This document shows positions 1-64,000 of a stretch of 64,000 bases of DNA, piece by piece. The notes below the pieces were generated by a model. That model saw only the letters and a list, made by a program, of their open reading frames with translations, ran no database searches and was not told where the DNA came from. The stretch is from an uncultured delta proteobacterium (GTDB lineage: Bacteria; Desulfobacterota; Binatia; UBA9968), in the NCBI GenBank assembly GCA_963727625.1, contig CAVSHR010000002.1, forward strand, positions 64,001 through 128,000, given 5' to 3'. The position numbers and the translations under genes were made by a program. Positions within the stretch are counted from its first letter, which is position 1. Each line of letters opens with the position of its first letter.

Positions 1-52
1 AGATTGTCCTAGGCCGCAAGGCATCGCTAACTTAAATTCCAAGGAGGTGTTT

Positions 53-577
53 ATGGCGCTTTGGAATCAAGCCACACCGGGTGAAAATAACGATAAACCC
101 AGCAGCCCGCCGGCGACAACGCCCCAAGCCGTTGCCAGCGCGGCGCTGCAGTCGGCGGCGGTTTCGCCGCCGAAGGAAAGCGCGCCGATCGAACGGCGCG
201 AATCCATCTTCGGTTCCGATGTCAGCATCGAGGGAAAAATCGAAGGCGACACCGGCGTGCGCATCGCCGGAAAATTCAAAGGCGATATTCAGATCAAAGG
301 GGATTTAAATATCGAGAAAGGCGCCCGCATTACCGCGAAGATTCACGCCGCCAACGTGAGCATCGGCGGGGAGTTGGACGGTAATGTGGTCGCCACCGGC
401 CAAGTCAAACTTTTGGAATCCGGGCAAATGATCGGCGATTTGAAGGCGAGCAGTTTGACGGTCGCGTCCGGTTCGCGCATGCGCGGCCAGGTGGAGTTTG
501 GCTTCAGTGCCGCCGAGGTAGTCAAGTTCGTGAACGGCGGCGCCCATGAGAAGGAAAAAGATAAACCGGCTGGATGA
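53..577 (+). CDS. Bactofilin / polymer-forming cytoskeletal protein
   Basis: AAGGAGG RBS before ATG 53; beta-helix repeats (SIFGSDVSIEGKI...IAGKFKGDI...VSIGGELDGNV...MIGDL) after a Pro/Ala-rich N-terminus. Confidence 0.88.
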   Translation: MALWNQATPGENNDKPSSPPATTPQAVASAALQSAAVSPPKESAPIERRESIFGSDVSIEGKIEGDTGVRIAGKFKGDIQIKGDLNIEKGARITAKIHAANVSIGGELDGNVVATGQVKLLESGQMIGDLKASSLTVASGSRMRGQVEFGFSAAEVVKFVNGGAHEKEKDKPAG

Positions 578-653
578 TTGTTCGAGGGAGTAGACGCCGG
601 CCAAATGCTCATCGTGGCAGTGCCGATCAACGCGATCGGATGATTGCCGCCGC

Positions 654-908
654 TTAGTCCATCTGTGAAACTCGGAAAATGCGGGACGCGACCAAACACG
701 TGACGCAATCTCCGTAATTTCGGATCGCCTTTTCGACGCCTTCCGTCGTGTAGTTTTCCAGGCCCGGGCCGGTCGAAAGCTCCATCACGTCGAGCGGGGC
801 CAGGCGATAAAGCTGATAGCTGCGTGCGTGCTGGAGGTCTTCATGGGCGCGCCGCTGGATCACCCCATCGCGAAAACGCGGCAGAGGTTTATAGACTTAG
901 TCGGTCAT
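654..908 (-). pseudogene. Possible N-terminal gene remnant, perhaps Asp/Glu racemase or maleate isomerase-like
   Basis: Reads MTD*VYKPLPRFRDGVIQRRAHEDLQHARSYQLYRLAPLDVMELSTGPGLENYTTEGVEKAIRNY; TAA at codon 4 (899-897); family guess from memory only. Confidence 0.3.
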
Positions 909-1326
909 AACCGCAAGCTCCATCCGAACTCACACTCGTACTGAGGATTCATCCGCCTATAGAAATCGTCGCTCATTCTGTCACGGTCAGTTAAGTTCTC
1001 CCGGCTTCCGGTGAACTAGCTGGAGTGAAGGGTCGCTGCCCAACCACAAATTCTACCATTAGAGAATGGGTTCGTTAGTCGAGTTTGAAGGAGAGAACAA
1101 ATCAATTCAATCTCGACTATGGCGTGAGATGTGCCGAAGCGTACAAATTAGGGTAATGGTCATAAAGGAGTCATACCTGGTGCTTGAACACTCTGGTCTC
1201 TCAAGGGGCCGGGCCGTGTCAAAACAACGATCCCCAAAGCAATGTTTATGTATAGCATCGGGGGAGACTGCCTTTTTTACCATCTCATCCGTGCCAGCGC
1301 CTGCACTTTAACTTCGCTGCGCCTCG

Positions 1327-2163
1327 TCACCTTGTCGCTGGAGGGGTTTGCAGGGGTTTCACAAACTTGAGGGTCATGCGGTCGCTCTCGCCGATGGCCT
1401 TGAGGCTCTCGTTGGCCCCCCGCAGCTCCGGAAGCAGCCGATGCACGTTTAGGGTCTCGTCATCATTGGGGTTGGCATTGATCTCCGAGACGCCGGCCAG
1501 CACGAGGCCATTCTTGAGGCCAAGCGAGATGATGTAGCCCTCGGGGATTCGGTGCAGCGTCTTAGAGCTCTGCACCGCGTCCCTGTACGGCCGCGCTCGA
1601 TGCTCCACAACGCCGAGGATGCCGCCCGGCTTCAGCACATTGAAGGCCGCCCGGAACACGCTGTCCAGTTCCGCTGCGCTGTCGTTCAGCCAATCGTGCA
1701 GGTTACGAAAGGTTAAATCCAAATCAGCGGAGCCGTCCTCTCCCAGTTTTACGCGGTCGGGGGGCGAGAACTGCATGCGCTCGACCTTGCCGAAAACTCC
1801 GGGATTGCCCGAGAGCTTTTTGACGTAAGCACCGGTGAGGTTGGCGGTGGCGGCGATGAGCTGGCCATTGTCGCGCAGCACCGGCGCCAGTATCTCCGTG
1901 TACCAGCCGCCGCCTGGCGTGAGTTCTACCACCGTCATGTTGGGGCTGAGACCGAAGAACTCCAACGTCTCGATGGGATGGCGATACTGATCACGGACCT
2001 TCTTGGTGTCGAAGCGCCAGGCGCCGGCCACCGCTTGGTGCAGCAGCGTGTGCATGTTTGAGGAAGGTGTAGCAGCCTCGCTCAGTGCCCATGTGCAGCA
2101 AATGATGGTCAATAGAACGGAACTCAGTTTATTAATGGTTTCTCTCGCTGTCGTGATGGCCAA
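1327..2163 (-). CDS. Predicted exported class I SAM-dependent methyltransferase (COG4798-like)
   Basis: RDQYRHPIETLEFFGL, VVELTPGGGWYTEILAP, TFRNLHDW, LKPGG, IGESDRMTLKF motifs; signal-like N-terminus. Confidence 0.85.
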   Translation of the reverse strand: MAITTARETINKLSSVLLTIICCTWALSEAATPSSNMHTLLHQAVAGAWRFDTKKVRDQYRHPIETLEFFGLSPNMTVVELTPGGGWYTEILAPVLRDNGQLIAATANLTGAYVKKLSGNPGVFGKVERMQFSPPDRVKLGEDGSADLDLTFRNLHDWLNDSAAELDSVFRAAFNVLKPGGILGVVEHRARPYRDAVQSSKTLHRIPEGYIISLGLKNGLVLAGVSEINANPNDDETLNVHRLLPELRGANESLKAIGESDRMTLKFVKPLQTPPATR

Positions 2164-2373
2164 TATTATCCCTGAATTTTTTTACCGGGCTAGGGCTCCG
2201 CTGGCCGTTTTGCGCGAAGGTTATCCGATAAGTTGGTCTTGTGCCAACTCGATCCCAGGCAATCGAGTTGACATTTAGCGCTGGATGTCCAGATAAAAAA
2301 CCTGGCAACCTTCCCAACTTCACGGACAGTCATTTAAGGCTGGCACCCCTTTTAGTAATGCTTGTGGCCCGTT

Positions 2374-3486
2374 TTACACCAGTGTTGCCAAAATCGGTTT
2401 GAGCGCCGCGGCGACGCCTTCGGCGATACGGTGCATGCCGGCGTCGTTGGGGTGTACGTTGTCGGTGACGAGAAGAAAGAGCGGATCGCCCACCAACGCG
2501 AGACCGTCCAGGAAGAATAGATTCACGTCGGTTCTTTGCCGTTCGCGCACCACGCGGACGATGCCGTCGCGGTACGCCTCGGGCCGTTCGCCATTTTGAT
2601 TGGGACCGCGTTTCAAATCGGCGCGATTCAAGATCGGCGTGATGCATAGGATCGGTTTGGTCGGTGCCGCGGCGCGGATCGTTTCGAGATAGGCATCGTA
2701 TTTAGCGGCATACTGCGATGCGGTCTCCGGCTGCCCTTCGGCGTCGGTTCCGATCAACGAATTGGTTCCGATCATGATCGTCAGCACGTCCCAATCGCTT
2801 CGGCTGGCGATGGTTTGCGCCACGATATTATCAGCCCACGCGCTGCCGCCGAAACCGTAGTTGAGCGGCACACAGCCGAGTTTTTCGGCGGCCTGCCAAA
2901 CGTAGGTCTCGCGCGGGCTGGTGACGCCGTGGCCGTGGGTGATCGAATCGCCGTGAAATAACACGCGCGGCCGGTTGTCCGACATTGCGCGTGTCAGCGA
3001 AGCCTGCGGTTCGATGCCGATACCATGCATGATGATCTCGGCATTGCGATAATAGAAGGGGAAAAGCACCTGAATTTCCGTGTCGCTGGAAATTTTCAGA
3101 TCATCGTAAATCGCCACATCTTGCCGCGTGAATTGCGTCAATGCCGCGACGCTGGAGACGTACCTGCCGTCGCAATAGAGGGAAAAAAACGACGGCCGCG
3201 AGCGCTCCCAGGCGACGCCCGGATTGTCGGGCGCGTCGGGTGAATCGATGAAGGTGCAGCGGAGAAGCAGTTTATTGGAGTCGGTGCGAAAACGCAGAGT
3301 CACGCCGGCGGGCGACTTGCCGCGCCGCGCAGTTCGCGCCGGCCAACGGTCGCGCCACACTTTCGGCACCCGCACCGGCTGCAGCCCGCCGTCGCGCGGC
3401 TCCCAGTCGGCAAGGTTTAGCCAGTCGAACCGCTCATCGCGCACCTCGAGCCATTGCAAAGCGTCGTTGGATTCTATTTTAGTCAT
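2374..3486 (-). CDS. SGNH/GDSL hydrolase with N-terminal beta domain
   Basis: FHGDSITHG, NYGFGG, IGTNS, DNVHPN blocks. Confidence 0.88.
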   Translation of the reverse strand: MTKIESNDALQWLEVRDERFDWLNLADWEPRDGGLQPVRVPKVWRDRWPARTARRGKSPAGVTLRFRTDSNKLLLRCTFIDSPDAPDNPGVAWERSRPSFFSLYCDGRYVSSVAALTQFTRQDVAIYDDLKISSDTEIQVLFPFYYRNAEIIMHGIGIEPQASLTRAMSDNRPRVLFHGDSITHGHGVTSPRETYVWQAAEKLGCVPLNYGFGGSAWADNIVAQTIASRSDWDVLTIMIGTNSLIGTDAEGQPETASQYAAKYDAYLETIRAAAPTKPILCITPILNRADLKRGPNQNGERPEAYRDGIVRVVRERQRTDVNLFFLDGLALVGDPLFLLVTDNVHPNDAGMHRIAEGVAAALKPILATLV

Positions 3487-3529
3487 TTCGATTACCGGGT
3501 CGAATGGACTTCATCCTGCCGCCCTTGTC

Positions 3530-4581
3530 CTATTTCTCGCCAAGTGCCAGCGCGGGGATCACTTTGGTGCCGAACAGCTCGAGAGAGCGCATCACCTGCT
3601 CATGCTTCAGTCCGCCGAAGCTGAACATGCCGACAAGGCTGTCGGGCTTCGCCGTTGCGATCATCGCCCGGGCTTTTTATGATCACGGTATAGGGACTGC
3701 CGATCAGCGACGTGCCCCATTCATCGATACGCCGACGGTCAGGCCGCCGGGATAAGTACGGGTAACGTCGGTGAACTTAGGCAGATCGTCGGCGGGAACA
3801 GAATCGCCGCGCCAGACATTATCGGTGGCCAATTGCCAGAAGCGGGCAGTTGCGGCGGCGCTTCGCTGCCACGCCTGCTCGTCGGTATCGGCGACATAAA
3901 TGTCGCGCACCATAATGGCGTCGCCGGTGCCCGGCAGGTCGGCATGCTTGGCGCGCTCCTCGCGATAGGATTTGATCGCCCGCGCGCAATTCGCCAGCGG
4001 CTGGCGCGACAGCGCAAGGTTCCAGCCGCGGCGCGCCACCATGGGCGGGCTTTCGGGCGAGCCGCGCCGTAGTAAATCGGCGGGTGCGGCTTCTGCAACG
4101 GCTGCGGTCGGCAGGAAATCTCTTCGTAGCTCCAGGCCTTGCCGGAGTAGCTGAAGGTCTCGCCCGTCCATGAGCGCCTGAGGATGTCGATACCCTCCTC
4201 GAAGCGCGCCTGGGCGGTTTCGCGGTCGAGTCTGTGTTTGATATCATCTTTGGGAACGCCGCGGCCGACTCCGACGTTCAATCGTCCGTTGGTCAAAATG
4301 TCGAGCATGCTGCACTCCTCGGCAAAGCGCATGGGATCGTAAAGCGGTAAGACGCTGACCAGGTTTCCCATGCGCAGCCGTTCGGTGCGCGGCGCCAGCG
4401 AGGCGATGATCAAGTTCGGCGACGCTAGCATGCCGTAGTCGGAGTGATGGTGCTCGGCGAACCAGGCTTCGTCGAAGCCCAGCCGCTCGGTGAGAAGAAT
4501 CTGCTCGAGCAATTCCTCGAAGGCCTGTTTCTCCGGCACCGCGGGCCGCGATTGATTATAACTAAAAGTGCCGAACCTCAT
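3530..4581 (-). pseudogene. LLM-class flavin-dependent oxidoreductase with multiple frameshifts (probably sequencing indels)
   Basis: GFDEAWFAEHH, RMGNLV, GRLNVGVGRG, PLQKPHPPIYYG; continues in other frames as SPESPPMVARRGWN...IDEWGTSLIGSP...EQVMRSLELFGTKVIPAL* with TAG at 3532-3530. Confidence 0.8.
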
Positions 4582-4757
4582 GAGTTGCTCCTCCCGCTGG
4601 TTTTCGCTCAGATAAAGCTACCGTAACTGATAGCATATTTGCTGAGCTTTGCGCGAGGAAGGAGCGGCGCGCCAAGAATGCGTTGACCCCAATTTCCACT
4701 GATGTTAAGACGGTTGGCAATACTTGACCCTCCGTTGATCGCGCAGGGGAGAATATC

Positions 4758-5561
4758 ATGGCAAAGCTCGTACTCGCCGCCGGCGTGCCGCATCCGCCCC
4801 GGCTGGTCTATGAAATGGAACATGCGCCGGGGAAAATGAAAGGCGAAGCGTTGATGAAGCAGGTGCGCGAGCAGGTGGAAAAAGCCGCTCCGGACTTGAT
4901 CATCGAAGTGGACAGCGATCATTTCGTCAATTTCTTCTACAACAATTTGCCGTCGTTCTGCGTCGGCATGGCGGAGGAAGCGCAAGGCCCGCAGGAGAGC
5001 TGGTGCCCGATGCCGCGCTATACCGTGCGCGGCCATGTGCCGCTGGCCAAAGCGCTTCTGCGCTACGGCGTGCATAGCAAGTTCGATCTCGCCGCGGCCC
5101 ATGAGCTGCGCCTTGATCACTCGCTGACCGTGCCGCTGCACTTTCTCAATCCCGGCATGGAGCTGCCGGTGGTGCCGATCTACACCAATGGCTTCGCTTC
5201 GCCCATGCCGCTGGCCACTCGCTGTCTGGCTCTGGGGCGCATGCTGCGCAAGTTTATCGAAGCTTGGGAAGGTAAGGAGCGGATTGCGTTGATCGCCAGC
5301 GGTTGTTTTGCCATGGACGTCGGCGGGCCGCTGCGCGGGTGGATCGATACCGAGTGGTCGGAGACGATTTCATCGCTGCTGCTGCGTGGCCAGTATCAAG
5401 CACTGGCGCGGCGCGCCACCGAGGAACGGATCAACCGCGCCGGCAACAACAGCGGCGAGTTGTTAAATTGGATCACTGTCACCGGGGCCGTGGGCACAAC
5501 TAAACCGCTGTTTCTCGAAAGTGATAACGGTTCGGGTTACGCCGTATGGAAATTCGAGTAG
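4758..5561 (+). CDS. LigB-family (class III) extradiol dioxygenase-like protein
   Basis: GVPHPP, DSDHFVNF, LDHSLTVPL, GELLNW; canonical GGLSH replaced by GCFAM. Confidence 0.82.
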   Translation: MAKLVLAAGVPHPPRLVYEMEHAPGKMKGEALMKQVREQVEKAAPDLIIEVDSDHFVNFFYNNLPSFCVGMAEEAQGPQESWCPMPRYTVRGHVPLAKALLRYGVHSKFDLAAAHELRLDHSLTVPLHFLNPGMELPVVPIYTNGFASPMPLATRCLALGRMLRKFIEAWEGKERIALIASGCFAMDVGGPLRGWIDTEWSETISSLLLRGQYQALARRATEERINRAGNNSGELLNWITVTGAVGTTKPLFLESDNGSGYAVWKFE

Positions 5562-5567
5562 GTCAAA

Positions 5568-5885
5568 ATGAGCGTCTATCAAGTCAACAAGTTGCTCTAT
5601 CTCACGGACAACGATCCGGCGATACGCAAGCGCATAATCGAGGAGCCGGAGGCGGTGCTGAACGAGTTCAAGCTTTCGCCCGAAGAACGCGAGGCGCTGA
5701 CTTCAGGGGCGGTCGGGAAGCTCTATCAGATGGGGGTGCACACTTTTCTGCTCAACCATCTTTATCGCTACGAGCTGTTCGGTGTGAACCGCGACAATTA
5801 CTTATCGCGCATCCGCGAAGGCATGCCGTACGATCCGCGCTTCGAGCTGGGCAACCTGCCGGTGCAAAGATTTCTCAAGGGATAA
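5568..5885 (+). CDS. LigA-like small subunit
   Basis: MSVYQVNKLL...EPEAVLNEFKLSPEEREAL...LYQMGVHTFLL; starts 6 bp after the ligB-like gene. Confidence 0.75.
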   Translation: MSVYQVNKLLYLTDNDPAIRKRIIEEPEAVLNEFKLSPEEREALTSGAVGKLYQMGVHTFLLNHLYRYELFGVNRDNYLSRIREGMPYDPRFELGNLPVQRFLKG

Positions 5886-6114
5886 TCAGAACGATGAAGC
5901 AAAACGCACTCGGGCACGTCGGTTCAGTATCCGCTTCGCTGAGGGCCAAGTTCTCCAATCGGCTCAATGGTTGCCCGCGGCTCTGTTCGATCACTATTGT
6001 CTTGGCATTGGCGGGGGTTTCCTACCGAGATGTTCGGCCAGTGTGAAGAGTGGTTATTGCATTCGCACTTCCTTTTGCGTTAATCAAAGAGAAATAAAAA
6101 GTGGAGTTTAGTCA

Positions 6115-6435
6115 ATGAAACAAACTTGCTTCGTATGTCAAAATGTTGATTGTCTAAGCCGCGGCTCGGAAAAGCTCATGGAAGAGTTGACCAAACAGGT
6201 CGAGGCTCGAGGGGTCGAGGCCGAGGTTAAACCGTATATCTGCTTTGGCGGATGCGACTTCGGGCCGAACATCGTCGTTCATCCGCAGAAAAACTGGTAC
6301 GCCGGCGTCAAACCGGAAGATCTGCCCGAGATTATCAAATCATTGACCGACGGCCAGCCGGTCGCTCGGCTCGACACCATTGATCCTTCCTTGAAAGAGA
6401 TCGTCTATTCGCTGCTTGATACCGGGGTGTTTTGA
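6115..6435 (+). CDS. Thioredoxin-like [2Fe-2S] ferredoxin
   Basis: VCQNVDCLSRGS...CFGGCDFGPNIVVHPQKNWYAGVKPEDL. Confidence 0.85.
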   Translation: MKQTCFVCQNVDCLSRGSEKLMEELTKQVEARGVEAEVKPYICFGGCDFGPNIVVHPQKNWYAGVKPEDLPEIIKSLTDGQPVARLDTIDPSLKEIVYSLLDTGVF

Positions 6436-6458
6436 AAACGCTTGCCCCTAAAGTGTTA

Positions 6459-6860
6459 TCAAATTCGCCGCGATTCGAGTCTTTCGACGGCGCGGACGAA
6501 AACCTTCATTCCTTCTGCGTTGACAATTTCCACGTCGGTTCCGGAAGCGACCACTTGGTCGGCCGGAAGGGCGACGGCGAGCCAGAGCTCGCCGCGGACC
6601 CGGACATAACCGCTCGGGTTCAAATCCCCCTGCGCAATGCCGTGCGCGCCGATCAGCGCCGCCGAACCAGTTTTCGCGCCGTCCTCATAGGCATGGCGAA
6701 GAAGCGGATAGAGAATCAGGTCTTTTACCAGCCAGGCAAAAAAGCACAGCAGCGCGAGCCAGCGGGGTAACAATTGCCAATGCCAAAGAACGCTCAGCAC
6801 CGTTGCTGTGGCCAGCCAGCCGGGAATTTGCAGCAGTAAATATTTTTTCCAAGTCGACAC
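6459..6860 (-). CDS. NfeD-family membrane protein (short form, C-terminal OB fold)
   Basis: Two hydrophobic segments then LIGAHGIA...GYVRVRGELWLA...GTDVEIVNAEGMKVFV; likely GTG start 6860 (ORF open to 6974). Confidence 0.78.
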   Translation of the reverse strand: MSTWKKYLLLQIPGWLATATVLSVLWHWQLLPRWLALLCFFAWLVKDLILYPLLRHAYEDGAKTGSAALIGAHGIAQGDLNPSGYVRVRGELWLAVALPADQVVASGTDVEIVNAEGMKVFVRAVERLESRRI

Positions 6861-6984
6861 GGCGCCGACGGGTCTTGCAACTTCCAACTTCAGGGTCTTG
6901 TGCCAAACGCGCCGCCGCCGTGGATGCGACGACGGCGCCCATGGTTCATTAGCTCGCCATTCCGGCCGCAGCAAGCGGTGGGAG

Positions 6985-7935
6985 CTAGGGATTGGCTTTC
7001 TTGAGATAGCGATAATAGTCGCTATCGGTGGTCATCATCAACACCGCGTTGCCGTTCTTGCTGTCCTTCAAACTCTCCATGGTTTGGGAGAACGCGTAAA
7101 ATTCTTTGTCGCGGCCGTAGGCGTCGCCGTAAACCTTGGTGGCCGTAGCGTCGCCTTTGCCGCGCACTTCCTGAACTTTGCGATAGGCCGTCGAGCGGAT
7201 CTCGCGCAGCTCTTTCTCCATGTTGCCCAAAATCTCGGCACTCCGCCCCTCGCCCTCGGAGCGAAAACGGGCGGCGACGCGCTTGCGCTCGGAGATCATC
7301 CGCGCGTAAACTTTTTCGCGCACGCTCTCGACATAGTTCAAGCGTTTGATGCGCACGTCGACCACCTCAATGCCGTATTGCGGCGTAGTCTTGCGCACTT
7401 CGGCGAGCACCGCGCGGGTGAGTTCCTCGCGGCCAAAATTAATCTCTTTTTTCAGCTCTTCGATGGTCTCTTTTGAGGCCTCCTCGAGGACCTCCCCTTT
7501 CGGCGTCTGCCAGGAGGAGCTGCGCACCAGCTCGACGAGCGGATTCGCCGAGACCAGATCGCGCACCACCGAATCGATGATGTCGTCGAGGCGCGACTGC
7601 GCTCCCGCCTCGGTGGCGACGCTTTCGAGGAATTTCAACGGGTCGACGATGCGCCAGCGCGCGGTGGAGTCGACCCAGATGAATTCACGCCCGGCAGTCG
7701 GGATCTGATTGGGGTCGCCGTCCCAAATCAACAGCCGCTTGTCGAAACGCCGCACTTCTTGAATGAAAGGAATTTTGAAGTTAAGTCCGGCCTCGCTGAT
7801 GGTCGTGCCGACCGGACGGCCGAACTGCAAGATGACGGCTTGTTGTCCTTCTTCGACGACAAAGAAGCTTCCCAAACCTAACATCAAGGCCAGCGCCAAA
7901 ATAATCGCCGCGCCGTAAGCTATAGGTGTTTTCAT
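6985..7935 (-). CDS. hflC: FtsH modulator HflC (SPFH)
   Basis: VEEGQQAVILQFGRP, FDKRLLIWDGDP, VDVRIKR, RMISER, YGDAYGRDKEFYAF. Confidence 0.92.
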   Translation of the reverse strand: MKTPIAYGAAIILALALMLGLGSFFVVEEGQQAVILQFGRPVGTTISEAGLNFKIPFIQEVRRFDKRLLIWDGDPNQIPTAGREFIWVDSTARWRIVDPLKFLESVATEAGAQSRLDDIIDSVVRDLVSANPLVELVRSSSWQTPKGEVLEEASKETIEELKKEINFGREELTRAVLAEVRKTTPQYGIEVVDVRIKRLNYVESVREKVYARMISERKRVAARFRSEGEGRSAEILGNMEKELREIRSTAYRKVQEVRGKGDATATKVYGDAYGRDKEFYAFSQTMESLKDSKNGNAVLMMTTDSDYYRYLKKANP

Positions 7936-8972
7936 TTTTGGGGTACCTCCTTGAGGCTGTTCAGCGGCGGGGGCGCTTTCCCGGAATCTATCGACAGCCA
8001 GGGAATCAGCGCGCGCTGCGCGCTGTCGACGATATAGACGCTCTTGGCCTCGGAGAGGACTTCGTTCATAGCCTCCAGGTAGAGCCGGCGTCGGGTCACC
8101 TCGGGGACGCGCTTGTATTCCGCCAAGACCGACGTGAAGCGCGCCGCCTCGCCGCGCGCTCGATTGACCCGCTCCGTGGCATAGCCCTCCGCTTCGGCGA
8201 TCGACTGTTTGGCCTCGCCGCTCGCTTTAGGAATCAACTTGTTCGCCTGCTCTTGGGCTTGATTCACCATCCGTTCCAAATCCTGGCGCGCCTCGTTGAC
8301 TTCGTTGAATGCGGGTTTCACGGCATCGGGCGGCGTGACGTCCTGCAGCTCCACGGTGACCAGCCGGATGCCGGTCTCGTATTCCGAGAGAATCTTTTGC
8401 ATCTCGGTTTTGACTTCGCTCGACACGGCGACGCGGCCCACCGTCAAGACATCGCTTCCCAGACGGTTGCCGACGACCCGGCGCATCACCGCCTCGGTGA
8501 TATCGCGCAGGGTTTCGGTCTGCTCGCGTACGCGAAAAAGATAGCGCACCGGGTCTTCGATGCGGTACTGGACAATCCATTGGACATCGATGACGTTCAA
8601 GTCGCCGGTGAGCATCAGCGATTCGTTCGAGTGATCGCCGCCCTCGTATTTGGTCCGGCGGCCTGCCGCCAGAGTGCGAAAGCCAAATTCTTCTTTGAGC
8701 ACTCGAGCGGTCGGCACCGTTTTGACCGTCTCGACGCCGAAGGGGATTTTGAAATGCAGCCCCGGCCCCTCCGAGCGCAGATAACGGCCGAACCTCTGTA
8801 CCACCGCGGTTTCTTCGGGCTGCACGGTGTACCAGCTCGACCACGCGAGCACGCCGATGATTAGGGCGATTGCGATGCCACCGGCCTTGGCGCCGAGTTC
8901 GTTGAACATGGGGCGCAGCTGGTGGATTAAAAGCCTTAACTCATCAGGCAATTGACCGTTTGCCATGATCAC
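7932..8972 (-). CDS. hflK: FtsH modulator HflK (SPFH)
   Basis: MLTGDLNVIDVQWIVQYRI, VKPAFNEVNEARQD, RARGEAARF, PEVTRRRLYLEAM; overlaps hflC by 4 bp. Confidence 0.92.
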   Translation of the reverse strand: MIMANGQLPDELRLLIHQLRPMFNELGAKAGGIAIALIIGVLAWSSWYTVQPEETAVVQRFGRYLRSEGPGLHFKIPFGVETVKTVPTARVLKEEFGFRTLAAGRRTKYEGGDHSNESLMLTGDLNVIDVQWIVQYRIEDPVRYLFRVREQTETLRDITEAVMRRVVGNRLGSDVLTVGRVAVSSEVKTEMQKILSEYETGIRLVTVELQDVTPPDAVKPAFNEVNEARQDLERMVNQAQEQANKLIPKASGEAKQSIAEAEGYATERVNRARGEAARFTSVLAEYKRVPEVTRRRLYLEAMNEVLSEAKSVYIVDSAQRALIPWLSIDSGKAPPPLNSLKEVPQK

Positions 8973-9338
8973 CTCCCTATTAATTATTTAATTGCGGAAA
9001 CTTGTAAAAACGCGAATAACAAAGATAGGTAATGCGCAAAAAACACTTTAACAAATTAAGAACCTAAGGTAAGTCATTTCCGAAAAAAATCTGACGGCAG
9101 CAAAATTCATCAATGTTATTAGTCAAGGAGCTCTTGGTACTTGCTCGGCGCAAGAAGCTTCTGAATCCGCTCGACGGATCAATCATGACGAAACAGCAGC
9201 ATACTCCAAGCGCTATGCTCTGTCAGCCATGAATGACTGGTGCACAAACGACAACCGCAAAGCTAAGGCACTTGCCAGCCTGTATAAGTCGATATATGAG
9301 CTAGAGATCATTTCTTTCCGAAATCGAGGAGCAGCTTA

Positions 9339-11060
9339 ATGGAAACGAACAAGGCAGTAACAATTCCGGTCGAGACGGTTGGGCAGGCGTATTTGGAAAT
9401 CCTGCGCGCACGGGGGATCAAATATTTTTTTGGCAACAGCGGCACCGACTTCGGGCCGATCATCGACGGCCTGGCGAAGTTGGCCGCCGATAAGAAGGAG
9501 TTTCCGAAGCCGATCACTGTCGCCCACGAGTTCGTGGCGGTGAGCATGGCGCAGGGTTACGCGATGATTACCGGCGAGCCGCAGGTGGTGATGGTTCACG
9601 TGATCGTCGGCACCGGGAACGCCTCCGCGGCGGTAATGAACGCGTCGCGGCTCAACGTGCCGATGATCTTCTCCGCCGGCCGGACGCCGCTGACCGAAGA
9701 AGGGTTGACCGGTAGCCGCAGCAATTTCATTCATTGGGGCCAGGAGTCCTTCGATCAGGGCAGTTTGCTGCGCGAATTTACCCGTTGGGACTATGAGCTG
9801 CGCAACGGCCTGCAAGTCGAGGCGGTCGTTGACCGCGCGCTGGAGATGACGCTGGGTACACCGCAGGGCCCGGTGTACTTGACGCTGCCGCGCGAAGTTT
9901 TGGCGCAGAAGATGGATTCGGTCACGATCCATCCCTATCGGAAAAACAGAGAAGAGCCCTTGCAGCCGAGCGCGGAGTCGATCAAGCGCACCGCGGAAAT
10001 TTTACGCGGCGCGAAAAACCCATTGATTATCACCGGCCGGCTGGGCTCCGATCCGATGGCGGTGAGCGCGATGGTTTCCTTCGCCGAGGCGTTGGTGTCA
10101 CCCGTCGTCGCGCCGGCAAGCCCGTTCGTGAGCATGCCGAACACACACGATTATCATCTCGGCGTGAGCTCCGCGCCTTACATCAAAGACGCCGATGTCG
10201 TCGTGGTCGTCGAAAGCGATGTGCCGTGGTACCCTTTTCAGGGCAAGCCCTCTGAAGATGCCAAAGTCATTCAGATCGCGCGCGATCCCAATTACAGCGG
10301 CATCCCGATTCGCAGTTTTCCGAAGGACATCTCCATCGGCGGCGATCCCAAGCTCGCGCTGCAATTGCTTGCTGAAGAATTGAGGAAGGGCGCGCGAAAT
10401 GAAAAGGCCCTCTCGGAGCGCGCCGAGCGCATACGCGCGCAGCACAAAAAATATCGCGAAGATGTAAAGCAGAAAGCCGAGAAAGGGAGCCACCACCGGC
10501 CGATCAGCCATGCCTGGCTGGCCCATTGCATCGATCAGGTGCGCGACCGAGATACGATCGTGCTCAGCGACCACGGCGTCGGCAGCGAGGTACTCAATTT
10601 GAGCGAGCCTGAAACTTATTTCGGCGGCTCGCCAGCGGGCGGCTTGGGCTGGGGCATCGGCGGTGGCTTGGGCATGAAGCTTGCCCGCCCGGAAAAAACC
10701 TTCATCGTCACCGTCGGCGACGGCACGTACATGTTCAATAACCCGACCGCCTGCCATCTGGTGTCCCAGTCTTACGATCTGCCGATGCTGACAATTATTT
10801 GCAACAACGCGATCTGGCACGCCAGCAAAGCGGCGACGCAACAGGTGATGCCCGACGGCTGGGCCGTCAGCACGGGAAACTTTCCGTTGTGCGAGCTGAC
10901 GCCGTCGCCGCGCTACGAGAAGATCGTCGAAGCCCATGACGGCTATGGCGAGATGGTCGATGATCCACAGCAAGTCTTACCCGCGCTCCAGCGCGCGCTG
11001 AAGGTCGTCAAAGAGGAAAAACGTCAGGCGGTGCTGAACGTGATCTGCGGATCGCATTGA
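9339..11060 (+). CDS. Thiamine diphosphate-requiring enzyme (acetolactate synthase / decarboxylase superfamily)
   Basis: FFGNSGTDF, AHEFVAVSMAQGYA, GPVYLTLPRE, GDG...NN cofactor motif. Confidence 0.9.
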   Translation: METNKAVTIPVETVGQAYLEILRARGIKYFFGNSGTDFGPIIDGLAKLAADKKEFPKPITVAHEFVAVSMAQGYAMITGEPQVVMVHVIVGTGNASAAVMNASRLNVPMIFSAGRTPLTEEGLTGSRSNFIHWGQESFDQGSLLREFTRWDYELRNGLQVEAVVDRALEMTLGTPQGPVYLTLPREVLAQKMDSVTIHPYRKNREEPLQPSAESIKRTAEILRGAKNPLIITGRLGSDPMAVSAMVSFAEALVSPVVAPASPFVSMPNTHDYHLGVSSAPYIKDADVVVVVESDVPWYPFQGKPSEDAKVIQIARDPNYSGIPIRSFPKDISIGGDPKLALQLLAEELRKGARNEKALSERAERIRAQHKKYREDVKQKAEKGSHHRPISHAWLAHCIDQVRDRDTIVLSDHGVGSEVLNLSEPETYFGGSPAGGLGWGIGGGLGMKLARPEKTFIVTVGDGTYMFNNPTACHLVSQSYDLPMLTIICNNAIWHASKAATQQVMPDGWAVSTGNFPLCELTPSPRYEKIVEAHDGYGEMVDDPQQVLPALQRALKVVKEEKRQAVLNVICGSH

Positions 11061-11142
11061 CAAGCGGGACCCAATATCATCGAACAAGAGCGGGTGTCTA
11101 AGGGATTCATTTTATACCGATTTCGCTGAATCTTACGCTGCG

Positions 11143-12105
11143 ATGGACCCCAAGAAATTTCTCACGGCATTTAGACGAATTGCGGTTCTGGGACTGGCAA
11201 GTGTTTTGTCAGCGCTATCGTTGGTGATTCTCCTTGCCGTTATTCATTTTCCCTACGACACTGATTCGCCGCTGACGCAGCGGGAGATTGAAGCGGCTAG
11301 AAAATTTTATACGGAGGCGTACAGGAAGCCTGAAGTCGAGACCCAGGCGAAAAGTGAATACGAGACCAAGTATATTCGGGTAGCGGAAGCCGCAGCCAAG
11401 ACATTCCGAATCGAAGAACAGGTTCGTGAATTTATTCAGCGCTATAATCTAGACGATCGACCCGTTTTGGAAATTGGATCAGGCCGCGGAAATTTGCAAG
11501 ATCTCGCGAAACACTATACCGGACTTGACATATCTCCGAGTGTGGCGCGCTTCTATCATAAAAAATTTGTGCTCGGCTCCGCGACCGCCCTGCCTTTCGC
11601 TGACGGTACCTTCGACGGTGTTTGGAGCATCTGGGTGTTCGAACATGTGCCCAATCCTGAGCAGGCTTTTCGGGAAGCCCGTAGGGTCACGCGAGACAAA
11701 GGAATTCTTTTTTTGCTCCCGGCCTGGAATTGTTTGCCCTGGGCAGCCGATGGATACGAAGTCCGGCCCTACTCGGATTTCGATGTGGCAGGGAAGATCA
11801 TCAAGGCGAGCATACCGCTGCGCTCTTCAATGATCTTCAGGGTTATCTCGCTTTTGCCGATCCGGATGGTACGTTCGGTAGCCGCTCGATACGGCCCGAC
11901 CCGGTTGAGATATCGCCGGTTGAGCCCCAACTATGAGCAATACTGGGTTGCGGATAGCGATGCGGTCAATTCGATTGATAGTCACGAGGCAATGCTGTGG
12001 TTTATCAGCCGGGGCGATGAATGTTTGAACTGCGACGAAGCTTCAGTTTTCATGCCCATCACCTCGCTGCCGCTCATTATCCGGGTCCACAAGGTAGCCG
12101 AATGA
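11143..12105 (+). CDS. Membrane-anchored class I SAM-dependent methyltransferase
   Basis: N-terminal hydrophobic helix; VLEIGSGRG, GLDIS, LPFADGTFDGV, VFEHVPNP. Confidence 0.85.
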   Translation: MDPKKFLTAFRRIAVLGLASVLSALSLVILLAVIHFPYDTDSPLTQREIEAARKFYTEAYRKPEVETQAKSEYETKYIRVAEAAAKTFRIEEQVREFIQRYNLDDRPVLEIGSGRGNLQDLAKHYTGLDISPSVARFYHKKFVLGSATALPFADGTFDGVWSIWVFEHVPNPEQAFREARRVTRDKGILFLLPAWNCLPWAADGYEVRPYSDFDVAGKIIKASIPLRSSMIFRVISLLPIRMVRSVAARYGPTRLRYRRLSPNYEQYWVADSDAVNSIDSHEAMLWFISRGDECLNCDEASVFMPITSLPLIIRVHKVAE

Positions 12106-12238
12106 AGAGCGGTGTCTACCCGCCTTATGGGGAAAACGGCATAACAAAAATTGATGAATTGTGGATTCGCAGAAAGCTCTAGTATCTCCTGGTATCCAAA
12201 CGGATTCGGATGTCTAAACGCGTAATCCCGAAGTACTC

Positions 12239-13228
12239 ATGAAAACAATCATGCTTTTTTTGGTCACACTGATCGCTAGCACCGCAGGGTTGTCGCTTTC
12301 CGCCGCTCAGGAAAAGAAATTGGAAAGAATTCGTATCGGTGGTGGGTCGGTGGGGGCGCCGCGGATGACCATATGGTTCGCCAAGGAAGCGAATCTCTAC
12401 GAGAAGCATGGGCTGGCGATCGAAGCGATCTCGATCGCGGGAAGCTCCATGGCATTGCAAGCATGCTCGCAGGAGAAGTGCCGATAATCCAACTCGGCGG
12501 TACCGCGTCGATGCAGGCCAATCTGGCGGGCGCCGATACGGTGATCGTCGCGACGATTCTCAAATAAATTTCTCTTTTCGATTTTCAGCCGGCCTGAGTA
12601 CGCGTGCATGGCCGATCTCAAGGGCAAGCTGTTCGGCGCGACGCGGTTCGGCACGCTTTCCGATTTCGCGTCGCGGTTCGCTCTCGAAAAAAACGACCTC
12701 AATCCGGACCGGGATATCACCATGGTTCAGGCTGGCGGCCAGCCGGAAACGCTTGCGGCGCTGTTGACCGGCCGGGTCCAGGCGGCGGCCCTCTCGGTGC
12801 CGGCAATTTTGCGGGCGAAGAAGGCGAACATGCGCGAGATTCTCGATATGGCCAAGCTCGAAGCGACGATTCATCAGAACGGCGTGGTGACGTCGCGACG
12901 GTTTCTCAAGACCAACGAAGACACGGTGCGCCGATTTCTGCGCGCTTATATCGAAGGCGCGGCGCTGGCCAAGAAAGACAATGCGTTCGCCACCCGGGTG
13001 ATGGCCAAATACCTCGGCACCACGGATCGCGAGATTCTCGACGACGCCTATGAGCGGGTCACGCTGCACTTGGAAATTCCTCCCTACTCCTCGCGGGAAG
13101 GCGTATCCGTGCTGCTCAAGGCCCTGGAGAAAACTCAAGCCAAAGCGCGCGGTGCGAAGCCGGAAGACTTCATCGACAGCCGTTTAGTTCGCGAGCTTGA
13201 AGAAAACGGATTTTTCAACCGCTTATAG
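12239..13228 (+). CDS. NitT/TauT-family ABC substrate-binding protein with two compensating frameshifts
   Basis: Signal peptide, AKEANLYEKHGL; one base missing near 12462 and one extra near 12563 join three ORFs into about 329 aa ending EDFIDSRLVRELEENGFF. Confidence 0.8.
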
Positions 13229-13268
13229 GCCCTACAAATTTTGCGGAAGCATATCCCGGCCGGTCCCA

Positions 13269-14351
13269 TTAACCGGCGTCGTTGATGGTGTCGATCATTT
13301 GGCGCAGGCGGGCGAAGTCCTCGCGTTTGAAGCGCACCAGGAGACGATACAAGTGGAGTGTGCCGGGTTCGTCGGCTTCGTCGGGCAAAGGGGACGTCTC
13401 GCAGATTTTCCGATTGGCGAGGATGTCGACGAAATCGCGGTTTAGTCGGTCGATCAACGCAGGCGCCGGCGGATTGTTGAGCCGGATCACGAGATCCTTC
13501 TTGACGAAGCGGTAGGAATGAAAGTTCCGATAGAAGCGCGTGATTTCTTCGACTGCGGCATCGGCACTGGTCACGATTTTAAACAAATTCATTTCTCGCT
13601 CGCTGACATAGCCCCCGCTGAGCACGTCATCGCGGAGAAACTCCCGCCAACGCGACCAATAGGTCCCATCCGGCAGATCGATCAAGACAATCGGTACCAC
13701 CTGACCTTTGCCGGTTTGCACCAGTGTGATCGCCTCGAAAAGCTCGTCGTGGGTACCGAAGCCTCCGGGAAAAATCACCACGGCGTCCGACTCCTTCACG
13801 AAGGTGAGCTTGCGCGTGAAGAAAAAATGAAAATTCATCAATTTCGGGTCGTCGCGGATGAAACGATTTGCGTCCTGCAGTGATCTTAATCGAATATTGA
13901 CGCCGAAACTTTTGTCTCTACCCGCGCCTTCGTGTCCGGCTTGCATGATTCCCGGTCCGGCACCGGTGATCACCATGAACCCGGCTTCCGTCAAGCTACG
14001 TGCGCTTTCGCGCGCCAAATCATAATAAGGGTCGCTTTCCTGCACCCGGGTCGAGCCGAAGATGCTCACCTTGCGGATGTGGCGATAGGGTTTGAAAACT
14101 CTGAACGAGTGGCGCAGCTCTTGGAGCGCGCGGTTGATGATCTTTAGATCGCCGCGCTCGGCGTTGTCGTCCGCCAATTTCACCACGGTACGCAGAATTC
14201 CGGCGAACTGATCGTCGTTGCCGGAGCCGTCCCGCATGCGCAGCCACGTCTCGATGTGAGCCACGAGATCGGTTCGGCTCGGTCCATGCTCCTCCGCGGA
14301 TCGTTTTATTTCAGCCTGATTTGCTTCGTCTTTCACTTGTCGTGTCCTCAA
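13269..14351 (-). CDS. LOG-family (TIGR00730-like) nucleotide phosphoribohydrolase, long form
   Basis: VSIFGS, ITGAGPGIMQA, FFFTRKLTFVKESDA, PGGFGTHDE. Confidence 0.9.
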   Translation of the reverse strand: MRTRQVKDEANQAEIKRSAEEHGPSRTDLVAHIETWLRMRDGSGNDDQFAGILRTVVKLADDNAERGDLKIINRALQELRHSFRVFKPYRHIRKVSIFGSTRVQESDPYYDLARESARSLTEAGFMVITGAGPGIMQAGHEGAGRDKSFGVNIRLRSLQDANRFIRDDPKLMNFHFFFTRKLTFVKESDAVVIFPGGFGTHDELFEAITLVQTGKGQVVPIVLIDLPDGTYWSRWREFLRDDVLSGGYVSEREMNLFKIVTSADAAVEEITRFYRNFHSYRFVKKDLVIRLNNPPAPALIDRLNRDFVDILANRKICETSPLPDEADEPGTLHLYRLLVRFKREDFARLRQMIDTINDAG

Positions 14352-14408
14352 TTCGTCTGAGAGGTATTATAGACGAAGGAATGAGGCTGCGGAAGAATGA
14401 TTCAAATC

Positions 14409-14423
14409 GCAACTTGGGTGCCC
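14409..14423 (-). promoter_or_regulatory. Candidate sigma-54 (-24/-12) promoter for the LOG gene
   Basis: Minus strand GGGCAC-CCAAG-TTGC versus consensus TGGCAC-N5-TTGC, about 58 nt upstream of the start. Confidence 0.4.
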
Positions 14424-14630
14424 GTGTGCGAGCGTTTATCTAATGAATGTCGGATAATGGCAAAATGACAAAGAGGGTAGGTGCGGTTGCGGTTCGTGAA
14501 GCATGAATTCGCGGATCTCGCCGGAATGTAAAATTGAGCCTGTGTGACAAAGCCGTGAAATCTTTGCTGGCGAAGACACCTTCCGCCTTAATCAGCTGCG
14601 CGATGGGTGCCAGTGGAACGGCAGAAACGA

Positions 14631-14651
14631 CCGGAACTCATTGAGTTCCGG
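14631..14651. terminator. Perfect inverted repeat, probable terminator of the SLC13 gene
   Basis: CCGGAACTCA-T-TGAGTTCCGG, 16 bp downstream of the stop at 14668; U-tract is weak. Confidence 0.5.
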
Positions 14652-14667
14652 GGTTTTGAATTAGTTG

Positions 14668-16449
14668 CTACAGGCCCAGCGGCCAGAACCAGAGCAGCAG
14701 CGGTAGCGCAACCAACAAGATCAGCGCTTCCAACGGCAGGCCCATGGGCCAATAGTCGCCGAATTTATAACCACCGGGCGCCATAACGAGGGTGTTGGAC
14801 TGGTGGCCGATGGGCGTCAGGAAGGCGCAGGAGGCGCCGATCGCCACGCTCATCAGGAACGGGTCGACCGATGCGCCCATGCCGTTGGCAATGCCGATGG
14901 CGATGGGCGACATCAGCACCGCCGCCGCGGCGTTGTTTACCAGGTCCGATAAAAACATGGTGCCGACGAGCACGACTGCGAGCGTGACTGCCGGGGAGGT
15001 GTGGCGGGCGAAGCTCAATACGCCCGAGGCGATCAGGTCGGCGGTGCCGGTCGTTTCCAACGCCTGGCCGACAGGGATCATCGCGCCGAGCAGCACGATG
15101 ATCGGCCAATCGATGCTGTCGTAGGCGTCGCGCAGAGAAATAATGCCGGCCAGCACCATGGCGACGGCCGCGCCGACGAAACCGATCTGCACGGGCACGA
15201 AGCCCAGCGCCGCCGCCGTAAGCGCCGCGCCGAAAATCATCACGGCGAAGAGCACGCGGCGGGGAAAGCCCAAGCGCAGGCCGCGTTCGGCGAGCGGCAA
15301 GCATCCCAATGCCGGCAGCGCCTGCTGCAAGGATTCGACGACTCCCTGCATAAGCAGGATATCGCCGGCCTGAAACTGAATATTTTTCAATCGCCCCTGA
15401 ATCCGTGCGCCGTGGCGCGCGACGCCCAAGAGATTCACGCCATAGCGCCAGCGCAAACCGAGGGTCCAGGCGGTGTTGCCCTCGAGCGGCGAGCTCGGTT
15501 TGACAATCGCTTCCGTGATGCTCACTTCGTCGGAGCGCAACGCCTCGACGTCTTCTTCTTTGCTGCCTTCGAGTTCAAGCTTGGCTGCGTCGATGAGCGC
15601 CTGGAGAGATTCGGAATCGCCCTCGACTATCAAAACGTCGCCCGGCTCAAGCAGCCGCCAGCGCGAGGGCGCGGCGATTTTCGACTCGCCGCGCACCAAG
15701 CCGACGATCGAGATATCGGCTCCGGCAATGCTTTCCAGCTCACCGAGCGGCTTGCCGATGAGTTTGGAGTCCTCGGGCACGCGCACTTCGGAGACGTAGT
15801 CCTTAATCTGAAACAGCTCTTCGCGCGACGGCTGGCCTTGTCTGCGCGGGATCAAGCGCCAGCCGATGAGCAGGATGAAGAGCAGTCCGGCCAGCGCGAC
15901 GCCGACGCCGACGGGCGAGAAATCGAACATGGCAAAGGGTTGGCTTCCCGCCTTAGCGCGGAAAGAGGCGACGATGATGTTGGGCGGCGTGCCGATCAGG
16001 GTGGTCATCCCGCCGAGCAACGAGGCGAAAGCGATGGGCATCAGAAAGATCGAAGCCGGTTGGCCGCTGTTGCGGGCCATGCGGATGGCGGCGGGCAGCA
16101 GCAGCGCCAGGGCTCCCACGTTGTTCATGAAGGCGGACAGGAGCGCGACCACGCCGGTGAGGGCGCCGAGCTGCAGCACCAGATGGTCGCCGATCCTCAA
16201 GAGGGCCGTGGCGATGATATCGATGAGTCCGGAGTTCCTCAATCCGCGGCTTACGACCAGGACGGCGGCTACCGTAATCACGGCGGGGTGGCCGAAGCCG
16301 GTGAATGCGTCGTCGACCGAAACCACACCACTCAGTGTTGCCGCCAGGAGCGCCAACAGCGCTACGAGGTCGTAGCGCCAGCGCTCGGTGACAAAGAGAA
16401 TGAGGGCCAGAAGCAAGATCGCGAGCAGTATGAGCTGGTGCCAGGTCAT
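14668..16449 (-). CDS. SLC13/DASS-family permease with two TrkA-C domains
   Basis: SAFMNNVGA, GGMTTLIGTPPN, FLTPIGHQSN, GGYKFGDY; soluble central region. Confidence 0.92.
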   Translation of the reverse strand: MTWHQLILLAILLLALILFVTERWRYDLVALLALLAATLSGVVSVDDAFTGFGHPAVITVAAVLVVSRGLRNSGLIDIIATALLRIGDHLVLQLGALTGVVALLSAFMNNVGALALLLPAAIRMARNSGQPASIFLMPIAFASLLGGMTTLIGTPPNIIVASFRAKAGSQPFAMFDFSPVGVGVALAGLLFILLIGWRLIPRRQGQPSREELFQIKDYVSEVRVPEDSKLIGKPLGELESIAGADISIVGLVRGESKIAAPSRWRLLEPGDVLIVEGDSESLQALIDAAKLELEGSKEEDVEALRSDEVSITEAIVKPSSPLEGNTAWTLGLRWRYGVNLLGVARHGARIQGRLKNIQFQAGDILLMQGVVESLQQALPALGCLPLAERGLRLGFPRRVLFAVMIFGAALTAAALGFVPVQIGFVGAAVAMVLAGIISLRDAYDSIDWPIIVLLGAMIPVGQALETTGTADLIASGVLSFARHTSPAVTLAVVLVGTMFLSDLVNNAAAAVLMSPIAIGIANGMGASVDPFLMSVAIGASCAFLTPIGHQSNTLVMAPGGYKFGDYWPMGLPLEALILLVALPLLLWFWPLGL

Positions 16450-16681
16450 CGAATCAGATCTTTCTAGAATCGCCGGATAGTGCCAGCTACGTGATCCCGA
16501 CCCGAATTTTTATATCGAGTGCTGTGCCGGATCGATGGCTCGGTCCGATCGTGGCAAAATCGCCGCTTATCAATTTCGAAATACAACCAGCTATGTTTTT
16601 GCCATGCGGCGCAAAGTGCTACAAATACCGCCGGCGATCGATAGAATCTTAGAGTCATTGAAAGACGATTTTTTGGCGGGC

Positions 16682-17830
16682 TTAAACGGTTTGAACCGCT
16701 GCGGCGGTTGGAATCGCTGCCGCAGTAACGACTTCCCCTCGGATAAAACTCATCAAGGCGCTCTCGACGTCGTCGGCGTTGTTGACGCGCTTCATACGCC
16801 AGCGGAGCTCCTCGGCGCCGGGGAAATCGCGGCAATACCAAAGCAAATTTTTGCGCATGCCATAAAAGCAGTGGTTCTGCACGACACGTTCATAATGGCG
16901 GCTATGCTCGATCATGACGGCGAATCGGGCGGCGAGATTTACGGCGCGCTGCGCGTTTGCGGCGCCGGTTCCGCATAGCGCCTGTTTGACCTGTTCTTTC
17001 CCGGCGAAGAGCCAGGGATTACCCTGAGCCCCTTGGCCGATGAGCACGCCGTCGACGCCGCTCTCGCGCACACGCCGGTAGACATCCGGCATGCCCAACA
17101 AGTCGCCGTTGCCGAGCAGCAACGTTTGCGTGTCCTTTGTGATCTCGACCGCCTGGGCAATGGCTTCCCAATCGGCCTTGCCCTTATATCCCTGTTGCAA
17201 GGTGCGGCCATGGAGCGTGATCGCGGCCGGCTCTTCTTCGAGCAGCGTCGAGAGCCACTCTTTGACAATGATCCGATCGTAACCGATGCGGGTTTTGACC
17301 GACAGCGGCAGCAATCGTCGCGCCGGAGCCCCATCGCCGCCGGTGCGGCGTCGATTGGCGGCGCTGAATGCCTCGACGGCGCTCGGACGAATGCCGATTT
17401 CCTTGAGGCTCTGACCGTTATGCCAGTCTTGCAGTCCCTGGCGCGCCGCGCGGATGATCTCTCCAGCCAATCTTGGCTCGCGGATCAGCGCCGCTCCGCA
17501 ACCGGCGGCGGCGACTTTCCGCGCCGGGCAACCCATGTTGATGTCCAAGCCGTCGAAGCCGAGCTCGCCGACGATATGCGCGACTTTGTAAAAGAGCTCG
17601 GGCGTCTTGCCGTAGATCTGCGCCGCCACAGGGCGCTCGATCTCCGCATAGGTGAAGTCCTTGAGCATCAGTTCGGGGGCGTAGATTGCCGATTGAATGT
17701 TGACGAACTCGGTGAGCATCACATCGGGCCGGCCATACTTCGCGGTCACGAATCGAAAAGACGCGTCGGTCACCCCATCCATAGGCGCGAGACCGATGAT
17801 CGGCCGGGGAATATCTTGCCAGAAGTTCAT
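16682..17830 (-). CDS. tRNA-dihydrouridine synthase
   Basis: LAPMDGVTD, DINMGCP, SVKTRIG, TLHGRT, GNGD, GNPWLF. Confidence 0.92.
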   Translation of the reverse strand: MNFWQDIPRPIIGLAPMDGVTDASFRFVTAKYGRPDVMLTEFVNIQSAIYAPELMLKDFTYAEIERPVAAQIYGKTPELFYKVAHIVGELGFDGLDINMGCPARKVAAAGCGAALIREPRLAGEIIRAARQGLQDWHNGQSLKEIGIRPSAVEAFSAANRRRTGGDGAPARRLLPLSVKTRIGYDRIIVKEWLSTLLEEEPAAITLHGRTLQQGYKGKADWEAIAQAVEITKDTQTLLLGNGDLLGMPDVYRRVRESGVDGVLIGQGAQGNPWLFAGKEQVKQALCGTGAANAQRAVNLAARFAVMIEHSRHYERVVQNHCFYGMRKNLLWYCRDFPGAEELRWRMKRVNNADDVESALMSFIRGEVVTAAAIPTAAAVQTV

Positions 17831-18056
17831 GATCAGTCGTCAAAAATAGCATCCGGCATTCACCGCTTCAAATCCGATTACGATAAGAACAGACGGCGCA
17901 ACTTGCCCCCAACCAGGGAAAGGTCGCAACCGCTCGAACGTTTGAAGTTTCCAAATCGATTTTCTTGCGAGCTCGATAACGCAGGTGGTAGACGCCGCGG
18001 CACGATTCGGTGTAAACCGCATTGAAGGCCGAAATAAATTTTCAGGGGGGTACCTT

Positions 18057-18590
18057 ATGGAAGCTGCCGGATTGGTTCTGGATGCGTTGGGACGCGTGCG
18101 CGACATGGTGCGCGCGGCGCTCAAAGATTTGTCGGCCGAAGAACTGCTGTCGCCGCCCAAACCGCATATCGCGTGGCTGGTATGGCATATTGCGCGGGTT
18201 CAGGACGCCAACTTCTCCGGACTGCTCGCGCGCCAGCAGCTTTGGATCGCCGACGGCTGGTATGCGCGCTTCAACATGCCCCCGGATCCTAAAGACTACG
18301 GCTCCGGCCATCGGCAAACGGCGGCGCAAGTGGATGCGTTCACCGTGACGGATAAAAAATTGCTGCTGGATTATCACGACGCGGTATTCGAGCAGACCAA
18401 GGGGTACCTTTCCACCGTTACCAACGCCGATCTGAATCGCGTGCTCGATGAACCGCAATACCAGCCGCTGCCGACGTTGAGCATCCGGCTGGCCAGCGTG
18501 ATCAACTGCAACACGCGCCACGCCGGTCAAATCGAATACCTGCGCGGACTGGTCAAATTCAACGGTTGGTTTCCAGTGGCGGAGAAATAA
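18057..18590 (+). CDS. DinB/YfiT-family protein
   Basis: HIAWLVWHIARVQD and RHAGQIEYLRGL; ATG 18057 after a G-rich RBS. Confidence 0.85.
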   Translation: MEAAGLVLDALGRVRDMVRAALKDLSAEELLSPPKPHIAWLVWHIARVQDANFSGLLARQQLWIADGWYARFNMPPDPKDYGSGHRQTAAQVDAFTVTDKKLLLDYHDAVFEQTKGYLSTVTNADLNRVLDEPQYQPLPTLSIRLASVINCNTRHAGQIEYLRGLVKFNGWFPVAEK

Positions 18591-18938
18591 ATATCCGTCA
18601 CGGTCTCCGCGGCTTGCGCAAACGTTTCACTTGTTCTCAACTCCCTAAATTGAGGATTGACTTGCGCCAAGCCTGACTTGAGCGAAGTCGAAAGAACGCC
18701 AACGACGCGAACTGACGGATCAGGCCCCGTCATCCCCAACAACACGAGGGGTCTCTGCTCTATGGGGTCGAATTGACAATGCTACCCATTTGCGTGAGAT
18801 AGTTCGGTCTTCGCTTGCGGCTGTACCGCGCCGGCTCTCTGTAGTCAGTTCGACGCGGGAAAAAAGGATTGGCAAGTCTTTGAGCACTGAATTAGAGAAA
18901 ACCGCAGCGGTGTCTAAGAATTTTGGAGGACATGGAAT

Positions 18939-19157
18939 ATGAATGTGGTAAAGGTCTTGGGAATGGTTCTGCTCGTTGCCGGCACTCTGGCGCTGGTGTA
19001 TCGCGGCTTCAGCTACACCAAAGACACTCACCAAGCTAAGCTCGGTCCGCTGGAATTTTCGTTAAAAGAGAAGGAGACCGTCAACATTCCGGCTTGGGTT
19101 GGTGTCGGCGCGATCGTAGCTGGAGGCATCCTGCTTCTCGTCCCGGGAAGGAGATAG
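18939..19157 (+). CDS. Small two-TM membrane protein
   Basis: GGAGG RBS; TM-GFSYTKDTHQAKLGPLEF...KETVNIP-TM pattern. Confidence 0.8.
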   Translation: MNVVKVLGMVLLVAGTLALVYRGFSYTKDTHQAKLGPLEFSLKEKETVNIPAWVGVGAIVAGGILLLVPGRR

Positions 19158-19472
19158 CGAGCCGTCGGAAAATTTCGAGCAACAAGGCTCAACTCTCGCG
19201 CTTCGGTCCGCTGATCATCGGTCAAGCCCAAACTCATCATGGCGCCACCGTGCACGGGGTGATCTGGCCCCCCGGAGGCGATTAGCTTAACCAAGCCGGT
19301 GCAATGCGACTTTAGAAGAATTTATTAATCGCTGTTGGGCCGATCATGCGCTGACGAGGCTGGAAAGTTTAGGTCGATTGCGCTAATTGAGAGGCATACG
19401 AGCGAGCGAACCCGGCATACTGAAACGCGCTTGACGATGCAGTTAATGTTGCGAAGGAAGGGAGCTGACACT

Positions 19473-20561
19473 ATGAAACCATTCTTTTCTGGCTTGAGAT
19501 TGCTTGCCATCGCTTGTGGCTTGTTAACGATAAACTCTGCCGATTTACTATGCGCTGCAGCGGCTCAATCGCCTGAAGGAATCTTTGCCGAGCTGGCGAA
19601 GCTAAAGCCGGAACAGCGCGCAAGGCGTATTGAAGAGGGCGCGCGCAAAGAAGGCAAGCTCAACTTCATCCATACTTTTAGAGGCAAGTTGGCTCGCAAC
19701 CATGTGCGCTTGTTCGAGAAGCGCTATCCGTTCGTCAAAGTCGAAATGGCAGACATGGGCTCCCAAGATGCAGCGGAGCGTTTAATCGCCGAAGAAACTG
19801 CGGGCCGCCATCTTACCGACGGACTCAGCCTTGCGGTTCCCGACCTCCCGGTGATTTTGAAGCAGGATCTGTTCGCCAACTATCCGACGCCGGCAACTCA
19901 AAGGATACCGAAAAAGTTCCAGGGGTTTCTGGACAAAGATAACCGCTGGGTGCCCTGGTACTGGAGCGAGCACGGTATTTCCTACAACACAAATTTGATT
20001 CCCGCCGACCAGGCGCCCAAGAGCTGGCAGGATCTCTGCAATCCCGCTTACAAGGGAAAGGTGTCCTTCGATCCGCCCGAGACCCGCTTCATGGTAGGGC
20101 TCTATGTCATGATGGGTGAGGAAAAATTTCAAGCTTGGCTCAAGTGCATGGGAGAAAACCAACCGATCATCCAGCGCGGCCACACGCAGAGAATGAATCT
20201 CATGCTCGCGGGGGATCACGCGATTCAGGGCGACAATTTCCTATACCGCGGCGCGCAGGCAAAGAAAAAGGATCCGAAAACGCCGTACGCGATCGTCTAC
20301 TCCGCGCCTATTCTGGCCTACGCCGGCGCGATCGTCATCAACAAAAAGACTCAGCATCCCTACGCTTCAGCGCTGTTCAGCGATTGGACGCTGTCCGATG
20401 AAAGCCAGAAATACGTCGCCGACGAATTTCGCGGACCGCTTATCGGCAAGCATCCGTATCTTCCCGACAACGTGAACGTGGTGACTTTCGGCTACGTCAG
20501 CGAGGACATCGTCGATCGATTGCACGGCTATTGGAACAAGTACATCGGAAAGAAAAAATAG
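19473..20561 (+). CDS. ABC extracellular solute-binding protein (Fe(III)/thiamine-type)
   Basis: Signal peptide; EEGARKEGKL, FEKRYP, YNTNLI...PKSWQDLCNPAYKGK, HPYASALFSDWTLSDESQ. Confidence 0.88.
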   Translation: MKPFFSGLRLLAIACGLLTINSADLLCAAAAQSPEGIFAELAKLKPEQRARRIEEGARKEGKLNFIHTFRGKLARNHVRLFEKRYPFVKVEMADMGSQDAAERLIAEETAGRHLTDGLSLAVPDLPVILKQDLFANYPTPATQRIPKKFQGFLDKDNRWVPWYWSEHGISYNTNLIPADQAPKSWQDLCNPAYKGKVSFDPPETRFMVGLYVMMGEEKFQAWLKCMGENQPIIQRGHTQRMNLMLAGDHAIQGDNFLYRGAQAKKKDPKTPYAIVYSAPILAYAGAIVINKKTQHPYASALFSDWTLSDESQKYVADEFRGPLIGKHPYLPDNVNVVTFGYVSEDIVDRLHGYWNKYIGKKK

Positions 20562-20582
20562 CTTGTCCCGTTCGACCACCGG

Positions 20583-22325
20583 ATGAATATGGCAGCCGGC
20601 TCGTCAAGCCCGGGGCGGCGGTTTTCGCTGAACGGTGGCAAGCTCGCGTTGGCGCTGGTTGTTCTGATCCTGGTTTACCAGGTCGTCTTCCCGCTGCTGA
20701 TGGTGCTGTGGACGAGCCTCAAGCTGGAGCGGCCGGGAGAGCCGGGGTTTTTCGACTTGAGCTTCTCGCTCGCCAACTATGTTCGCGCCTTCGGTTCCAG
20801 AGATTTTTGGCAGGCGACTTGGAATACGCTCGGCTTCGCGCTGGTGTCTACGGCTCTCTCATTCGGACTGGGAACCTATCTCGCCTGGGCGGTACATCGC
20901 ACCAACACCCCTTTCGCTCGGTTGATCGGCGTCATCACTCTCGGGCGCATCATCATCCCGGGAATCCTGATCACGGTAGCGTGGATTTTGTTGGCCAGCC
21001 CGAGCATCGGCGTTCTCAATTATGCCCTGGAAGCGCTAACTGGGATCAAGCAAATCCTGAATATCTATTCTTTCTGGGGGATGGTTTGGGTGCATTCCCT
21101 GGAGATGACGCCGCTCGCTTATTTGCTGTTATCCGCGGCGCTGCAAACCATGGATCCGCGTCTCGAAGAGGCCTCCGCCGTTGCCGGTGCGGGCCAGTGG
21201 TCGACGCTCAGGAAGATTGCCCTGCCGCTGGCGATGCCCGCGGTAGGCGCGGCGGTCATGCTGCTGTTGATCTACACCGTAGAGACTTTTGAAGTTCCGC
21301 TATTGCTCGCCGGCCGCGCGCACTTCAGAGTCTATAGCACCGAGATTTATTTCAACACGGCCAGAACGCCGACGGATTGGGGGCTATCGGGTGCCTATTC
21401 CGTCGCCATTCTGATTTTATGCGCGCTTTTCCTGGCCGCTTATTTTCGCCTCGTGCGGCACAGCGAGCGCTACCAAACGATCACGGGCAAAGATTTCCGG
21501 CCGCGCCGCATCGACCTGGGGCGCTGGCGTTATGTCGTTAGCTCCGTTAGCCTGGTGCTGGTGTTTTTGATCACCGGCCTGCCCTTCCTCGTGATGCTCT
21601 ACGCCTCGCTCTTGCGGCGCTATCAGCCGCCGTCGCTCGAGGTGTTTCAGGGCATGAGTCTTGGCAACTATCGGGAGATTCTCGACGATCCCGTCTATTC
21701 CCTGGCCCCGATGTGGAACAGCACTTTGGTCGGTCTGGGTTCGGCGACGGCGGTCATGCTGCTGGTTTCGGTGATGAGCTATTTCGTGCATAAAACGCGA
21801 ATGCGCGGCCGCCAGCTCATCGATTTTCTCGGCTTCGCGCCGGTTGCCATGCCGAGCGTCGTGTTGGGCACCGCGTTTTTGTGGTTCTACCTGTTGGTGC
21901 CGTTGCCCGTCCTGGGCACGCTGACGATTATCTCTCTGGCCTACGTCACGCGCTACATGGCGGTGGCGCTGCGCTTCGTTTCGACATCGATGCTGCAGAT
22001 TCATAAAGAATTGGAAGAAGCGGCGTCGGTGGCGGGCGGCGGATGGTGGAAGAACTTTAGTCGCATTTATCTTCCGTTGATGCGTCCGGGGCTCATGGCC
22101 GGCTGGTTTTGGGTCATGGTGCACGCATACCGGGAGCTGACCATCGCGCTCATGCTGGCGCGTTCGAGCAACCGCACGGCGGCAGTGATCGTCTATGATC
22201 TCTGGGAAAACGGCTCGTTCCCGCAGTTGAGCGCATTCGGCGTGCTGATTTTCGCCTTATTGATCGTCCTGGTCTTAATCGGGCAAACGATCGGCAAACG
22301 ATTCGGCGTGCAGGAGCAGATTTAG
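20583..22325 (+). CDS. FbpB-type ABC permease (two fused TM domains)
   Basis: Two EAA motifs (MDPRLEEASAVAGA; IHKELEEAASVAGG). Confidence 0.9.
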   Translation: MNMAAGSSSPGRRFSLNGGKLALALVVLILVYQVVFPLLMVLWTSLKLERPGEPGFFDLSFSLANYVRAFGSRDFWQATWNTLGFALVSTALSFGLGTYLAWAVHRTNTPFARLIGVITLGRIIIPGILITVAWILLASPSIGVLNYALEALTGIKQILNIYSFWGMVWVHSLEMTPLAYLLLSAALQTMDPRLEEASAVAGAGQWSTLRKIALPLAMPAVGAAVMLLLIYTVETFEVPLLLAGRAHFRVYSTEIYFNTARTPTDWGLSGAYSVAILILCALFLAAYFRLVRHSERYQTITGKDFRPRRIDLGRWRYVVSSVSLVLVFLITGLPFLVMLYASLLRRYQPPSLEVFQGMSLGNYREILDDPVYSLAPMWNSTLVGLGSATAVMLLVSVMSYFVHKTRMRGRQLIDFLGFAPVAMPSVVLGTAFLWFYLLVPLPVLGTLTIISLAYVTRYMAVALRFVSTSMLQIHKELEEAASVAGGGWWKNFSRIYLPLMRPGLMAGWFWVMVHAYRELTIALMLARSSNRTAAVIVYDLWENGSFPQLSAFGVLIFALLIVLVLIGQTIGKRFGVQEQI

Positions 22326-22444
22326 CGTTAGGCAAACTGGCGGATTGTACGCTCGATCACCCGCTTACAGCACTTATCACCGCGAAGTCGTTCAGTTCGG
22401 TTCAGATCCCTCGCTCCGTCAGACAGCGTGAAAAAGTCTCGGAA

Positions 22445-22533
22445 CCCTTCGACAGCGCTAGGGGTGTGCGGATAAGCACTCAAGTGCTGCTAAAACCGCA
22501 CCGTTCGAGGTGAGCCAGTCGAACCATGAACGG
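22445..22533. repeat. Degenerate palindromic MITE/REP-like element between convergent genes
   Basis: CCCTTCGACAG...AGCACT-CA-AGTGCT...CCGTTC-GAGGTGAGCCAGTCGAACCAT-GAACGG. Confidence 0.45.
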
Positions 22534-22596
22534 TGGTTTCACCCATCCTGTCGATTGAGTGGACGATTGCCGCTCTTTCAGCAATCTTGGCAACCA

Positions 22597-23457
22597 CTAG
22601 CGGGCTTTATTCGTCTCGTAATACTTGCTTGCCCACGCCGCGATGTCGCCGCGCCGCGCGAACCAAACGTCCTGATGGCTCTTGGCGTAGGAGATGATCT
22701 GCTCAAACGTATCGATCAAGGGAATGCGCGAGCTCAGATAAGCATGGGAGATCACGTTGATCATCGTCGGATTTTCCGTGCCGATCTTGTAGCGGTAGTC
22801 GAATTCATCTTTGAATTTCTCGAAAAAATCTTGGCGCGTGCCTTCTTCCTCCATGCGATGGTCGTTGATCGTATACTGGTGCGGAATCATGGTGAGTATT
22901 TTATCGCCAATCTTTCGGGGATAGGGCATCTCATCGTCGTGGTAGTCGCAATTATAGGTAAGGCCGGCCTCCACAATCAGCTCGAGAGTGTTGTCCGTGG
23001 AACGAACGCCGGGCGACGACCAGCCTGTCGGCCGCTCGCCGGTGACCCGGGTGATCGCTTCCACGGTCTTAAAAATATTATCGCGCTCCTGTTCGCGTGT
23101 GAGCATGTAGAGATACACACCCTGGTCCCAACCATGGGCGATCATCTCATGGCCGCGACGATGTGCTTCTTGGACCAACTCCGGATAATACTCGCAGGTC
23201 AATCCGTTGATCGGCATGCTGACTTTCAAATTGTACTTGTCGCAGATATCGAGCAGCCGGAGCAGGCCGACTTTAGCGCCAAACTCGCGAAAGGTTTCGG
23301 TGGAATAATCGCGCCGGCACACCGCATTGGCGGGGATGGACCCGCGCTGCAATCCCCGGCCGGTGGTCGGCTTGGTGCGGTCCCAAGCTTCGAATGCGAT
23401 ACCGAGCACAAAAGCGACACGCGCTTGGTGGGGCCATGTGAAGGTTTGCTGTGCCAT
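22597..23457 (-). CDS. Polysaccharide deacetylase family (PuuE/allantoinase-like)
   Basis: EFGAKVGLLRLL, GHEMIAHG, RPTGWSSPG, DYHDDEMPY. Confidence 0.88.
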   Translation of the reverse strand: MAQQTFTWPHQARVAFVLGIAFEAWDRTKPTTGRGLQRGSIPANAVCRRDYSTETFREFGAKVGLLRLLDICDKYNLKVSMPINGLTCEYYPELVQEAHRRGHEMIAHGWDQGVYLYMLTREQERDNIFKTVEAITRVTGERPTGWSSPGVRSTDNTLELIVEAGLTYNCDYHDDEMPYPRKIGDKILTMIPHQYTINDHRMEEEGTRQDFFEKFKDEFDYRYKIGTENPTMINVISHAYLSSRIPLIDTFEQIISYAKSHQDVWFARRGDIAAWASKYYETNKAR

Positions 23458-23618
23458 GTCAATCCTCCGATCTTAAAACGATTGTCAATCGGTAACGAAG
23501 GGCCTTATAACCAAACTGTCGCAAATCGACAAGAAGAAAGGCCCGAGCCCAAGCGAGCTTTAATCGCTGTTGAATCCCCGATCCTATGCGACGAGTGTTT
23601 CCGCCAAACTCAATAAGA

Positions 23619-24800
23619 TCAATTCCCCGGAAAGTTTCTCGGAATCACATCCAGGTACTTGAGTCCGCTCGCAGTGTTAAAAATAAGCACGCTGTCGTCC
23701 GGCTTGATCCAGCCGATCTCCGTCAATCGACGAAGCGCCGCGACGCAGGCGGCGCCCTCGGGGCAGAAGAAGATCCCCTCGGCTTTCCCGACACGGGGGA
23801 TTTCCGCCAGCATGTCAGCGTCGCTGACGCTGAGCGCCGTGCCGCCGCTGTCGCGGATTGCCTGCAAGATTAAAAAATCAGCCACCGCCTGGGGCACGCG
23901 CAGACCCGAGGCGATGGTTCGGGCGTTTTCCCATGGTTCCGCACTCGCTTTGTCTTCATTGAGAGCCTTGACGATCGGCGCGCAGCCGTCCGCTTGCACC
24001 GACACCATACGCGGCCGTGCGCTGCCGATCCAACCCAGTTCTTCGAGCTCCGCAAAAGCTTTCCACATGCCGATCAGTCCGGTTCCGCCGCCGGTCGGAT
24101 AGATAATCACCTCCGGCAAATGCCAATCGAGTTGCTCGGCGATCTCGTAGCCCATGGTCTTTTTGCCCTCAACCCGGTAGGGCTCTTTGAGCGTCGAGAA
24201 ATCGAACCAGCCTTTAGTTTTTTTCTGCTCGGCGATGAGCCGGCCGCAATCATTGATCAGCCCGTCGACCAGTGTGAGTCTGGCGCCATACTGAGCGACC
24301 TCGATTTGATTGGCCAGCGGCGTGTCGCGCGGCATGAAGACATGGGCTTCGATGCCGGCACGCGCTGCATAGGCGGCAAAGGAACCGCCGGCGTTTCCTG
24401 CCGACGGGATCGCGGCCCTTTTGACGCCCAGTTCCTTTGCACGTGAGACCGCCAGAGAAAGGCCTCTGTCCTTGAACGAACCTGTTGGGTTGCGCGCTTC
24501 GTCTTTAATCCAAAGTCGGCGCAGCCCGAGCTCTTTAGCAAGCTTTATCGCGTCCAATAGCGGCGTCCAACCTTCACCCAACGAGATCCGATTGGCCTCG
24601 TGTTGCAGCGGCAAGAGCTCGCGGTAGCGCCACAGGGAAGCGCTCCGACCAGCGAGGCTAGCCTTGGGAAATGCGCTTCGCGCTTTCTCGAGATCGTAGC
24701 GAACCAGCAGCGGCGAGCCGCACGCGCAGAGGTTTAGCACCTCCGATAGGCCGAAGCGTTTTTCGCAGCGGGCGCAAACGATTTTCTGGGCAAACGACAT
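23619..24800 (-). CDS. thrC: Threonine synthase
   Basis: N-terminal Zn motif; SLGEGWTPL, NPTGSFKDRG (PLP lysine), PSAGNAG, YPTGGGTG, CPEGA. Confidence 0.9.
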   Translation of the reverse strand: MSFAQKIVCARCEKRFGLSEVLNLCACGSPLLVRYDLEKARSAFPKASLAGRSASLWRYRELLPLQHEANRISLGEGWTPLLDAIKLAKELGLRRLWIKDEARNPTGSFKDRGLSLAVSRAKELGVKRAAIPSAGNAGGSFAAYAARAGIEAHVFMPRDTPLANQIEVAQYGARLTLVDGLINDCGRLIAEQKKTKGWFDFSTLKEPYRVEGKKTMGYEIAEQLDWHLPEVIIYPTGGGTGLIGMWKAFAELEELGWIGSARPRMVSVQADGCAPIVKALNEDKASAEPWENARTIASGLRVPQAVADFLILQAIRDSGGTALSVSDADMLAEIPRVGKAEGIFFCPEGAACVAALRRLTEIGWIKPDDSVLIFNTASGLKYLDVIPRNFPGN

Positions 24801-24984
24801 GGGTGTCAGCTCCAATAGCGTTTCATTAGAACAAATCATAGTCGGGGTCATGTTCGATCCGCAAGTCGCCGAATCAAAAGATGAGCTGCGATTGGAACCT
24901 TTCAGCCGCGTGCAACAATTCAACCGCGAAACTGAGCCTCCCGGCGGAAGTCCGAGTTTGATTGTGTTAAATTACACTCCCATC

Positions 24985-27534
24985 ATGCCGAGGACAGAAC
25001 TGCCAATTATCGAAATCGAGCGGTCGTTGCTCCAAACCCTGAGCTTTCAAAAGCGGTTGGTTCTCACCGCGCCCACCGGCTCCGGCAAATCGACCCAGGT
25101 GCCGCAGATGCTGCTTGATGGCGGCTTGCTGGGAAGTGGCCAAGTGACCATCTTGCAGCCGCGCCGCCTGGCGACGCGCATGCTCGCCGCCTGGGTCGCG
25201 CAAGCGAGGAGTGTAAAACTCGGCGGCGAGGTCGGCTATCAGATGCGTCTCGACAAAGTCGCCTCCGCGGCGACACGAATCTGCTACCTCACCGAAGGGG
25301 TGCTGCTGCGCCGGATGCTTACCGATCCCGAATTGAAAGGTATCAGCGCCGTCGTCTTCGACGAATTTCACGAGCGCCATCTCTACGGCGACATCACCTT
25401 GGCACGCGCGCTGCAGATCCAGGAATCGACGCGGCCCGATCTCATCATTATCGTCATGTCGGCGACCTTGGATGTCGCCCAAATTAAAATAGTCGAGAGG
25501 TATCTCCAACCCTGCGCGGTGCTATCGTCGGAGGGTCGCACTTATCCGGTGACCACTGAATATCTCGCCGAACCATCAAGCGTCGCACCGGTTTGGGATT
25601 TGGCAGTGCGAGAATTAAAGCGTCTCGTCCGCGAGCATCCGCAAGGCGACACGCTTATTTTCATGCCCGGCGCCTACGAGATCGCACGCACCGTGCAGGC
25701 GGCGCGCGACGTGCTCGGGTCAGAGTTCATCGTGTTCCCGCTGCACGGTGAATTACCGCCCAAGGATCAGGATGCGGCGGTGGCGAAGTATGACCGGCGT
25801 AAGATCGTCGTCGCCACCAACGTCGCGGAAACCTCGCTCACCATCGACGGTGTGCGCCTGGTGATAGACAGCGGTCTGGCGCGCATTCCGCGCTACGACC
25901 CGTATCGGGGCATCAACACATTGCTCATCGAAAAAATCAGCTGCGCCGCCGCCGACCAGCGCGCCGGCCGCGCCGGCCGCACCGCGCCTGGTCACTGTTT
26001 GCGCCTATGGACGGCGCATGATCATGGCGGTCGGCCTGCGCAGGAGCTTCCCGAAGTAAAGCGGCTGGATCTCGCCGAGGTGATCCTGACGCTCAAGGCG
26101 AGCGGCGTCGACGACGTGAAAACATTCCGCTGGCTCGAAGCCCCGGACGCGCCCGCGTTGGAGCGCGCCGAGACGCTGCTCGCCGACTTGGCCGCCGTCG
26201 ACGATGCAAGCGGAGCGATTACTGCACTCGGGCGGCGCATGCTGGCGTTTCCGGTCCACCCGCGCTACGCGCGCATGCTGCTCGCCGCGCAAGAGTTCGG
26301 CTGTGTCCGGCCTGTGGCGTTGATCGCCGCGCTGACCCAGGGGCGGGATTTGCTCATGCGCAAACAAGGTGCTCGGGCCGATGACCGGCGCGACGAGATC
26401 TTCGACGGCGAGTCCGAATCGGATTTCTTCGTGCTGATGCACGCATGGCGTTACGCCGAGCGGAACGGATTTCAGATCGATCGCTCCCGCCGCGCGGGTA
26501 TAAACGCGCAGGCCGCGCGCCAGGTCGGACCGCTCTTCGACCTGTTTCTGCGCATCGCCGCAGCGGAGGGATTGGACATCGGTGAAAAGTCGATCGATCG
26601 CGCCGCAGTGCAGCGTTGCTTGCTGGTCGGCTTTCCCGATCATCTCGCAAAACGACTCGACGTCGCCTCACAGCGGTGCGGGCTGGTTTACGGGCGGCGC
26701 GGTACGCTGGCGCGCGAAAGCGTTGTGAAGGCGCCGCTCTTCGTGGTCGCCGAAGTACGCGAGGTGGAAAGCGGCGGCGGCAGGGAGCGAAACTTGAACG
26801 TGGTGCTTAATCTCGCGACCGCGGTCAAAGAGGAATGGCTGCGCGAGCTTTTCCCGGCCGGTTTCACGGAGGTTCAATTCGTCGGCTACGACCCTGCCCT
26901 GCGGCGCGTAGTTTCCCGAACGGAAAAACGATTTCGTGATTTGGTTCTGGAACAGGAAATCTCTGACAAGCTTCCCGTAGACAAAGCCGCGGCGATTCTC
27001 GCGCGCGAAGTGGTTGCCGGCCGCTTGGTCCTCGAGCACTGGAACGAGTCCGTCGAACAATGGATCCTGCGCGTCAATCGCTTGCGCGAATGGATGCCGG
27101 AGTTGGAGTTGCCCGCCATCGCAGATGAAGACCGCGGCGTGATGATCGAGCATATTTGCCACGGTGCGTTTAGTTACAATCAAATCAAGGATCGCGCCGT
27201 GCTGCCGGTGGTCAAGTCATGGTTGTCGCGCCAGCAGCAAGCGTGGATCGAAGAATATGTGCCGGAGCGGATTCAATTACCCAAGGGCCGGATGGTGAAA
27301 GTCGCGTACTCCGCAGACGGAGCGCCGACGATTGCCGCGCGCATCCAGGATCTTTATGGCATCAAAGACGCCCTGTGGATCGCCAACCGCCGTGTCCGCG
27401 TGCGCATCCAAGTCCTCGCCCCCAGCAACCGCCCGGTGCAGATCACCGAAAACCTGGCGGATTTCTGGCGTGAGACGTATCCGAAGTTGAAACAGCAGCT
27501 GCAGAGACGGTATCCGAAGCACGAGTGGCGGTGA
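24985..27534 (+). CDS. hrpB: ATP-dependent DEAH-box RNA helicase HrpB
   Basis: APTGSGKST, DEFHER, MSAT, ATNVAETSLTIDG, QRAGRAGR, C-terminal RYPKHEW. Confidence 0.95.
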   Translation: MPRTELPIIEIERSLLQTLSFQKRLVLTAPTGSGKSTQVPQMLLDGGLLGSGQVTILQPRRLATRMLAAWVAQARSVKLGGEVGYQMRLDKVASAATRICYLTEGVLLRRMLTDPELKGISAVVFDEFHERHLYGDITLARALQIQESTRPDLIIIVMSATLDVAQIKIVERYLQPCAVLSSEGRTYPVTTEYLAEPSSVAPVWDLAVRELKRLVREHPQGDTLIFMPGAYEIARTVQAARDVLGSEFIVFPLHGELPPKDQDAAVAKYDRRKIVVATNVAETSLTIDGVRLVIDSGLARIPRYDPYRGINTLLIEKISCAAADQRAGRAGRTAPGHCLRLWTAHDHGGRPAQELPEVKRLDLAEVILTLKASGVDDVKTFRWLEAPDAPALERAETLLADLAAVDDASGAITALGRRMLAFPVHPRYARMLLAAQEFGCVRPVALIAALTQGRDLLMRKQGARADDRRDEIFDGESESDFFVLMHAWRYAERNGFQIDRSRRAGINAQAARQVGPLFDLFLRIAAAEGLDIGEKSIDRAAVQRCLLVGFPDHLAKRLDVASQRCGLVYGRRGTLARESVVKAPLFVVAEVREVESGGGRERNLNVVLNLATAVKEEWLRELFPAGFTEVQFVGYDPALRRVVSRTEKRFRDLVLEQEISDKLPVDKAAAILAREVVAGRLVLEHWNESVEQWILRVNRLREWMPELELPAIADEDRGVMIEHICHGAFSYNQIKDRAVLPVVKSWLSRQQQAWIEEYVPERIQLPKGRMVKVAYSADGAPTIAARIQDLYGIKDALWIANRRVRVRIQVLAPSNRPVQITENLADFWRETYPKLKQQLQRRYPKHEWR

Positions 27535-27708
27535 TCGACCAGTGTATGGTGTCGTTGTATCGGTTCAGGAAAATTGACTGGAGGTCGGAATCATTGTAGA
27601 TGTCGGCCATTGTGAGGCTTGATAAGAAGTTTCGTAGTTTAATCGGTATACTCGCGAATTAGGTTACTAATCCATGCGGCGAAATTTTTCGGAGCCGGAT
27701 CGAAAGTC

Positions 27709-28011
27709 TTGAGGTGCTCGTTTTGTAATAAGACGCAGAATGAGGTGAGCAAACTTATAGCCGGACCAAAGGCGCATATTTGCGAAGAGTGTGTGGACCG
27801 TAGCATCGATATCCTTAAAGAAGAACTCAGTAAGAAACCTCAGGACTGTCTGCTTTGTGGTTTGACCAAGGAGCTTCAGGAGATGACGCGCTTTCCAGGC
27901 CGAGGATCCATCTGCAGCCCTTGTCTCGACGAAATTCGAGCTGTGATTGAGCATTTGAACGCGCAGAATCAGAGAACGTTCCAGGAACAGTTTTTTAAGG
28001 TTTACCTTTAG
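27709..28011 (+). CDS. Stand-alone ClpX-type C4 zinc finger plus second CxxC...CxxC finger
   Basis: [28 protein letters not shown] then CLLC...CSPC; no AAA+ domain; TTG start. Confidence 0.7.
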
Positions 28012-28038
28012 CGCGTCACTCCTAGTGATCTATTGCAT

Positions 28039-28935
28039 ATGCGATTACTCCGTTTGATCGTGCTTATGAGCGCAGTGTTGGGAGGATCAGCCCTCGCCCT
28101 CCAGAATCGCGGTAAAACCGACGTTCTCGATGTTCACCGGCTGCCGCTCGGTGATGGCTGGGTCAGCAGCGCTCCGGAGCGAGGGTCGGTCATGTCGTGC
28201 AGGACGCGCTTCCGTCAGGGCGGCGCCCGGCATGCAGGGCCCTGGATACAGGGCGACACCTGGGATCTCACCAAGAAGCTGACAGTACTCGGGCGTGTGA
28301 TCTGGCCGGAGGCGGAGTTCGCGATCGCGACCCGCGACACCGGCCGGGTCGCCGCGCGGGTCATTACCGGCAACGGCTTGCCGGTGGGGGCGCCAACCGG
28401 ACAGTTTCCCATTGCGCGGAGCGATCCGGCTTTCCAAATCGATCGCAATCCGAACCCTATTGAGCCGCAGAACGTGCTGCTTACCCTGGCGCTCGTTCCC
28501 GCACCCGCCGGGTCGCCCTCGTGCGTGCCGATGGGGATGATCGGTGTTGCACTCAACGGCGTCGCGATCTTCAATGCGCTCGATGATGCCGGGCACGATG
28601 CGGTGGCGCACGAGGTCCAGGATCTCTGCACTGGTCATCCACAGATGCGCGGCGAGTACCACTATCACGGACCCAGTCCGTGCCTACCGGGCGCGACGGC
28701 CAATGAGACGCTCATCGGTTACGCGATCGATGGCTACGGCATCTATAGTAGTTACGACGCGAATGGTCGGGAACTCACCAACGCCGACCTCGACGAATGC
28801 CACGGGCGCCTAAGCACCGTCGAATGGGATGGCAAACGCGTTAGTCTCTATCATTACGTGCTGACGCGGGAATATCCGTACACGGTCGGCTGCTTTCGCG
28901 GCACGCCATCGCGGCGCCCGTTCGGCCGCCGGTAG
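28039..28935 (+). CDS. Secreted YHYH-domain protein
   Basis: Signal peptide; IGVALNGVAIFN, GEYHYH, IGYAIDGYGIY, LDECHG, YPYTVGCFRG. Confidence 0.88.
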   Translation: MRLLRLIVLMSAVLGGSALALQNRGKTDVLDVHRLPLGDGWVSSAPERGSVMSCRTRFRQGGARHAGPWIQGDTWDLTKKLTVLGRVIWPEAEFAIATRDTGRVAARVITGNGLPVGAPTGQFPIARSDPAFQIDRNPNPIEPQNVLLTLALVPAPAGSPSCVPMGMIGVALNGVAIFNALDDAGHDAVAHEVQDLCTGHPQMRGEYHYHGPSPCLPGATANETLIGYAIDGYGIYSSYDANGRELTNADLDECHGRLSTVEWDGKRVSLYHYVLTREYPYTVGCFRGTPSRRPFGRR

Positions 28936-29275
28936 CCGCGGTCGGTTGGAACGGCGCTCGGGCCTGTCCTGTAGATTAAGCGCCGAGATCTACGCAGGAA
29001 ATTGTCATTCGTCCGGGTACTGAATGCCAAGAAGAGGAATTAGAATCCAGACTCAAGTAAGACCCTGACCCCACACAGACCCTGATCGCTCAGACCAACA
29101 AGTCAATCTGGACAGGCCGGATGCGAAAGGCGTTTGCCCCGCTGATTACGTGGTAAATGGGTTTATCGATGACATGGAAAAAGACGGATTTTTGGCACTG
29201 TTCGGCAGCCTGTTAGGTACATCTGTTTAGCGGCGTCCAGGATTGTGGAAAAGCCTTGAAATTGGGAGGTGTACA

Positions 29276-29563
29276 ATGATCTACGAAGTGCGGTTTCAGA
29301 CGGTCGATCCGGAGCGGCGCAGCCAGTACGTGAAAATGTACAAGCAGGCGATCCAGGAGATTAAGCAAGCCGGCTGCCGCGGCGGTCAGATTTTGTGCAG
29401 TGAAAGCGATCCATCGAGCGTGATGGTGCTGCTGGAATGGGAGAGCAAGGAGCAGCATCAACGCTGGAGAGGGACCCCGCCGCATACGCGTTTCCGCGCC
29501 GCCGTCGGGGGTTGGCAGTCCACGCCCAGCCAGGGCGGTTATTACACGGCTGAGACGATTTAG
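29276..29563 (+). CDS. Antibiotic biosynthesis monooxygenase (ABM) family protein
   Basis: GGAGG RBS; GCRGGQILCSESDPSSVMVLLEWESKEQH. Confidence 0.8.
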   Translation: MIYEVRFQTVDPERRSQYVKMYKQAIQEIKQAGCRGGQILCSESDPSSVMVLLEWESKEQHQRWRGTPPHTRFRAAVGGWQSTPSQGGYYTAETI

Positions 29564-29579
29564 TCGCGAAACTTGGCCT

Positions 29580-29669
29580 GACGAGGACGTGGCGGATTGC
29601 CGCTACAAAATCTATCCGAAATTGAAGCAGCAACCGCGGATACGGTATCCGAATCACGCGGGGCACTGA
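29580..29669 (+). repeat. Degenerate direct copy of the last 30 codons of hrpB (27445-27534)
   Basis: Ungapped 64/90 nt identity (hand count), including the TGA; YPKLKQQ...RYPxH preserved. Confidence 0.85.
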
Positions 29670-29719
29670 ACGGAATTGGCGTAGGGGCGAGGTGTGAGCG
29701 AGCTTTGGGAAGCCTGGTG

Positions 29720-29920
29720 TTACGCATCCACGGCAAGCCCGGCCACCTGCTGCAACATCGCGTGATAGTTAGCGCGCTCTGAAAAGAGCTTCAAGTCGAA
29801 CTCTTTCTGCGTCACGATGCCCTTGTCGATCAAAATTTTCGCAACCACGTCAGCTGTCGCTAAGGCAGTAACCGTAAGTTCCTGCAGCGTGAGGATGCCG
29901 GTTTTGTCTAATTGGCCCAT
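29720..29920 (-). CDS. Small hypothetical protein
   Basis: MGQLDK...ILIDKGIVTQKEF; AAAGGA upstream. Confidence 0.55.
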   Translation of the reverse strand: MGQLDKTGILTLQELTVTALATADVVAKILIDKGIVTQKEFDLKLFSERANYHAMLQQVAGLAVDA

Positions 29921-29975
29921 TTTACATTTCCTTTCTTGCGTTGAGTCGAATTGAGGGTAGTCTATGCCCACTCCA

Positions 29976-30518
29976 TTAAGTCAGCGGATCCTTGCCGCCG
30001 GGTACCGAGACGGCGAAGGCGTTGAGCGTCATGGCGACCATCGAGTAAAAGCCGATGGCGCTAACCAGCTCGACCATGACTTGCTCGCCGAACATCGCCA
30101 TGCCGCGTTGGTAGCTTGCCTCGGACAAGTTTCGGCTGGTGTTGAGCTCCATCGTGAGGTCGTAAGCCAGCCGTTCGTCTTCGCGGGTGAAGTCCGGCGT
30201 GCGCCGCTCGCGGATGGCCTGGACGATCTCGGGCGAGATACCGAACTTGATAGCATGGGGCTCATGGATAAACCATGCGTATTGCGCGCTGGACACTCGC
30301 GCCGCGACCAGGATCATCAATTCGAGCAAGCGCCGTTCGAGCTTTACTCGTGAAGCGAACATCTCCTGCAGCTTAAGCGTGTTTTCGCACAGCTCGGCAT
30401 TGCGCAGCCAGACAGCGAAGGGCCCGCGCATATGGCCGCGCTCGCGCATCATCCGGTCATAAATCGCATGTTGCTCGGGGTCGAGTCTTGTGGCGTCGAT
30501 TTCCGGTAGGCGGCTCAT
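29976..30518 (-). CDS. Carboxymuconolactone decarboxylase (CMD/AhpD-fold) family protein
   Basis: MSRLP, GPFAVWLR, ELMILVAAR...YAWFIH, VELVSAIGFY. Confidence 0.85.
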   Translation of the reverse strand: MSRLPEIDATRLDPEQHAIYDRMMRERGHMRGPFAVWLRNAELCENTLKLQEMFASRVKLERRLLELMILVAARVSSAQYAWFIHEPHAIKFGISPEIVQAIRERRTPDFTREDERLAYDLTMELNTSRNLSEASYQRGMAMFGEQVMVELVSAIGFYSMVAMTLNAFAVSVPGGKDPLT

Positions 30519-30607
30519 TGAATTTCCTCACGAATCGAGTCTTACGTGATATCGCTCACAGAGATTGAAAGGTTTCTCCAGTACAGTTTACAAATGGCCA
30601 ACAGTTA

Positions 30608-31672
30608 TCACTTGGGCTTGGCAACCGTCATCCACGGGTCCGGGCTGGCGGTCTTGTTGAGCGATTCGGCGAGCTCGCGCAGGTATTCTTCCTGTTCCTT
30701 GCCCTCGTACAGCGCCAGCGAGCCGTCGTTTTTGATCGGGATACCGCCGAAGAAATGAAAGGCGTGGCCGTCCCAGTCATAAAACTCGTCGCCGCGTTGA
30801 TAGATCTCCTTCCATTTGTAGCCGACCGGACTGCGGTGCAGGCCTGTTCGCGCGGGAAAATTGTCTTCCTTGTCGCGCGAATCGTTGAGATTCTCTTTTG
30901 CTCCGGCTTCTTCGGGAAGCCCTTCCCACATGCGCCGGTAGTTGGGAAAAAACTCCTCCTCGCGCACCGTCAACGCGGTGTGCATGTCCCACCAAGGGCT
31001 GTGGCCGGCGATGCGCTCGTCGAGCTGGTCGACCAATTTGTAGACGAGCCGATTGCCGGCACGCATGCGCAATACCAGGGTCCCCTCTGCGGTCTGCGAA
31101 GTACGCTCGACCGCCATGCCGCAGTATTTTTCGAAGAACGCCGCGGTGCGCGCCAGGTCGCGCGATCCGTAGACGGCGTGGCTGATGCGGCCGACGCCCT
31201 CGTCGGTGGCGATCTCCATGGCGCCTTCCGGCATTTTTACCGGCGCCCAGAATTCATACTGATTGCCGTCGGGGTCGGCGAAGTAGACGACCGTGCCTTC
31301 TTCGCCTTCGGCGGCGGTCTTGACCGGATCGCTGTGCGGAATCTTGTGCTGGTCGAGACGGCGCAGATGCCGGTCGATATCCTCGGACCGAATGTAAAAG
31401 CCGCAGCGCGGCATGTCTTCGCCCAACTTTTTGGTCGGCGGGTAGTTCTCGGGTTGAAGAAACGCGCCGATGCGGCACGAGCCGCCTTCCCACCACATGA
31501 AGCAGAAGATCGGCGTGTTCTTTTTTCGCATGTTAGTCGTGAGACCGTTGATCGGCCGGATCGGCAGGCCGGTGGCGTGAAGCGCCCAGTAGCTCCAGCC
31601 CGGCAAGTTGTTGGTGCCGATGACGTAGTGATCGATCCAGTGCACCGCGCCCTTGGGTTCTACGTTATTCAT
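30608..31672 (-). CDS. VOC/glyoxalase superfamily protein (two domains)
   Basis: IDHYV, VYFADPDGNQYEF, ISHAVYG...FFEKYCGM, FYDWDGH. Confidence 0.78.
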   Translation of the reverse strand: MNNVEPKGAVHWIDHYVIGTNNLPGWSYWALHATGLPIRPINGLTTNMRKKNTPIFCFMWWEGGSCRIGAFLQPENYPPTKKLGEDMPRCGFYIRSEDIDRHLRRLDQHKIPHSDPVKTAAEGEEGTVVYFADPDGNQYEFWAPVKMPEGAMEIATDEGVGRISHAVYGSRDLARTAAFFEKYCGMAVERTSQTAEGTLVLRMRAGNRLVYKLVDQLDERIAGHSPWWDMHTALTVREEEFFPNYRRMWEGLPEEAGAKENLNDSRDKEDNFPARTGLHRSPVGYKWKEIYQRGDEFYDWDGHAFHFFGGIPIKNDGSLALYEGKEQEEYLRELAESLNKTASPDPWMTVAKPK

Positions 31673-31695
31673 CTAAGATTCTCCTTCTGGTAAGC

Positions 31696-31925
31696 GTTCA
31701 AGTCACTCAAAAGACTTCGGTTGTTTCAACAGCTTACGACGTTTTAATTCTTCTATAACGTTTCAGTTGCGCAAGGCAAATGAAGACCGATAGCCATTCA
31801 AAGTCCAAAGGTTCCCGGCGTGTAAACTGTTTCAGTTGTTCGAAGGGCTCCAGACGGTCCACGCAGCCAAGCTCCGTCGAGCCGCCACAAGAGCCAGGGC
31901 GGCTAGCCGTTGAGCGCTTCCAATA
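31696..31925. repeat. Degenerate 9-bp-period repeat tract
   Basis: GTTCAAGTC...GTTTCAGTT GTTCGAAGG GCTCCAGAC GGTCCACGC; also a reverse-complement match to the 40280 element. Confidence 0.5.
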
Positions 31926-32065
31926 CATCCCGCAAACGTCGAGCAGGGTGTGCGACCCTATACAGAGGTCCAGTAAAGAAGGGAATCTAAGATCTCCCCG
32001 GAAAAATCGACAATGAGCCGGGGGTCAGCGTAACGAGAGCTATAATTGGGATGGGCCTGTACACC

Positions 32066-33259
32066 TCAGCCTTGTGGCAACCTACTAATAAAGCTCTGAA
32101 AAAAGTACAGGTTTGAAAGAAATCCTAAACAAACCAGGACCTTGAAGCCCAATGGGAGCGGTTTACCGCGGAAACCATCGCGGGCGAGCAGGAAAATGAC
32201 AATCGGCAAAAAATCGAACAGGAATCTGTAGCCGAGCTGCAACTGGCCGGTGGATCGCCAGGCCAACACGGCTATCAGTACGATGGCGCAATCCAAGAGA
32301 GCGATAACGTTGAAACGGTCCAACCGGAGCGCGCCCAGATATAACAACCAAGGCGAGAGGAGCAGCACACTCATGCCGACGGGATTGGTGACAAAATATG
32401 GGAACTGTTCCGATGACGTCGGCCGGCCGAACAAGAATATTCGCAAATGAGGAATCACATTGGCGAGTGAACTGGTGTCGAAATCCCCAGGCGACGCCGG
32501 CTGGTAATTGTATCCGGTTTCCCAGACTGAGCCGAAACGAGCGAAATTATAGGCTCCGAGCAATACAATTGGAACGGCGATACCGGCTGCAAAAATTGCC
32601 AGTCTTCTGCCGCGTAGCTTGTTGTCGGACAATAAGGCGAAGCCGACGAAAAGCACGATGTTCAGACCAGCCGATATTCGAGTGGCTATCGTCAGTCCCA
32701 TCAAGAGCCCCAGCAGCCACCAACGTCCTCGACCGAGCCATTCGTGGAGCGCAAGGAAAAGTAAACTGATCGCAACAACCTGAGCGAACGGCCAGCTCAT
32801 CGGTATCGCTGCGAGGCTCAGGTAAGACGAGGCGCCGCAAAACGCGAGCGTTAACCAGCAGGAATCCTCCTTTGAGCGGCCGCAATGATTGGCCAAGCGA
32901 AAACACAGCCAGCCGATCAACAGTGAAAGCGGCAATGAAACACAACCCAGATAAAAGTTCACGCCGGCTATTCGAAAGAGATGAACCAACGGCGCAATCA
33001 GCACGGCGGGTAGCGGACCGAGCGGCCAATAATATCGACCGCCGAACGCGGCCGTATCATGCCATTGTTCTGGAATTGATACGAAATGGAGCTTTCCACT
33101 CAGAAATGATTCCGCCAATCGGACATACTGCTGCTCATGGATGACCGATAAGTTGCCGAAAAGCACGATGGATCCACAGAGCGATAGGCATGTCGCCAAT
33201 AGGACGCGCTCTGCCGAATGGAGATTTACGCGAGCAGCGAAACGAGCGGCGATCGACAC
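32066..33259 (-). CDS. Polytopic membrane protein, probable GT-C glycosyltransferase
   Basis: YVRLAESFLSGKL, GRYYWPLGPLPA, YNFARFGSVWETGY, GYRFLFDFLP; many TM segments. Confidence 0.7.
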   Translation of the reverse strand: MSIAARFAARVNLHSAERVLLATCLSLCGSIVLFGNLSVIHEQQYVRLAESFLSGKLHFVSIPEQWHDTAAFGGRYYWPLGPLPAVLIAPLVHLFRIAGVNFYLGCVSLPLSLLIGWLCFRLANHCGRSKEDSCWLTLAFCGASSYLSLAAIPMSWPFAQVVAISLLFLALHEWLGRGRWWLLGLLMGLTIATRISAGLNIVLFVGFALLSDNKLRGRRLAIFAAGIAVPIVLLGAYNFARFGSVWETGYNYQPASPGDFDTSSLANVIPHLRIFLFGRPTSSEQFPYFVTNPVGMSVLLLSPWLLYLGALRLDRFNVIALLDCAIVLIAVLAWRSTGQLQLGYRFLFDFLPIVIFLLARDGFRGKPLPLGFKVLVCLGFLSNLYFFQSFISRLPQG

Positions 33260-33546
33260 TTTAATAATTCCCTCGACCGACTGAGGAAAGACCCATTCCC
33301 TATCCAGTCGCCTTTGATCAGCTCGATAACCGGCATCGAAATAGATATCTCGGAGATGGGTTCTGACCGGACCATCGCTTCACAGTAAGGAAGGAAAGTC
33401 CGACGACGCAAATCTCTTCGATCCATCGTTCAGATCATGGTGGACTCCCATTGGGATTCGACGATTCGGCTCCCATGGGAATACCCCTGTGAAAATTTGA
33501 GAATCCCGAGCGACGTTTAATATCGTTGATTGCCGGGTCGTGGCGT

Positions 33547-34677
33547 CTACAGGCTGTAAAGCGCCGCGGCGTTTTTGCGATAAACTTTGTCTTTCATTTC
33601 GTCCGGCAAATGGGCTGAGTCCTTTTCGATGATTTCCTTGGAGAACGGCCAGGTGCTATCGGGGTGCGGGTAGTCCGAGCCCCACATGATATGGCCTTCG
33701 CCGAAGAATTGGATCAGGTGCAATCCAACCAAATCCGTTTGAAATGTCGCCCACACCTGACGCTTGAAGATTTCGCTCGGCATCGATTTCAGGGGAATCT
33801 CGGCCGCTTTGCGGCGCTCGAATTGCCGCTTGTAACGGTAGTCCATCTCTTGCACGACGAACGGAATCCAGCCGATGGCGGATTCGGCGAGGCAGAATTT
33901 CAAATTGGGATGGCGCTCCAGAGTGCCGAAGTTGAACATGTTGACGAAGGGATTGAAGAACGACGTGGCGCCGTTGCTGAGCCCCATGTCAAAGACGCCC
34001 TGGCGCTCGCCGGGCTTAACGGAATCGATTGTGGCTCTGACCGTTCCCTTCTGCACGCTGCCCCCGACGTGGTAGGAAACCACGATACCGGCGTCTTCAG
34101 CAGCGTCCCAGAACACGTCCCAGGGCTTTAAATTCATTTCCAGCGTGACGTCGTTGACCAGAAAGTTCGCTTCGCGAAACCCTAACCTCGCCACCCGGGT
34201 GACCTCATCTTTGGCGGCTTCGGCATCGACGGAAGAAAGCATGGCGACGGGAAAGAAGCGTTTCGGCGCGGTCTTACCGAAATCCAGCGCCCAGTCGTTG
34301 TAGGCCCGCACGCAGGCATTTCTCAATTCGGCATCGCCTACTTGCATGGCGATAATCGGGGGAAACATGAGTGAGGCTTCGACGCCGTCGCGATCCATGT
34401 CCGCGAGGCGCTTTTCCGGCGTGGTCGGCCGGTGTGCTTCGCCGACGCCGCCGCGGTCGAGAGCGAGCCGGGTGCGACTGGTCTTGGCAAACCAGCGCTC
34501 GCCGCGATAGTCGGCCCAGGTTTCTCCGTCGCACACCCAGTACTCGCCTTTTTCGCCGCGGTCTTCGACGTGAGGCGCGCGCTCGCGCAGCGATTGGGGT
34601 AGTCGTGCGGTCCATAAATCTCTGGGCAGATAACCGAGGTCAATGTGATCGTCAGCGGAAATCTTCGCGTAGGTCAT
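33547..34677 (-). CDS. Amidohydrolase family 2 protein
   Basis: ISADDHID, RLADMDRDGV, YNDW, AESAIGWIP, MWGSDYPH. Confidence 0.9.
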   Translation of the reverse strand: MTYAKISADDHIDLGYLPRDLWTARLPQSLRERAPHVEDRGEKGEYWVCDGETWADYRGERWFAKTSRTRLALDRGGVGEAHRPTTPEKRLADMDRDGVEASLMFPPIIAMQVGDAELRNACVRAYNDWALDFGKTAPKRFFPVAMLSSVDAEAAKDEVTRVARLGFREANFLVNDVTLEMNLKPWDVFWDAAEDAGIVVSYHVGGSVQKGTVRATIDSVKPGERQGVFDMGLSNGATSFFNPFVNMFNFGTLERHPNLKFCLAESAIGWIPFVVQEMDYRYKRQFERRKAAEIPLKSMPSEIFKRQVWATFQTDLVGLHLIQFFGEGHIMWGSDYPHPDSTWPFSKEIIEKDSAHLPDEMKDKVYRKNAAALYSL

Positions 34678-34729
34678 GGCACTCTCCTTTTTCGTCGCGG
34701 CGGCGGTGAATTCTAATAGGCTAACGCCG

Positions 34730-34759
34730 ATTCTCACGCCAATTTTAGGGCGGTGTCAA
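34730..34759 (-). promoter_or_regulatory. Candidate sigma-70 promoter for the amidohydrolase
   Basis: TTGACA-N18-GAGAAT on the minus strand, about 53 nt upstream of the ATG. Confidence 0.35.
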
Positions 34760-34921
34760 GGCATGCGATAAGAGCGCCCCGGCTTATTAAAGCCGCCGGC
34801 GAATGTTAGAATCCAATTCATCTAGGGGGTTTGACGCTCGCAACGGATTTAGATGACGGCACCGCCATGAGATTTGGAGAGTTTTTCTCATGGCCCGGCT
34901 TGATTCTGGAAGCGATAACCC

Positions 34922-35545
34922 ATGAAAACCCGGCTTTCGCTCTTATTGGCAATCATCGTTATCTCGCACGCCGCGGCTGGCTGCTCGACGACTTCGCCGA
35001 TCATCAGTGAGTGGCGCAACCCGGCCTACATTTCCGGCTCCTTCAAACGTATCATGGTTGGAGCCCTGGGCTCAGACACCAGCATCCGGCGGAATTTCGA
35101 AGACGAGTTTTCGCTTCAACTTCGCGCCTCCGGCATCGACGGGATGCCGAGTTATCGCTATGTTGCCGAAGATGAAAAGATCGACGAAGCCAAGCTCAAG
35201 CAAGCGGCAATGAATGCCGGGGCCGACGCGCTGATCTTTGCCCGTTCGATTCAAGTCGAGCAGAAAACTCAGTACGGACCGGGCTATTTGCCCTACACGT
35301 CCTTCGGTATCTTCGGTTCCCATGTCGGCGCCACTTGGCAAGGTTTGGGCGGAACCGCGACGGTATACCGCTACAACGAATATATGTCGGAGACGACCCT
35401 GTTGGACTTGACGAAAAACGAGGTGGCGTGGACGGGCACGATTAAAACGGCGGAGCCGGACGACGTGCGGGCTGCGATCAGATCGTACGTTCAAGCGGTC
35501 ATGAAGGCGCTCGAAACCCAAGATCTCGTACGGACCCGCCAGTAA
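34922..35545 (+). CDS. Putative lipoprotein
   Basis: Lipobox AAGC after a hydrophobic stretch; RRNFEDEF, VAWTG. Confidence 0.75.
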   Translation: MKTRLSLLLAIIVISHAAAGCSTTSPIISEWRNPAYISGSFKRIMVGALGSDTSIRRNFEDEFSLQLRASGIDGMPSYRYVAEDEKIDEAKLKQAAMNAGADALIFARSIQVEQKTQYGPGYLPYTSFGIFGSHVGATWQGLGGTATVYRYNEYMSETTLLDLTKNEVAWTGTIKTAEPDDVRAAIRSYVQAVMKALETQDLVRTRQ

Positions 35546-35666
35546 TACAGTGAAGCATAAGAAATTCATTCAGCGCGGCAGAGTCTCGACTCGAAACTCA
35601 TGCTTGACTCGGGCGCAGGATCGGCAGTAAGGACGGCAAATCATATCGAGTAGATAGGAGGATCTG

Positions 35667-36182
35667 ATGCCGCGAATTGCGCTGGACTTAAACAATGCCG
35701 AAGATCGTCGCAAGCTCAACGGGGAATGGCGCCTGGGACCGGGTCTAGTGCCCGGCGCACCCAACGAAGGATTGACTGCGCAACTATTGAATACCCCCGC
35801 TCGCTTAACCGATTATGACGACTCGATCTGGGAAGTCTGTCCCAACATCCGCAAAAGCATCTCCAAGGGGTTCACCTTCGCGTGGTACCGCATCAAGGTG
35901 GAGCTGCCGGAACAAGCGAACGGCATTGCCCTGGCGGGATATCGCGTCTGGTTCGAAACCAACTTCGACAACTATGGAGAGGTCTGGATCGACGGCAGAA
36001 TCGACCGCGCGACGGGCGTGATCGTCGGCATCAACGCGCCCCATCGCGTGGAAGTTAGCGCTAAAGCGGTGCCAGGTACGAAACATGTCATCGCTTGCCT
36101 GGTGGCCAACGGCCCGCTGGCGGAGCCGCGCGGCGGCATTTATATCCGTTATGCTACTCTCGCCTTTGAAGCTGCGGGGTAA
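35667..36182 (+). CDS. Hypothetical protein with galactose-binding / jelly-roll-like domain
   Basis: AGGAGG RBS; DYDDSIW, FAWYRIKVELP, DNYGEVWIDG. Confidence 0.7.
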   Translation: MPRIALDLNNAEDRRKLNGEWRLGPGLVPGAPNEGLTAQLLNTPARLTDYDDSIWEVCPNIRKSISKGFTFAWYRIKVELPEQANGIALAGYRVWFETNFDNYGEVWIDGRIDRATGVIVGINAPHRVEVSAKAVPGTKHVIACLVANGPLAEPRGGIYIRYATLAFEAAG

Positions 36183-36286
36183 GGTTTTACGAAAAAGCTC
36201 CGTGTTCTTGAGATACAAACGAGAATCATTGCGCGAAAAAGAAAAACCCTTGGGTAGGAGACTGCGTTCGTGCGCGCGAAACGGCG

Positions 36287-36979
36287 CTATTCGATGCCGG
36301 CGGCGGCGAAAAGAGATTTCGCCGACGGCGATGTGAGGTAGCGCAAAAACTCCTGAGCGGCTTCATCGGTTTGGCGATCCGCGACCAAGGCGGCGGCGTA
36401 GGTCGTGTAGTTTTGTATCGCCGCCGGCAGAGGGCCGACGAAACTCACCCCCCGGTTATGGTTCTCGATAATCACCGTCGTAGCACCGAAGCCGAGTTCG
36501 CCGACTTTGCCCTTGCTTATATGATCGAGAACGGCGGCGAAATCTGCGAGCCGCTTCGATTTGTCTGCGAGCTCCGCGCTGAGGCCGAGGCGGCTAAACA
36601 GAGAATCGAGGTAAATCCCGGTGGAGGCCTGGTTGTAAACCAGCGATTCCGCGTCGAGCAAAGACTGTTTGAATTCATCTACGGTGGCGATCTTCGGCAA
36701 CGGCGCACCGCTGCGCACCATGACGCCGGCGCCGATGCGTCCGATTAACACGGGCGCTGCAGCAACTATTCCGGCGTCACTTAGTTGATTGAGCACGGGT
36801 GGCGGCGCGATCACGATATCTACGATTTCGCCGGCGCTAATGCGCTCGGCGATCGACGGCGCGGTGGCAAACAGCGGGCGCACGGTATGCCCGCACGCCT
36901 GATGAAAGGCATCGATGACTTTCATCAATCCGGGCTTGACCGCGCCCGCGCTAAGCAGGCTTAATTCACTAGGCGCCAT
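36287..36979 (-). CDS. ModA-like substrate-binding-domain protein without signal peptide
   Basis: LSAGAVK, ERISAGEIVD, STGIYL, VGPLPAAIQNYTTY; ATG 13 bp after the amidohydrolase stop. Confidence 0.8.
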   Translation of the reverse strand: MAPSELSLLSAGAVKPGLMKVIDAFHQACGHTVRPLFATAPSIAERISAGEIVDIVIAPPPVLNQLSDAGIVAAAPVLIGRIGAGVMVRSGAPLPKIATVDEFKQSLLDAESLVYNQASTGIYLDSLFSRLGLSAELADKSKRLADFAAVLDHISKGKVGELGFGATTVIIENHNRGVSFVGPLPAAIQNYTTYAAALVADRQTDEAAQEFLRYLTSPSAKSLFAAAGIE

Positions 36980-36992
36980 CTCGAATAGGCTT

Positions 36993-38132
36993 TCAGTCCA
37001 AATCGAAGCCGTAGAGGTTGGAGGTATTCTCAGCGAGAATTTTTCGTGCGTCGTCCTCGCCGACGCCGTTAAAATCTTTGGAGATCTTTTCGCGCGAGTG
37101 AGGCCAGAAGGTCGCGCTGTGCGGAAAATCTGAAGACCAGAGCAGATTGTCGACGCCGATGTCGTGCCGATGCGCGATGCCGAAGGTGTCGTCAATGAAA
37201 GTTGCATAGAGCTGCCGGCGAAAATAGTCGCTCGGTTTGAGCGTCAGTTTGGTCGAAAACGGGCTGCCATGCACGCGCGGTCCTTGGGCGTCGAAACGCT
37301 CATCCAGACGGTGCAGAAAGTAGGGAACCCAGCCGCAGTTGAGCTCCGCCGAGACAACCTTCAGGGCGGGGAATCGCTCCAAAACGCCGGACAAGATCAA
37401 CGTCGAAAAAGTGGTTTCGACTTCGTGCGAATTGATGCCTGTGGCGATCATTCTTTTCTTTGCGCTCGAGTCCCAATCCACCCAGCGAAAGCCCGCGAAT
37501 TCATGCAGGCTGAGGGGCATCGAAAGTTCCTGTGCCGCGGCCCAGAAGGGATCGTAGTCCTCCGCGTAAAAGGGCAACTCTTCCGGCGGCGAAGCCCAGA
37601 CGATTGCTCCCGCCAATCCTTTCCTGGCGCAGTTCGCCAGATCTTCGGCCGCCAGCGTGGGATCGTAGAGCGAGATCAGCGCCAAACCTTTGAGACGTTT
37701 GGGCGAATAACTGCAAAATTCGGCAAGCCAGTCGTTATAGACCTGAAAACAGGCTCGCTGAAAACCGGCGTCTCTGATCCAGAACATACGGAAGCCGAGG
37801 GTGGTATAAAGTACATCCCCCGCGACGCCGTCCTGATCCATGTCTTTGACTCGCTGCGCCGGGTCCCAGCCGCCGCGGTGCGCACCGGCGTAGGAAAAGC
37901 TTTTCAACAACTGTTGCAGCTCTGCGAGGTTCTTGTTGGCGCCGAAGCCCAGGATCACGTTGTGAGGCTGACGGTCCTGTTCGATGAACCACCAGGCCCC
38001 GGGTTTGCCTTCATACTCCGTCTCCATGTGCGGCGCGATATCGCGGTATTTGACCGGTAAACGTTCCTGCCAAAGTTTCAACGGCTCGCTCACATGCGAG
38101 TCGGCGTCCAGCAATACGGATGGGATCATCAT
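36993..38132 (-). CDS. Amidohydrolase family 2 protein
   Basis: DADSHV, GGWDPAQRVKDMDQDGV, YNDWLAEFC, LWSSDFPH. Confidence 0.9.
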   Translation of the reverse strand: MMIPSVLLDADSHVSEPLKLWQERLPVKYRDIAPHMETEYEGKPGAWWFIEQDRQPHNVILGFGANKNLAELQQLLKSFSYAGAHRGGWDPAQRVKDMDQDGVAGDVLYTTLGFRMFWIRDAGFQRACFQVYNDWLAEFCSYSPKRLKGLALISLYDPTLAAEDLANCARKGLAGAIVWASPPEELPFYAEDYDPFWAAAQELSMPLSLHEFAGFRWVDWDSSAKKRMIATGINSHEVETTFSTLILSGVLERFPALKVVSAELNCGWVPYFLHRLDERFDAQGPRVHGSPFSTKLTLKPSDYFRRQLYATFIDDTFGIAHRHDIGVDNLLWSSDFPHSATFWPHSREKISKDFNGVGEDDARKILAENTSNLYGFDLD

Positions 38133-38319
38133 TCACTCCTATGGCGCCCTGCGCCTGGATATTAGCCCGGCAATCTTGCGGCTCAATTGAGTCGGCTTGG
38201 TGTAACCTAAGACAAGCCCGCAGGAGGAGTCAAGCATAGAAAGATCGCAAGTGCGATTGACTCGCTATGGCCGTGCGAATTATGGAGAGATTGACAGTTG
38301 TCGAAGACAGGAGCACTCC

Positions 38320-39201
38320 ATGCCGTTTAGCTACGTCCAGTTCATGACCGAGTTGATGGCGCCGCAGCCCTATCCGCGACAGCCCAAATTTGCGCCGCCG
38401 CGGCTGGCGCCGTTGCGCAAGCCGATCGACCAAGCGACCATTGGTATTTTCACCAGCGCGGGGATCCAGGTGCGCGGCGACACTCTGTTGGCCGAGACCA
38501 ACGATCTTGCTTATCGCCTGATCGATCGTGACACCCCGTATTCGGAACTTACCATCGCGCATCAGACGCCGGTGCGAAGCTGGGCGCTCGACGACCTCAA
38601 CGTCGCCTTTCCGCGCGACCGGCTGATCGAGCTCGAAGCCGAAGGCACGATCGGTAAACTGGCGCCGAGAGCGGTTTCCATGGTGGGATCTATTTCAAAG
38701 TTTACCGAGCTGATAAAGACCGCGGTGCCGCGCATCAAAGCAGAATTCGACGCTCAGGGCGTCGATCTGGTTTTTCTTTTCCCCTTCTGACCGGCCTGCC
38801 ATCGGTCCGTTGGACTGATCGCAAGGGCGCTTGAAGCGAGGGGAATGCCCACGCTGTCGATGAGCACGCTTTGGGAAGTCAGCATGGCCTTCAAACCGCC
38901 GCGCACGCTCTTCTTGGATTTTCCGCTCGGCTGTCCGGCGGGCAAGCCGAACGAGCCTGCACTGCAGCGCGACATTTTGCGCGCGGCGCTGGCGGCGGCG
39001 CCGGATTTCGACACGCATTGGAAAATTGTCGAGCTGCCGTTTCAGTGGTCGGCGGACGGCAGCCGGTACTGGGAAGAGGAAGTCAAAGAATTATATCGCA
39101 GAGGCTTGGGCACGGTCAGACGTCACGTCGCCGACCATCAGGCGGTCGGGGAGCCGCTGCTCGATCAGGAGACGGAATTCTCGCTGCGCTGCCAATGCTA
39201 A
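38320..39201 (+). CDS. GrdB/PrdB-like reductase selenoprotein B; UGA 38788-38790 read as selenocysteine (Sec157), 293 aa
   Basis: AGGAG RBS; TIGIFTSAGI, DLNVAFPRDRLIELEAEGTIG, VDLVFLFPF-U-PACHRSVGLIARALEARGMPT, PPRTLFLDFPLGCPAG; ORF 38845-39201 is in frame. Confidence 0.88.
38795..38826 (+). promoter_or_regulatory. Putative bacterial SECIS element
   Basis: Upper stem ATCGGTCC/GGACTGAT with GTT loop 18 nt after the UGA; lower stem CCTGC/GCAAGG. Confidence 0.7.
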
Positions 39202-39207
39202 GCCGAG

Positions 39208-40188
39208 CTAGCGCTTTTTATAAACCTGATCGATGAATCCTTCCTTCACCAGGCGGTCGATGATCGAATTGTCGGCGAAGGTTTCGATGGGCAGGCCTTT
39301 CTTGCCCATGAACTCGAGGATGGTGGAGACGGCCTCGGCATCAACGCGCGGGACAGCGTCGACATACTTGGCGGCGTCGCTGTAAATTTCCTCGACCGCT
39401 TTCATTTCCTTGAGGCGCGTATAGCGGGCGACCGTTTTTAGGACGCGTTCCTTCTGTTGCGGATCGCGCAGCACGGCCACCCCTTCGATATAAGCGCGCA
39501 TGATTCGTTCCAAAGTTTCCGGCGCGCGCCGGTAAAAGTCGCGGGAGACGACAAGCTGGCCCATGGAATAGTGAATGCCGGAATCGGCGAGCTCGATGAG
39601 AATTCGATGCGGCACGTCGGTGCGCAGAGTGGCGAGAACCGCGGCGTCGATCTGGCGGTGGCGAAAAGCGAGTCCGACCTCGAGCGTGCCGCCGAGCTGG
39701 CGAATATTTACGGCATTCTCCAGTCCGACCCGGCGCAGCAGGATGCGGGTCAAATTATCCGTGGTGGCGCCGAAGCGTGAAACGCCAAAAGTCTTGCCGC
39801 GCAACTCTTCGACATGGTTGATCTCGGGATGGACCCAGAGCCGGAGGTAGGGGCGGTTAGCCAGGCTTGCCACCGAGACGATGGAGGCGCCGCGGAGCAC
39901 GGCTGCGATCACGGCGTTGGCGCCGGCGATGGCGGCCTGGACGTCGCCGCCGATCAACGCCGGCACCATGACCGGGCTGGAAGAGATAAAAATCAAGCTC
40001 GGCTCGACACCGTACTTGTCGAACGCGCCGATGTCTTTGGCCACCCACAGGCCCACTGCCGTCGGGCCGGTGGTGGAGTAGCCGAAATTAAGTTTGGCTT
40101 TTTCAGCAGCATCGGTTGCGCTGACCAAAAAGATCATAGCGAGTAAAACGAGCGGCATGCGCTTGAAAAAATCTGCTTGGCACTTCAT
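39208..40188 (-). CDS. NitT/TauT-family ABC substrate-binding protein
   Basis: Signal peptide; WVAKDIGAFDKYG, LRGKTFGVSRFG, FADNSIIDRLVKEGFID. Confidence 0.88.
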   Translation of the reverse strand: MKCQADFFKRMPLVLLAMIFLVSATDAAEKAKLNFGYSTTGPTAVGLWVAKDIGAFDKYGVEPSLIFISSSPVMVPALIGGDVQAAIAGANAVIAAVLRGASIVSVASLANRPYLRLWVHPEINHVEELRGKTFGVSRFGATTDNLTRILLRRVGLENAVNIRQLGGTLEVGLAFRHRQIDAAVLATLRTDVPHRILIELADSGIHYSMGQLVVSRDFYRRAPETLERIMRAYIEGVAVLRDPQQKERVLKTVARYTRLKEMKAVEEIYSDAAKYVDAVPRVDAEAVSTILEFMGKKGLPIETFADNSIIDRLVKEGFIDQVYKKR

Positions 40189-40279
40189 TGGCCCTCCCGC
40201 GGTATTGAATCCGGCTGCGTCGTATCACGCGCTGAAGCAAACTGTCAATGTTGAGTGTTTTTAGTTCGGCGGTTCCTAA

Positions 40280-40324
40280 GCTCGAACGGAGCGTGGCGGT
40301 TGAACCGCTTGAACGATTTGAAAC
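40280..40324. repeat. 9-bp-period repeat element
   Basis: GCTCGAAC-GGAGCGTGGC-GGTTGAAC CGCTTGAAC GATTTGAAAC. Confidence 0.55.
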
Positions 40325-40343
40325 ATCGTCCGAATCGCATCGG

Positions 40344-41060
40344 TTAGCCATCCAGCTCGGGATAGTGCCGAAAGATGCCTTCCTGGTTGAAAGAAAGACG
40401 GCGCGGTGATGCCAGATACGCAGCGATTCCGGGACGGGCGGCGACGAGATCATGCAGGGCCGCGACCTTTGGATACTTCGGCTCCAGCCGCGCCATGGTG
40501 CGCGGGAAGGCGTAGCGCAATCCTTCGATCATCTGAAACAGCGAAAGATCGACATAGCAAAGTTTCTTGCCGAGAAGGTGGGCGCTGCCCTTCGGATTCG
40601 TTTTCAGCAGTCTTTCGAAATAGGCGAAGAACTTCGGCAGGCGATCGGCTGTAAATTCAGCGGCGCGCCGTTTGGCCGCCGCTTTTTGATCTTCATAATA
40701 AAGACTGCCGGCGATCGGGTGGTGCGTGTCATGCACCTCGCTAACCCAATCGGCGATGGTCAGTTGCAACTGGTGCGCCCACAGACGGGTCGGTTCGTTT
40801 TTCGGAACCAGGTTAAGACGCGGGCCGAGATAAAAAAGAATGTTGGCCGTCTGCCCGATCACGAGCGTGCCGGCTTTGAGGAACGGCGGCGCGAACGGTG
40901 GATGTTTTTCCGAGCGGCTTTCCATCATCCTCATCATCACGGCCATGCCGCCTGGGTGGCGCGCGGCATCGGCATAATCCGCTCCGGCATCTTCCAACGC
41001 AAGCCGGATAAATTCACCGCGGCCTTGGATCGACGGCCAGTAGTAAAGCTCGTAACGCAT
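40344..41060 (-). CDS. Glutathione S-transferase
   Basis: LYYWPSIQGRGEFIRL, PFAPPFL, QTANIL, YVDLSLFQ. Confidence 0.9.
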   Translation of the reverse strand: MRYELYYWPSIQGRGEFIRLALEDAGADYADAARHPGGMAVMMRMMESRSEKHPPFAPPFLKAGTLVIGQTANILFYLGPRLNLVPKNEPTRLWAHQLQLTIADWVSEVHDTHHPIAGSLYYEDQKAAAKRRAAEFTADRLPKFFAYFERLLKTNPKGSAHLLGKKLCYVDLSLFQMIEGLRYAFPRTMARLEPKYPKVAALHDLVAARPGIAAYLASPRRLSFNQEGIFRHYPELDG

Positions 41061-41179
41061 GGCGGTTCTCCGCTCAGGTCAGGCACAAGGCACTAGGCAA
41101 CAGTCACAATATCATGAGGGCACCGCGCCCTTACTCTTTACGTTAAATATTGCGCATGTTGTTTAAGTCACAATGCTCG

Positions 41180-41460
41180 CTATTTATGAATTAGCCGGGC
41201 AAATTTCCCCCCCGGTTCGCGCCAGTTCTTGATGATATCCTCGCCGTAGAAGCGGACCTTCTCGAATTCCTCCGGCGTCATAACGTCTTTGGCCGCCGAA
41301 GAATCGATCTTGGCCAACCACTTGGTGTCGATGTCGAGCCGCCTACTGCCTCGGGTGAGCGCATGGCTGTATAAGGTTTGGCCTTCGTTGCCGAGCAGCC
41401 AATTAATGTAAACCTTCGCGGCGTTCGATTGAGGAGCGTTCTTGATCACCGCCCTTGTGC
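41180..41460 (-). pseudogene. C-terminal remnant of an Fe/thiamine-type ABC SBP
   Basis: AVIKNAPQSNAAKVYINWLLGNEGQ matches APHPNAAKLFVNWFLSKEGQ of the SBP at 62488; no 5' part. Confidence 0.7.
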
Positions 41461-41489
41461 CAGCACCGATTAAAAAATCCATTTTACAC

Positions 41490-43169
41490 TCATTTTTGCG
41501 CCCTAGCTTTGCGCCGGCCGATGGCCGCTTCGGCGCGCGGGCTGATCGCGCGTTCCACGGCGATGTTCAAAAGCGCCGGCTTGCCGGACGCGAGGGCCCG
41601 CTCAAGCGCGGGTCTGAGGTCCGCAGGCCGCTCGACAAATTCGCCGTGGCCGCCGAGGCCCTGCACCATTTGGTCGTAGCGAGTCTGCAGCAAGTCCGTT
41701 GCGACCGGTCGGCCGTAGAGGCCGAGCTGGATCTGCCGGTCGATGCCCCAGGCCGAATCGTTGCCGAGCAGCGCGACGATGTCGAGCTTGTGCCGCACCG
41801 CGGTGTCGAATTCCATGCCGTTGAAACCGAAGGCGCCGTCGCCGGTAAGCAGGAAAACGCGGGAGTCGGGGTAGGCAATTTTCGCTGCCAGCGCTGTAGG
41901 CAATGATGAACCCAACATCCCCAGGCTGGATACGTTGAACCATCTTTTCGGCGTGAGCGCGGGAAGGGTGGCTCGGCCGAAGTGGCAAAAATCGCCGCCG
42001 TCAAACACCAGGCAATCGTCGGGGCGCAGCATGGACTTGAGCGTGTTGTGGACGAACAGGGCGTGCATCGGCACCTTCGGTTGCGCTAATTTGTCCGCCC
42101 ACTCGGCTTGAGCAGCCTTGGCAGCGCGCAATTCATCCAACCAGGGGAGATCCTGCCACCGGTGATTCGCCGCTTCTTCGGTCAGCTGTTTCAAGATACT
42201 GGAGACGTCGCCGACCAGGCCGACGTCGACGCCGCGGTTGCGGCCGATTTCCAATGGCGAAGGATCGACTTGAATGATCTTGGCGCCGGCGGCGACGTGA
42301 GGCGGACGGCAGAAACCGATCGTGAAATCCTGCTTGCGGCCGAGCAGCAGGATCACGTCGGCGTCGCGCACTTTGGTCGCGGCGCGATTCAAACCGCGCT
42401 CGAAATAGCCGAAGGCGTAGGGGTGATCGTCGGCGATCAAGCCACGCGACTGTTCTTCCGTGACGATCGGCAGACGCGTGGTTTCGACGAAGCTCTGCAT
42501 TGCTTGGCCCGACAGCGTGTAGCCGGCGGCGCTGCCGGCGATGACCAGCGGTTTTTGCGCGCGGTGCAATATCGCGATTGCCCGACGCACCTGTTCGGGG
42601 TCGCCGAGTTGTTTTGCTCTGGGCCGGTAGGCGTCGGCTTCGGTAAACACGACGTCGTCTTCCTCGACGCTGCGCTCCTGGACGTCGACGGGAATCGTCA
42701 GATGCACCGGGCCGCGCCGCCCGCTGAATGCCAAGCGCATGGCGCGCGCCACGAACTCGGGGATTCTTTTGACGTCGTCGACCATGAATGACCCCTTGCA
42801 CATGGGCCCGGCCATGCCGACTTGATCGATTTCTTGTTGGCCGCCGCGTCCGAGGTCGTGGGTGTCGGCGCAGCCGGCGATCGAAATGACCGGACCTTCG
42901 GTGTGCATCGCGTTGGTGAGGCCGGGAATGGCGTTGGCGAATCCCGGCGTGGTGTACATGCATACGCCGGGCTGCTCGGTCATGCGCCCCCAGGCATCGG
43001 CCATGTGAACGGCGGCTTGTTCATGGCGGGTATCGATGATGCGGAAGTCCTGGTCCGCCATCACATCCAAAATCGGCAGGATATGATCGCCGGCCAGCGC
43101 AAAGATATTCTTTACGCCTTCGAGCTTGAGCGCTTTGCAGACGAGGTGACTGCCGGTGACTTTCGCCAT
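41490..43169 (-). CDS. ThDP-dependent enzyme, 2-hydroxyacyl-CoA lyase / IlvB-like
   Basis: DTRHEQAAVHMADAW, GRRGPVHL, GDGAFGFNGMEFDTAVRH...GNDSAWG. Confidence 0.9.
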   Translation of the reverse strand: MAKVTGSHLVCKALKLEGVKNIFALAGDHILPILDVMADQDFRIIDTRHEQAAVHMADAWGRMTEQPGVCMYTTPGFANAIPGLTNAMHTEGPVISIAGCADTHDLGRGGQQEIDQVGMAGPMCKGSFMVDDVKRIPEFVARAMRLAFSGRRGPVHLTIPVDVQERSVEEDDVVFTEADAYRPRAKQLGDPEQVRRAIAILHRAQKPLVIAGSAAGYTLSGQAMQSFVETTRLPIVTEEQSRGLIADDHPYAFGYFERGLNRAATKVRDADVILLLGRKQDFTIGFCRPPHVAAGAKIIQVDPSPLEIGRNRGVDVGLVGDVSSILKQLTEEAANHRWQDLPWLDELRAAKAAQAEWADKLAQPKVPMHALFVHNTLKSMLRPDDCLVFDGGDFCHFGRATLPALTPKRWFNVSSLGMLGSSLPTALAAKIAYPDSRVFLLTGDGAFGFNGMEFDTAVRHKLDIVALLGNDSAWGIDRQIQLGLYGRPVATDLLQTRYDQMVQGLGGHGEFVERPADLRPALERALASGKPALLNIAVERAISPRAEAAIGRRKARAQK

Positions 43170-43532
43170 GGGACCTCCGTTAGTTTGCAACCATCGCGGT
43201 TCGCGATTTCTCTACGGGAACTTTCGTTTAATACAGCTTAGCCGTGGTCGTCAACGGTGCCGCCCGGATCGGCGCCGAAGTAATCAATTCACAATCTTTC
43301 GACGGCGTCCATCTGGTTCGATGTACCGCGGCACTAAACTAGCGCGGCATGCCTCGATCAGCAATCGCCATTCGCTTGACAGGATGAGACGCGAGACAGT
43401 ATGGGGGAGAAAAAATAACGTACCCAGCATCGAGCATCGGACCGCTGCACGAGTGAATACTATCTTTTTTCACATTAACCAGCGTTGCATGTCGACTCGG
43501 CTATGGCATTGCTGGGGTAGGATGAAATCCAC

Positions 43533-44930
43533 ATGATCAATTCGCGCGCGCGATACGACGTCCTCGTTGCCGGCGGCGGCAACGCGGGGCTCTGCGCTGC
43601 GATTACGGCGCGCCGCGCCGGCGCCAGTGTGCTCTTGCTCGAAGGCGCGCCGAGGGAATGCCGCGCCGGCAACAGCCGCCACACGCGCGACATTCGCTAC
43701 ATGCACAAAGCCGCCACGGATTACGTCACCGGTGCGTATCGGGAGGAAGAGTTTTGGGAGGATCTGCGGCAAGTCACCGGCGGAAAAACCAACGAATCAC
43801 TCGCGCGGCTAACGATTCGGGAATCCGAAGAGCTGAGCGACTGGATGCCGGCCAACGGCGTGCGCTGGCAGAAGCCGCTCCGCGGCACGCTGCATTTGGC
43901 GCGGACCAATTTATTCATGCTCGGCGGCGGCAAGGCGATGACCAATGCCTACTATGACACCGCGTCCCGGCTCGGAGTGGAGATTGGCTACGATTTCGAA
44001 GTTCGCGAGCTCAAGATTCACGACGGTGAATTTCACTCGGCGAGCGTGTTCTATCAGGGTGCATCGCGAGAGATAGCCGCCGGCGCGATCGTGGTCGCGT
44101 CCGGCGGATTCGAGGCCAATATTGCCTGGCTGAAGGAATATTGGGGTGACGCCGCCGAGAATTTCATCATCCGCGGCACCAAGCACAACCAGGGAATTCT
44201 TTTGAAACAGCTGCTTGAGCATGGCGCCCAACCGATCGGCGATCCGCGCGGCTGCCACGCGGTGGCGCTCGACGCGCGCGCGCCGAAGTTCGACGGCGGC
44301 ATCGTCACGCGCCTCGACAGCCCGCCGTTCGGCATCGTCGTCAATAAAAACCTCGAGCGCTTCTACGACGAAGGCGAAGACTTCTGGCCGAAACGCTATG
44401 CGATCTGGGGAAGGCTCATCGCCGAGCAGCCGGACCAGATCGCCTACTCGATCGTCGATGCCAAAGCGTTGCCGCATTTCATGCCGTCGGTCTTCCCGCC
44501 GTTCGAAGCAGACTCGATTGCCGAGCTCGCAAACGCCCTCGGTCTCGATCCGGCGCGGCTAACGTCAGCGGTTGATCAGTTCAACGACGCGGTCAGGCCG
44601 GGTGAATTCGATCCGGCTATTTTGGACGACTGTCGCACCGAGGGCATGGTCCCGCCGAAGAGCCATTGGGCGCGAGCCATCGACACGCCGCCGTTCTACG
44701 GCTATCCGCTCCGTCCGGGCATTACGTTCACTTATCTCGGCGTTGCGGTGGACGAGCGGGCGCGCGTCGTCATGCTCGACGGCAAGCCGGCGCGAAACAT
44801 TTTTGCCGCCGGGGAAATCATGGCGGGAAATATTCTCGGCCGGGGTTACCTCGCGGGATTCGGTTTAACCATCGGTTCGGTTTTCGGCCGAATTGCCGGG
44901 CGGGAGGCGGCGCGCCATGCCGGAATTTGA
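43533..44930 (+). CDS. tcuA: FAD-dependent tricarballylate dehydrogenase
   Basis: [62 protein letters not shown]. Confidence 0.92.
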
Positions 44931-46030
44931 TCTATTCAAGGACGGCGAGCGCCAGATGCGAATCTGCAACGCCTGCCGCTATTGCGAGGGCTACTGCGCG
45001 GTTTTCCCGGCGATGGAGCAGCGCCGGACGTTTTACCAAAGCCGATCTCACTTATCTTGCCAATCTCTGCTTCGACTGCCGCGACTGCTATTACGCCTGC
45101 CAGTATGCGCCGCCGCATGAATTCGGCGTCAATATTCCCAAGCTGATGTCCGGGCTGCGTGCCGATACCTACCGCGAATTTACCTGGCCGGCGATTCTGT
45201 CGGGCTTGTTCAAACGCAACGCATTAGCGGTCAGCGTGATCACGGCGGCGTCGATTGTCGTGATTCTCGCTCTTGTCCTCGCGTTTAGCGGCGCTGATGT
45301 TTTATTCGCTACACATCTCGGAGAAGGAACGTTTTACCGAATCGTGCCATTCGTCGCGATGACCGTGCCGCCATCGCTGATCGCAATGTATGGTTTCATG
45401 GTCTTCTTCCTCGGCGCGCTCCGCTTCTGGCGGGAAACCGGCGGGCCGATCTCTGAACTGGTGGATGCGACCGCACTGTGGCGCGCGACCAAAGACGCTT
45501 TCGGCCTCGCCTACATGAAAGGCGGCGGTGCCGGCTGCAACTATCCCGGCGAGAGCTTTTCGCGCTCGCGGATGTGGTATCACCATTTAACTTTCTACGG
45601 ATTTCTCCTCGACTTTGCCGCTACGACGGTCGCGGCCTTTTACAATCACTTTTTAAATTGGCAGGCGCCTTATCCTTATTTGAGTGCGCCGGTGGTGCTC
45701 GGCACCGTCGGCGGTATTGCTCTGATGATTGGGACCGTCGGTTTGCTCTCCTTGAAGTGGAGAAGCGACCGCACGCCGGCCGACGCGACTATGCTGAATA
45801 TGGACGTAGCCTTTCTGGCGATGCTGTTTCTGACCAGCTCCACCGGCCTCGCGCTGCTCGCGTTTCGCGAAACCGCCGCGATGGGCACGCTGCTGGTCAT
45901 TCACCTCGGCTTCGTCGCCGGATTATTTATCACGGCGCCCTACGGCAAGTTCGCCCACGTGGTCTACCGTTACGCCGCGCTGGTCCGCTACGCGATCGAG
46001 CAAAGGCAGGCGGATGAACACGCTTCATAA
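44917..46030 (+). CDS. tcuB: Tricarballylate utilisation 4Fe-4S membrane protein with one +1 frameshift
   Basis: [18 protein letters not shown], extra T in TTTT 45031-45034, then [23 protein letters not shown]...PYGKFAH. Confidence 0.88.
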
Positions 46031-46212
46031 AGCACATGCGGTGAGTGCCTCGAAGTTGAACTGAGTCCGTAGAGCGGTCAACAGTCCGGCCGAATTAGGC
46101 CGCGGTCCGTTAGGGAAATAGGCCGCCGGCCCGGTCGGCCTATGCCGGAAACCCCAATGTTGACAAAGCTCGGTTAGCTGATGGATATTGCGACCGAATT
46201 CACGTTTTATCG

Positions 46213-46283
46213 TTCGAGCCGTCACCGGGATAGGCCGACCGGCAATTGTCGGCGGCTACGGCGGCTCATTTAATACGTTAGGC
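46213..46283 (+). mobile_element. Partial integron attC site (L boxes and R' present, R'' absent)
   Basis: TTCGAGCCG...CGGCTCATTTAATAC-GTTAGGC. Confidence 0.5.
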
Positions 46284-46298
46284 TGTAGGAGATGTGGG

Positions 46299-47294
46299 AT
46301 GAACGGGAAAATCGTTACGCTTAGCGTCATCTTCGCCCTGGGGTTCTTCTCGGTGCGCGTTTCCTCCGAGGCGCAGCAGGCGAAGAAAATTCCTCGGCTA
46401 GGGTTCATATCCTCCTTTGGCAGTCCTAAAGATCCATGGCCGTTCTTCGAGTCATTCCGGCTAGGACTCCGCGAGCTAGGTTATATTGAAGGTCAAAATG
46501 TACTGATTGAAAACCGATATCCCGAGGGCAGGCGGGATCGAATGGCTGCGCTCGTAGATGAACTTGTTCAACTAAAAGTCGACGTGATTGTCGCGGCCAA
46601 TAATACGGTTATTCGTGCCGCTCAGAAAGCAACCAAGACGATTCCAATTGTGATGGTGAGTTCCATCGATCCTGTTGCCGCCGGGTATGTGACCAGCCTT
46701 GCACGTCCAGGTGCAAATATCACGGGTCTTTCTCCTCTCATTCGCGACTTAAGCGCGAAACGCATGGAGCTACTTAAAGAACTACTACCCAATCTGTCGC
46801 GAGTCGGTGTTCTCTGGGACGCGGACGGCCCGGGGCCAGCAATCGCTTTTAAAGAGTACACCGCAGCGGCGCAGGCTTTTAAACTAGATCTCCAATCCCT
46901 TGAGGTGCGCGGTCCCAGACCCGATCTTAAGGGCGCATTCCAGGCTGCAAGAAAGAGGCGCGTGGACGCGCTCATCATCGTTATCAACCCGCTGATCGGC
47001 CAGCATCAAAAAGAAGTCCTCGAACTCACTAAAAAAAACCGCCTCCCTTCATTGACTGAAAATAGTCAGCTTGTAGACGCCGGTGGTCTTTTGTCCTATG
47101 CAGCAAACTATTCTGATATGTACCGTCGCGCCGCCACTTACGTAGACAAGATTCTGAAAGGAGTGAAACCTGCTGATCTGCCGGTCGAGCAGCCGACAAA
47201 ATTTGAGCTGGTGATCAATCTCAAGACAGCCAAGGAGATCGGCCTCACGATTCCGCCGAACGTGCTGGTGCGGGCGGACCGAGTTATCAAATGA
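46299..47294 (+). CDS. ABC substrate-binding protein (ABC_sub_bind / COG2984 type), apparent gene cassette
   Basis: AGGAG RBS 4 nt after GTTAGGC; GLRELGYIEGQN, SLARPGANITG, LPVEQPTKFELVINLKTAK. Confidence 0.9.
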   Translation: MNGKIVTLSVIFALGFFSVRVSSEAQQAKKIPRLGFISSFGSPKDPWPFFESFRLGLRELGYIEGQNVLIENRYPEGRRDRMAALVDELVQLKVDVIVAANNTVIRAAQKATKTIPIVMVSSIDPVAAGYVTSLARPGANITGLSPLIRDLSAKRMELLKELLPNLSRVGVLWDADGPGPAIAFKEYTAAAQAFKLDLQSLEVRGPRPDLKGAFQAARKRRVDALIIVINPLIGQHQKEVLELTKKNRLPSLTENSQLVDAGGLLSYAANYSDMYRRAATYVDKILKGVKPADLPVEQPTKFELVINLKTAKEIGLTIPPNVLVRADRVIK

Positions 47295-47335
47295 TGATGG
47301 AAAAAGGCAGATCAAGCCCAATTGTTGACACCGTT

Positions 47336-47393
47336 GCCTAACCCTCGACTTGAGACCGACGCCAAAGGCGCGGCTCAGCCTGACACGTTACGC
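47336..47393 (+). mobile_element. Integron attC site, 58 bp
   Basis: GCCTAAC-CCTCGACT-TGAGACCG-ACGCCAAAGGCG-CGGCTCA-GCCTGACAC-GTTACGC. Confidence 0.72.
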
Positions 47394-47454
47394 GGCAGGA
47401 TACACCGCGATAGGGATTGCATTTCGTAAGTAGTCCAACCGAAGGAAATCGCTA

Positions 47455-48243
47455 ATGGCCGATCAATCAATCCGCTTCGACGACGGCGCTGCCTACGAAA
47501 GATTCATGGGAAAGTGGAGCCAGCTAGCAGGTGAAACGTTTCTCGACTGGCTAGCGCCACAGCCAGGATTACGGTGGCTCGACGTTGGCTGCGGCAACGG
47601 CGCTTTTACCGAAATGCTCGTCGGGCGCTGTGCACCAGTCTCTGTGCAAGGAATAGACCCGTCTGAGGCGCAGCTCGCCTTTGCTCGCACACGACCCGCG
47701 TCGCGTGTGGCGCAATTTCATCAGGGCGATGCAATGTCGCCGCCTTTCCCCGACGACACTTTCGACGCAGCTGTCATGCCACTGGTGATCTTCTTCGTTC
47801 CCGACCCAGCCAAAGGCGTTGCCGAAATGGTGCGGGTGGTCTGCCCAGGCGGCACAGTCGCAGCCTATGCGTGGGACATGTTTGGCGGTGGATTTCCTTA
47901 CGAGGCATTGCAGGCTGAAATGCGCGCGTTGGGTATTACAGTTCCGCTACCGCCAAGCTGTGGCGTGTCACGAATAGACGCCATGCGGGATTTGTGGACC
48001 AATGTCGGGTTGCACGCGGTCGAAACGCGGGAGATCACTGTGCAACGAACGTTCGCCGACGTCGACGACTACTGGACGACCATCCTCATGGGGCCAAACG
48101 TCGGCCCCAAGGCCGCAGCAATGGCGTCCGAGGATCTTGCGCTTCTCAAGGCTCGGGTGCGCGAGCGCTTGCCGGTAGATGCCATGGGGCGCATCACCTA
48201 TAGTGCCCGGGCTAACGCGGTAAAGGGTCGAGTATCCAAGTAA
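47455..48243 (+). CDS. Class I SAM-dependent methyltransferase, apparent gene cassette
   Basis: YERFMGKWS, WLDVGCGNG, GIDPS, FDAAV, PGGTVAAYAWD. Confidence 0.9.
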   Translation: MADQSIRFDDGAAYERFMGKWSQLAGETFLDWLAPQPGLRWLDVGCGNGAFTEMLVGRCAPVSVQGIDPSEAQLAFARTRPASRVAQFHQGDAMSPPFPDDTFDAAVMPLVIFFVPDPAKGVAEMVRVVCPGGTVAAYAWDMFGGGFPYEALQAEMRALGITVPLPPSCGVSRIDAMRDLWTNVGLHAVETREITVQRTFADVDDYWTTILMGPNVGPKAAAMASEDLALLKARVRERLPVDAMGRITYSARANAVKGRVSK

Positions 48244-48332
48244 TGTGAAGGATGAATCTCTGTATGGCTCTAGGAACGTCGGATTACTTGGGAGCGTTTT
48301 GAATTGCTGTAAAGTCGTAGTAATCCAATGCC

Positions 48333-48390
48333 CCATAACAACGCGTCGCAGAAGACCGCCACCGGCGGCGGCTGAACGCCATCGTTAATA
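48333..48390 (+). mobile_element. Degenerate integron attC site, 58 bp
   Basis: CCATAAC-AACGCGT-CGCAGAAG-ACCGCCACCGGCGG-CGGCTGAACGCCATC-GTTAATA. Confidence 0.58.
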
Positions 48391-48521
48391 CAACATCGCC
48401 CCATTTTCAGCTCTCGATCCTTAACCGGCTGTCTCTATCCGCCCTTCGATTAAGCCCATAGGCGCTGCTTCACATACACGGTTAACTAGAACCAAAATGT
48501 TAGGCCTGGAATCGGTACAGC

Positions 48522-48885
48522 CTACAAGTGTTTTCCACGGTCCACATCAGCCTCAATGGTCTTTAGCAAACTGTTGTCGTAGAGCGATTTCAACTCGACT
48601 TTCGGCAGCGGCGGGCCCTGTGCTTGCATGGCATCCAACGTAGCGCGCAGCGAGGCTTCGTCGATGTACGGCATGCGCGGCAGGTCGGGGACTAAATCAT
48701 CGTAAAATCTATTGAGCACGTCGGGATCGCGCTGGCGTGTGTCTTTGGCGATCACCTTCATCGTGACTTCCCGTTGACTCTTGACGTAGGCGAGGGCTTC
48801 GACGTAGCCGCGCAGGAAGGCGTCGACAATCTCTCGCTTCTCGCGCAGGAAGCGCTTCGGCGTCGCAGTCACGGTGATCAGCTCG
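48522..48885 (-). pseudogene. C-terminal remnant of a NitT/TauT ABC SBP
   Basis: TPKRFLREKREIVDAFLRGYVEALAY...PYIDEASL...LYDNSLLKTIE; lysR occupies the position of the 5' part. Confidence 0.75.
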
Positions 48886-48912
48886 CGGATGGTCGATCGC
48901 AATCCAAGCCGG

Positions 48913-49797
48913 CTATTTTGCTTTTTTGAGCATTTCTTCCGCCGTGGCGATAAAGGCGCGGACCTTGGGTGAGACGAAGCGCTGCACCGGGTAAACGAAC
49001 GAGAAGGCGACCGGCGGTCCATGCCACTCGGGCAAGACGCGCCGGAGCCGTTCATCGCGCGCTTCCTCGGCGCAGAGAAACTCGGGCAAGTAAACGATGC
49101 CCTGGCCGAGCAAGGCGAATGCTTTGAGAGTTTCGAAGTCGTCGGCGCGCAGCCGACCCGTAATCGCCGGTTGGGCGCTTTCGCGGCCGTTGGTGAGGTC
49201 CAAGCGATTTCCTTTGAGCAGGGAAAAGCGCAGGAGCTCGTGCTCCGGCAATTCTTTCGGATGTGAGGGAGTGCCGCGTCGCTTGAGATAGTCAGGACTG
49301 GCCCACAAGCCAAAATGACCGAGGGCGAAGCGCTTGGCAATGAGGCGCGAGTCGGCGAGCCGGCCGGCACGGATCGCCAAGTCGATGCCTTCTGCGATGA
49401 GATCGACGACGCGATTGGTGATGATCAGGTCGATCTGGAGCTTCGGATGGCGCCGGAGAAATTCGCGCACCAGAGCGGCGAGCAAACTATGGCCGAGCTC
49501 CACCGGGGCGGTGAGGCGCAAACAGCCCTGGGGCTCCTGCTGCGCGCCGGCCAGCTCGGACTCGGCGGCTTGCAGTTGTTCCAACGCCAAAACGCATCGC
49601 TGAAAATAAATTTCTCCCGCCTGAGTGACGCGCAGCCTGCGGGTGGTGCGTTGCAACAAGGTTACGCCGAGGCGTTTCTCCAAAGCCGACACCTTGGCGC
49701 TGACCGTGGAGTTGGGCATGCCGAGCAACTTAGCCGCGCCGCTAAAACTCCCCGCTTGAACCACCTTGACGAAAATCTCGATGCCGTCCAGCTCCAT
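48913..49797 (-). CDS. LysR-family transcriptional regulator (CrgA-like)
   Basis: FVKVVQAGSFSGAAKLLG, LEKRLGVTLLQRTTR, VDLIAEGIDLAIR, PKVRAFI. Confidence 0.95.
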   Translation of the reverse strand: MELDGIEIFVKVVQAGSFSGAAKLLGMPNSTVSAKVSALEKRLGVTLLQRTTRRLRVTQAGEIYFQRCVLALEQLQAAESELAGAQQEPQGCLRLTAPVELGHSLLAALVREFLRRHPKLQIDLIITNRVVDLIAEGIDLAIRAGRLADSRLIAKRFALGHFGLWASPDYLKRRGTPSHPKELPEHELLRFSLLKGNRLDLTNGRESAQPAITGRLRADDFETLKAFALLGQGIVYLPEFLCAEEARDERLRRVLPEWHGPPVAFSFVYPVQRFVSPKVRAFIATAEEMLKKAK

Positions 49798-49917
49798 CCG
49801 GGCGATTGTACATTAGGCGGAAGAGTGTTTCCAAGTTTCCCCATCTAGTCGGCGAGGCTCTCAGTGTGTACCTTAAAGGCAGTCGCTTGAGTATCTTTTG
49901 CATCGAAAGGAGCGCAA

Positions 49918-50769
49918 ATGACCTTAACGTCAAGAAGAATTTTAAAGGTGATCGAGCCGCAGGCGGTCGTCGAGGGCGCGGGCGTTAGGCTCAAACGGAG
50001 CATCGGCACGCGCGAACTCGACTACCTCGATCCGTTTTTGCTGCTCGATCATTTCGCTTCAAAGAACCCGGCGGATTATCGGGCGGGCTTTCCGCTCCAT
50101 CCGCATCGCGGCATCGAGACCGTGACCTACCTGCTCACCGGCGCGGTGCGCCACAAAGATTCGGTCGGTAACGCCGGCGAAATCGGTCCCGGGGATTTGC
50201 AGTGGATGACCGCCGGTCGCGGCATCATGCATGAAGAGATGCCGCAGGTGCGGCCGGAAGGCGTGGCGGGATTTCAACTCTGGGTCAACTTGCCCAAGAA
50301 GGATAAGATGATTCCACCGCGCTATCAGAACGTTCACGCCAACGAGATCGCCGTGGTCGAACGCGACGGCGGCGCGACCATCCGGGTGATCGCCGGCCGT
50401 GTCGACGGCGTCAACGGACCGATCAGCGGCATCGCCGCCGAGCCGATGTATCTCGACATGTCGATCGCGGCCAATGGCTCGTTCACTTTGCCGATCCCGC
50501 GCGGCCATTCAGCGTTCGCTTATGTCTACGAGGGCGAGGGACGATTCGACGCCGATGATTCAGTCGTCGTTGCCGCGCCGAAGCTCGTGGTTTGGGACGA
50601 CGGCGATCGCGTTACAGTGCGGGCGGCGGAGAACAGTGTGCGTTTTCTCCTGGTGTCGGGAAAGCCTTTGAACGAGCCGATCGCCCGCTATGGGCCGTTC
50701 GTGATGAATACCAAAGGGGAGATTGAACAGACGCTGCGCGAACTGCAGCAGGGAACGTTTGCGCGCTAG
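49918..50769 (+). CDS. Pirin-family protein
   Basis: DPFLLLDHF, GFPLHPHRGIETVTY, WMTAGRGIMHEE, YGPFVMNT; divergent from lysR. Confidence 0.95.
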   Translation: MTLTSRRILKVIEPQAVVEGAGVRLKRSIGTRELDYLDPFLLLDHFASKNPADYRAGFPLHPHRGIETVTYLLTGAVRHKDSVGNAGEIGPGDLQWMTAGRGIMHEEMPQVRPEGVAGFQLWVNLPKKDKMIPPRYQNVHANEIAVVERDGGATIRVIAGRVDGVNGPISGIAAEPMYLDMSIAANGSFTLPIPRGHSAFAYVYEGEGRFDADDSVVVAAPKLVVWDDGDRVTVRAAENSVRFLLVSGKPLNEPIARYGPFVMNTKGEIEQTLRELQQGTFAR

Positions 50770-50933
50770 CTGCGCGCGCAAGGTAGCGATTCTCAAGTCG
50801 CGGTGCCGGCTAGTCATCGTCTTTCTTAGGCTGACTTCGGCCGTCGCCGCGCGCGCGTCAGCGCATGGTCAAGCCGTCGCTTCGGCAAGGCTAACTCCCT
50901 TTCAAGTGGCTGCTTACACGTCCCGGTCGTGAT

Positions 50934-51383
50934 ATGATTCACCGCATGAAAAATAGCGGGCCGATCCAACTAAGTCCGGAACAGGAGGCGATCCGCAAGC
51001 CGTTGCTGGAGCTGCATGGAGCTTTGCTTCGGTTGCACAAGGCCCTGATCGAATCGGAGCGGGTCGTGTACGAGCAAAACGTAAGCCCGATCCAATCGCC
51101 GAATCACTTTTTTCAGCTGCTGACCAATGATCCTTGGTTTGCCTGGCTGCGGCCGATTACCCAACTGATCGTCGCCATCGACGAAACCCTCGACGCCAAA
51201 GAACCTCTAGCCAACATGCACGTCGACGCGGTGATGAACCAATCGGTGTTTTTGCTGGTGCCGGCAAATAGCGGCAATGAGTTTGGCGAGCGTTATGTCG
51301 CCGCCTTGCAGCGCGACCCGCGCGTGGTGCTCGCCCATGCGCAAGTGGCCAAGCGCATCGGCTCGGGTGCTCCGCCGGCGTGA
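50934..51383 (+). CDS. Conserved hypothetical helical protein
   Basis: LLRLHKALIESER...LLTNDPWFAWLRPITQLIVAIDE; decayed paralog at 54340. Confidence 0.75.
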   Translation: MIHRMKNSGPIQLSPEQEAIRKPLLELHGALLRLHKALIESERVVYEQNVSPIQSPNHFFQLLTNDPWFAWLRPITQLIVAIDETLDAKEPLANMHVDAVMNQSVFLLVPANSGNEFGERYVAALQRDPRVVLAHAQVAKRIGSGAPPA

Positions 51384-51499
51384 ATTTATTCCAACTACCC
51401 TCGGGTCGCGATTACTCAAGCTGGCTGTCGCAAGCCAAAAAGCAGGGACGGATTGAAAACCCACCCCTACTGAAACGATGCTGTCGCCCTTCTTTGCGG

Positions 51500-52417
51500 T
51501 TAGGATTTCAAATACTTGTTGAAATGATCAAGGGTGCGCTGCCAGGCGAGTTTCGCGGCGGCTTCGTCGTAACGCGGCGTGGTGTCGTTGTGGAAGCCGT
51601 GATTGGTTCCAGGATAAATGTAAGCTTCGTACCTGATGTGGTTGGCTTTCAGAGCCTCTTCGTAGGCGGGCCATTTAGACAGGACTCTAGGATCCTTCTC
51701 AGCGAAGTTCAGCAACATCGCGGCTTTGATTTTCGCCACCTCGGCAGTCGCCGGGGCGAGGCCGTAGAAGGGAACGCCCGCGGCGAGCTGCGGCATGCGC
51801 ACCGCTAGAATGTTCACAATATCTCCGCCGGCGCAGAAACCGACTGCGCCAAGCTTTCCTGTGGACTGCGGGTGCTTTAGCAAAAACTCCGCGGCCGCAA
51901 TGAAGTCTTCAGCGATTTTCCCTCTGTCGAGCTTGCGCTGCATGGCAAGGGCTTTTTCGTCCGCTTCAGCGCCATACTTGTCGACGCTCGGATAACCGCC
52001 CAGCGGCCACAGCGCATCCGGGGCGAAAGCCATGAAGCCGGCCACGGCCAAGCGCCGTGCCACGTCTTCGATGTAAGGGTTGAGACCGCGATTTTCGTGA
52101 ATCACCAGCACCACGGGAAATTTGTCACCGCTCGCCGGGCGCGCGAGCAGGCCGCGCATTTTACCGTCCGACGCATTGCCCTTGGCCGAAGGGTACATCG
52201 TGTACTCGGCCTTGATGCGCTTGTCGTCTTTGGGGACCTGCTGCGCCCAAGCGTAGTTGGGCCGGAGCATCTCCCACAATCCCATCGCCGTCAGCCCCCC
52301 CACGGCGAACTTCGCTGCCCCGTCCAAGAACTCGCGGCGGCTGATGGCGCCATGGACGTACTTGTCTAACAGACTTAGCAGGTGTGGATCAAAATCACTG
52401 GTCTTCTTGCGCTCCAT
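51500..52417 (-). CDS. Dienelactone hydrolase (YghX-like) with Tat-like motif
   Basis: [45 protein letters not shown]. Confidence 0.92.
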
Positions 52418-52568
52418 CGAATGATATCCTCATATTAAAATTGAAATCTTGGGAACAGGGCGACCCGGAATCCGGTGTTAAAGTGCGCTTTCCGGAACCA
52501 CATTCGACTCACACGACTGTTGAGAGGCTCATTTATTATTTAAGCTCATTCTGAGACGGGACTTAGCT

Positions 52569-53441
52569 CTACAGATGCTTTTGGAAAAACTCCAGCGTCT
52601 TGGCCCACGCTTCTTTCGCCGCCTCTTCCCGGTAACTGCGTGGATTGTTGTCGCTATTGAATGAGTGGGGAGCGCCCGGGTATATTTTGTACTCAAACGA
52701 TTTGCCGTATTTTTTCATAGCCTGTTCCAGTTTCGGCACGCCCGATGTGATCCGATCGTCCGCGCCGCCGTAATGTCCTAAGACCGGCGCCGTGATATTT
52801 TTGACATCCTCGATGTTCGCCGGGTTATCGCCGTAGTACACTACCGTGGCCGCAACGTCTTTGCTGCGCGTTGTAAACATGAGCGCTTTGCCGCCGCCCC
52901 AACAGAAGCCCACTACGCCGATCTTGTTGGCGCGGACAAAGTTTTGCGCGTTGAGATAACGGACCGCGCCGGCAAGGTCCTCGGTAATCATCTCGTTTGT
53001 CAATTTCCGGCCCGCGGCGATCGCCGCGTTTCGATCGGCGAATGAACTCGTCCCGCCCGACCGGGACAGCAGGTCGGGCGCCAGCGCGACGTAACCGGCT
53101 TTTGCAAACCTTCGCGCCACGTCCCGGGTATGCTCGTCGATGCCGCTCCATGCGTGAACGACTATGATGGCGGGACGCGCGCTGTCCCCTTTGAGCCGCG
53201 TTAGATAACCGCCGATGGCGGTGCCGTCAGCCGCGTCATATTTAATTTCGCTCGAAGCCAGTGCCGCGTCGTGGGGGTCGACCAGATTGGCGTGGCTCGT
53301 GGCCGGCGCAACCGCATCAACTAAGGTCGTCGCAGCCGCAAGGCTCCCGGTTAAGACTAATGCCCTGTGCAAGAACTCCCGGCGTGTGAGTTTGCCGTTG
53401 CGAAAATCCTCGCTCAGCCTTTCAACATTAATTGCCATCAT
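52569..53441 (-). CDS. Dienelactone hydrolase with Tat-like motif
   Basis: LTRREFL, GFCWGG, YPGAPHSFN. Confidence 0.9.
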   Translation of the reverse strand: MMAINVERLSEDFRNGKLTRREFLHRALVLTGSLAAATTLVDAVAPATSHANLVDPHDAALASSEIKYDAADGTAIGGYLTRLKGDSARPAIIVVHAWSGIDEHTRDVARRFAKAGYVALAPDLLSRSGGTSSFADRNAAIAAGRKLTNEMITEDLAGAVRYLNAQNFVRANKIGVVGFCWGGGKALMFTTRSKDVAATVVYYGDNPANIEDVKNITAPVLGHYGGADDRITSGVPKLEQAMKKYGKSFEYKIYPGAPHSFNSDNNPRSYREEAAKEAWAKTLEFFQKHL

Positions 53442-53456
53442 TGTCTCCCGGACGTT

Positions 53457-54128
53457 TCAAAATTGAATCATTTCGAACTTTGTCAAGGTCGTCTGCCGCG
53501 ATACACCCGGTGCTTTGGTGAAATGATACGCAGTATACTGCTCGAAATAGGTGTCTTCCGAAGACATGCCGTCTACCGGAACGATCACTTTAAAGCCTCT
53601 GAATGCGGCTTGTGTGCCTGTGGCGATTACGGCGCCATGAGCTGCTGTGCCGACGACGATCACGGTCTTGATGCCCTTGTCGCGCAAGATCTTGTCCAAG
53701 TCCGTCCCGACAAACTTGTCAGCGGACGACTGCACCAGGGGTTCGCCGGCGAGCGGCGCGACTTCCGGGAAAATGTCGGCCGGCTTCGACGATGAAGTAT
53801 AGCTGTAAATTATGGATACGCCTTTGCTCCTGGCCTGAGACAAAAATGCTTGAATCTTCGGCACGGACGCGACGCAGCGCGGCCGCCTTTTGTTATTGCA
53901 AGACTGCTTCAGGATATCCAGGACTAGATACGCAGTAGATTTTGGATCGTCGATTTTTACCGGTTTCAACTCCGGCGGCTTGGGGGCCTGCACGCTGGCC
54001 CATTCGTCTATGATCGTCTTCGACTGCGCGAAAGAGATACCGGCGCAGAACAAAACAGCGTAAAACGACAGGCACATTGCCCGCCCTAGCCTGATTGAAC
54101 GATATTTCCTTGATGGTAGTGTGACCAC
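53457..54128 (-). CDS. Exported isochorismatase / cysteine-hydrolase-fold protein
   Basis: TAYLVLD, DKFVGTDLDKILRDKGIKTVIVVGT, GFKVIVPVDG; signal peptide. Confidence 0.82.
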   Translation of the reverse strand: MVTLPSRKYRSIRLGRAMCLSFYAVLFCAGISFAQSKTIIDEWASVQAPKPPELKPVKIDDPKSTAYLVLDILKQSCNNKRRPRCVASVPKIQAFLSQARSKGVSIIYSYTSSSKPADIFPEVAPLAGEPLVQSSADKFVGTDLDKILRDKGIKTVIVVGTAAHGAVIATGTQAAFRGFKVIVPVDGMSSEDTYFEQYTAYHFTKAPGVSRQTTLTKFEMIQF

Positions 54129-54339
54129 GATTTTCCCCTTTTTTATTTTGTCACCATTTTCGACGTTAGCTAACGCTCACCCGAGCGAAACGATCCACCC
54201 GTTTATGTTGTAAGAATTCGAGGAGCAAACTACCGGAATAATAGGTTTAGTCAATACACCTTAGCAAGTCTCTTTCGGGGTACATTTTTGGCTACTCACT
54301 AGGGTTAAGCCGGCGCTTAAATTGGCTATTGAAGGGTCT

Positions 54340-54603
54340 ATGGCGAAGGAGCCTTTTCTGCGACGTACGTCGGATGAGGACGGGATCAGGCGTCCGCTCC
54401 TTGAATTACACGATGCACTGCTGCTTTGCACAAGGCTCTGCTCGACTTCGAGCGCGCGGTTTACGAAGCAACGGTCGGGCCGATCCGTTCGCCCAATCAT
54501 TTTTTTTCAACGCTGACCGGCGATTCATGGTTTGCCTAGCTACGGCCGATCTCGCAATTAATCGTTGCAATCGATGAAACTCTGGACGCGAAGGAAGGCA
54601 AGC
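54340..54603 (+). pseudogene. Decayed paralog of 50934-51383
   Basis: RRPLLELHDALL / frameshift near 54425 / LHKALLDFERAVYE...SPNHFF...WFA*LRPISQLIVAIDETLDAKE; TAG 54537-54539; truncated. Confidence 0.85.
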
Positions 54604-54777
54604 GTCTATTTATTATCCGAACAGATGAAGAAGCGCAGGAAGGATCGTCTCATCTCTTTCCTGATCCCGCACGCGGGGAAGGAGGTAGGAAGGGGCTTTC
54701 CCCATACTGTGCGGTGAAAACTTGTTCGCTAGGCGATCCGGCACCCTAAAAGCGGAGAAGAGTTGCCTAAGCCGGCG

Positions 54778-55590
54778 TTACTCCGAGATGTCCATCAGAA
54801 TTCCGTCCGGATCTGCAAACGCGTGTTGGCCGACCGGGCAGGCATCCATGTCTTTTAGCAGGCCGCCGCCCTGGGGACCGCCGCCAATTTTTTTTGCTGC
54901 GCATTCGGGATGGGCCGCCGCGATTGCGTCCAAGTCCTTCTTGGTTTGCTCTACGCTTTCAACTTTAAAGCCGACGTGATCGAAGCCTTGCCGCAAGCTG
55001 CGATAATATCCGTTGTGACAGCGCCGGATAATTAAACGCACTTTGCCGTCGGTCAAGGTGATCGATCCCTCCTCGCCAGCTTCCTCGACCCCTTTGAGCT
55101 CCAGCACTTTGGTGTAAAACTCGGCTACTTCATCGGGCTTTCTGGCGCGCAGCGCGATGTGGTTGAGCCAGCGCGGCTGCTCCCAGCCGTCTGTAGCGTA
55201 ACCTTCGCGGACATTTTCCAGCCCTTTTTGAGATAAATCGAACTGGGTCCCGGTCGGATCTTGCGCCCGGGTGCCGGCGAAGGGAACGTAGGTCAACGCC
55301 CGCGTATGCAGCAGGTCCGGATAGAACCGATTGAGCCGGTCAACCGCTTCTTTCACGTCGTCGACCTCAAAGCCAAAGTGATCGAGGCCCTGATTGCCGC
55401 CGGCCCGCTTCGCTAAGAGCGCCAGACCGATGACACCGTCACTGATATGGCCGCGGTCCGGGTTGGACTTTCCGGTGTCGTCAGTCAAGCCGGTGGTGAT
55501 CTGCTTCATCCCGAAGATCGTCTGATAGAACTTGAACTCGGTGTCATAACGTTCCGTGTGGGTGGCCACGTGGCGGATTTTGGCGATCAT
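54778..55590 (-). CDS. VOC/glyoxalase superfamily protein (two domains)
   Basis: IRHVA, GLDHFGFEV, DPTG, LNHIAL, FDHVGFKV, DPDG. Confidence 0.85.
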   Translation of the reverse strand: MIAKIRHVATHTERYDTEFKFYQTIFGMKQITTGLTDDTGKSNPDRGHISDGVIGLALLAKRAGGNQGLDHFGFEVDDVKEAVDRLNRFYPDLLHTRALTYVPFAGTRAQDPTGTQFDLSQKGLENVREGYATDGWEQPRWLNHIALRARKPDEVAEFYTKVLELKGVEEAGEEGSITLTDGKVRLIIRRCHNGYYRSLRQGFDHVGFKVESVEQTKKDLDAIAAAHPECAAKKIGGGPQGGGLLKDMDACPVGQHAFADPDGILMDISE

Positions 55591-55673
55591 AGGAGGGTGC
55601 TCCTTCCGAAGTTCAAGATTAACTCCTTCTAGGTTAGGCCGGGCAAGGTTGTCAAGGCTCAAGGAATGAAAAC

Positions 55674-55718
55674 GTTCCAATCGTTCGAGTCGTTCAAAAT
55701 GTTCCAAACGTTTACGAG
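55674..55718. repeat. Tandem 9-mer repeat (5 units)
   Basis: GTTCCAATC GTTCGAGTC GTTCAAAAT GTTCCAAAC GTTTACGAG. Confidence 0.7.
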
Positions 55719-55769
55719 GATTGACTGGAAGAGCAGCGGCTTGTTAGGCTCCGCGGCTCGTGCCGCCCA

Positions 55770-56012
55770 AACAATTCGAGGGAGGAGATCGGAACCATAG
55801 CGAAATACCTTGGCGTCAAAGATCCATCCTTAGCCGGGGAAGTGTAAGACCGTCACCCGAGCCGCCACGGCGGATTCAGTTATCTTGACGACGCGTGGAT
55901 GCGCGGCGCCATCGATTTCACCAAGAAAAGCTTAGACGTAACTAAAGAGATACCGCCCAGCCAGGTGTTTGACTTCAGCTTCGTCGAAAAAACGCTGGGG
56001 CAGAAGAATTGA
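55770..56012 (+). pseudogene. C-terminal remnant of a NitT/TauT ABC SBP (absent from the ORF track)
   Basis: IAKYLGVKDPSLAGEV*DR...WMRGAIDFTKKSL...PPSQVFDFSFVEK; TAA at 55845-55847. Confidence 0.65.
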
Positions 56013-56129
56013 CTTGATTTCTAGCAAGCCTGGGCCGGCCAGTTTGATCACGATCACGAGCCACGAACACGACTAGCCGGATGGTTTCAGAAAAGTGTGG
56101 GACGCATATTTTCCGGAGTACTACTCGAA

Positions 56130-56606
56130 CTATCCCTCGGCATGCAAAACCTTGCCGCCGGCCTCGACCGGCTTGGCATCGATAAGGATGAACGCGATTT
56201 TGCAGGGCTCCGTACTGCGATTGATCCAGTTGTGAATCGTGCCGCGCTGCACAAGCATGTCGCCGGCCATGAGATGGACCATGGTATCGTCCATCTCCAT
56301 GTCGATCTCGCCCGACATGACGATGGCATAATCGATTGAATCCGTCCGGTGAATACGCGCCGAGACGCCGGGCAGAAACTCGACGACGCGAAAGACCGTG
56401 CCATTTTTCAACGTCGTGCCGACCTCGCGCTTTCCGCCATCCTCATCGCTCGTGTTGTCGACCGGAAAACCTTCCGTCGTCCAGACCACGCAAGCCGACC
56501 GCCCCGGCCGTCCGGAAGGGGGATTCTGAGTAACCTCATCGATCTTGACCACGGCACGCCCGCTGGCGTCGTGGCCGGTGACTACGCGTCGTAGGTGAAG
56601 TGGCAT
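56130..56606 (-). CDS. Cupin-domain protein
   Basis: RRVVTGHD, HRTDSIDY, GDMLVQRGTIHNW. Confidence 0.9.
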   Translation of the reverse strand: MPLHLRRVVTGHDASGRAVVKIDEVTQNPPSGRPGRSACVVWTTEGFPVDNTSDEDGGKREVGTTLKNGTVFRVVEFLPGVSARIHRTDSIDYAIVMSGEIDMEMDDTMVHLMAGDMLVQRGTIHNWINRSTEPCKIAFILIDAKPVEAGGKVLHAEG

Positions 56607-56899
56607 TTCGTTTCTCCATTTAGAATTGCCCGGTCGCTCTGATTCCGTAGTTTCAAATTGATTCGTAGAACATGTGAGAACCAGATTCAATTAATGTCGT
56701 GTTGGTTTTTTTGGCACAATTTCCTAGAATCTGACGGGAAACACCTACTAGGCCGCGCCCGCTTTTAGCCGTTGAATTGTACCTCGGTTGCGCGCAGCTG
56801 CTGAAATAATCCTGAAAAGTCGGCATCTCAGCGCAATCGTCAACGGGGCGATGATTAGAACACCTTGACCCGGAACAAACATTGCTTCTTATTGGCATC

Positions 56900-57112
56900 A
56901 TGGCCAACGAGCACAGATTGCCAATCTGTCGCCTTTGCGATAGCGAGAACGTGCGCGAATCTCACGTTAAAAACTTCGGGGAAAAGATCCTAACCGTTGC
57001 TTTCGTCAGACCATTTCGTTGCATCGACTGCAAACATCGATTTTGGGGATTCTCTCGAGGATCGGCCCGCCCCGCGACCCGTGTTTCCCGTCCCAACCAG
57101 AAACGCCGGTAG
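56900..57112 (+). CDS. Small zinc-ribbon protein
   Basis: CRLCDSENVRESH...RPFRCIDCKHRF. Confidence 0.6.
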   Translation: MANEHRLPICRLCDSENVRESHVKNFGEKILTVAFVRPFRCIDCKHRFWGFSRGSARPATRVSRPNQKRR

Positions 57113-57161
57113 TCAGAATCCAGCTTTATGCCCCAGAAAGCACCGCGTCGCCGTGCGCTTT

Positions 57162-58787
57162 CTAATTCAGCTTCACATCGACGACGACAAAGTCATCCGA
57201 CGCGAGCGCTTTTTCGAAGACCGGTTTCAACTCTTCCTGCTTTGTCACTGCGAACCCTTTGGCGCCGTAGAGCTCGGCGAGCTTGGGCAAGTCGGGGATG
57301 AACAGCTCGGTGCCGATGACGCGGCCGCCGTAGGTTTTCATCTGGTCGCGCTTCATGCCGCCGTAGGCGTTGTTGCGCAGGATGAGGACGAAGATTGGGA
57401 TTTTGTGATACGTCGCCGTGGCGAGCTCTTGTTGCTCCATCATAAACGAGCCGTCGCCAGTGACGCAGATCACCCGGGCGTCGGGGCGGCCGAGCTTGAC
57501 GCCCATGGCGGTTGCCAGCGCGGTGCCGATGGCGCGAAACTCGCCGGCGTGGATGATCGGGTTGACCGCATCGATGCCGCGGAGCGTGTCGCCGGTCATC
57601 CCCGACGTGGTGAGAATCTCGTTGCCTTTGAGCAGGTCATTGAGCGCGCGCATGACCGACGCATAGGTCAGGCCCTTGTTGGCCGGGTTCTGTTCGACTT
57701 CGTTTTCCCAGGACCGTTTGGCGTGCTGGATCGCTTGCGCTCTTGCGCCGTTCGCCGCGGGCTTTGGCTGGCGTTTTTTGACTTCGTCGATGATCGCGCG
57801 CAGGGCAACCTTGGCGTCGGCAGTAATCGACAAGGCGGTGGGGTAGTTGCGGCCGAGCTCGTCGGGGTCGGTGTCGATCTGCACGATCTTAGCCTTCTCG
57901 GGAATGATCTCGTGGCCGAAGCGCATTGTCGTGCCTTCGCTGAAGGTCGTGCCGAGGGCCAGGATCAAATCCGCCTCTTGGAAGAATTTGCGCGAGTAGG
58001 GGCGACTGCCGAAGCCCAGGCAGCCGAGCGCAAGCGGATGATTCTCGGGGAAAACTCCTTTGGCCGTGTAGCTCACGGCGACGGGCAGCGATAATAAATC
58101 GGCGAGTTCGCGCACTTCTTCCCGCGCCCCCGCCCAGTCGACACCGGTGCCGGCGAGCACCACCGGCGTTTTGGCCTGGAGCAAGAGATCCACCGCCGCT
58201 TTCTCCGCGCCGGCGTCCATGGCCGGCGCGACCGGCTCGGCGGTCTTGGCGAAGCTCAACGGCTCGGGCAGTTGGGCATGCTGCAAGTCTTCCGGGACGA
58301 TCAGAAAAACCGGGCCCTGGCGGCCGCGCGTGGTCTGGCGAAACAGCGAGTCCATCAATGAACCCAATTCTTCGATCCGTTCGAGCCTGGCGCTCTGCTT
58401 GGTGATCGGCTGAAACATGCGGACATGCTCCATGCCGTGAAACGATGAATAACGGCCCTTTGAGTAAGCCGCGGTGTCGATGTCCGACGAGATGACGAAC
58501 AAGGGCACGGACTCTTTGTGCGCTTGCGCCACGGCCGTGACGATGTTCGTCGCGCCGCCGGCGGCCGAGACCAGACAGACCGCCGGCTTCTTGGTGGCGC
58601 GCGCGTAGCCAAGCGCCATGTTGCCGGCGCCGCCCTCGTGCTGCGCGTTGACAAAACGCATGTGCGGCCGTTTGGCGATGGCATCGCCGATCGCGAACGA
58701 AGTGTGGGCGAGCACGCCGAAAATATTCTCGACGCCTCGCGAGCCTAAATATTCGATCAAAGCATCGGCAACGTTTGTTTCAGCCAT
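57162..58787 (-). CDS. ThDP-binding protein (acetolactate synthase-like)
   Basis: QHEGGAGNMALGYARA, GPVFL, GDGSFMM...NNAYG. Confidence 0.9.
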   Translation of the reverse strand: MAETNVADALIEYLGSRGVENIFGVLAHTSFAIGDAIAKRPHMRFVNAQHEGGAGNMALGYARATKKPAVCLVSAAGGATNIVTAVAQAHKESVPLFVISSDIDTAAYSKGRYSSFHGMEHVRMFQPITKQSARLERIEELGSLMDSLFRQTTRGRQGPVFLIVPEDLQHAQLPEPLSFAKTAEPVAPAMDAGAEKAAVDLLLQAKTPVVLAGTGVDWAGAREEVRELADLLSLPVAVSYTAKGVFPENHPLALGCLGFGSRPYSRKFFQEADLILALGTTFSEGTTMRFGHEIIPEKAKIVQIDTDPDELGRNYPTALSITADAKVALRAIIDEVKKRQPKPAANGARAQAIQHAKRSWENEVEQNPANKGLTYASVMRALNDLLKGNEILTTSGMTGDTLRGIDAVNPIIHAGEFRAIGTALATAMGVKLGRPDARVICVTGDGSFMMEQQELATATYHKIPIFVLILRNNAYGGMKRDQMKTYGGRVIGTELFIPDLPKLAELYGAKGFAVTKQEELKPVFEKALASDDFVVVDVKLN

Positions 58788-58873
58788 CGTGCGCCTCCTC
58801 GATTGATTCTCAGGTTTGATTATTGCAGCGGCGGAGAAAAAGCAAATTGACTTTGACGGCGGGCTGCGACCGC

Positions 58874-59986
58874 TCAGCTTCCCGCCGGCGAGCGCAATGA
58901 ATCTTGCGGCGCCGGCGAGTTCTTGGCCGCGCGCCTCACCGCGCGCAGGTTATTCATGAGAAACAGCAGGATCGCCAGTGCATTGAGCGCTCCGCCCCAT
59001 TGCTGAGCTACTGTGATATCCGCGAGATCGCCGAAGACGCGCAGGACGAGCGATAGATGAAGCAGGATCGCGTGAACATAGAAGCTTTTTAGAAACGCCA
59101 TTTTTACGCCCGTGATCACGGGGAGAATGACCGGGCCATGGGCGAAAATCATCGAAAAGACAAAGCCCAAAAAAATCGAGTGGAGCATGGCGTCGTAAAG
59201 CGGCCCGGCGACAAAAGAACCGGCGAACCGCAACCATAGGGCCCCGCCAACCGCAAGCCAAAAGTATCCGGCGATCAAACAGCTCGCCATGAAACGCGGC
59301 AAGCCCGGCTGGCGCAAACTTTGCCAGACGAGGTCGTAGCGCAGAAGCCAGAGCGCCAGCGCGATCAAGCCGGCGCCGGCGATGCGCACACCGGTAAAAA
59401 TTCCAAACATGGATGTGACCAGGCCGAGCAGAAGGATCGCGGCACTCGAGCGGAACAGTAGGCGCACGTTTAACGGCGGCCGGCGAATCCGGGTGAGCTC
59501 CAGTCTTTCACCGGCGATCATCAACACCAGAAAACCGACCCACCAAGGAACGACCTCGGAAAGGGAGGTGTCGGTCATCCAGTTCAGATTCCCAACTCCC
59601 AAGCAAAGGGCGCTCAACATCATGATAACGAAGTGTTCCGACGGCTGGCGCCGGTAAAGCCAGGCGAAAAACAAGACGAATAAGGAAGCGGCGATAAGCG
59701 CGAGCGAAGCGACCGCCTGCCGAGGCGCGCCGAAGAGGAGCGAGAGGTAACTCAAGGCGCTGAATAATGGAACACCGTAGACCCAAAGTCGGTCGACGGC
59801 GACGGCGCGCTCGAGACCGATAAGTGTGCCGAGAAAACCGATGATCATGAGCGGACCGTGCAACGAAGTGAAATCGGCATCAGGCAACCGCAGGTCCCAG
59901 CCCAACCGGGCTAAGCCGGTCCAAAGTGCCGCCAGCAGCGAGATGCCGGCCAAAGCCATGAGGATGAAGCGAGCGGAGCGAGGCAT
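58874..59986 (-). CDS. Polytopic membrane protein, NnrS-like
   Basis: HGPLMIIGFLGTLIGLERAVA, IAGERLEL, YDAMLHSIFLGFVFSMIFAH. Confidence 0.7.
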   Translation of the reverse strand: MPRSARFILMALAGISLLAALWTGLARLGWDLRLPDADFTSLHGPLMIIGFLGTLIGLERAVAVDRLWVYGVPLFSALSYLSLLFGAPRQAVASLALIAASLFVLFFAWLYRRQPSEHFVIMMLSALCLGVGNLNWMTDTSLSEVVPWWVGFLVLMIAGERLELTRIRRPPLNVRLLFRSSAAILLLGLVTSMFGIFTGVRIAGAGLIALALWLLRYDLVWQSLRQPGLPRFMASCLIAGYFWLAVGGALWLRFAGSFVAGPLYDAMLHSIFLGFVFSMIFAHGPVILPVITGVKMAFLKSFYVHAILLHLSLVLRVFGDLADITVAQQWGGALNALAILLFLMNNLRAVRRAAKNSPAPQDSLRSPAGS

Positions 59987-60009
59987 TTGAGTTACGCTGC
60001 TAATTGTCT

Positions 60010-60534
60010 TTACCAGGGCGCGCCGCGCACGAGCATGGTTCCCAGGATGATCGCGATCAAGGCCAACAGTAGGTTGACCCGCGCGAAGCGAACGGCTTGC
60101 CGGCGTAGTCGGCCGCTTGCCGCCGACCGCGGGTCTCCTTCCCAGACCGCGGCGGCGCGCGGCCCGATGCTGAAATCATGCACCGCGCTGAGCGCCAGGA
60201 TGACCGCGAAAGCGAATAACTTCAGCATTAAAACAGTACCGAACGAACCGCGCCAAAAAATCGCGCTCGACAAGTCGTTCCAGGTCACGCCGCGAAACGC
60301 CAAATTGATCGAACCGGTGATCATGAAAACCAGAAAACAAAGCCATCCTAACCAACGAAATCGGTGCGCGGTCCATCGAACCATACGGGCGGCAACGGCG
60401 CTGAACTCGGGTTGGCGGATCGCGGGGATCAGCACCAGCGCCATAAATAACGTGCCGCCGACCCAAATCATCGCAGCCATGATGTGGAGCCAAACCGAAG
60501 TGAGGTAAAGCAGATGCATGATCGACGGGACCAA
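60010..60534 (-). CDS. CopD/DUF4149-like four-TM membrane protein
   Basis: WLHIMAAMIWVGG, ITG, KL...LSAVHDF-GP. Confidence 0.75.
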   Translation of the reverse strand: MVPSIMHLLYLTSVWLHIMAAMIWVGGTLFMALVLIPAIRQPEFSAVAARMVRWTAHRFRWLGWLCFLVFMITGSINLAFRGVTWNDLSSAIFWRGSFGTVLMLKLFAFAVILALSAVHDFSIGPRAAAVWEGDPRSAASGRLRRQAVRFARVNLLLALIAIILGTMLVRGAPW

Positions 60535-60602
60535 GACTTGTACGTTGATTTTTAACTATGAAAGAGCGGCGCGGAATGCAATCCCGCTAAAAAGACGAAC
60601 TT

Positions 60603-62372
60603 TCAATGGCTTGCCGCACTCGCCTGGATGTCGTGGTGTACGCCGAAGCGGCGGCCGAAATAGCGGACGAGCAGCGCTCCGGTGAAGGTAAACAGGATGA
60701 TGAAGATGCTGACGATGCTCGCCGCCTCGCGATCATTGACCGCGGGCGTCGACAGCTCCAGCGCCATCAGTGAGAGCGTCATGGTGTCACGGGAGGCGAG
60801 CAGGATGATGCTGCCGGTGGCGCCGGCGGCGATGACGAAATTCATCACCCCAAGCAGAATCAGCGTCGGCATCAAGAGCGGCAGCCAGATGCGGAAGTAG
60901 GTTCTGATCCAACCGGCGCCGGAGACGCGCGCCGCCTCTTCCATGTCGGCGCCCACCTGAACCAGGACGCCTTTCATAATATTGACGCCGGTGGTCTTGC
61001 CCTGCAGGATCACGACGATGATCAGCGCCCAAATCGTGCCGAAGAGAAAATTCAGTCCCGGCGTGTCGATGAAAACCCACAAAAGGCCGAGTCCGGCGAG
61101 GATGCCGGGGATGGCGCCCGCGCTCCAGATCATCATGTCCAGGATGTTACGGCCCGGCAGGCGGGTGCGCACCAGCAGGTACGCGAGCACGGAAAAGAGC
61201 AGCGGGCTCAACATTGCCGCGCTGCTGGCGAGGATCAACGTGGTGCGCAACGATTTAACGAACACCGGATCGTTCAACACGAAGCGCCAGTGGTCGAGGG
61301 TAAATCCCAAGACAAAGTAGCCGATCCGTTCCATGAAACTGCCGAGCACCAGGATCGCCAGCGGCCCGATGGTGAGCAGCATGAGAAGCGCCGCGATGGC
61401 GCCGAAGGCGACGTAGTTCCAGGCGCGGAGATCGATCAGTCCGGGACGAAAGCTGCCGGTGATGGTCGTGTAACGGCGCCGCTCCAAAATCCACCGTTGC
61501 AGTGGAATGATCATGGCGATCATCAAAAGCGTCAGGCTGGCCAACACCGTGGCTTCGCCATAGTTGGGCACGGCGTCGCGAACCAGCGTGTAGATTTTCG
61601 TCGAATAGACGTAAAAACCGAAGGGCAAACCGAGCAAATATTCCGTTTCAAAAGATTGAAAAACCCGCAGAAGTTGCAGCGCCAGCACCAGGATCATCGG
61701 CGAAATCATCAGCGGCAGGGTGACTTTGAAAAGCGTGCGCAGGTTGCTCGCGCCGCCGACCCGAGCGGCTTCCTCCAGCGTCGAATCCATGTTACGAAAC
61801 GCCGGCGTCAATAGCATCACCTTGATCGAGATGCCGTGCCCCATCAAGTTGGCCCAAACGATGCCCGGCACGCTGAAAATGTTAAACGGCCCTTGCTCCA
61901 GGCCGAACAAGTGTTTGAGCCCGACGTTGATCACGCCGACATCGGGGTCCAACAGCGTGATCCAGGCGATGGTGGTCGGCAGCGCCGGAACCATGTACGA
62001 GACCCAAAACAAGAATTCCAGCGTGTGGCTAAAAGGAATCTTGGTTCGGGCGAGAAGCCATGCGATCGTGACGCCGACGGGAAAACTGATGATTACCGAG
62101 AGCGACCAGATCAGCAGGGAATTGCCAAGCGACCTGAGCAGCCCCGGATGATGAAAGGCGTTGATCCAGTGGTCCACGCCCCAGCGACGCGGCTCGACGA
62201 ACCAGTCGTTGGCGGCGTTGAAGCTATTGATCAGGAGCAGCAGCGCCGGCCAGATCAGAAAGTAACCCAGCGCGATAACCACCACCGCCATGATGAAATG
62301 GCCTTTGGTCAAGCGTGGCGCAGGCAAACTGCGCGGGACGGTTAGCTGATCGATGGCGGGGGATGGGTTCAC
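60603..62372 (-). CDS. FbpB-type ABC permease
   Basis: Two EAA motifs (MDSTLEEAARVGGA; GADMEEAARVSGA). Confidence 0.9.
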   Translation of the reverse strand: MNPSPAIDQLTVPRSLPAPRLTKGHFIMAVVVIALGYFLIWPALLLLINSFNAANDWFVEPRRWGVDHWINAFHHPGLLRSLGNSLLIWSLSVIISFPVGVTIAWLLARTKIPFSHTLEFLFWVSYMVPALPTTIAWITLLDPDVGVINVGLKHLFGLEQGPFNIFSVPGIVWANLMGHGISIKVMLLTPAFRNMDSTLEEAARVGGASNLRTLFKVTLPLMISPMILVLALQLLRVFQSFETEYLLGLPFGFYVYSTKIYTLVRDAVPNYGEATVLASLTLLMIAMIIPLQRWILERRRYTTITGSFRPGLIDLRAWNYVAFGAIAALLMLLTIGPLAILVLGSFMERIGYFVLGFTLDHWRFVLNDPVFVKSLRTTLILASSAAMLSPLLFSVLAYLLVRTRLPGRNILDMMIWSAGAIPGILAGLGLLWVFIDTPGLNFLFGTIWALIIVVILQGKTTGVNIMKGVLVQVGADMEEAARVSGAGWIRTYFRIWLPLLMPTLILLGVMNFVIAAGATGSIILLASRDTMTLSLMALELSTPAVNDREAASIVSIFIILFTFTGALLVRYFGRRFGVHHDIQASAASH

Positions 62373-62384
62373 GGCGAACTAATG

Positions 62385-62480
62385 GTTTCAGATGTTCCAG
62401 GGGTTCCAATCGTTCCAGCCGTTTCGATCGATGATTCCGTTAACGACCGAAACCTTTGGAACGATTGGAACGTTTGAAAC
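62385..62480. repeat. Inverted array of 9-mer repeats (5 forward, 4 reverse)
   Basis: GTTTCAGAT GTTCCAGGG GTTCCAATC GTTCCAGCC GTTTCGATC-N15-GACCGAAAC CTTTGGAAC GATTGGAAC GTTTGAAAC. Confidence 0.8.
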
Positions 62481-62487
62481 GGATTTT

Positions 62488-63669
62488 TTATTTCTGCCTC
62501 GACTCCCAGAGTTTCCTGATCCATTTCTGGGCTTCTTCCTGCTTCGCACCCATGCCGGGATCGGCATCGGGAAACGCGTATTCTTTCCCCGGCTCGCGCC
62601 GTTGATCGGGCGACACTTCGCCGAACGGAATATCGGTGCGCAGCGACGAGCGGTCGATGGCCGGAATCATCGTATGGGTCAGCGTCTGGCCTTCTTTGGA
62701 AAGAAACCAGTTGACAAACAGCTTCGCCGCGTTCGGATGGGGCGCCTTGGCAAACACGGAAATGCAGCAGCCGGAGCCGCCGGCGCGAACCAAGCCAACT
62801 TTTTTGGGCAAGAAGACTTGTTTGATCGGCAAGCCCTTTTTTGCCAGCCGGTTATATTGCTCGGTCCCGGTGGCGACCGCCTGAAGCGGATAGCGGCCGC
62901 TGACCAGCCAGGTTTCGAGGATGCGCCGGTCATCGGTGAAGGTGATTCCGGCGTCCAGCAGGTACGTGCGCACCCATTCCGGCCCGCGGTCTGGCTCGAA
63001 ATAGCTGTCGATCATCTGGCGTATTCCCGAAGGGTCGCCCATGCCTTGAGCCGCGATCTTGCCTTTCCAGCGCGGATCGAAGAAGTCCGTTTGTTTTTTG
63101 ATAGCGGCCATCTCGGCGGCCGTGATCTTGTCCGTGTTGTACCAGGACTCGTATTGGTCTTCCTTCGTTACATGGTAGATGAATGTAAACTTTGAAAACT
63201 TGTCCGCGTACCAATACCGGCCGAGATACCAAGCGGACTTGTCGAGCACTTCCGGATGAATGAGCAACGGGGCAAACGGCACCAGGGATTCCGACGGAAC
63301 CAGCCGCTGGTTGTTGACTCGGGAGCTGATCAGCGCGACGTCGACGGTGAATTTGCCGGCCTTGCGCTCTGCAAGCACCCGGTTGATGGTCGTCGTCGCG
63401 TTACCCGTGGCAACTTCGACTTTAATCCCGAATTTCTTTGTAAACGCGGCCATGATCGGCCGGTATTGGCGCGAGGGCGCGCCGCCGGACGCGACCGAAA
63501 GCGTGCCTTCTTGCTTGGCGGCGTCGATCAACTTGGACCACTCCTGTTCGAAGTTACCCGGTACCGCGGCGCCGCTGGCCGCTGCCGGGAAAAAGGCCCA
63601 GAGGGCGAGTAGAACCAAAATCGCTGCGACGCGATTACCTGCGAAGCCAAATCTTCCCGCTTTTTCCAT
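62488..63669 (-). CDS. ABC extracellular solute-binding protein
   Basis: Signal peptide; EWSKLIDAAKQEG, DPRWKGKI, APHPNAAKLFVNWFLSKEGQ. Confidence 0.88.
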   Translation of the reverse strand: MEKAGRFGFAGNRVAAILVLLALWAFFPAAASGAAVPGNFEQEWSKLIDAAKQEGTLSVASGGAPSRQYRPIMAAFTKKFGIKVEVATGNATTTINRVLAERKAGKFTVDVALISSRVNNQRLVPSESLVPFAPLLIHPEVLDKSAWYLGRYWYADKFSKFTFIYHVTKEDQYESWYNTDKITAAEMAAIKKQTDFFDPRWKGKIAAQGMGDPSGIRQMIDSYFEPDRGPEWVRTYLLDAGITFTDDRRILETWLVSGRYPLQAVATGTEQYNRLAKKGLPIKQVFLPKKVGLVRAGGSGCCISVFAKAPHPNAAKLFVNWFLSKEGQTLTHTMIPAIDRSSLRTDIPFGEVSPDQRREPGKEYAFPDADPGMGAKQEEAQKWIRKLWESRQK

Positions 63670-63688
63670 TATATAGGTCCTCCCTTTG

Positions 63689-64000
63689 TCAGCATTCTGC
63701 TTTGTGCGACCAGTCCGACGACCACGCGCTGTGGCCATCGGGCCGGAGCTTGAGCCAAACTTTGTTGCCTTCTTCGATCGGTTCATGGCGCTCGCCGTAG
63801 ATGAAGATCAAACCCTGGCCGTCCACTTCGACTTGATACTCGATGCGTTCGCCGACGAAGAGCGCCGCTTCGACCTTCCCGCCGATCATCCCCGACGGCG
63901 CTTCGGCACTGGGAGCCGCCTGGATCTCCACATCCTCGGGCCGGACTCCGATGTAGACGGATTCGCCCGCTGTTACACCGGCGGGGTCGTAGCTGCGCCC
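63689..64000 (-). CDS. ABC transporter ATP-binding protein, C-terminal TOBE domain (5' end outside window)
   Basis: VYIGVRPEDVEI...GKVEAALFVGERIEYQV. Confidence 0.75.
   Translation of the reverse strand, partial: GRSYDPAGVTAGESVYIGVRPEDVEIQAAPSAEAPSGMIGGKVEAALFVGERIEYQVEVDGQGLIFIYGERHEPIEEGNKVWLKLRPDGHSAWSSDWSHKAEC

Follow-up and report, generated by a model that had tools for sequence, protein, structure and literature searches.

A predicted PrdB-like selenoprotein gene, mis-split at its selenocysteine codon, in an uncultured member of the Binatia

The window analyzed here, a stretch of 64,000 nucleotides from the genome of an uncultured member of the Binatia, carries between positions 38320 and 39201 of its forward strand a gene that standard gene calling divides in two at an in-frame TGA, and which we regard with high confidence as a genuine PrdB-like gene decoded with selenocysteine (Sec). 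Judged from its sequence, it is a real but mis-split selenoprotein gene, of a kind already known from surveys. We take the product, a member of the GrdB/PrdB superfamily, to be a stand-alone, cytosolic selenoprotein. The first-pass annotation of this DNA had proposed a Sec-encoded protein of 293 residues, and that proposal has held up on three counts, namely the existence of orthologues with Cys at the position in question, a conserved hairpin downstream of the TGA, and a full Sec machinery in the genome.

Two open reading frames on the plus strand, 38251..38790 and 38845..39201, lie in one shared frame, as the first-pass annotation had noticed when it joined them across the TGA at 38788-38790. 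Translation of 38320-39201 with TGA read as U bears this out, yielding 293 residues in which the sole non-standard codon is that of U157, in the context VDLVFLFPF-U-PACHRSVGLIARALEARGMPT, before the frame stops at TAA 39199-39201. The ATG taken as the start, at 38320 (MPFSY), agrees with the N-termini of the aligned homologues, and reading of the sequence alone places a Shine-Dalgarno-like AGGAG at 38309..38313 (+), 6 nt 5' of this ATG. The predicted coding sequence (38320..39201, +) comprises 293 codons plus TAA with one TGA in frame, aligns over its full length with homologues of about 294 residues, and matches the D-proline reductase PrdB model TIGR04483 with E = 5e-40. The motif around the Sec residue is U157-P-A-C160-H161, with the putative Sec codon at 38788..38790 (+) aligned to an invariant Cys; the codon of Cys160, the presumed resolving Cys of the UxxC motif, occupies 38797..38799 (+), and the codons of a C-terminal Cys291-Gln-Cys293 (CxC) tail, specific to the clade of about 294 residues, occupy 39190..39198 (+).

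The identity of residue 157 in homologues, which the first-pass annotation had named as a check on its claim, speaks for that claim. A word-indexed protein search gave 271 matches at E <= 0.001, and among the 120 of these that were listed nearly all are 292-294 residues long and match at full length with 54-63% identity. Twenty proteins chosen from those 120 were aligned with the query; F156, P158, C160, H161, C205, C291, and C293 are invariant in the query and all 20, and position 157 is Cys in 20/20. At the nucleotide level, scanning a single genome for each species provided 163 confirmed relatives, with 80 loci retained, in which codon 157 is TGC or TGT in 60 and TGA in 20; together with the window gene, the 20 TGA loci make up the 21 Sec forms compared below. 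One Sec orthologue (L035) has Tyr where C160 is expected. A full scan of 1.84 billion representative sequences gave 1224 matches at E <= 0.001, of which 303 reach E <= 1e-10 and 33 reach E <= 1e-30. It is because Cys stands at codon 157 in three quarters of the related loci, because the hairpin is kept in the Sec forms, and because the Sec machinery is present that we consider this to be, in all likelihood, a real selenoprotein gene.

The hairpin lies where the first-pass annotation had located it, at 38797..38823 (+). Its upper stem pairs ATCGGTCC (38801-38808) with GGACTGAT (38812-38819) over 8 bp including one G.U pair, around the loop GTT (GUU in the RNA) at 38809-38811; the stem begins 10 nt past the TGA, and the loop G falls 18 nt after the A of that codon. 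Bacterial SECIS elements are described in a passage of an early survey as a stem-loop shortly after the UGA, the apical loop being small and including a G (PMC1088965), and the predicted hairpin has such a small, G-containing apical loop. The pattern CAUC(G/A)GUCC-GUN-GGACUGAUC is kept in 21/21 Sec forms, with one mismatch at the top pair (L077). The lower stem, 38797-99 with 38821-23, which the first-pass annotation had also drawn, is present, but it is weakly kept, its three pairs being formed in 12/21, 17/21, and 21/21 sequences; its 5' arm is the Cys160 codon itself, where the alternation between TGC and TGT retains a C-G or U.G pair with G38821. In four loci the change from CGG to CAG converts the G.U pair of the upper stem into A-U.

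Comparison across the loci gives a far stronger signal than the fold of the single sequence. At codons +4 to +10 of the Sec forms, CAT CGG TCC GTN GGA CTG ATC, third positions are 0.90-1.00 identical (n = 21), the exception being the third position in the loop at 0.62, and the flanking codons show 0.33-0.71; in the 60 Cys forms, which have no hairpin, both the residues and the third positions vary at the equivalent codons (0.38-0.65). The mean minimum free energy (MFE) is -12.7 kcal/mol in 20 Sec forms versus -7.8 kcal/mol in the 60 Cys forms, and the 30-nt segment of the window gene folds with an MFE of -14.1 kcal/mol. Pairing is found in 93.9% of 231 cells; sliding the partners by one to three columns lowers this share to 14.7-39.4%. 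The stability of the 76-nt fold (z = -2.0, with 5/200 shuffles as stable) is modest when taken alone. A covariation test found 0 pairs altered on both sides, with 500/500 shuffles attaining the observed values, and speaks neither for nor against the hairpin, since its stems are nearly invariant. A scan of 38600-39000 against Rfam at E <= 10 matched no family. Hairpins with a 3-nt, G-first loop at an equal distance from the UGA are found in the genome's grdB genes and in its second PrdB-like gene. The earlier reading of this element as a SECIS is thus well upheld by its retention in every Sec form, its frozen synonymous sites, and its loss of conservation in the Cys forms, and we describe it as a predicted hairpin of the bacterial SECIS type, conserved at the nucleotide level.

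The machinery needed for Sec insertion, for which the first-pass annotation had recommended a search, proved to be present in full: selA (607 bits), selB (397 bits), selD (377 bits), and tRNA-Sec (76.7 bits) all score above their curated cut-offs and lie on contig C5, and selD carries an in-frame TGA of its own (Sec-containing). TGA is otherwise an ordinary stop, ending 15/39 long non-overlapping open reading frames in the window.

The distribution of Sec and Cys over the family was examined in a maximum-likelihood tree of 81 proteins rooted at its midpoint only. The Sec/Cys label requires 3 changes on this tree, and these persist when 12 residues of the site are masked and the long-branch rows L090 and L079 are left out. 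Monophyly of the Sec forms, a group defined once the first tree had been seen, is rejected by the AU test (p = 0.0007), with a log-likelihood 68.5 lower. The Sec forms branch at the base of the Cys clades in Acidobacteriota and Vulcanimicrobiota, and one hairpin sequence is common to all of them, a pattern that would fit a Sec form that arose once and gave way to Cys again two or more times.

With regard to family placement, the best model is TIGR04483, to which residues 25-245 align on profile positions 16-236 of 238 with 137.4 bits versus a cut-off of 300, so that equivalog status is not reached; as a control, a true PrdB (P0186) scores 453.2 bits on the same model. The Pfam model PF07355 (GRDB) is passed marginally, at 23.1 bits versus a threshold of 22 and over residues 28-153 only, and because the TIGR04483 match is much stronger, homology at the superfamily level is supported despite this marginal score. 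TIGR01918 (37.9 bits versus 65.45) and TIGR01917 (36.6 versus 602.2) both fail, as do the GrdB, GrdF, and GrdH models as a group (33-44 bits versus cut-offs of 65-800). By these profile matches the gene product belongs to the GrdB/PrdB superfamily; since the PrdB cut-off is failed, we use the name "PrdB-like" rather than PrdB. The earlier description of the protein as a GrdB/PrdB-like reductase therefore stands as far as likeness to both models goes, but neither the PrdB nor the GrdB family cut-off is reached. The window protein and a true PrdB have the polar residues D62, R66, D92, and R195 in common, and the CxC tail is absent from shorter family members, true PrdB included. An AlphaFold2 model built on an alignment of 87 sequences (pLDDT 95.2, pTM 0.93) places U157 between a strand at 150-154 and a helix at 158-173; the last ~15 residues, with C291-x-C293, are modeled with low confidence (pLDDT 72 and 51 in the final two blocks). 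A Foldseek comparison of the model with the PDB gave nothing at E <= 0.001, and a wide VIA-align search gave a best Z of 7.3 to LacI-type/Rossmann-like domains, which is background level and offers no functional lead; sequence searches of the PDB with the family profile and with a true PrdB gave no match, and neither a PrdB nor a GrdB structure came to light.

The gene is flanked, as the first-pass annotation had stated, by an Amidohydro_2 gene (36993-38132, minus strand), from which it is divergent, and by a gene for an NMT1/SsuA-like solute-binding protein (39208-40188, minus strand), with which it is convergent; beyond the latter follow a GST gene and then a TPP-enzyme gene. This order is retained only in the closest relatives (L027-L030), and across the 81 loci we found no universal neighbor and no conserved partner or operon that would indicate a substrate. 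Linkage to Amidohydro_2 genes occurs in 27/81 loci in three arrangements, and was rejected as a lead: the acidobacterial and actinobacterial copies are not orthologous to the window's neighbor, their best matches in the window's genome lie elsewhere, and the superfamily yields ~100 tblastn hits in that genome. Because of this non-orthology across phyla and these numerous hits, the Amidohydro_2 neighbor is not counted as evidence. Linkage to NMT1-type binding proteins (14/81 loci) was likewise set aside as weak. The other neighbors include aromatic-ring hydroxylases, an FAA hydrolase, SDRs, luciferase-like monooxygenases, regulators, and a PQQ dehydrogenase with cytochrome c.

The first-pass annotation had further stated that no grdA, grdE, prdA, or thioredoxin gene lies nearby. 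This is true of the window's stretch of contig C2, which gave no match to PF09338 (GrdE/PrdA), GrdA, any other GrdB, or thioredoxin (PF00085), but elsewhere in the genome, all on other contigs, there are four pairs of grdE with grdB, an orphan grdE-like gene as the fifth of its kind, and a Sec-containing grdA. "Stand-alone" is consequently true of the window gene and not of the genome. Searching by tblastn with the genome's own GrdE-like and GrdA proteins gave no match in the window or the 80 related loci. For PrdB itself, a study of D-proline reductase describes PrdA, the pyruvoyl protein, as its partner in a tight complex, where pyruvoyl-bound proline is attacked by Sec at the alpha carbon, and regeneration of the enzyme by PrdC (passages of PMC11229817). 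Since no pyruvoyl PrdA/GrdE partner accompanies it, the predicted product would be neither a D-proline reductase nor a glycine, sarcosine, or betaine reductase.

What the protein may do instead can be outlined as follows. SelB bound to the hairpin would deliver Sec-tRNA to the UGA at 38788-38790, and the resulting protein would act like the B subunit that bears Sec in the D-proline and glycine reductases. U157, as its selenolate, would attack an electrophilic atom of the substrate; C160 would then resolve the adduct, giving a selenenyl-sulfide for a thiol system to re-reduce, and the reaction would proceed without a pyruvoyl PrdA/GrdE partner. For this cycle of selenolate attack, resolution by C160, and thiol re-reduction, which is drawn by analogy, we would put the chances at about even. 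That the flexible, invariant Cys291-x-Cys293 tail performs the re-reduction is a tentative suggestion of ours. The Tyr at position 160 of the Sec orthologue L035 fits poorly with a resolving Cys that is obligatory. Cleavage of a C-N bond is probably more demanding than the chemistry at work here, because three out of four natural orthologues make do with Cys, and the U151C variant of PrdB is reported, in a passage of the same study, to be inactive (PMC11229817).

On a broader scale, we offer, as a proposal that could well prove wrong, that the clade of about 294 residues defined by U/C157-x-x-C160-H, C205, and C291-x-C293 constitutes a distinct, PrdA-independent reductase family, which would have kept the chemistry of the Stickland Sec subunit, with the CxC tail replacing both the pyruvoyl partner and the electron carrier, and would act on a substrate other than an amino acid in soil bacteria, many of them aerobes; Sec would be ancestral to a large part of this family, and its replacement by Cys would have happened at least two times, among the Acidobacteriota and among the Vulcanimicrobiota.

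The alternative that survives best is that the protein is a general thiol/selenol-disulfide oxidoreductase, serving redox buffering or protein repair without any small-molecule substrate, and that its likeness to PrdB reflects ancestry only. The position of UxxC at a strand-helix junction in the predicted structure would suit such a role, as would the commonness of Cys forms and the variable gene neighborhoods, and surveys place the PrdB family among the thiol-dependent redox selenoproteins (Table 3 of PMC1088965). The fold, however, is not thioredoxin-like, the residues conserved with the substrate-handling B subunits are retained, and the neighbors are mostly catabolic enzymes and solute-binding proteins rather than redox-stress genes, which leads us to consider this reading unlikely. 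We consider it decidedly improbable that the protein is a true B subunit whose pyruvoyl proprotein is encoded at another place and joins it in trans, so as to reduce proline, glycine, or a related amine in a Stickland-like manner. A candidate partner exists at C5:241339-242646, the fifth GrdE/PrdA-like gene, which adjoins an acetate kinase gene and has no B subunit beside it, and the genome's 5 GrdE-like genes against 4 full-length grdB genes, its Sec-grdA, and the U-x-x-C-H motif and four polar residues held in common with true PrdB all speak for such an arrangement. Against it stand the failed cut-offs of TIGR04483 and TIGR01918, the want of any GrdE or GrdA match in the window and the 80 related loci, and the best PrdC (TIGR04481) match in the genome, 46.5 bits versus a cut-off of 490; moreover, PF09338 was found in 0/5 genomes that keep Cys orthologues (two of Amycolatopsis, one of Mycobacterium, a Lustribacter chromosome, and an acidobacterium), whereas an equal search of the window's genome returned 5 copies. 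The reductase cycle outlined above remains our preferred reading of the function.

Two further readings concern the codon itself. If translation really stopped at the TGA, or if this codon were due to a pseudogene lesion or a sequencing error or marked the boundary of a split gene, the locus would make two products or none; gene callers do split it, a look through the listed sequencing runs for RNA found none, and public databases hold fragments that end and begin at the Sec site, namely P0126 (156 aa, residues 1-156) and P0134 (131 aa, residues 164-293), but such breaks are just how databases present split Sec genes. The identical TGA recurs in 20 other genomes, with the protein conserved on both sides of it, including the 18 codons up to the next ATG, and with the hairpin kept at the nucleotide level. 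Among genomes of the same order, orthologues of 62-100% identity occur in 7/81, the window's genome counted, with a single TGA in all 7. The TGA is also unchanged in the covering contigs from two sequencing runs (X1 and X2) of one study, which may be the source sample, a comparison made at contig level; runs X3 and X4 gave matches to short conserved pieces only. These findings make a stop very improbable indeed. As for the idea that TGA throughout the genome encodes one of the standard amino acids (code 4 or 25), it can draw on the open frame and nothing further, and with 15/39 long open reading frames of the window ending in TGA, Cys rather than Trp or Gly as the aligned residue, and a complete Sec machinery at hand, we give it practically no credence.

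That public databases hold Sec orthologues of this gene as fragments implies that the selenoproteomes of these soil lineages are under-counted. One more PrdB-like selenoprotein gene does not overturn current understanding, and PrdB-like proteins are already named among the most widespread bacterial selenoprotein families in a passage of PMC9312934. The clade does provide a natural series of Sec and Cys forms in which to ask why selenium is retained or dropped, and its cultivable members with Cys-form orthologues (Amycolatopsis, Catenulispora, Nocardia, and Mycobacterium) would allow tests of function.

Several known systems invite comparison. UxxC homologues of PrdB outside Stickland fermenters have been counted as a selenoprotein family since the surveys of 2005-2008 (passages of PMC1088965, PMC2398784, and PMC1794560): in the Sargasso Sea, 42 genes of "proline reductase PrdB" selenoproteins made it the third most abundant known family (PMC1088965), the GOS survey lists 235 Sec and 110 Cys forms (PMC2398784), and PrdB selenoprotein entries are given for Anaeromyxobacter and Geobacter (PMC1794560). 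The survey family of Zhang, Gladyshev, and co-workers agrees with the window gene in its UxxC motif, its relation to pfam07355, its Cys homologues, and its occurrence in organisms and habitats outside Stickland fermentation. In the passages cited, the surveys treat the family as PrdB and neither set apart the CxC-tailed clade of about 294 residues nor remark on the missing PrdA; we found no account of either in those passages or in the literature searched. Our literature search also found nothing on PrdB-like selenoproteins under that name, nor on Binatia with selenocysteine.

The GrdB, GrdF, and GrdH proteins (PF07355, TIGR01917/01918) belong to the same superfamily and have the UxxC Sec motif in common with the window protein, which differs from them in aligning only to the C-terminal third of their models of ~435 residues; no grdE lies beside the window gene, whereas each of the genome's four real grdB genes adjoins one. 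Closer is PrdB (TIGR04483), as found in Clostridium sticklandii and Clostridioides difficile, in which U-x-x-C-H stands at an equal position and Sec is likewise encoded by a UGA with a downstream hairpin. In contrast to PrdB, the window protein is longer by ~25 residues at the N-terminus and ~45 at the C-terminus, where it ends in the invariant CxC, its gene is not accompanied by prdA, prdC, or any further prd gene, and natural Cys forms, the majority in its clade, stand against the reported inactivity of PrdB U151C. Within the same genome, a second PrdB-like paralogue at C8:319965-320723 (minus strand), of 33% identity to the window protein, has one TGA in a U-P-F-C-H motif followed by a hairpin with a GUC loop, and adjoins a solute-binding-protein gene as the window gene does; it is shorter than the window protein and is without the C-terminal CxC. 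Paralogues of this second type are the commoner ones in the order, with 22 matches at 30-35% identity in the 81 genomes, all of them carrying TGA.

The genome from which the window derives encodes a second stand-alone PrdB-like selenoprotein, whose gene lies on the minus strand of another of its contigs (C8:319965-320723, corresponding to positions 5950-6760 of locus L119), carries a U-P-F-C-H motif, and is adjoined by a gene for a TctC-type binding protein. The C8 protein is 33% identical to the PrdB-like protein of the window, and genes of its type gave 22 matches in 81 genomes of the order, with the TGA being present in 22/22. The PrdB-like gene of the window itself is placed in the tree with genes of Thermodesulfobacteriota and Binatia genomes. 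Among its orthologues, the second Cys of the UxxC motif is invariant apart from a single locus, L035, in which a Sec orthologue reads U-P-A-Y-H (6469-6516), with Tyr (TAT) in place of this Cys, and the hairpin of which is intact. Two other loci with an orthologue of the window's PrdB-like gene, L061 and L055, are labelled Patescibacteria or Saccharimonadales, and their proteins fall inside acidobacterial sequences in the tree; the contigs may be mis-binned.

In a marsh metagenome (run X3), the match of short contigs to the window is confined to the SECIS stretch, 38782-38828, and both flanks diverge, a pattern that is consistent with conservation of the hairpin at the nucleotide level among relatives. 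The window also contains two Amidohydro_2 genes within 5 kb of each other, both on the minus strand (33547-34737 and 36993-38132), and roughly 100 tblastn hits genome-wide indicate that this superfamily is strongly expanded in the genome.

The selenocysteine machinery is found on contig C5, where selA, selB, and selD are consecutive (715112-719466), selD having its own in-frame TGA, and where the tRNA-Sec (768830-768920) lies about 50 kb from this row. TGA is also found inside two thioredoxin-family matches (C4:1602500 and C4:1055302). The same genome has four pairs in which grdE adjoins grdB, each grdB with one in-frame TGA (C6:98272-100677, C11:160722-163166, C7:189522-191985, and C12:648772-651314), as well as a Sec-containing grdA (C12:41412-41843). 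A fifth GrdE/PrdA-like gene (282 bits; C5:241339-242646, or L118:5340-6647, minus strand) has as neighbours acetate kinase, peptidase S51, and DHDPS-family genes, and no grdB adjoins it. The set of glycine/sarcosine/betaine-type reductases formed by the four pairs and the grdA is large for a 6.6-Mb soil genome.
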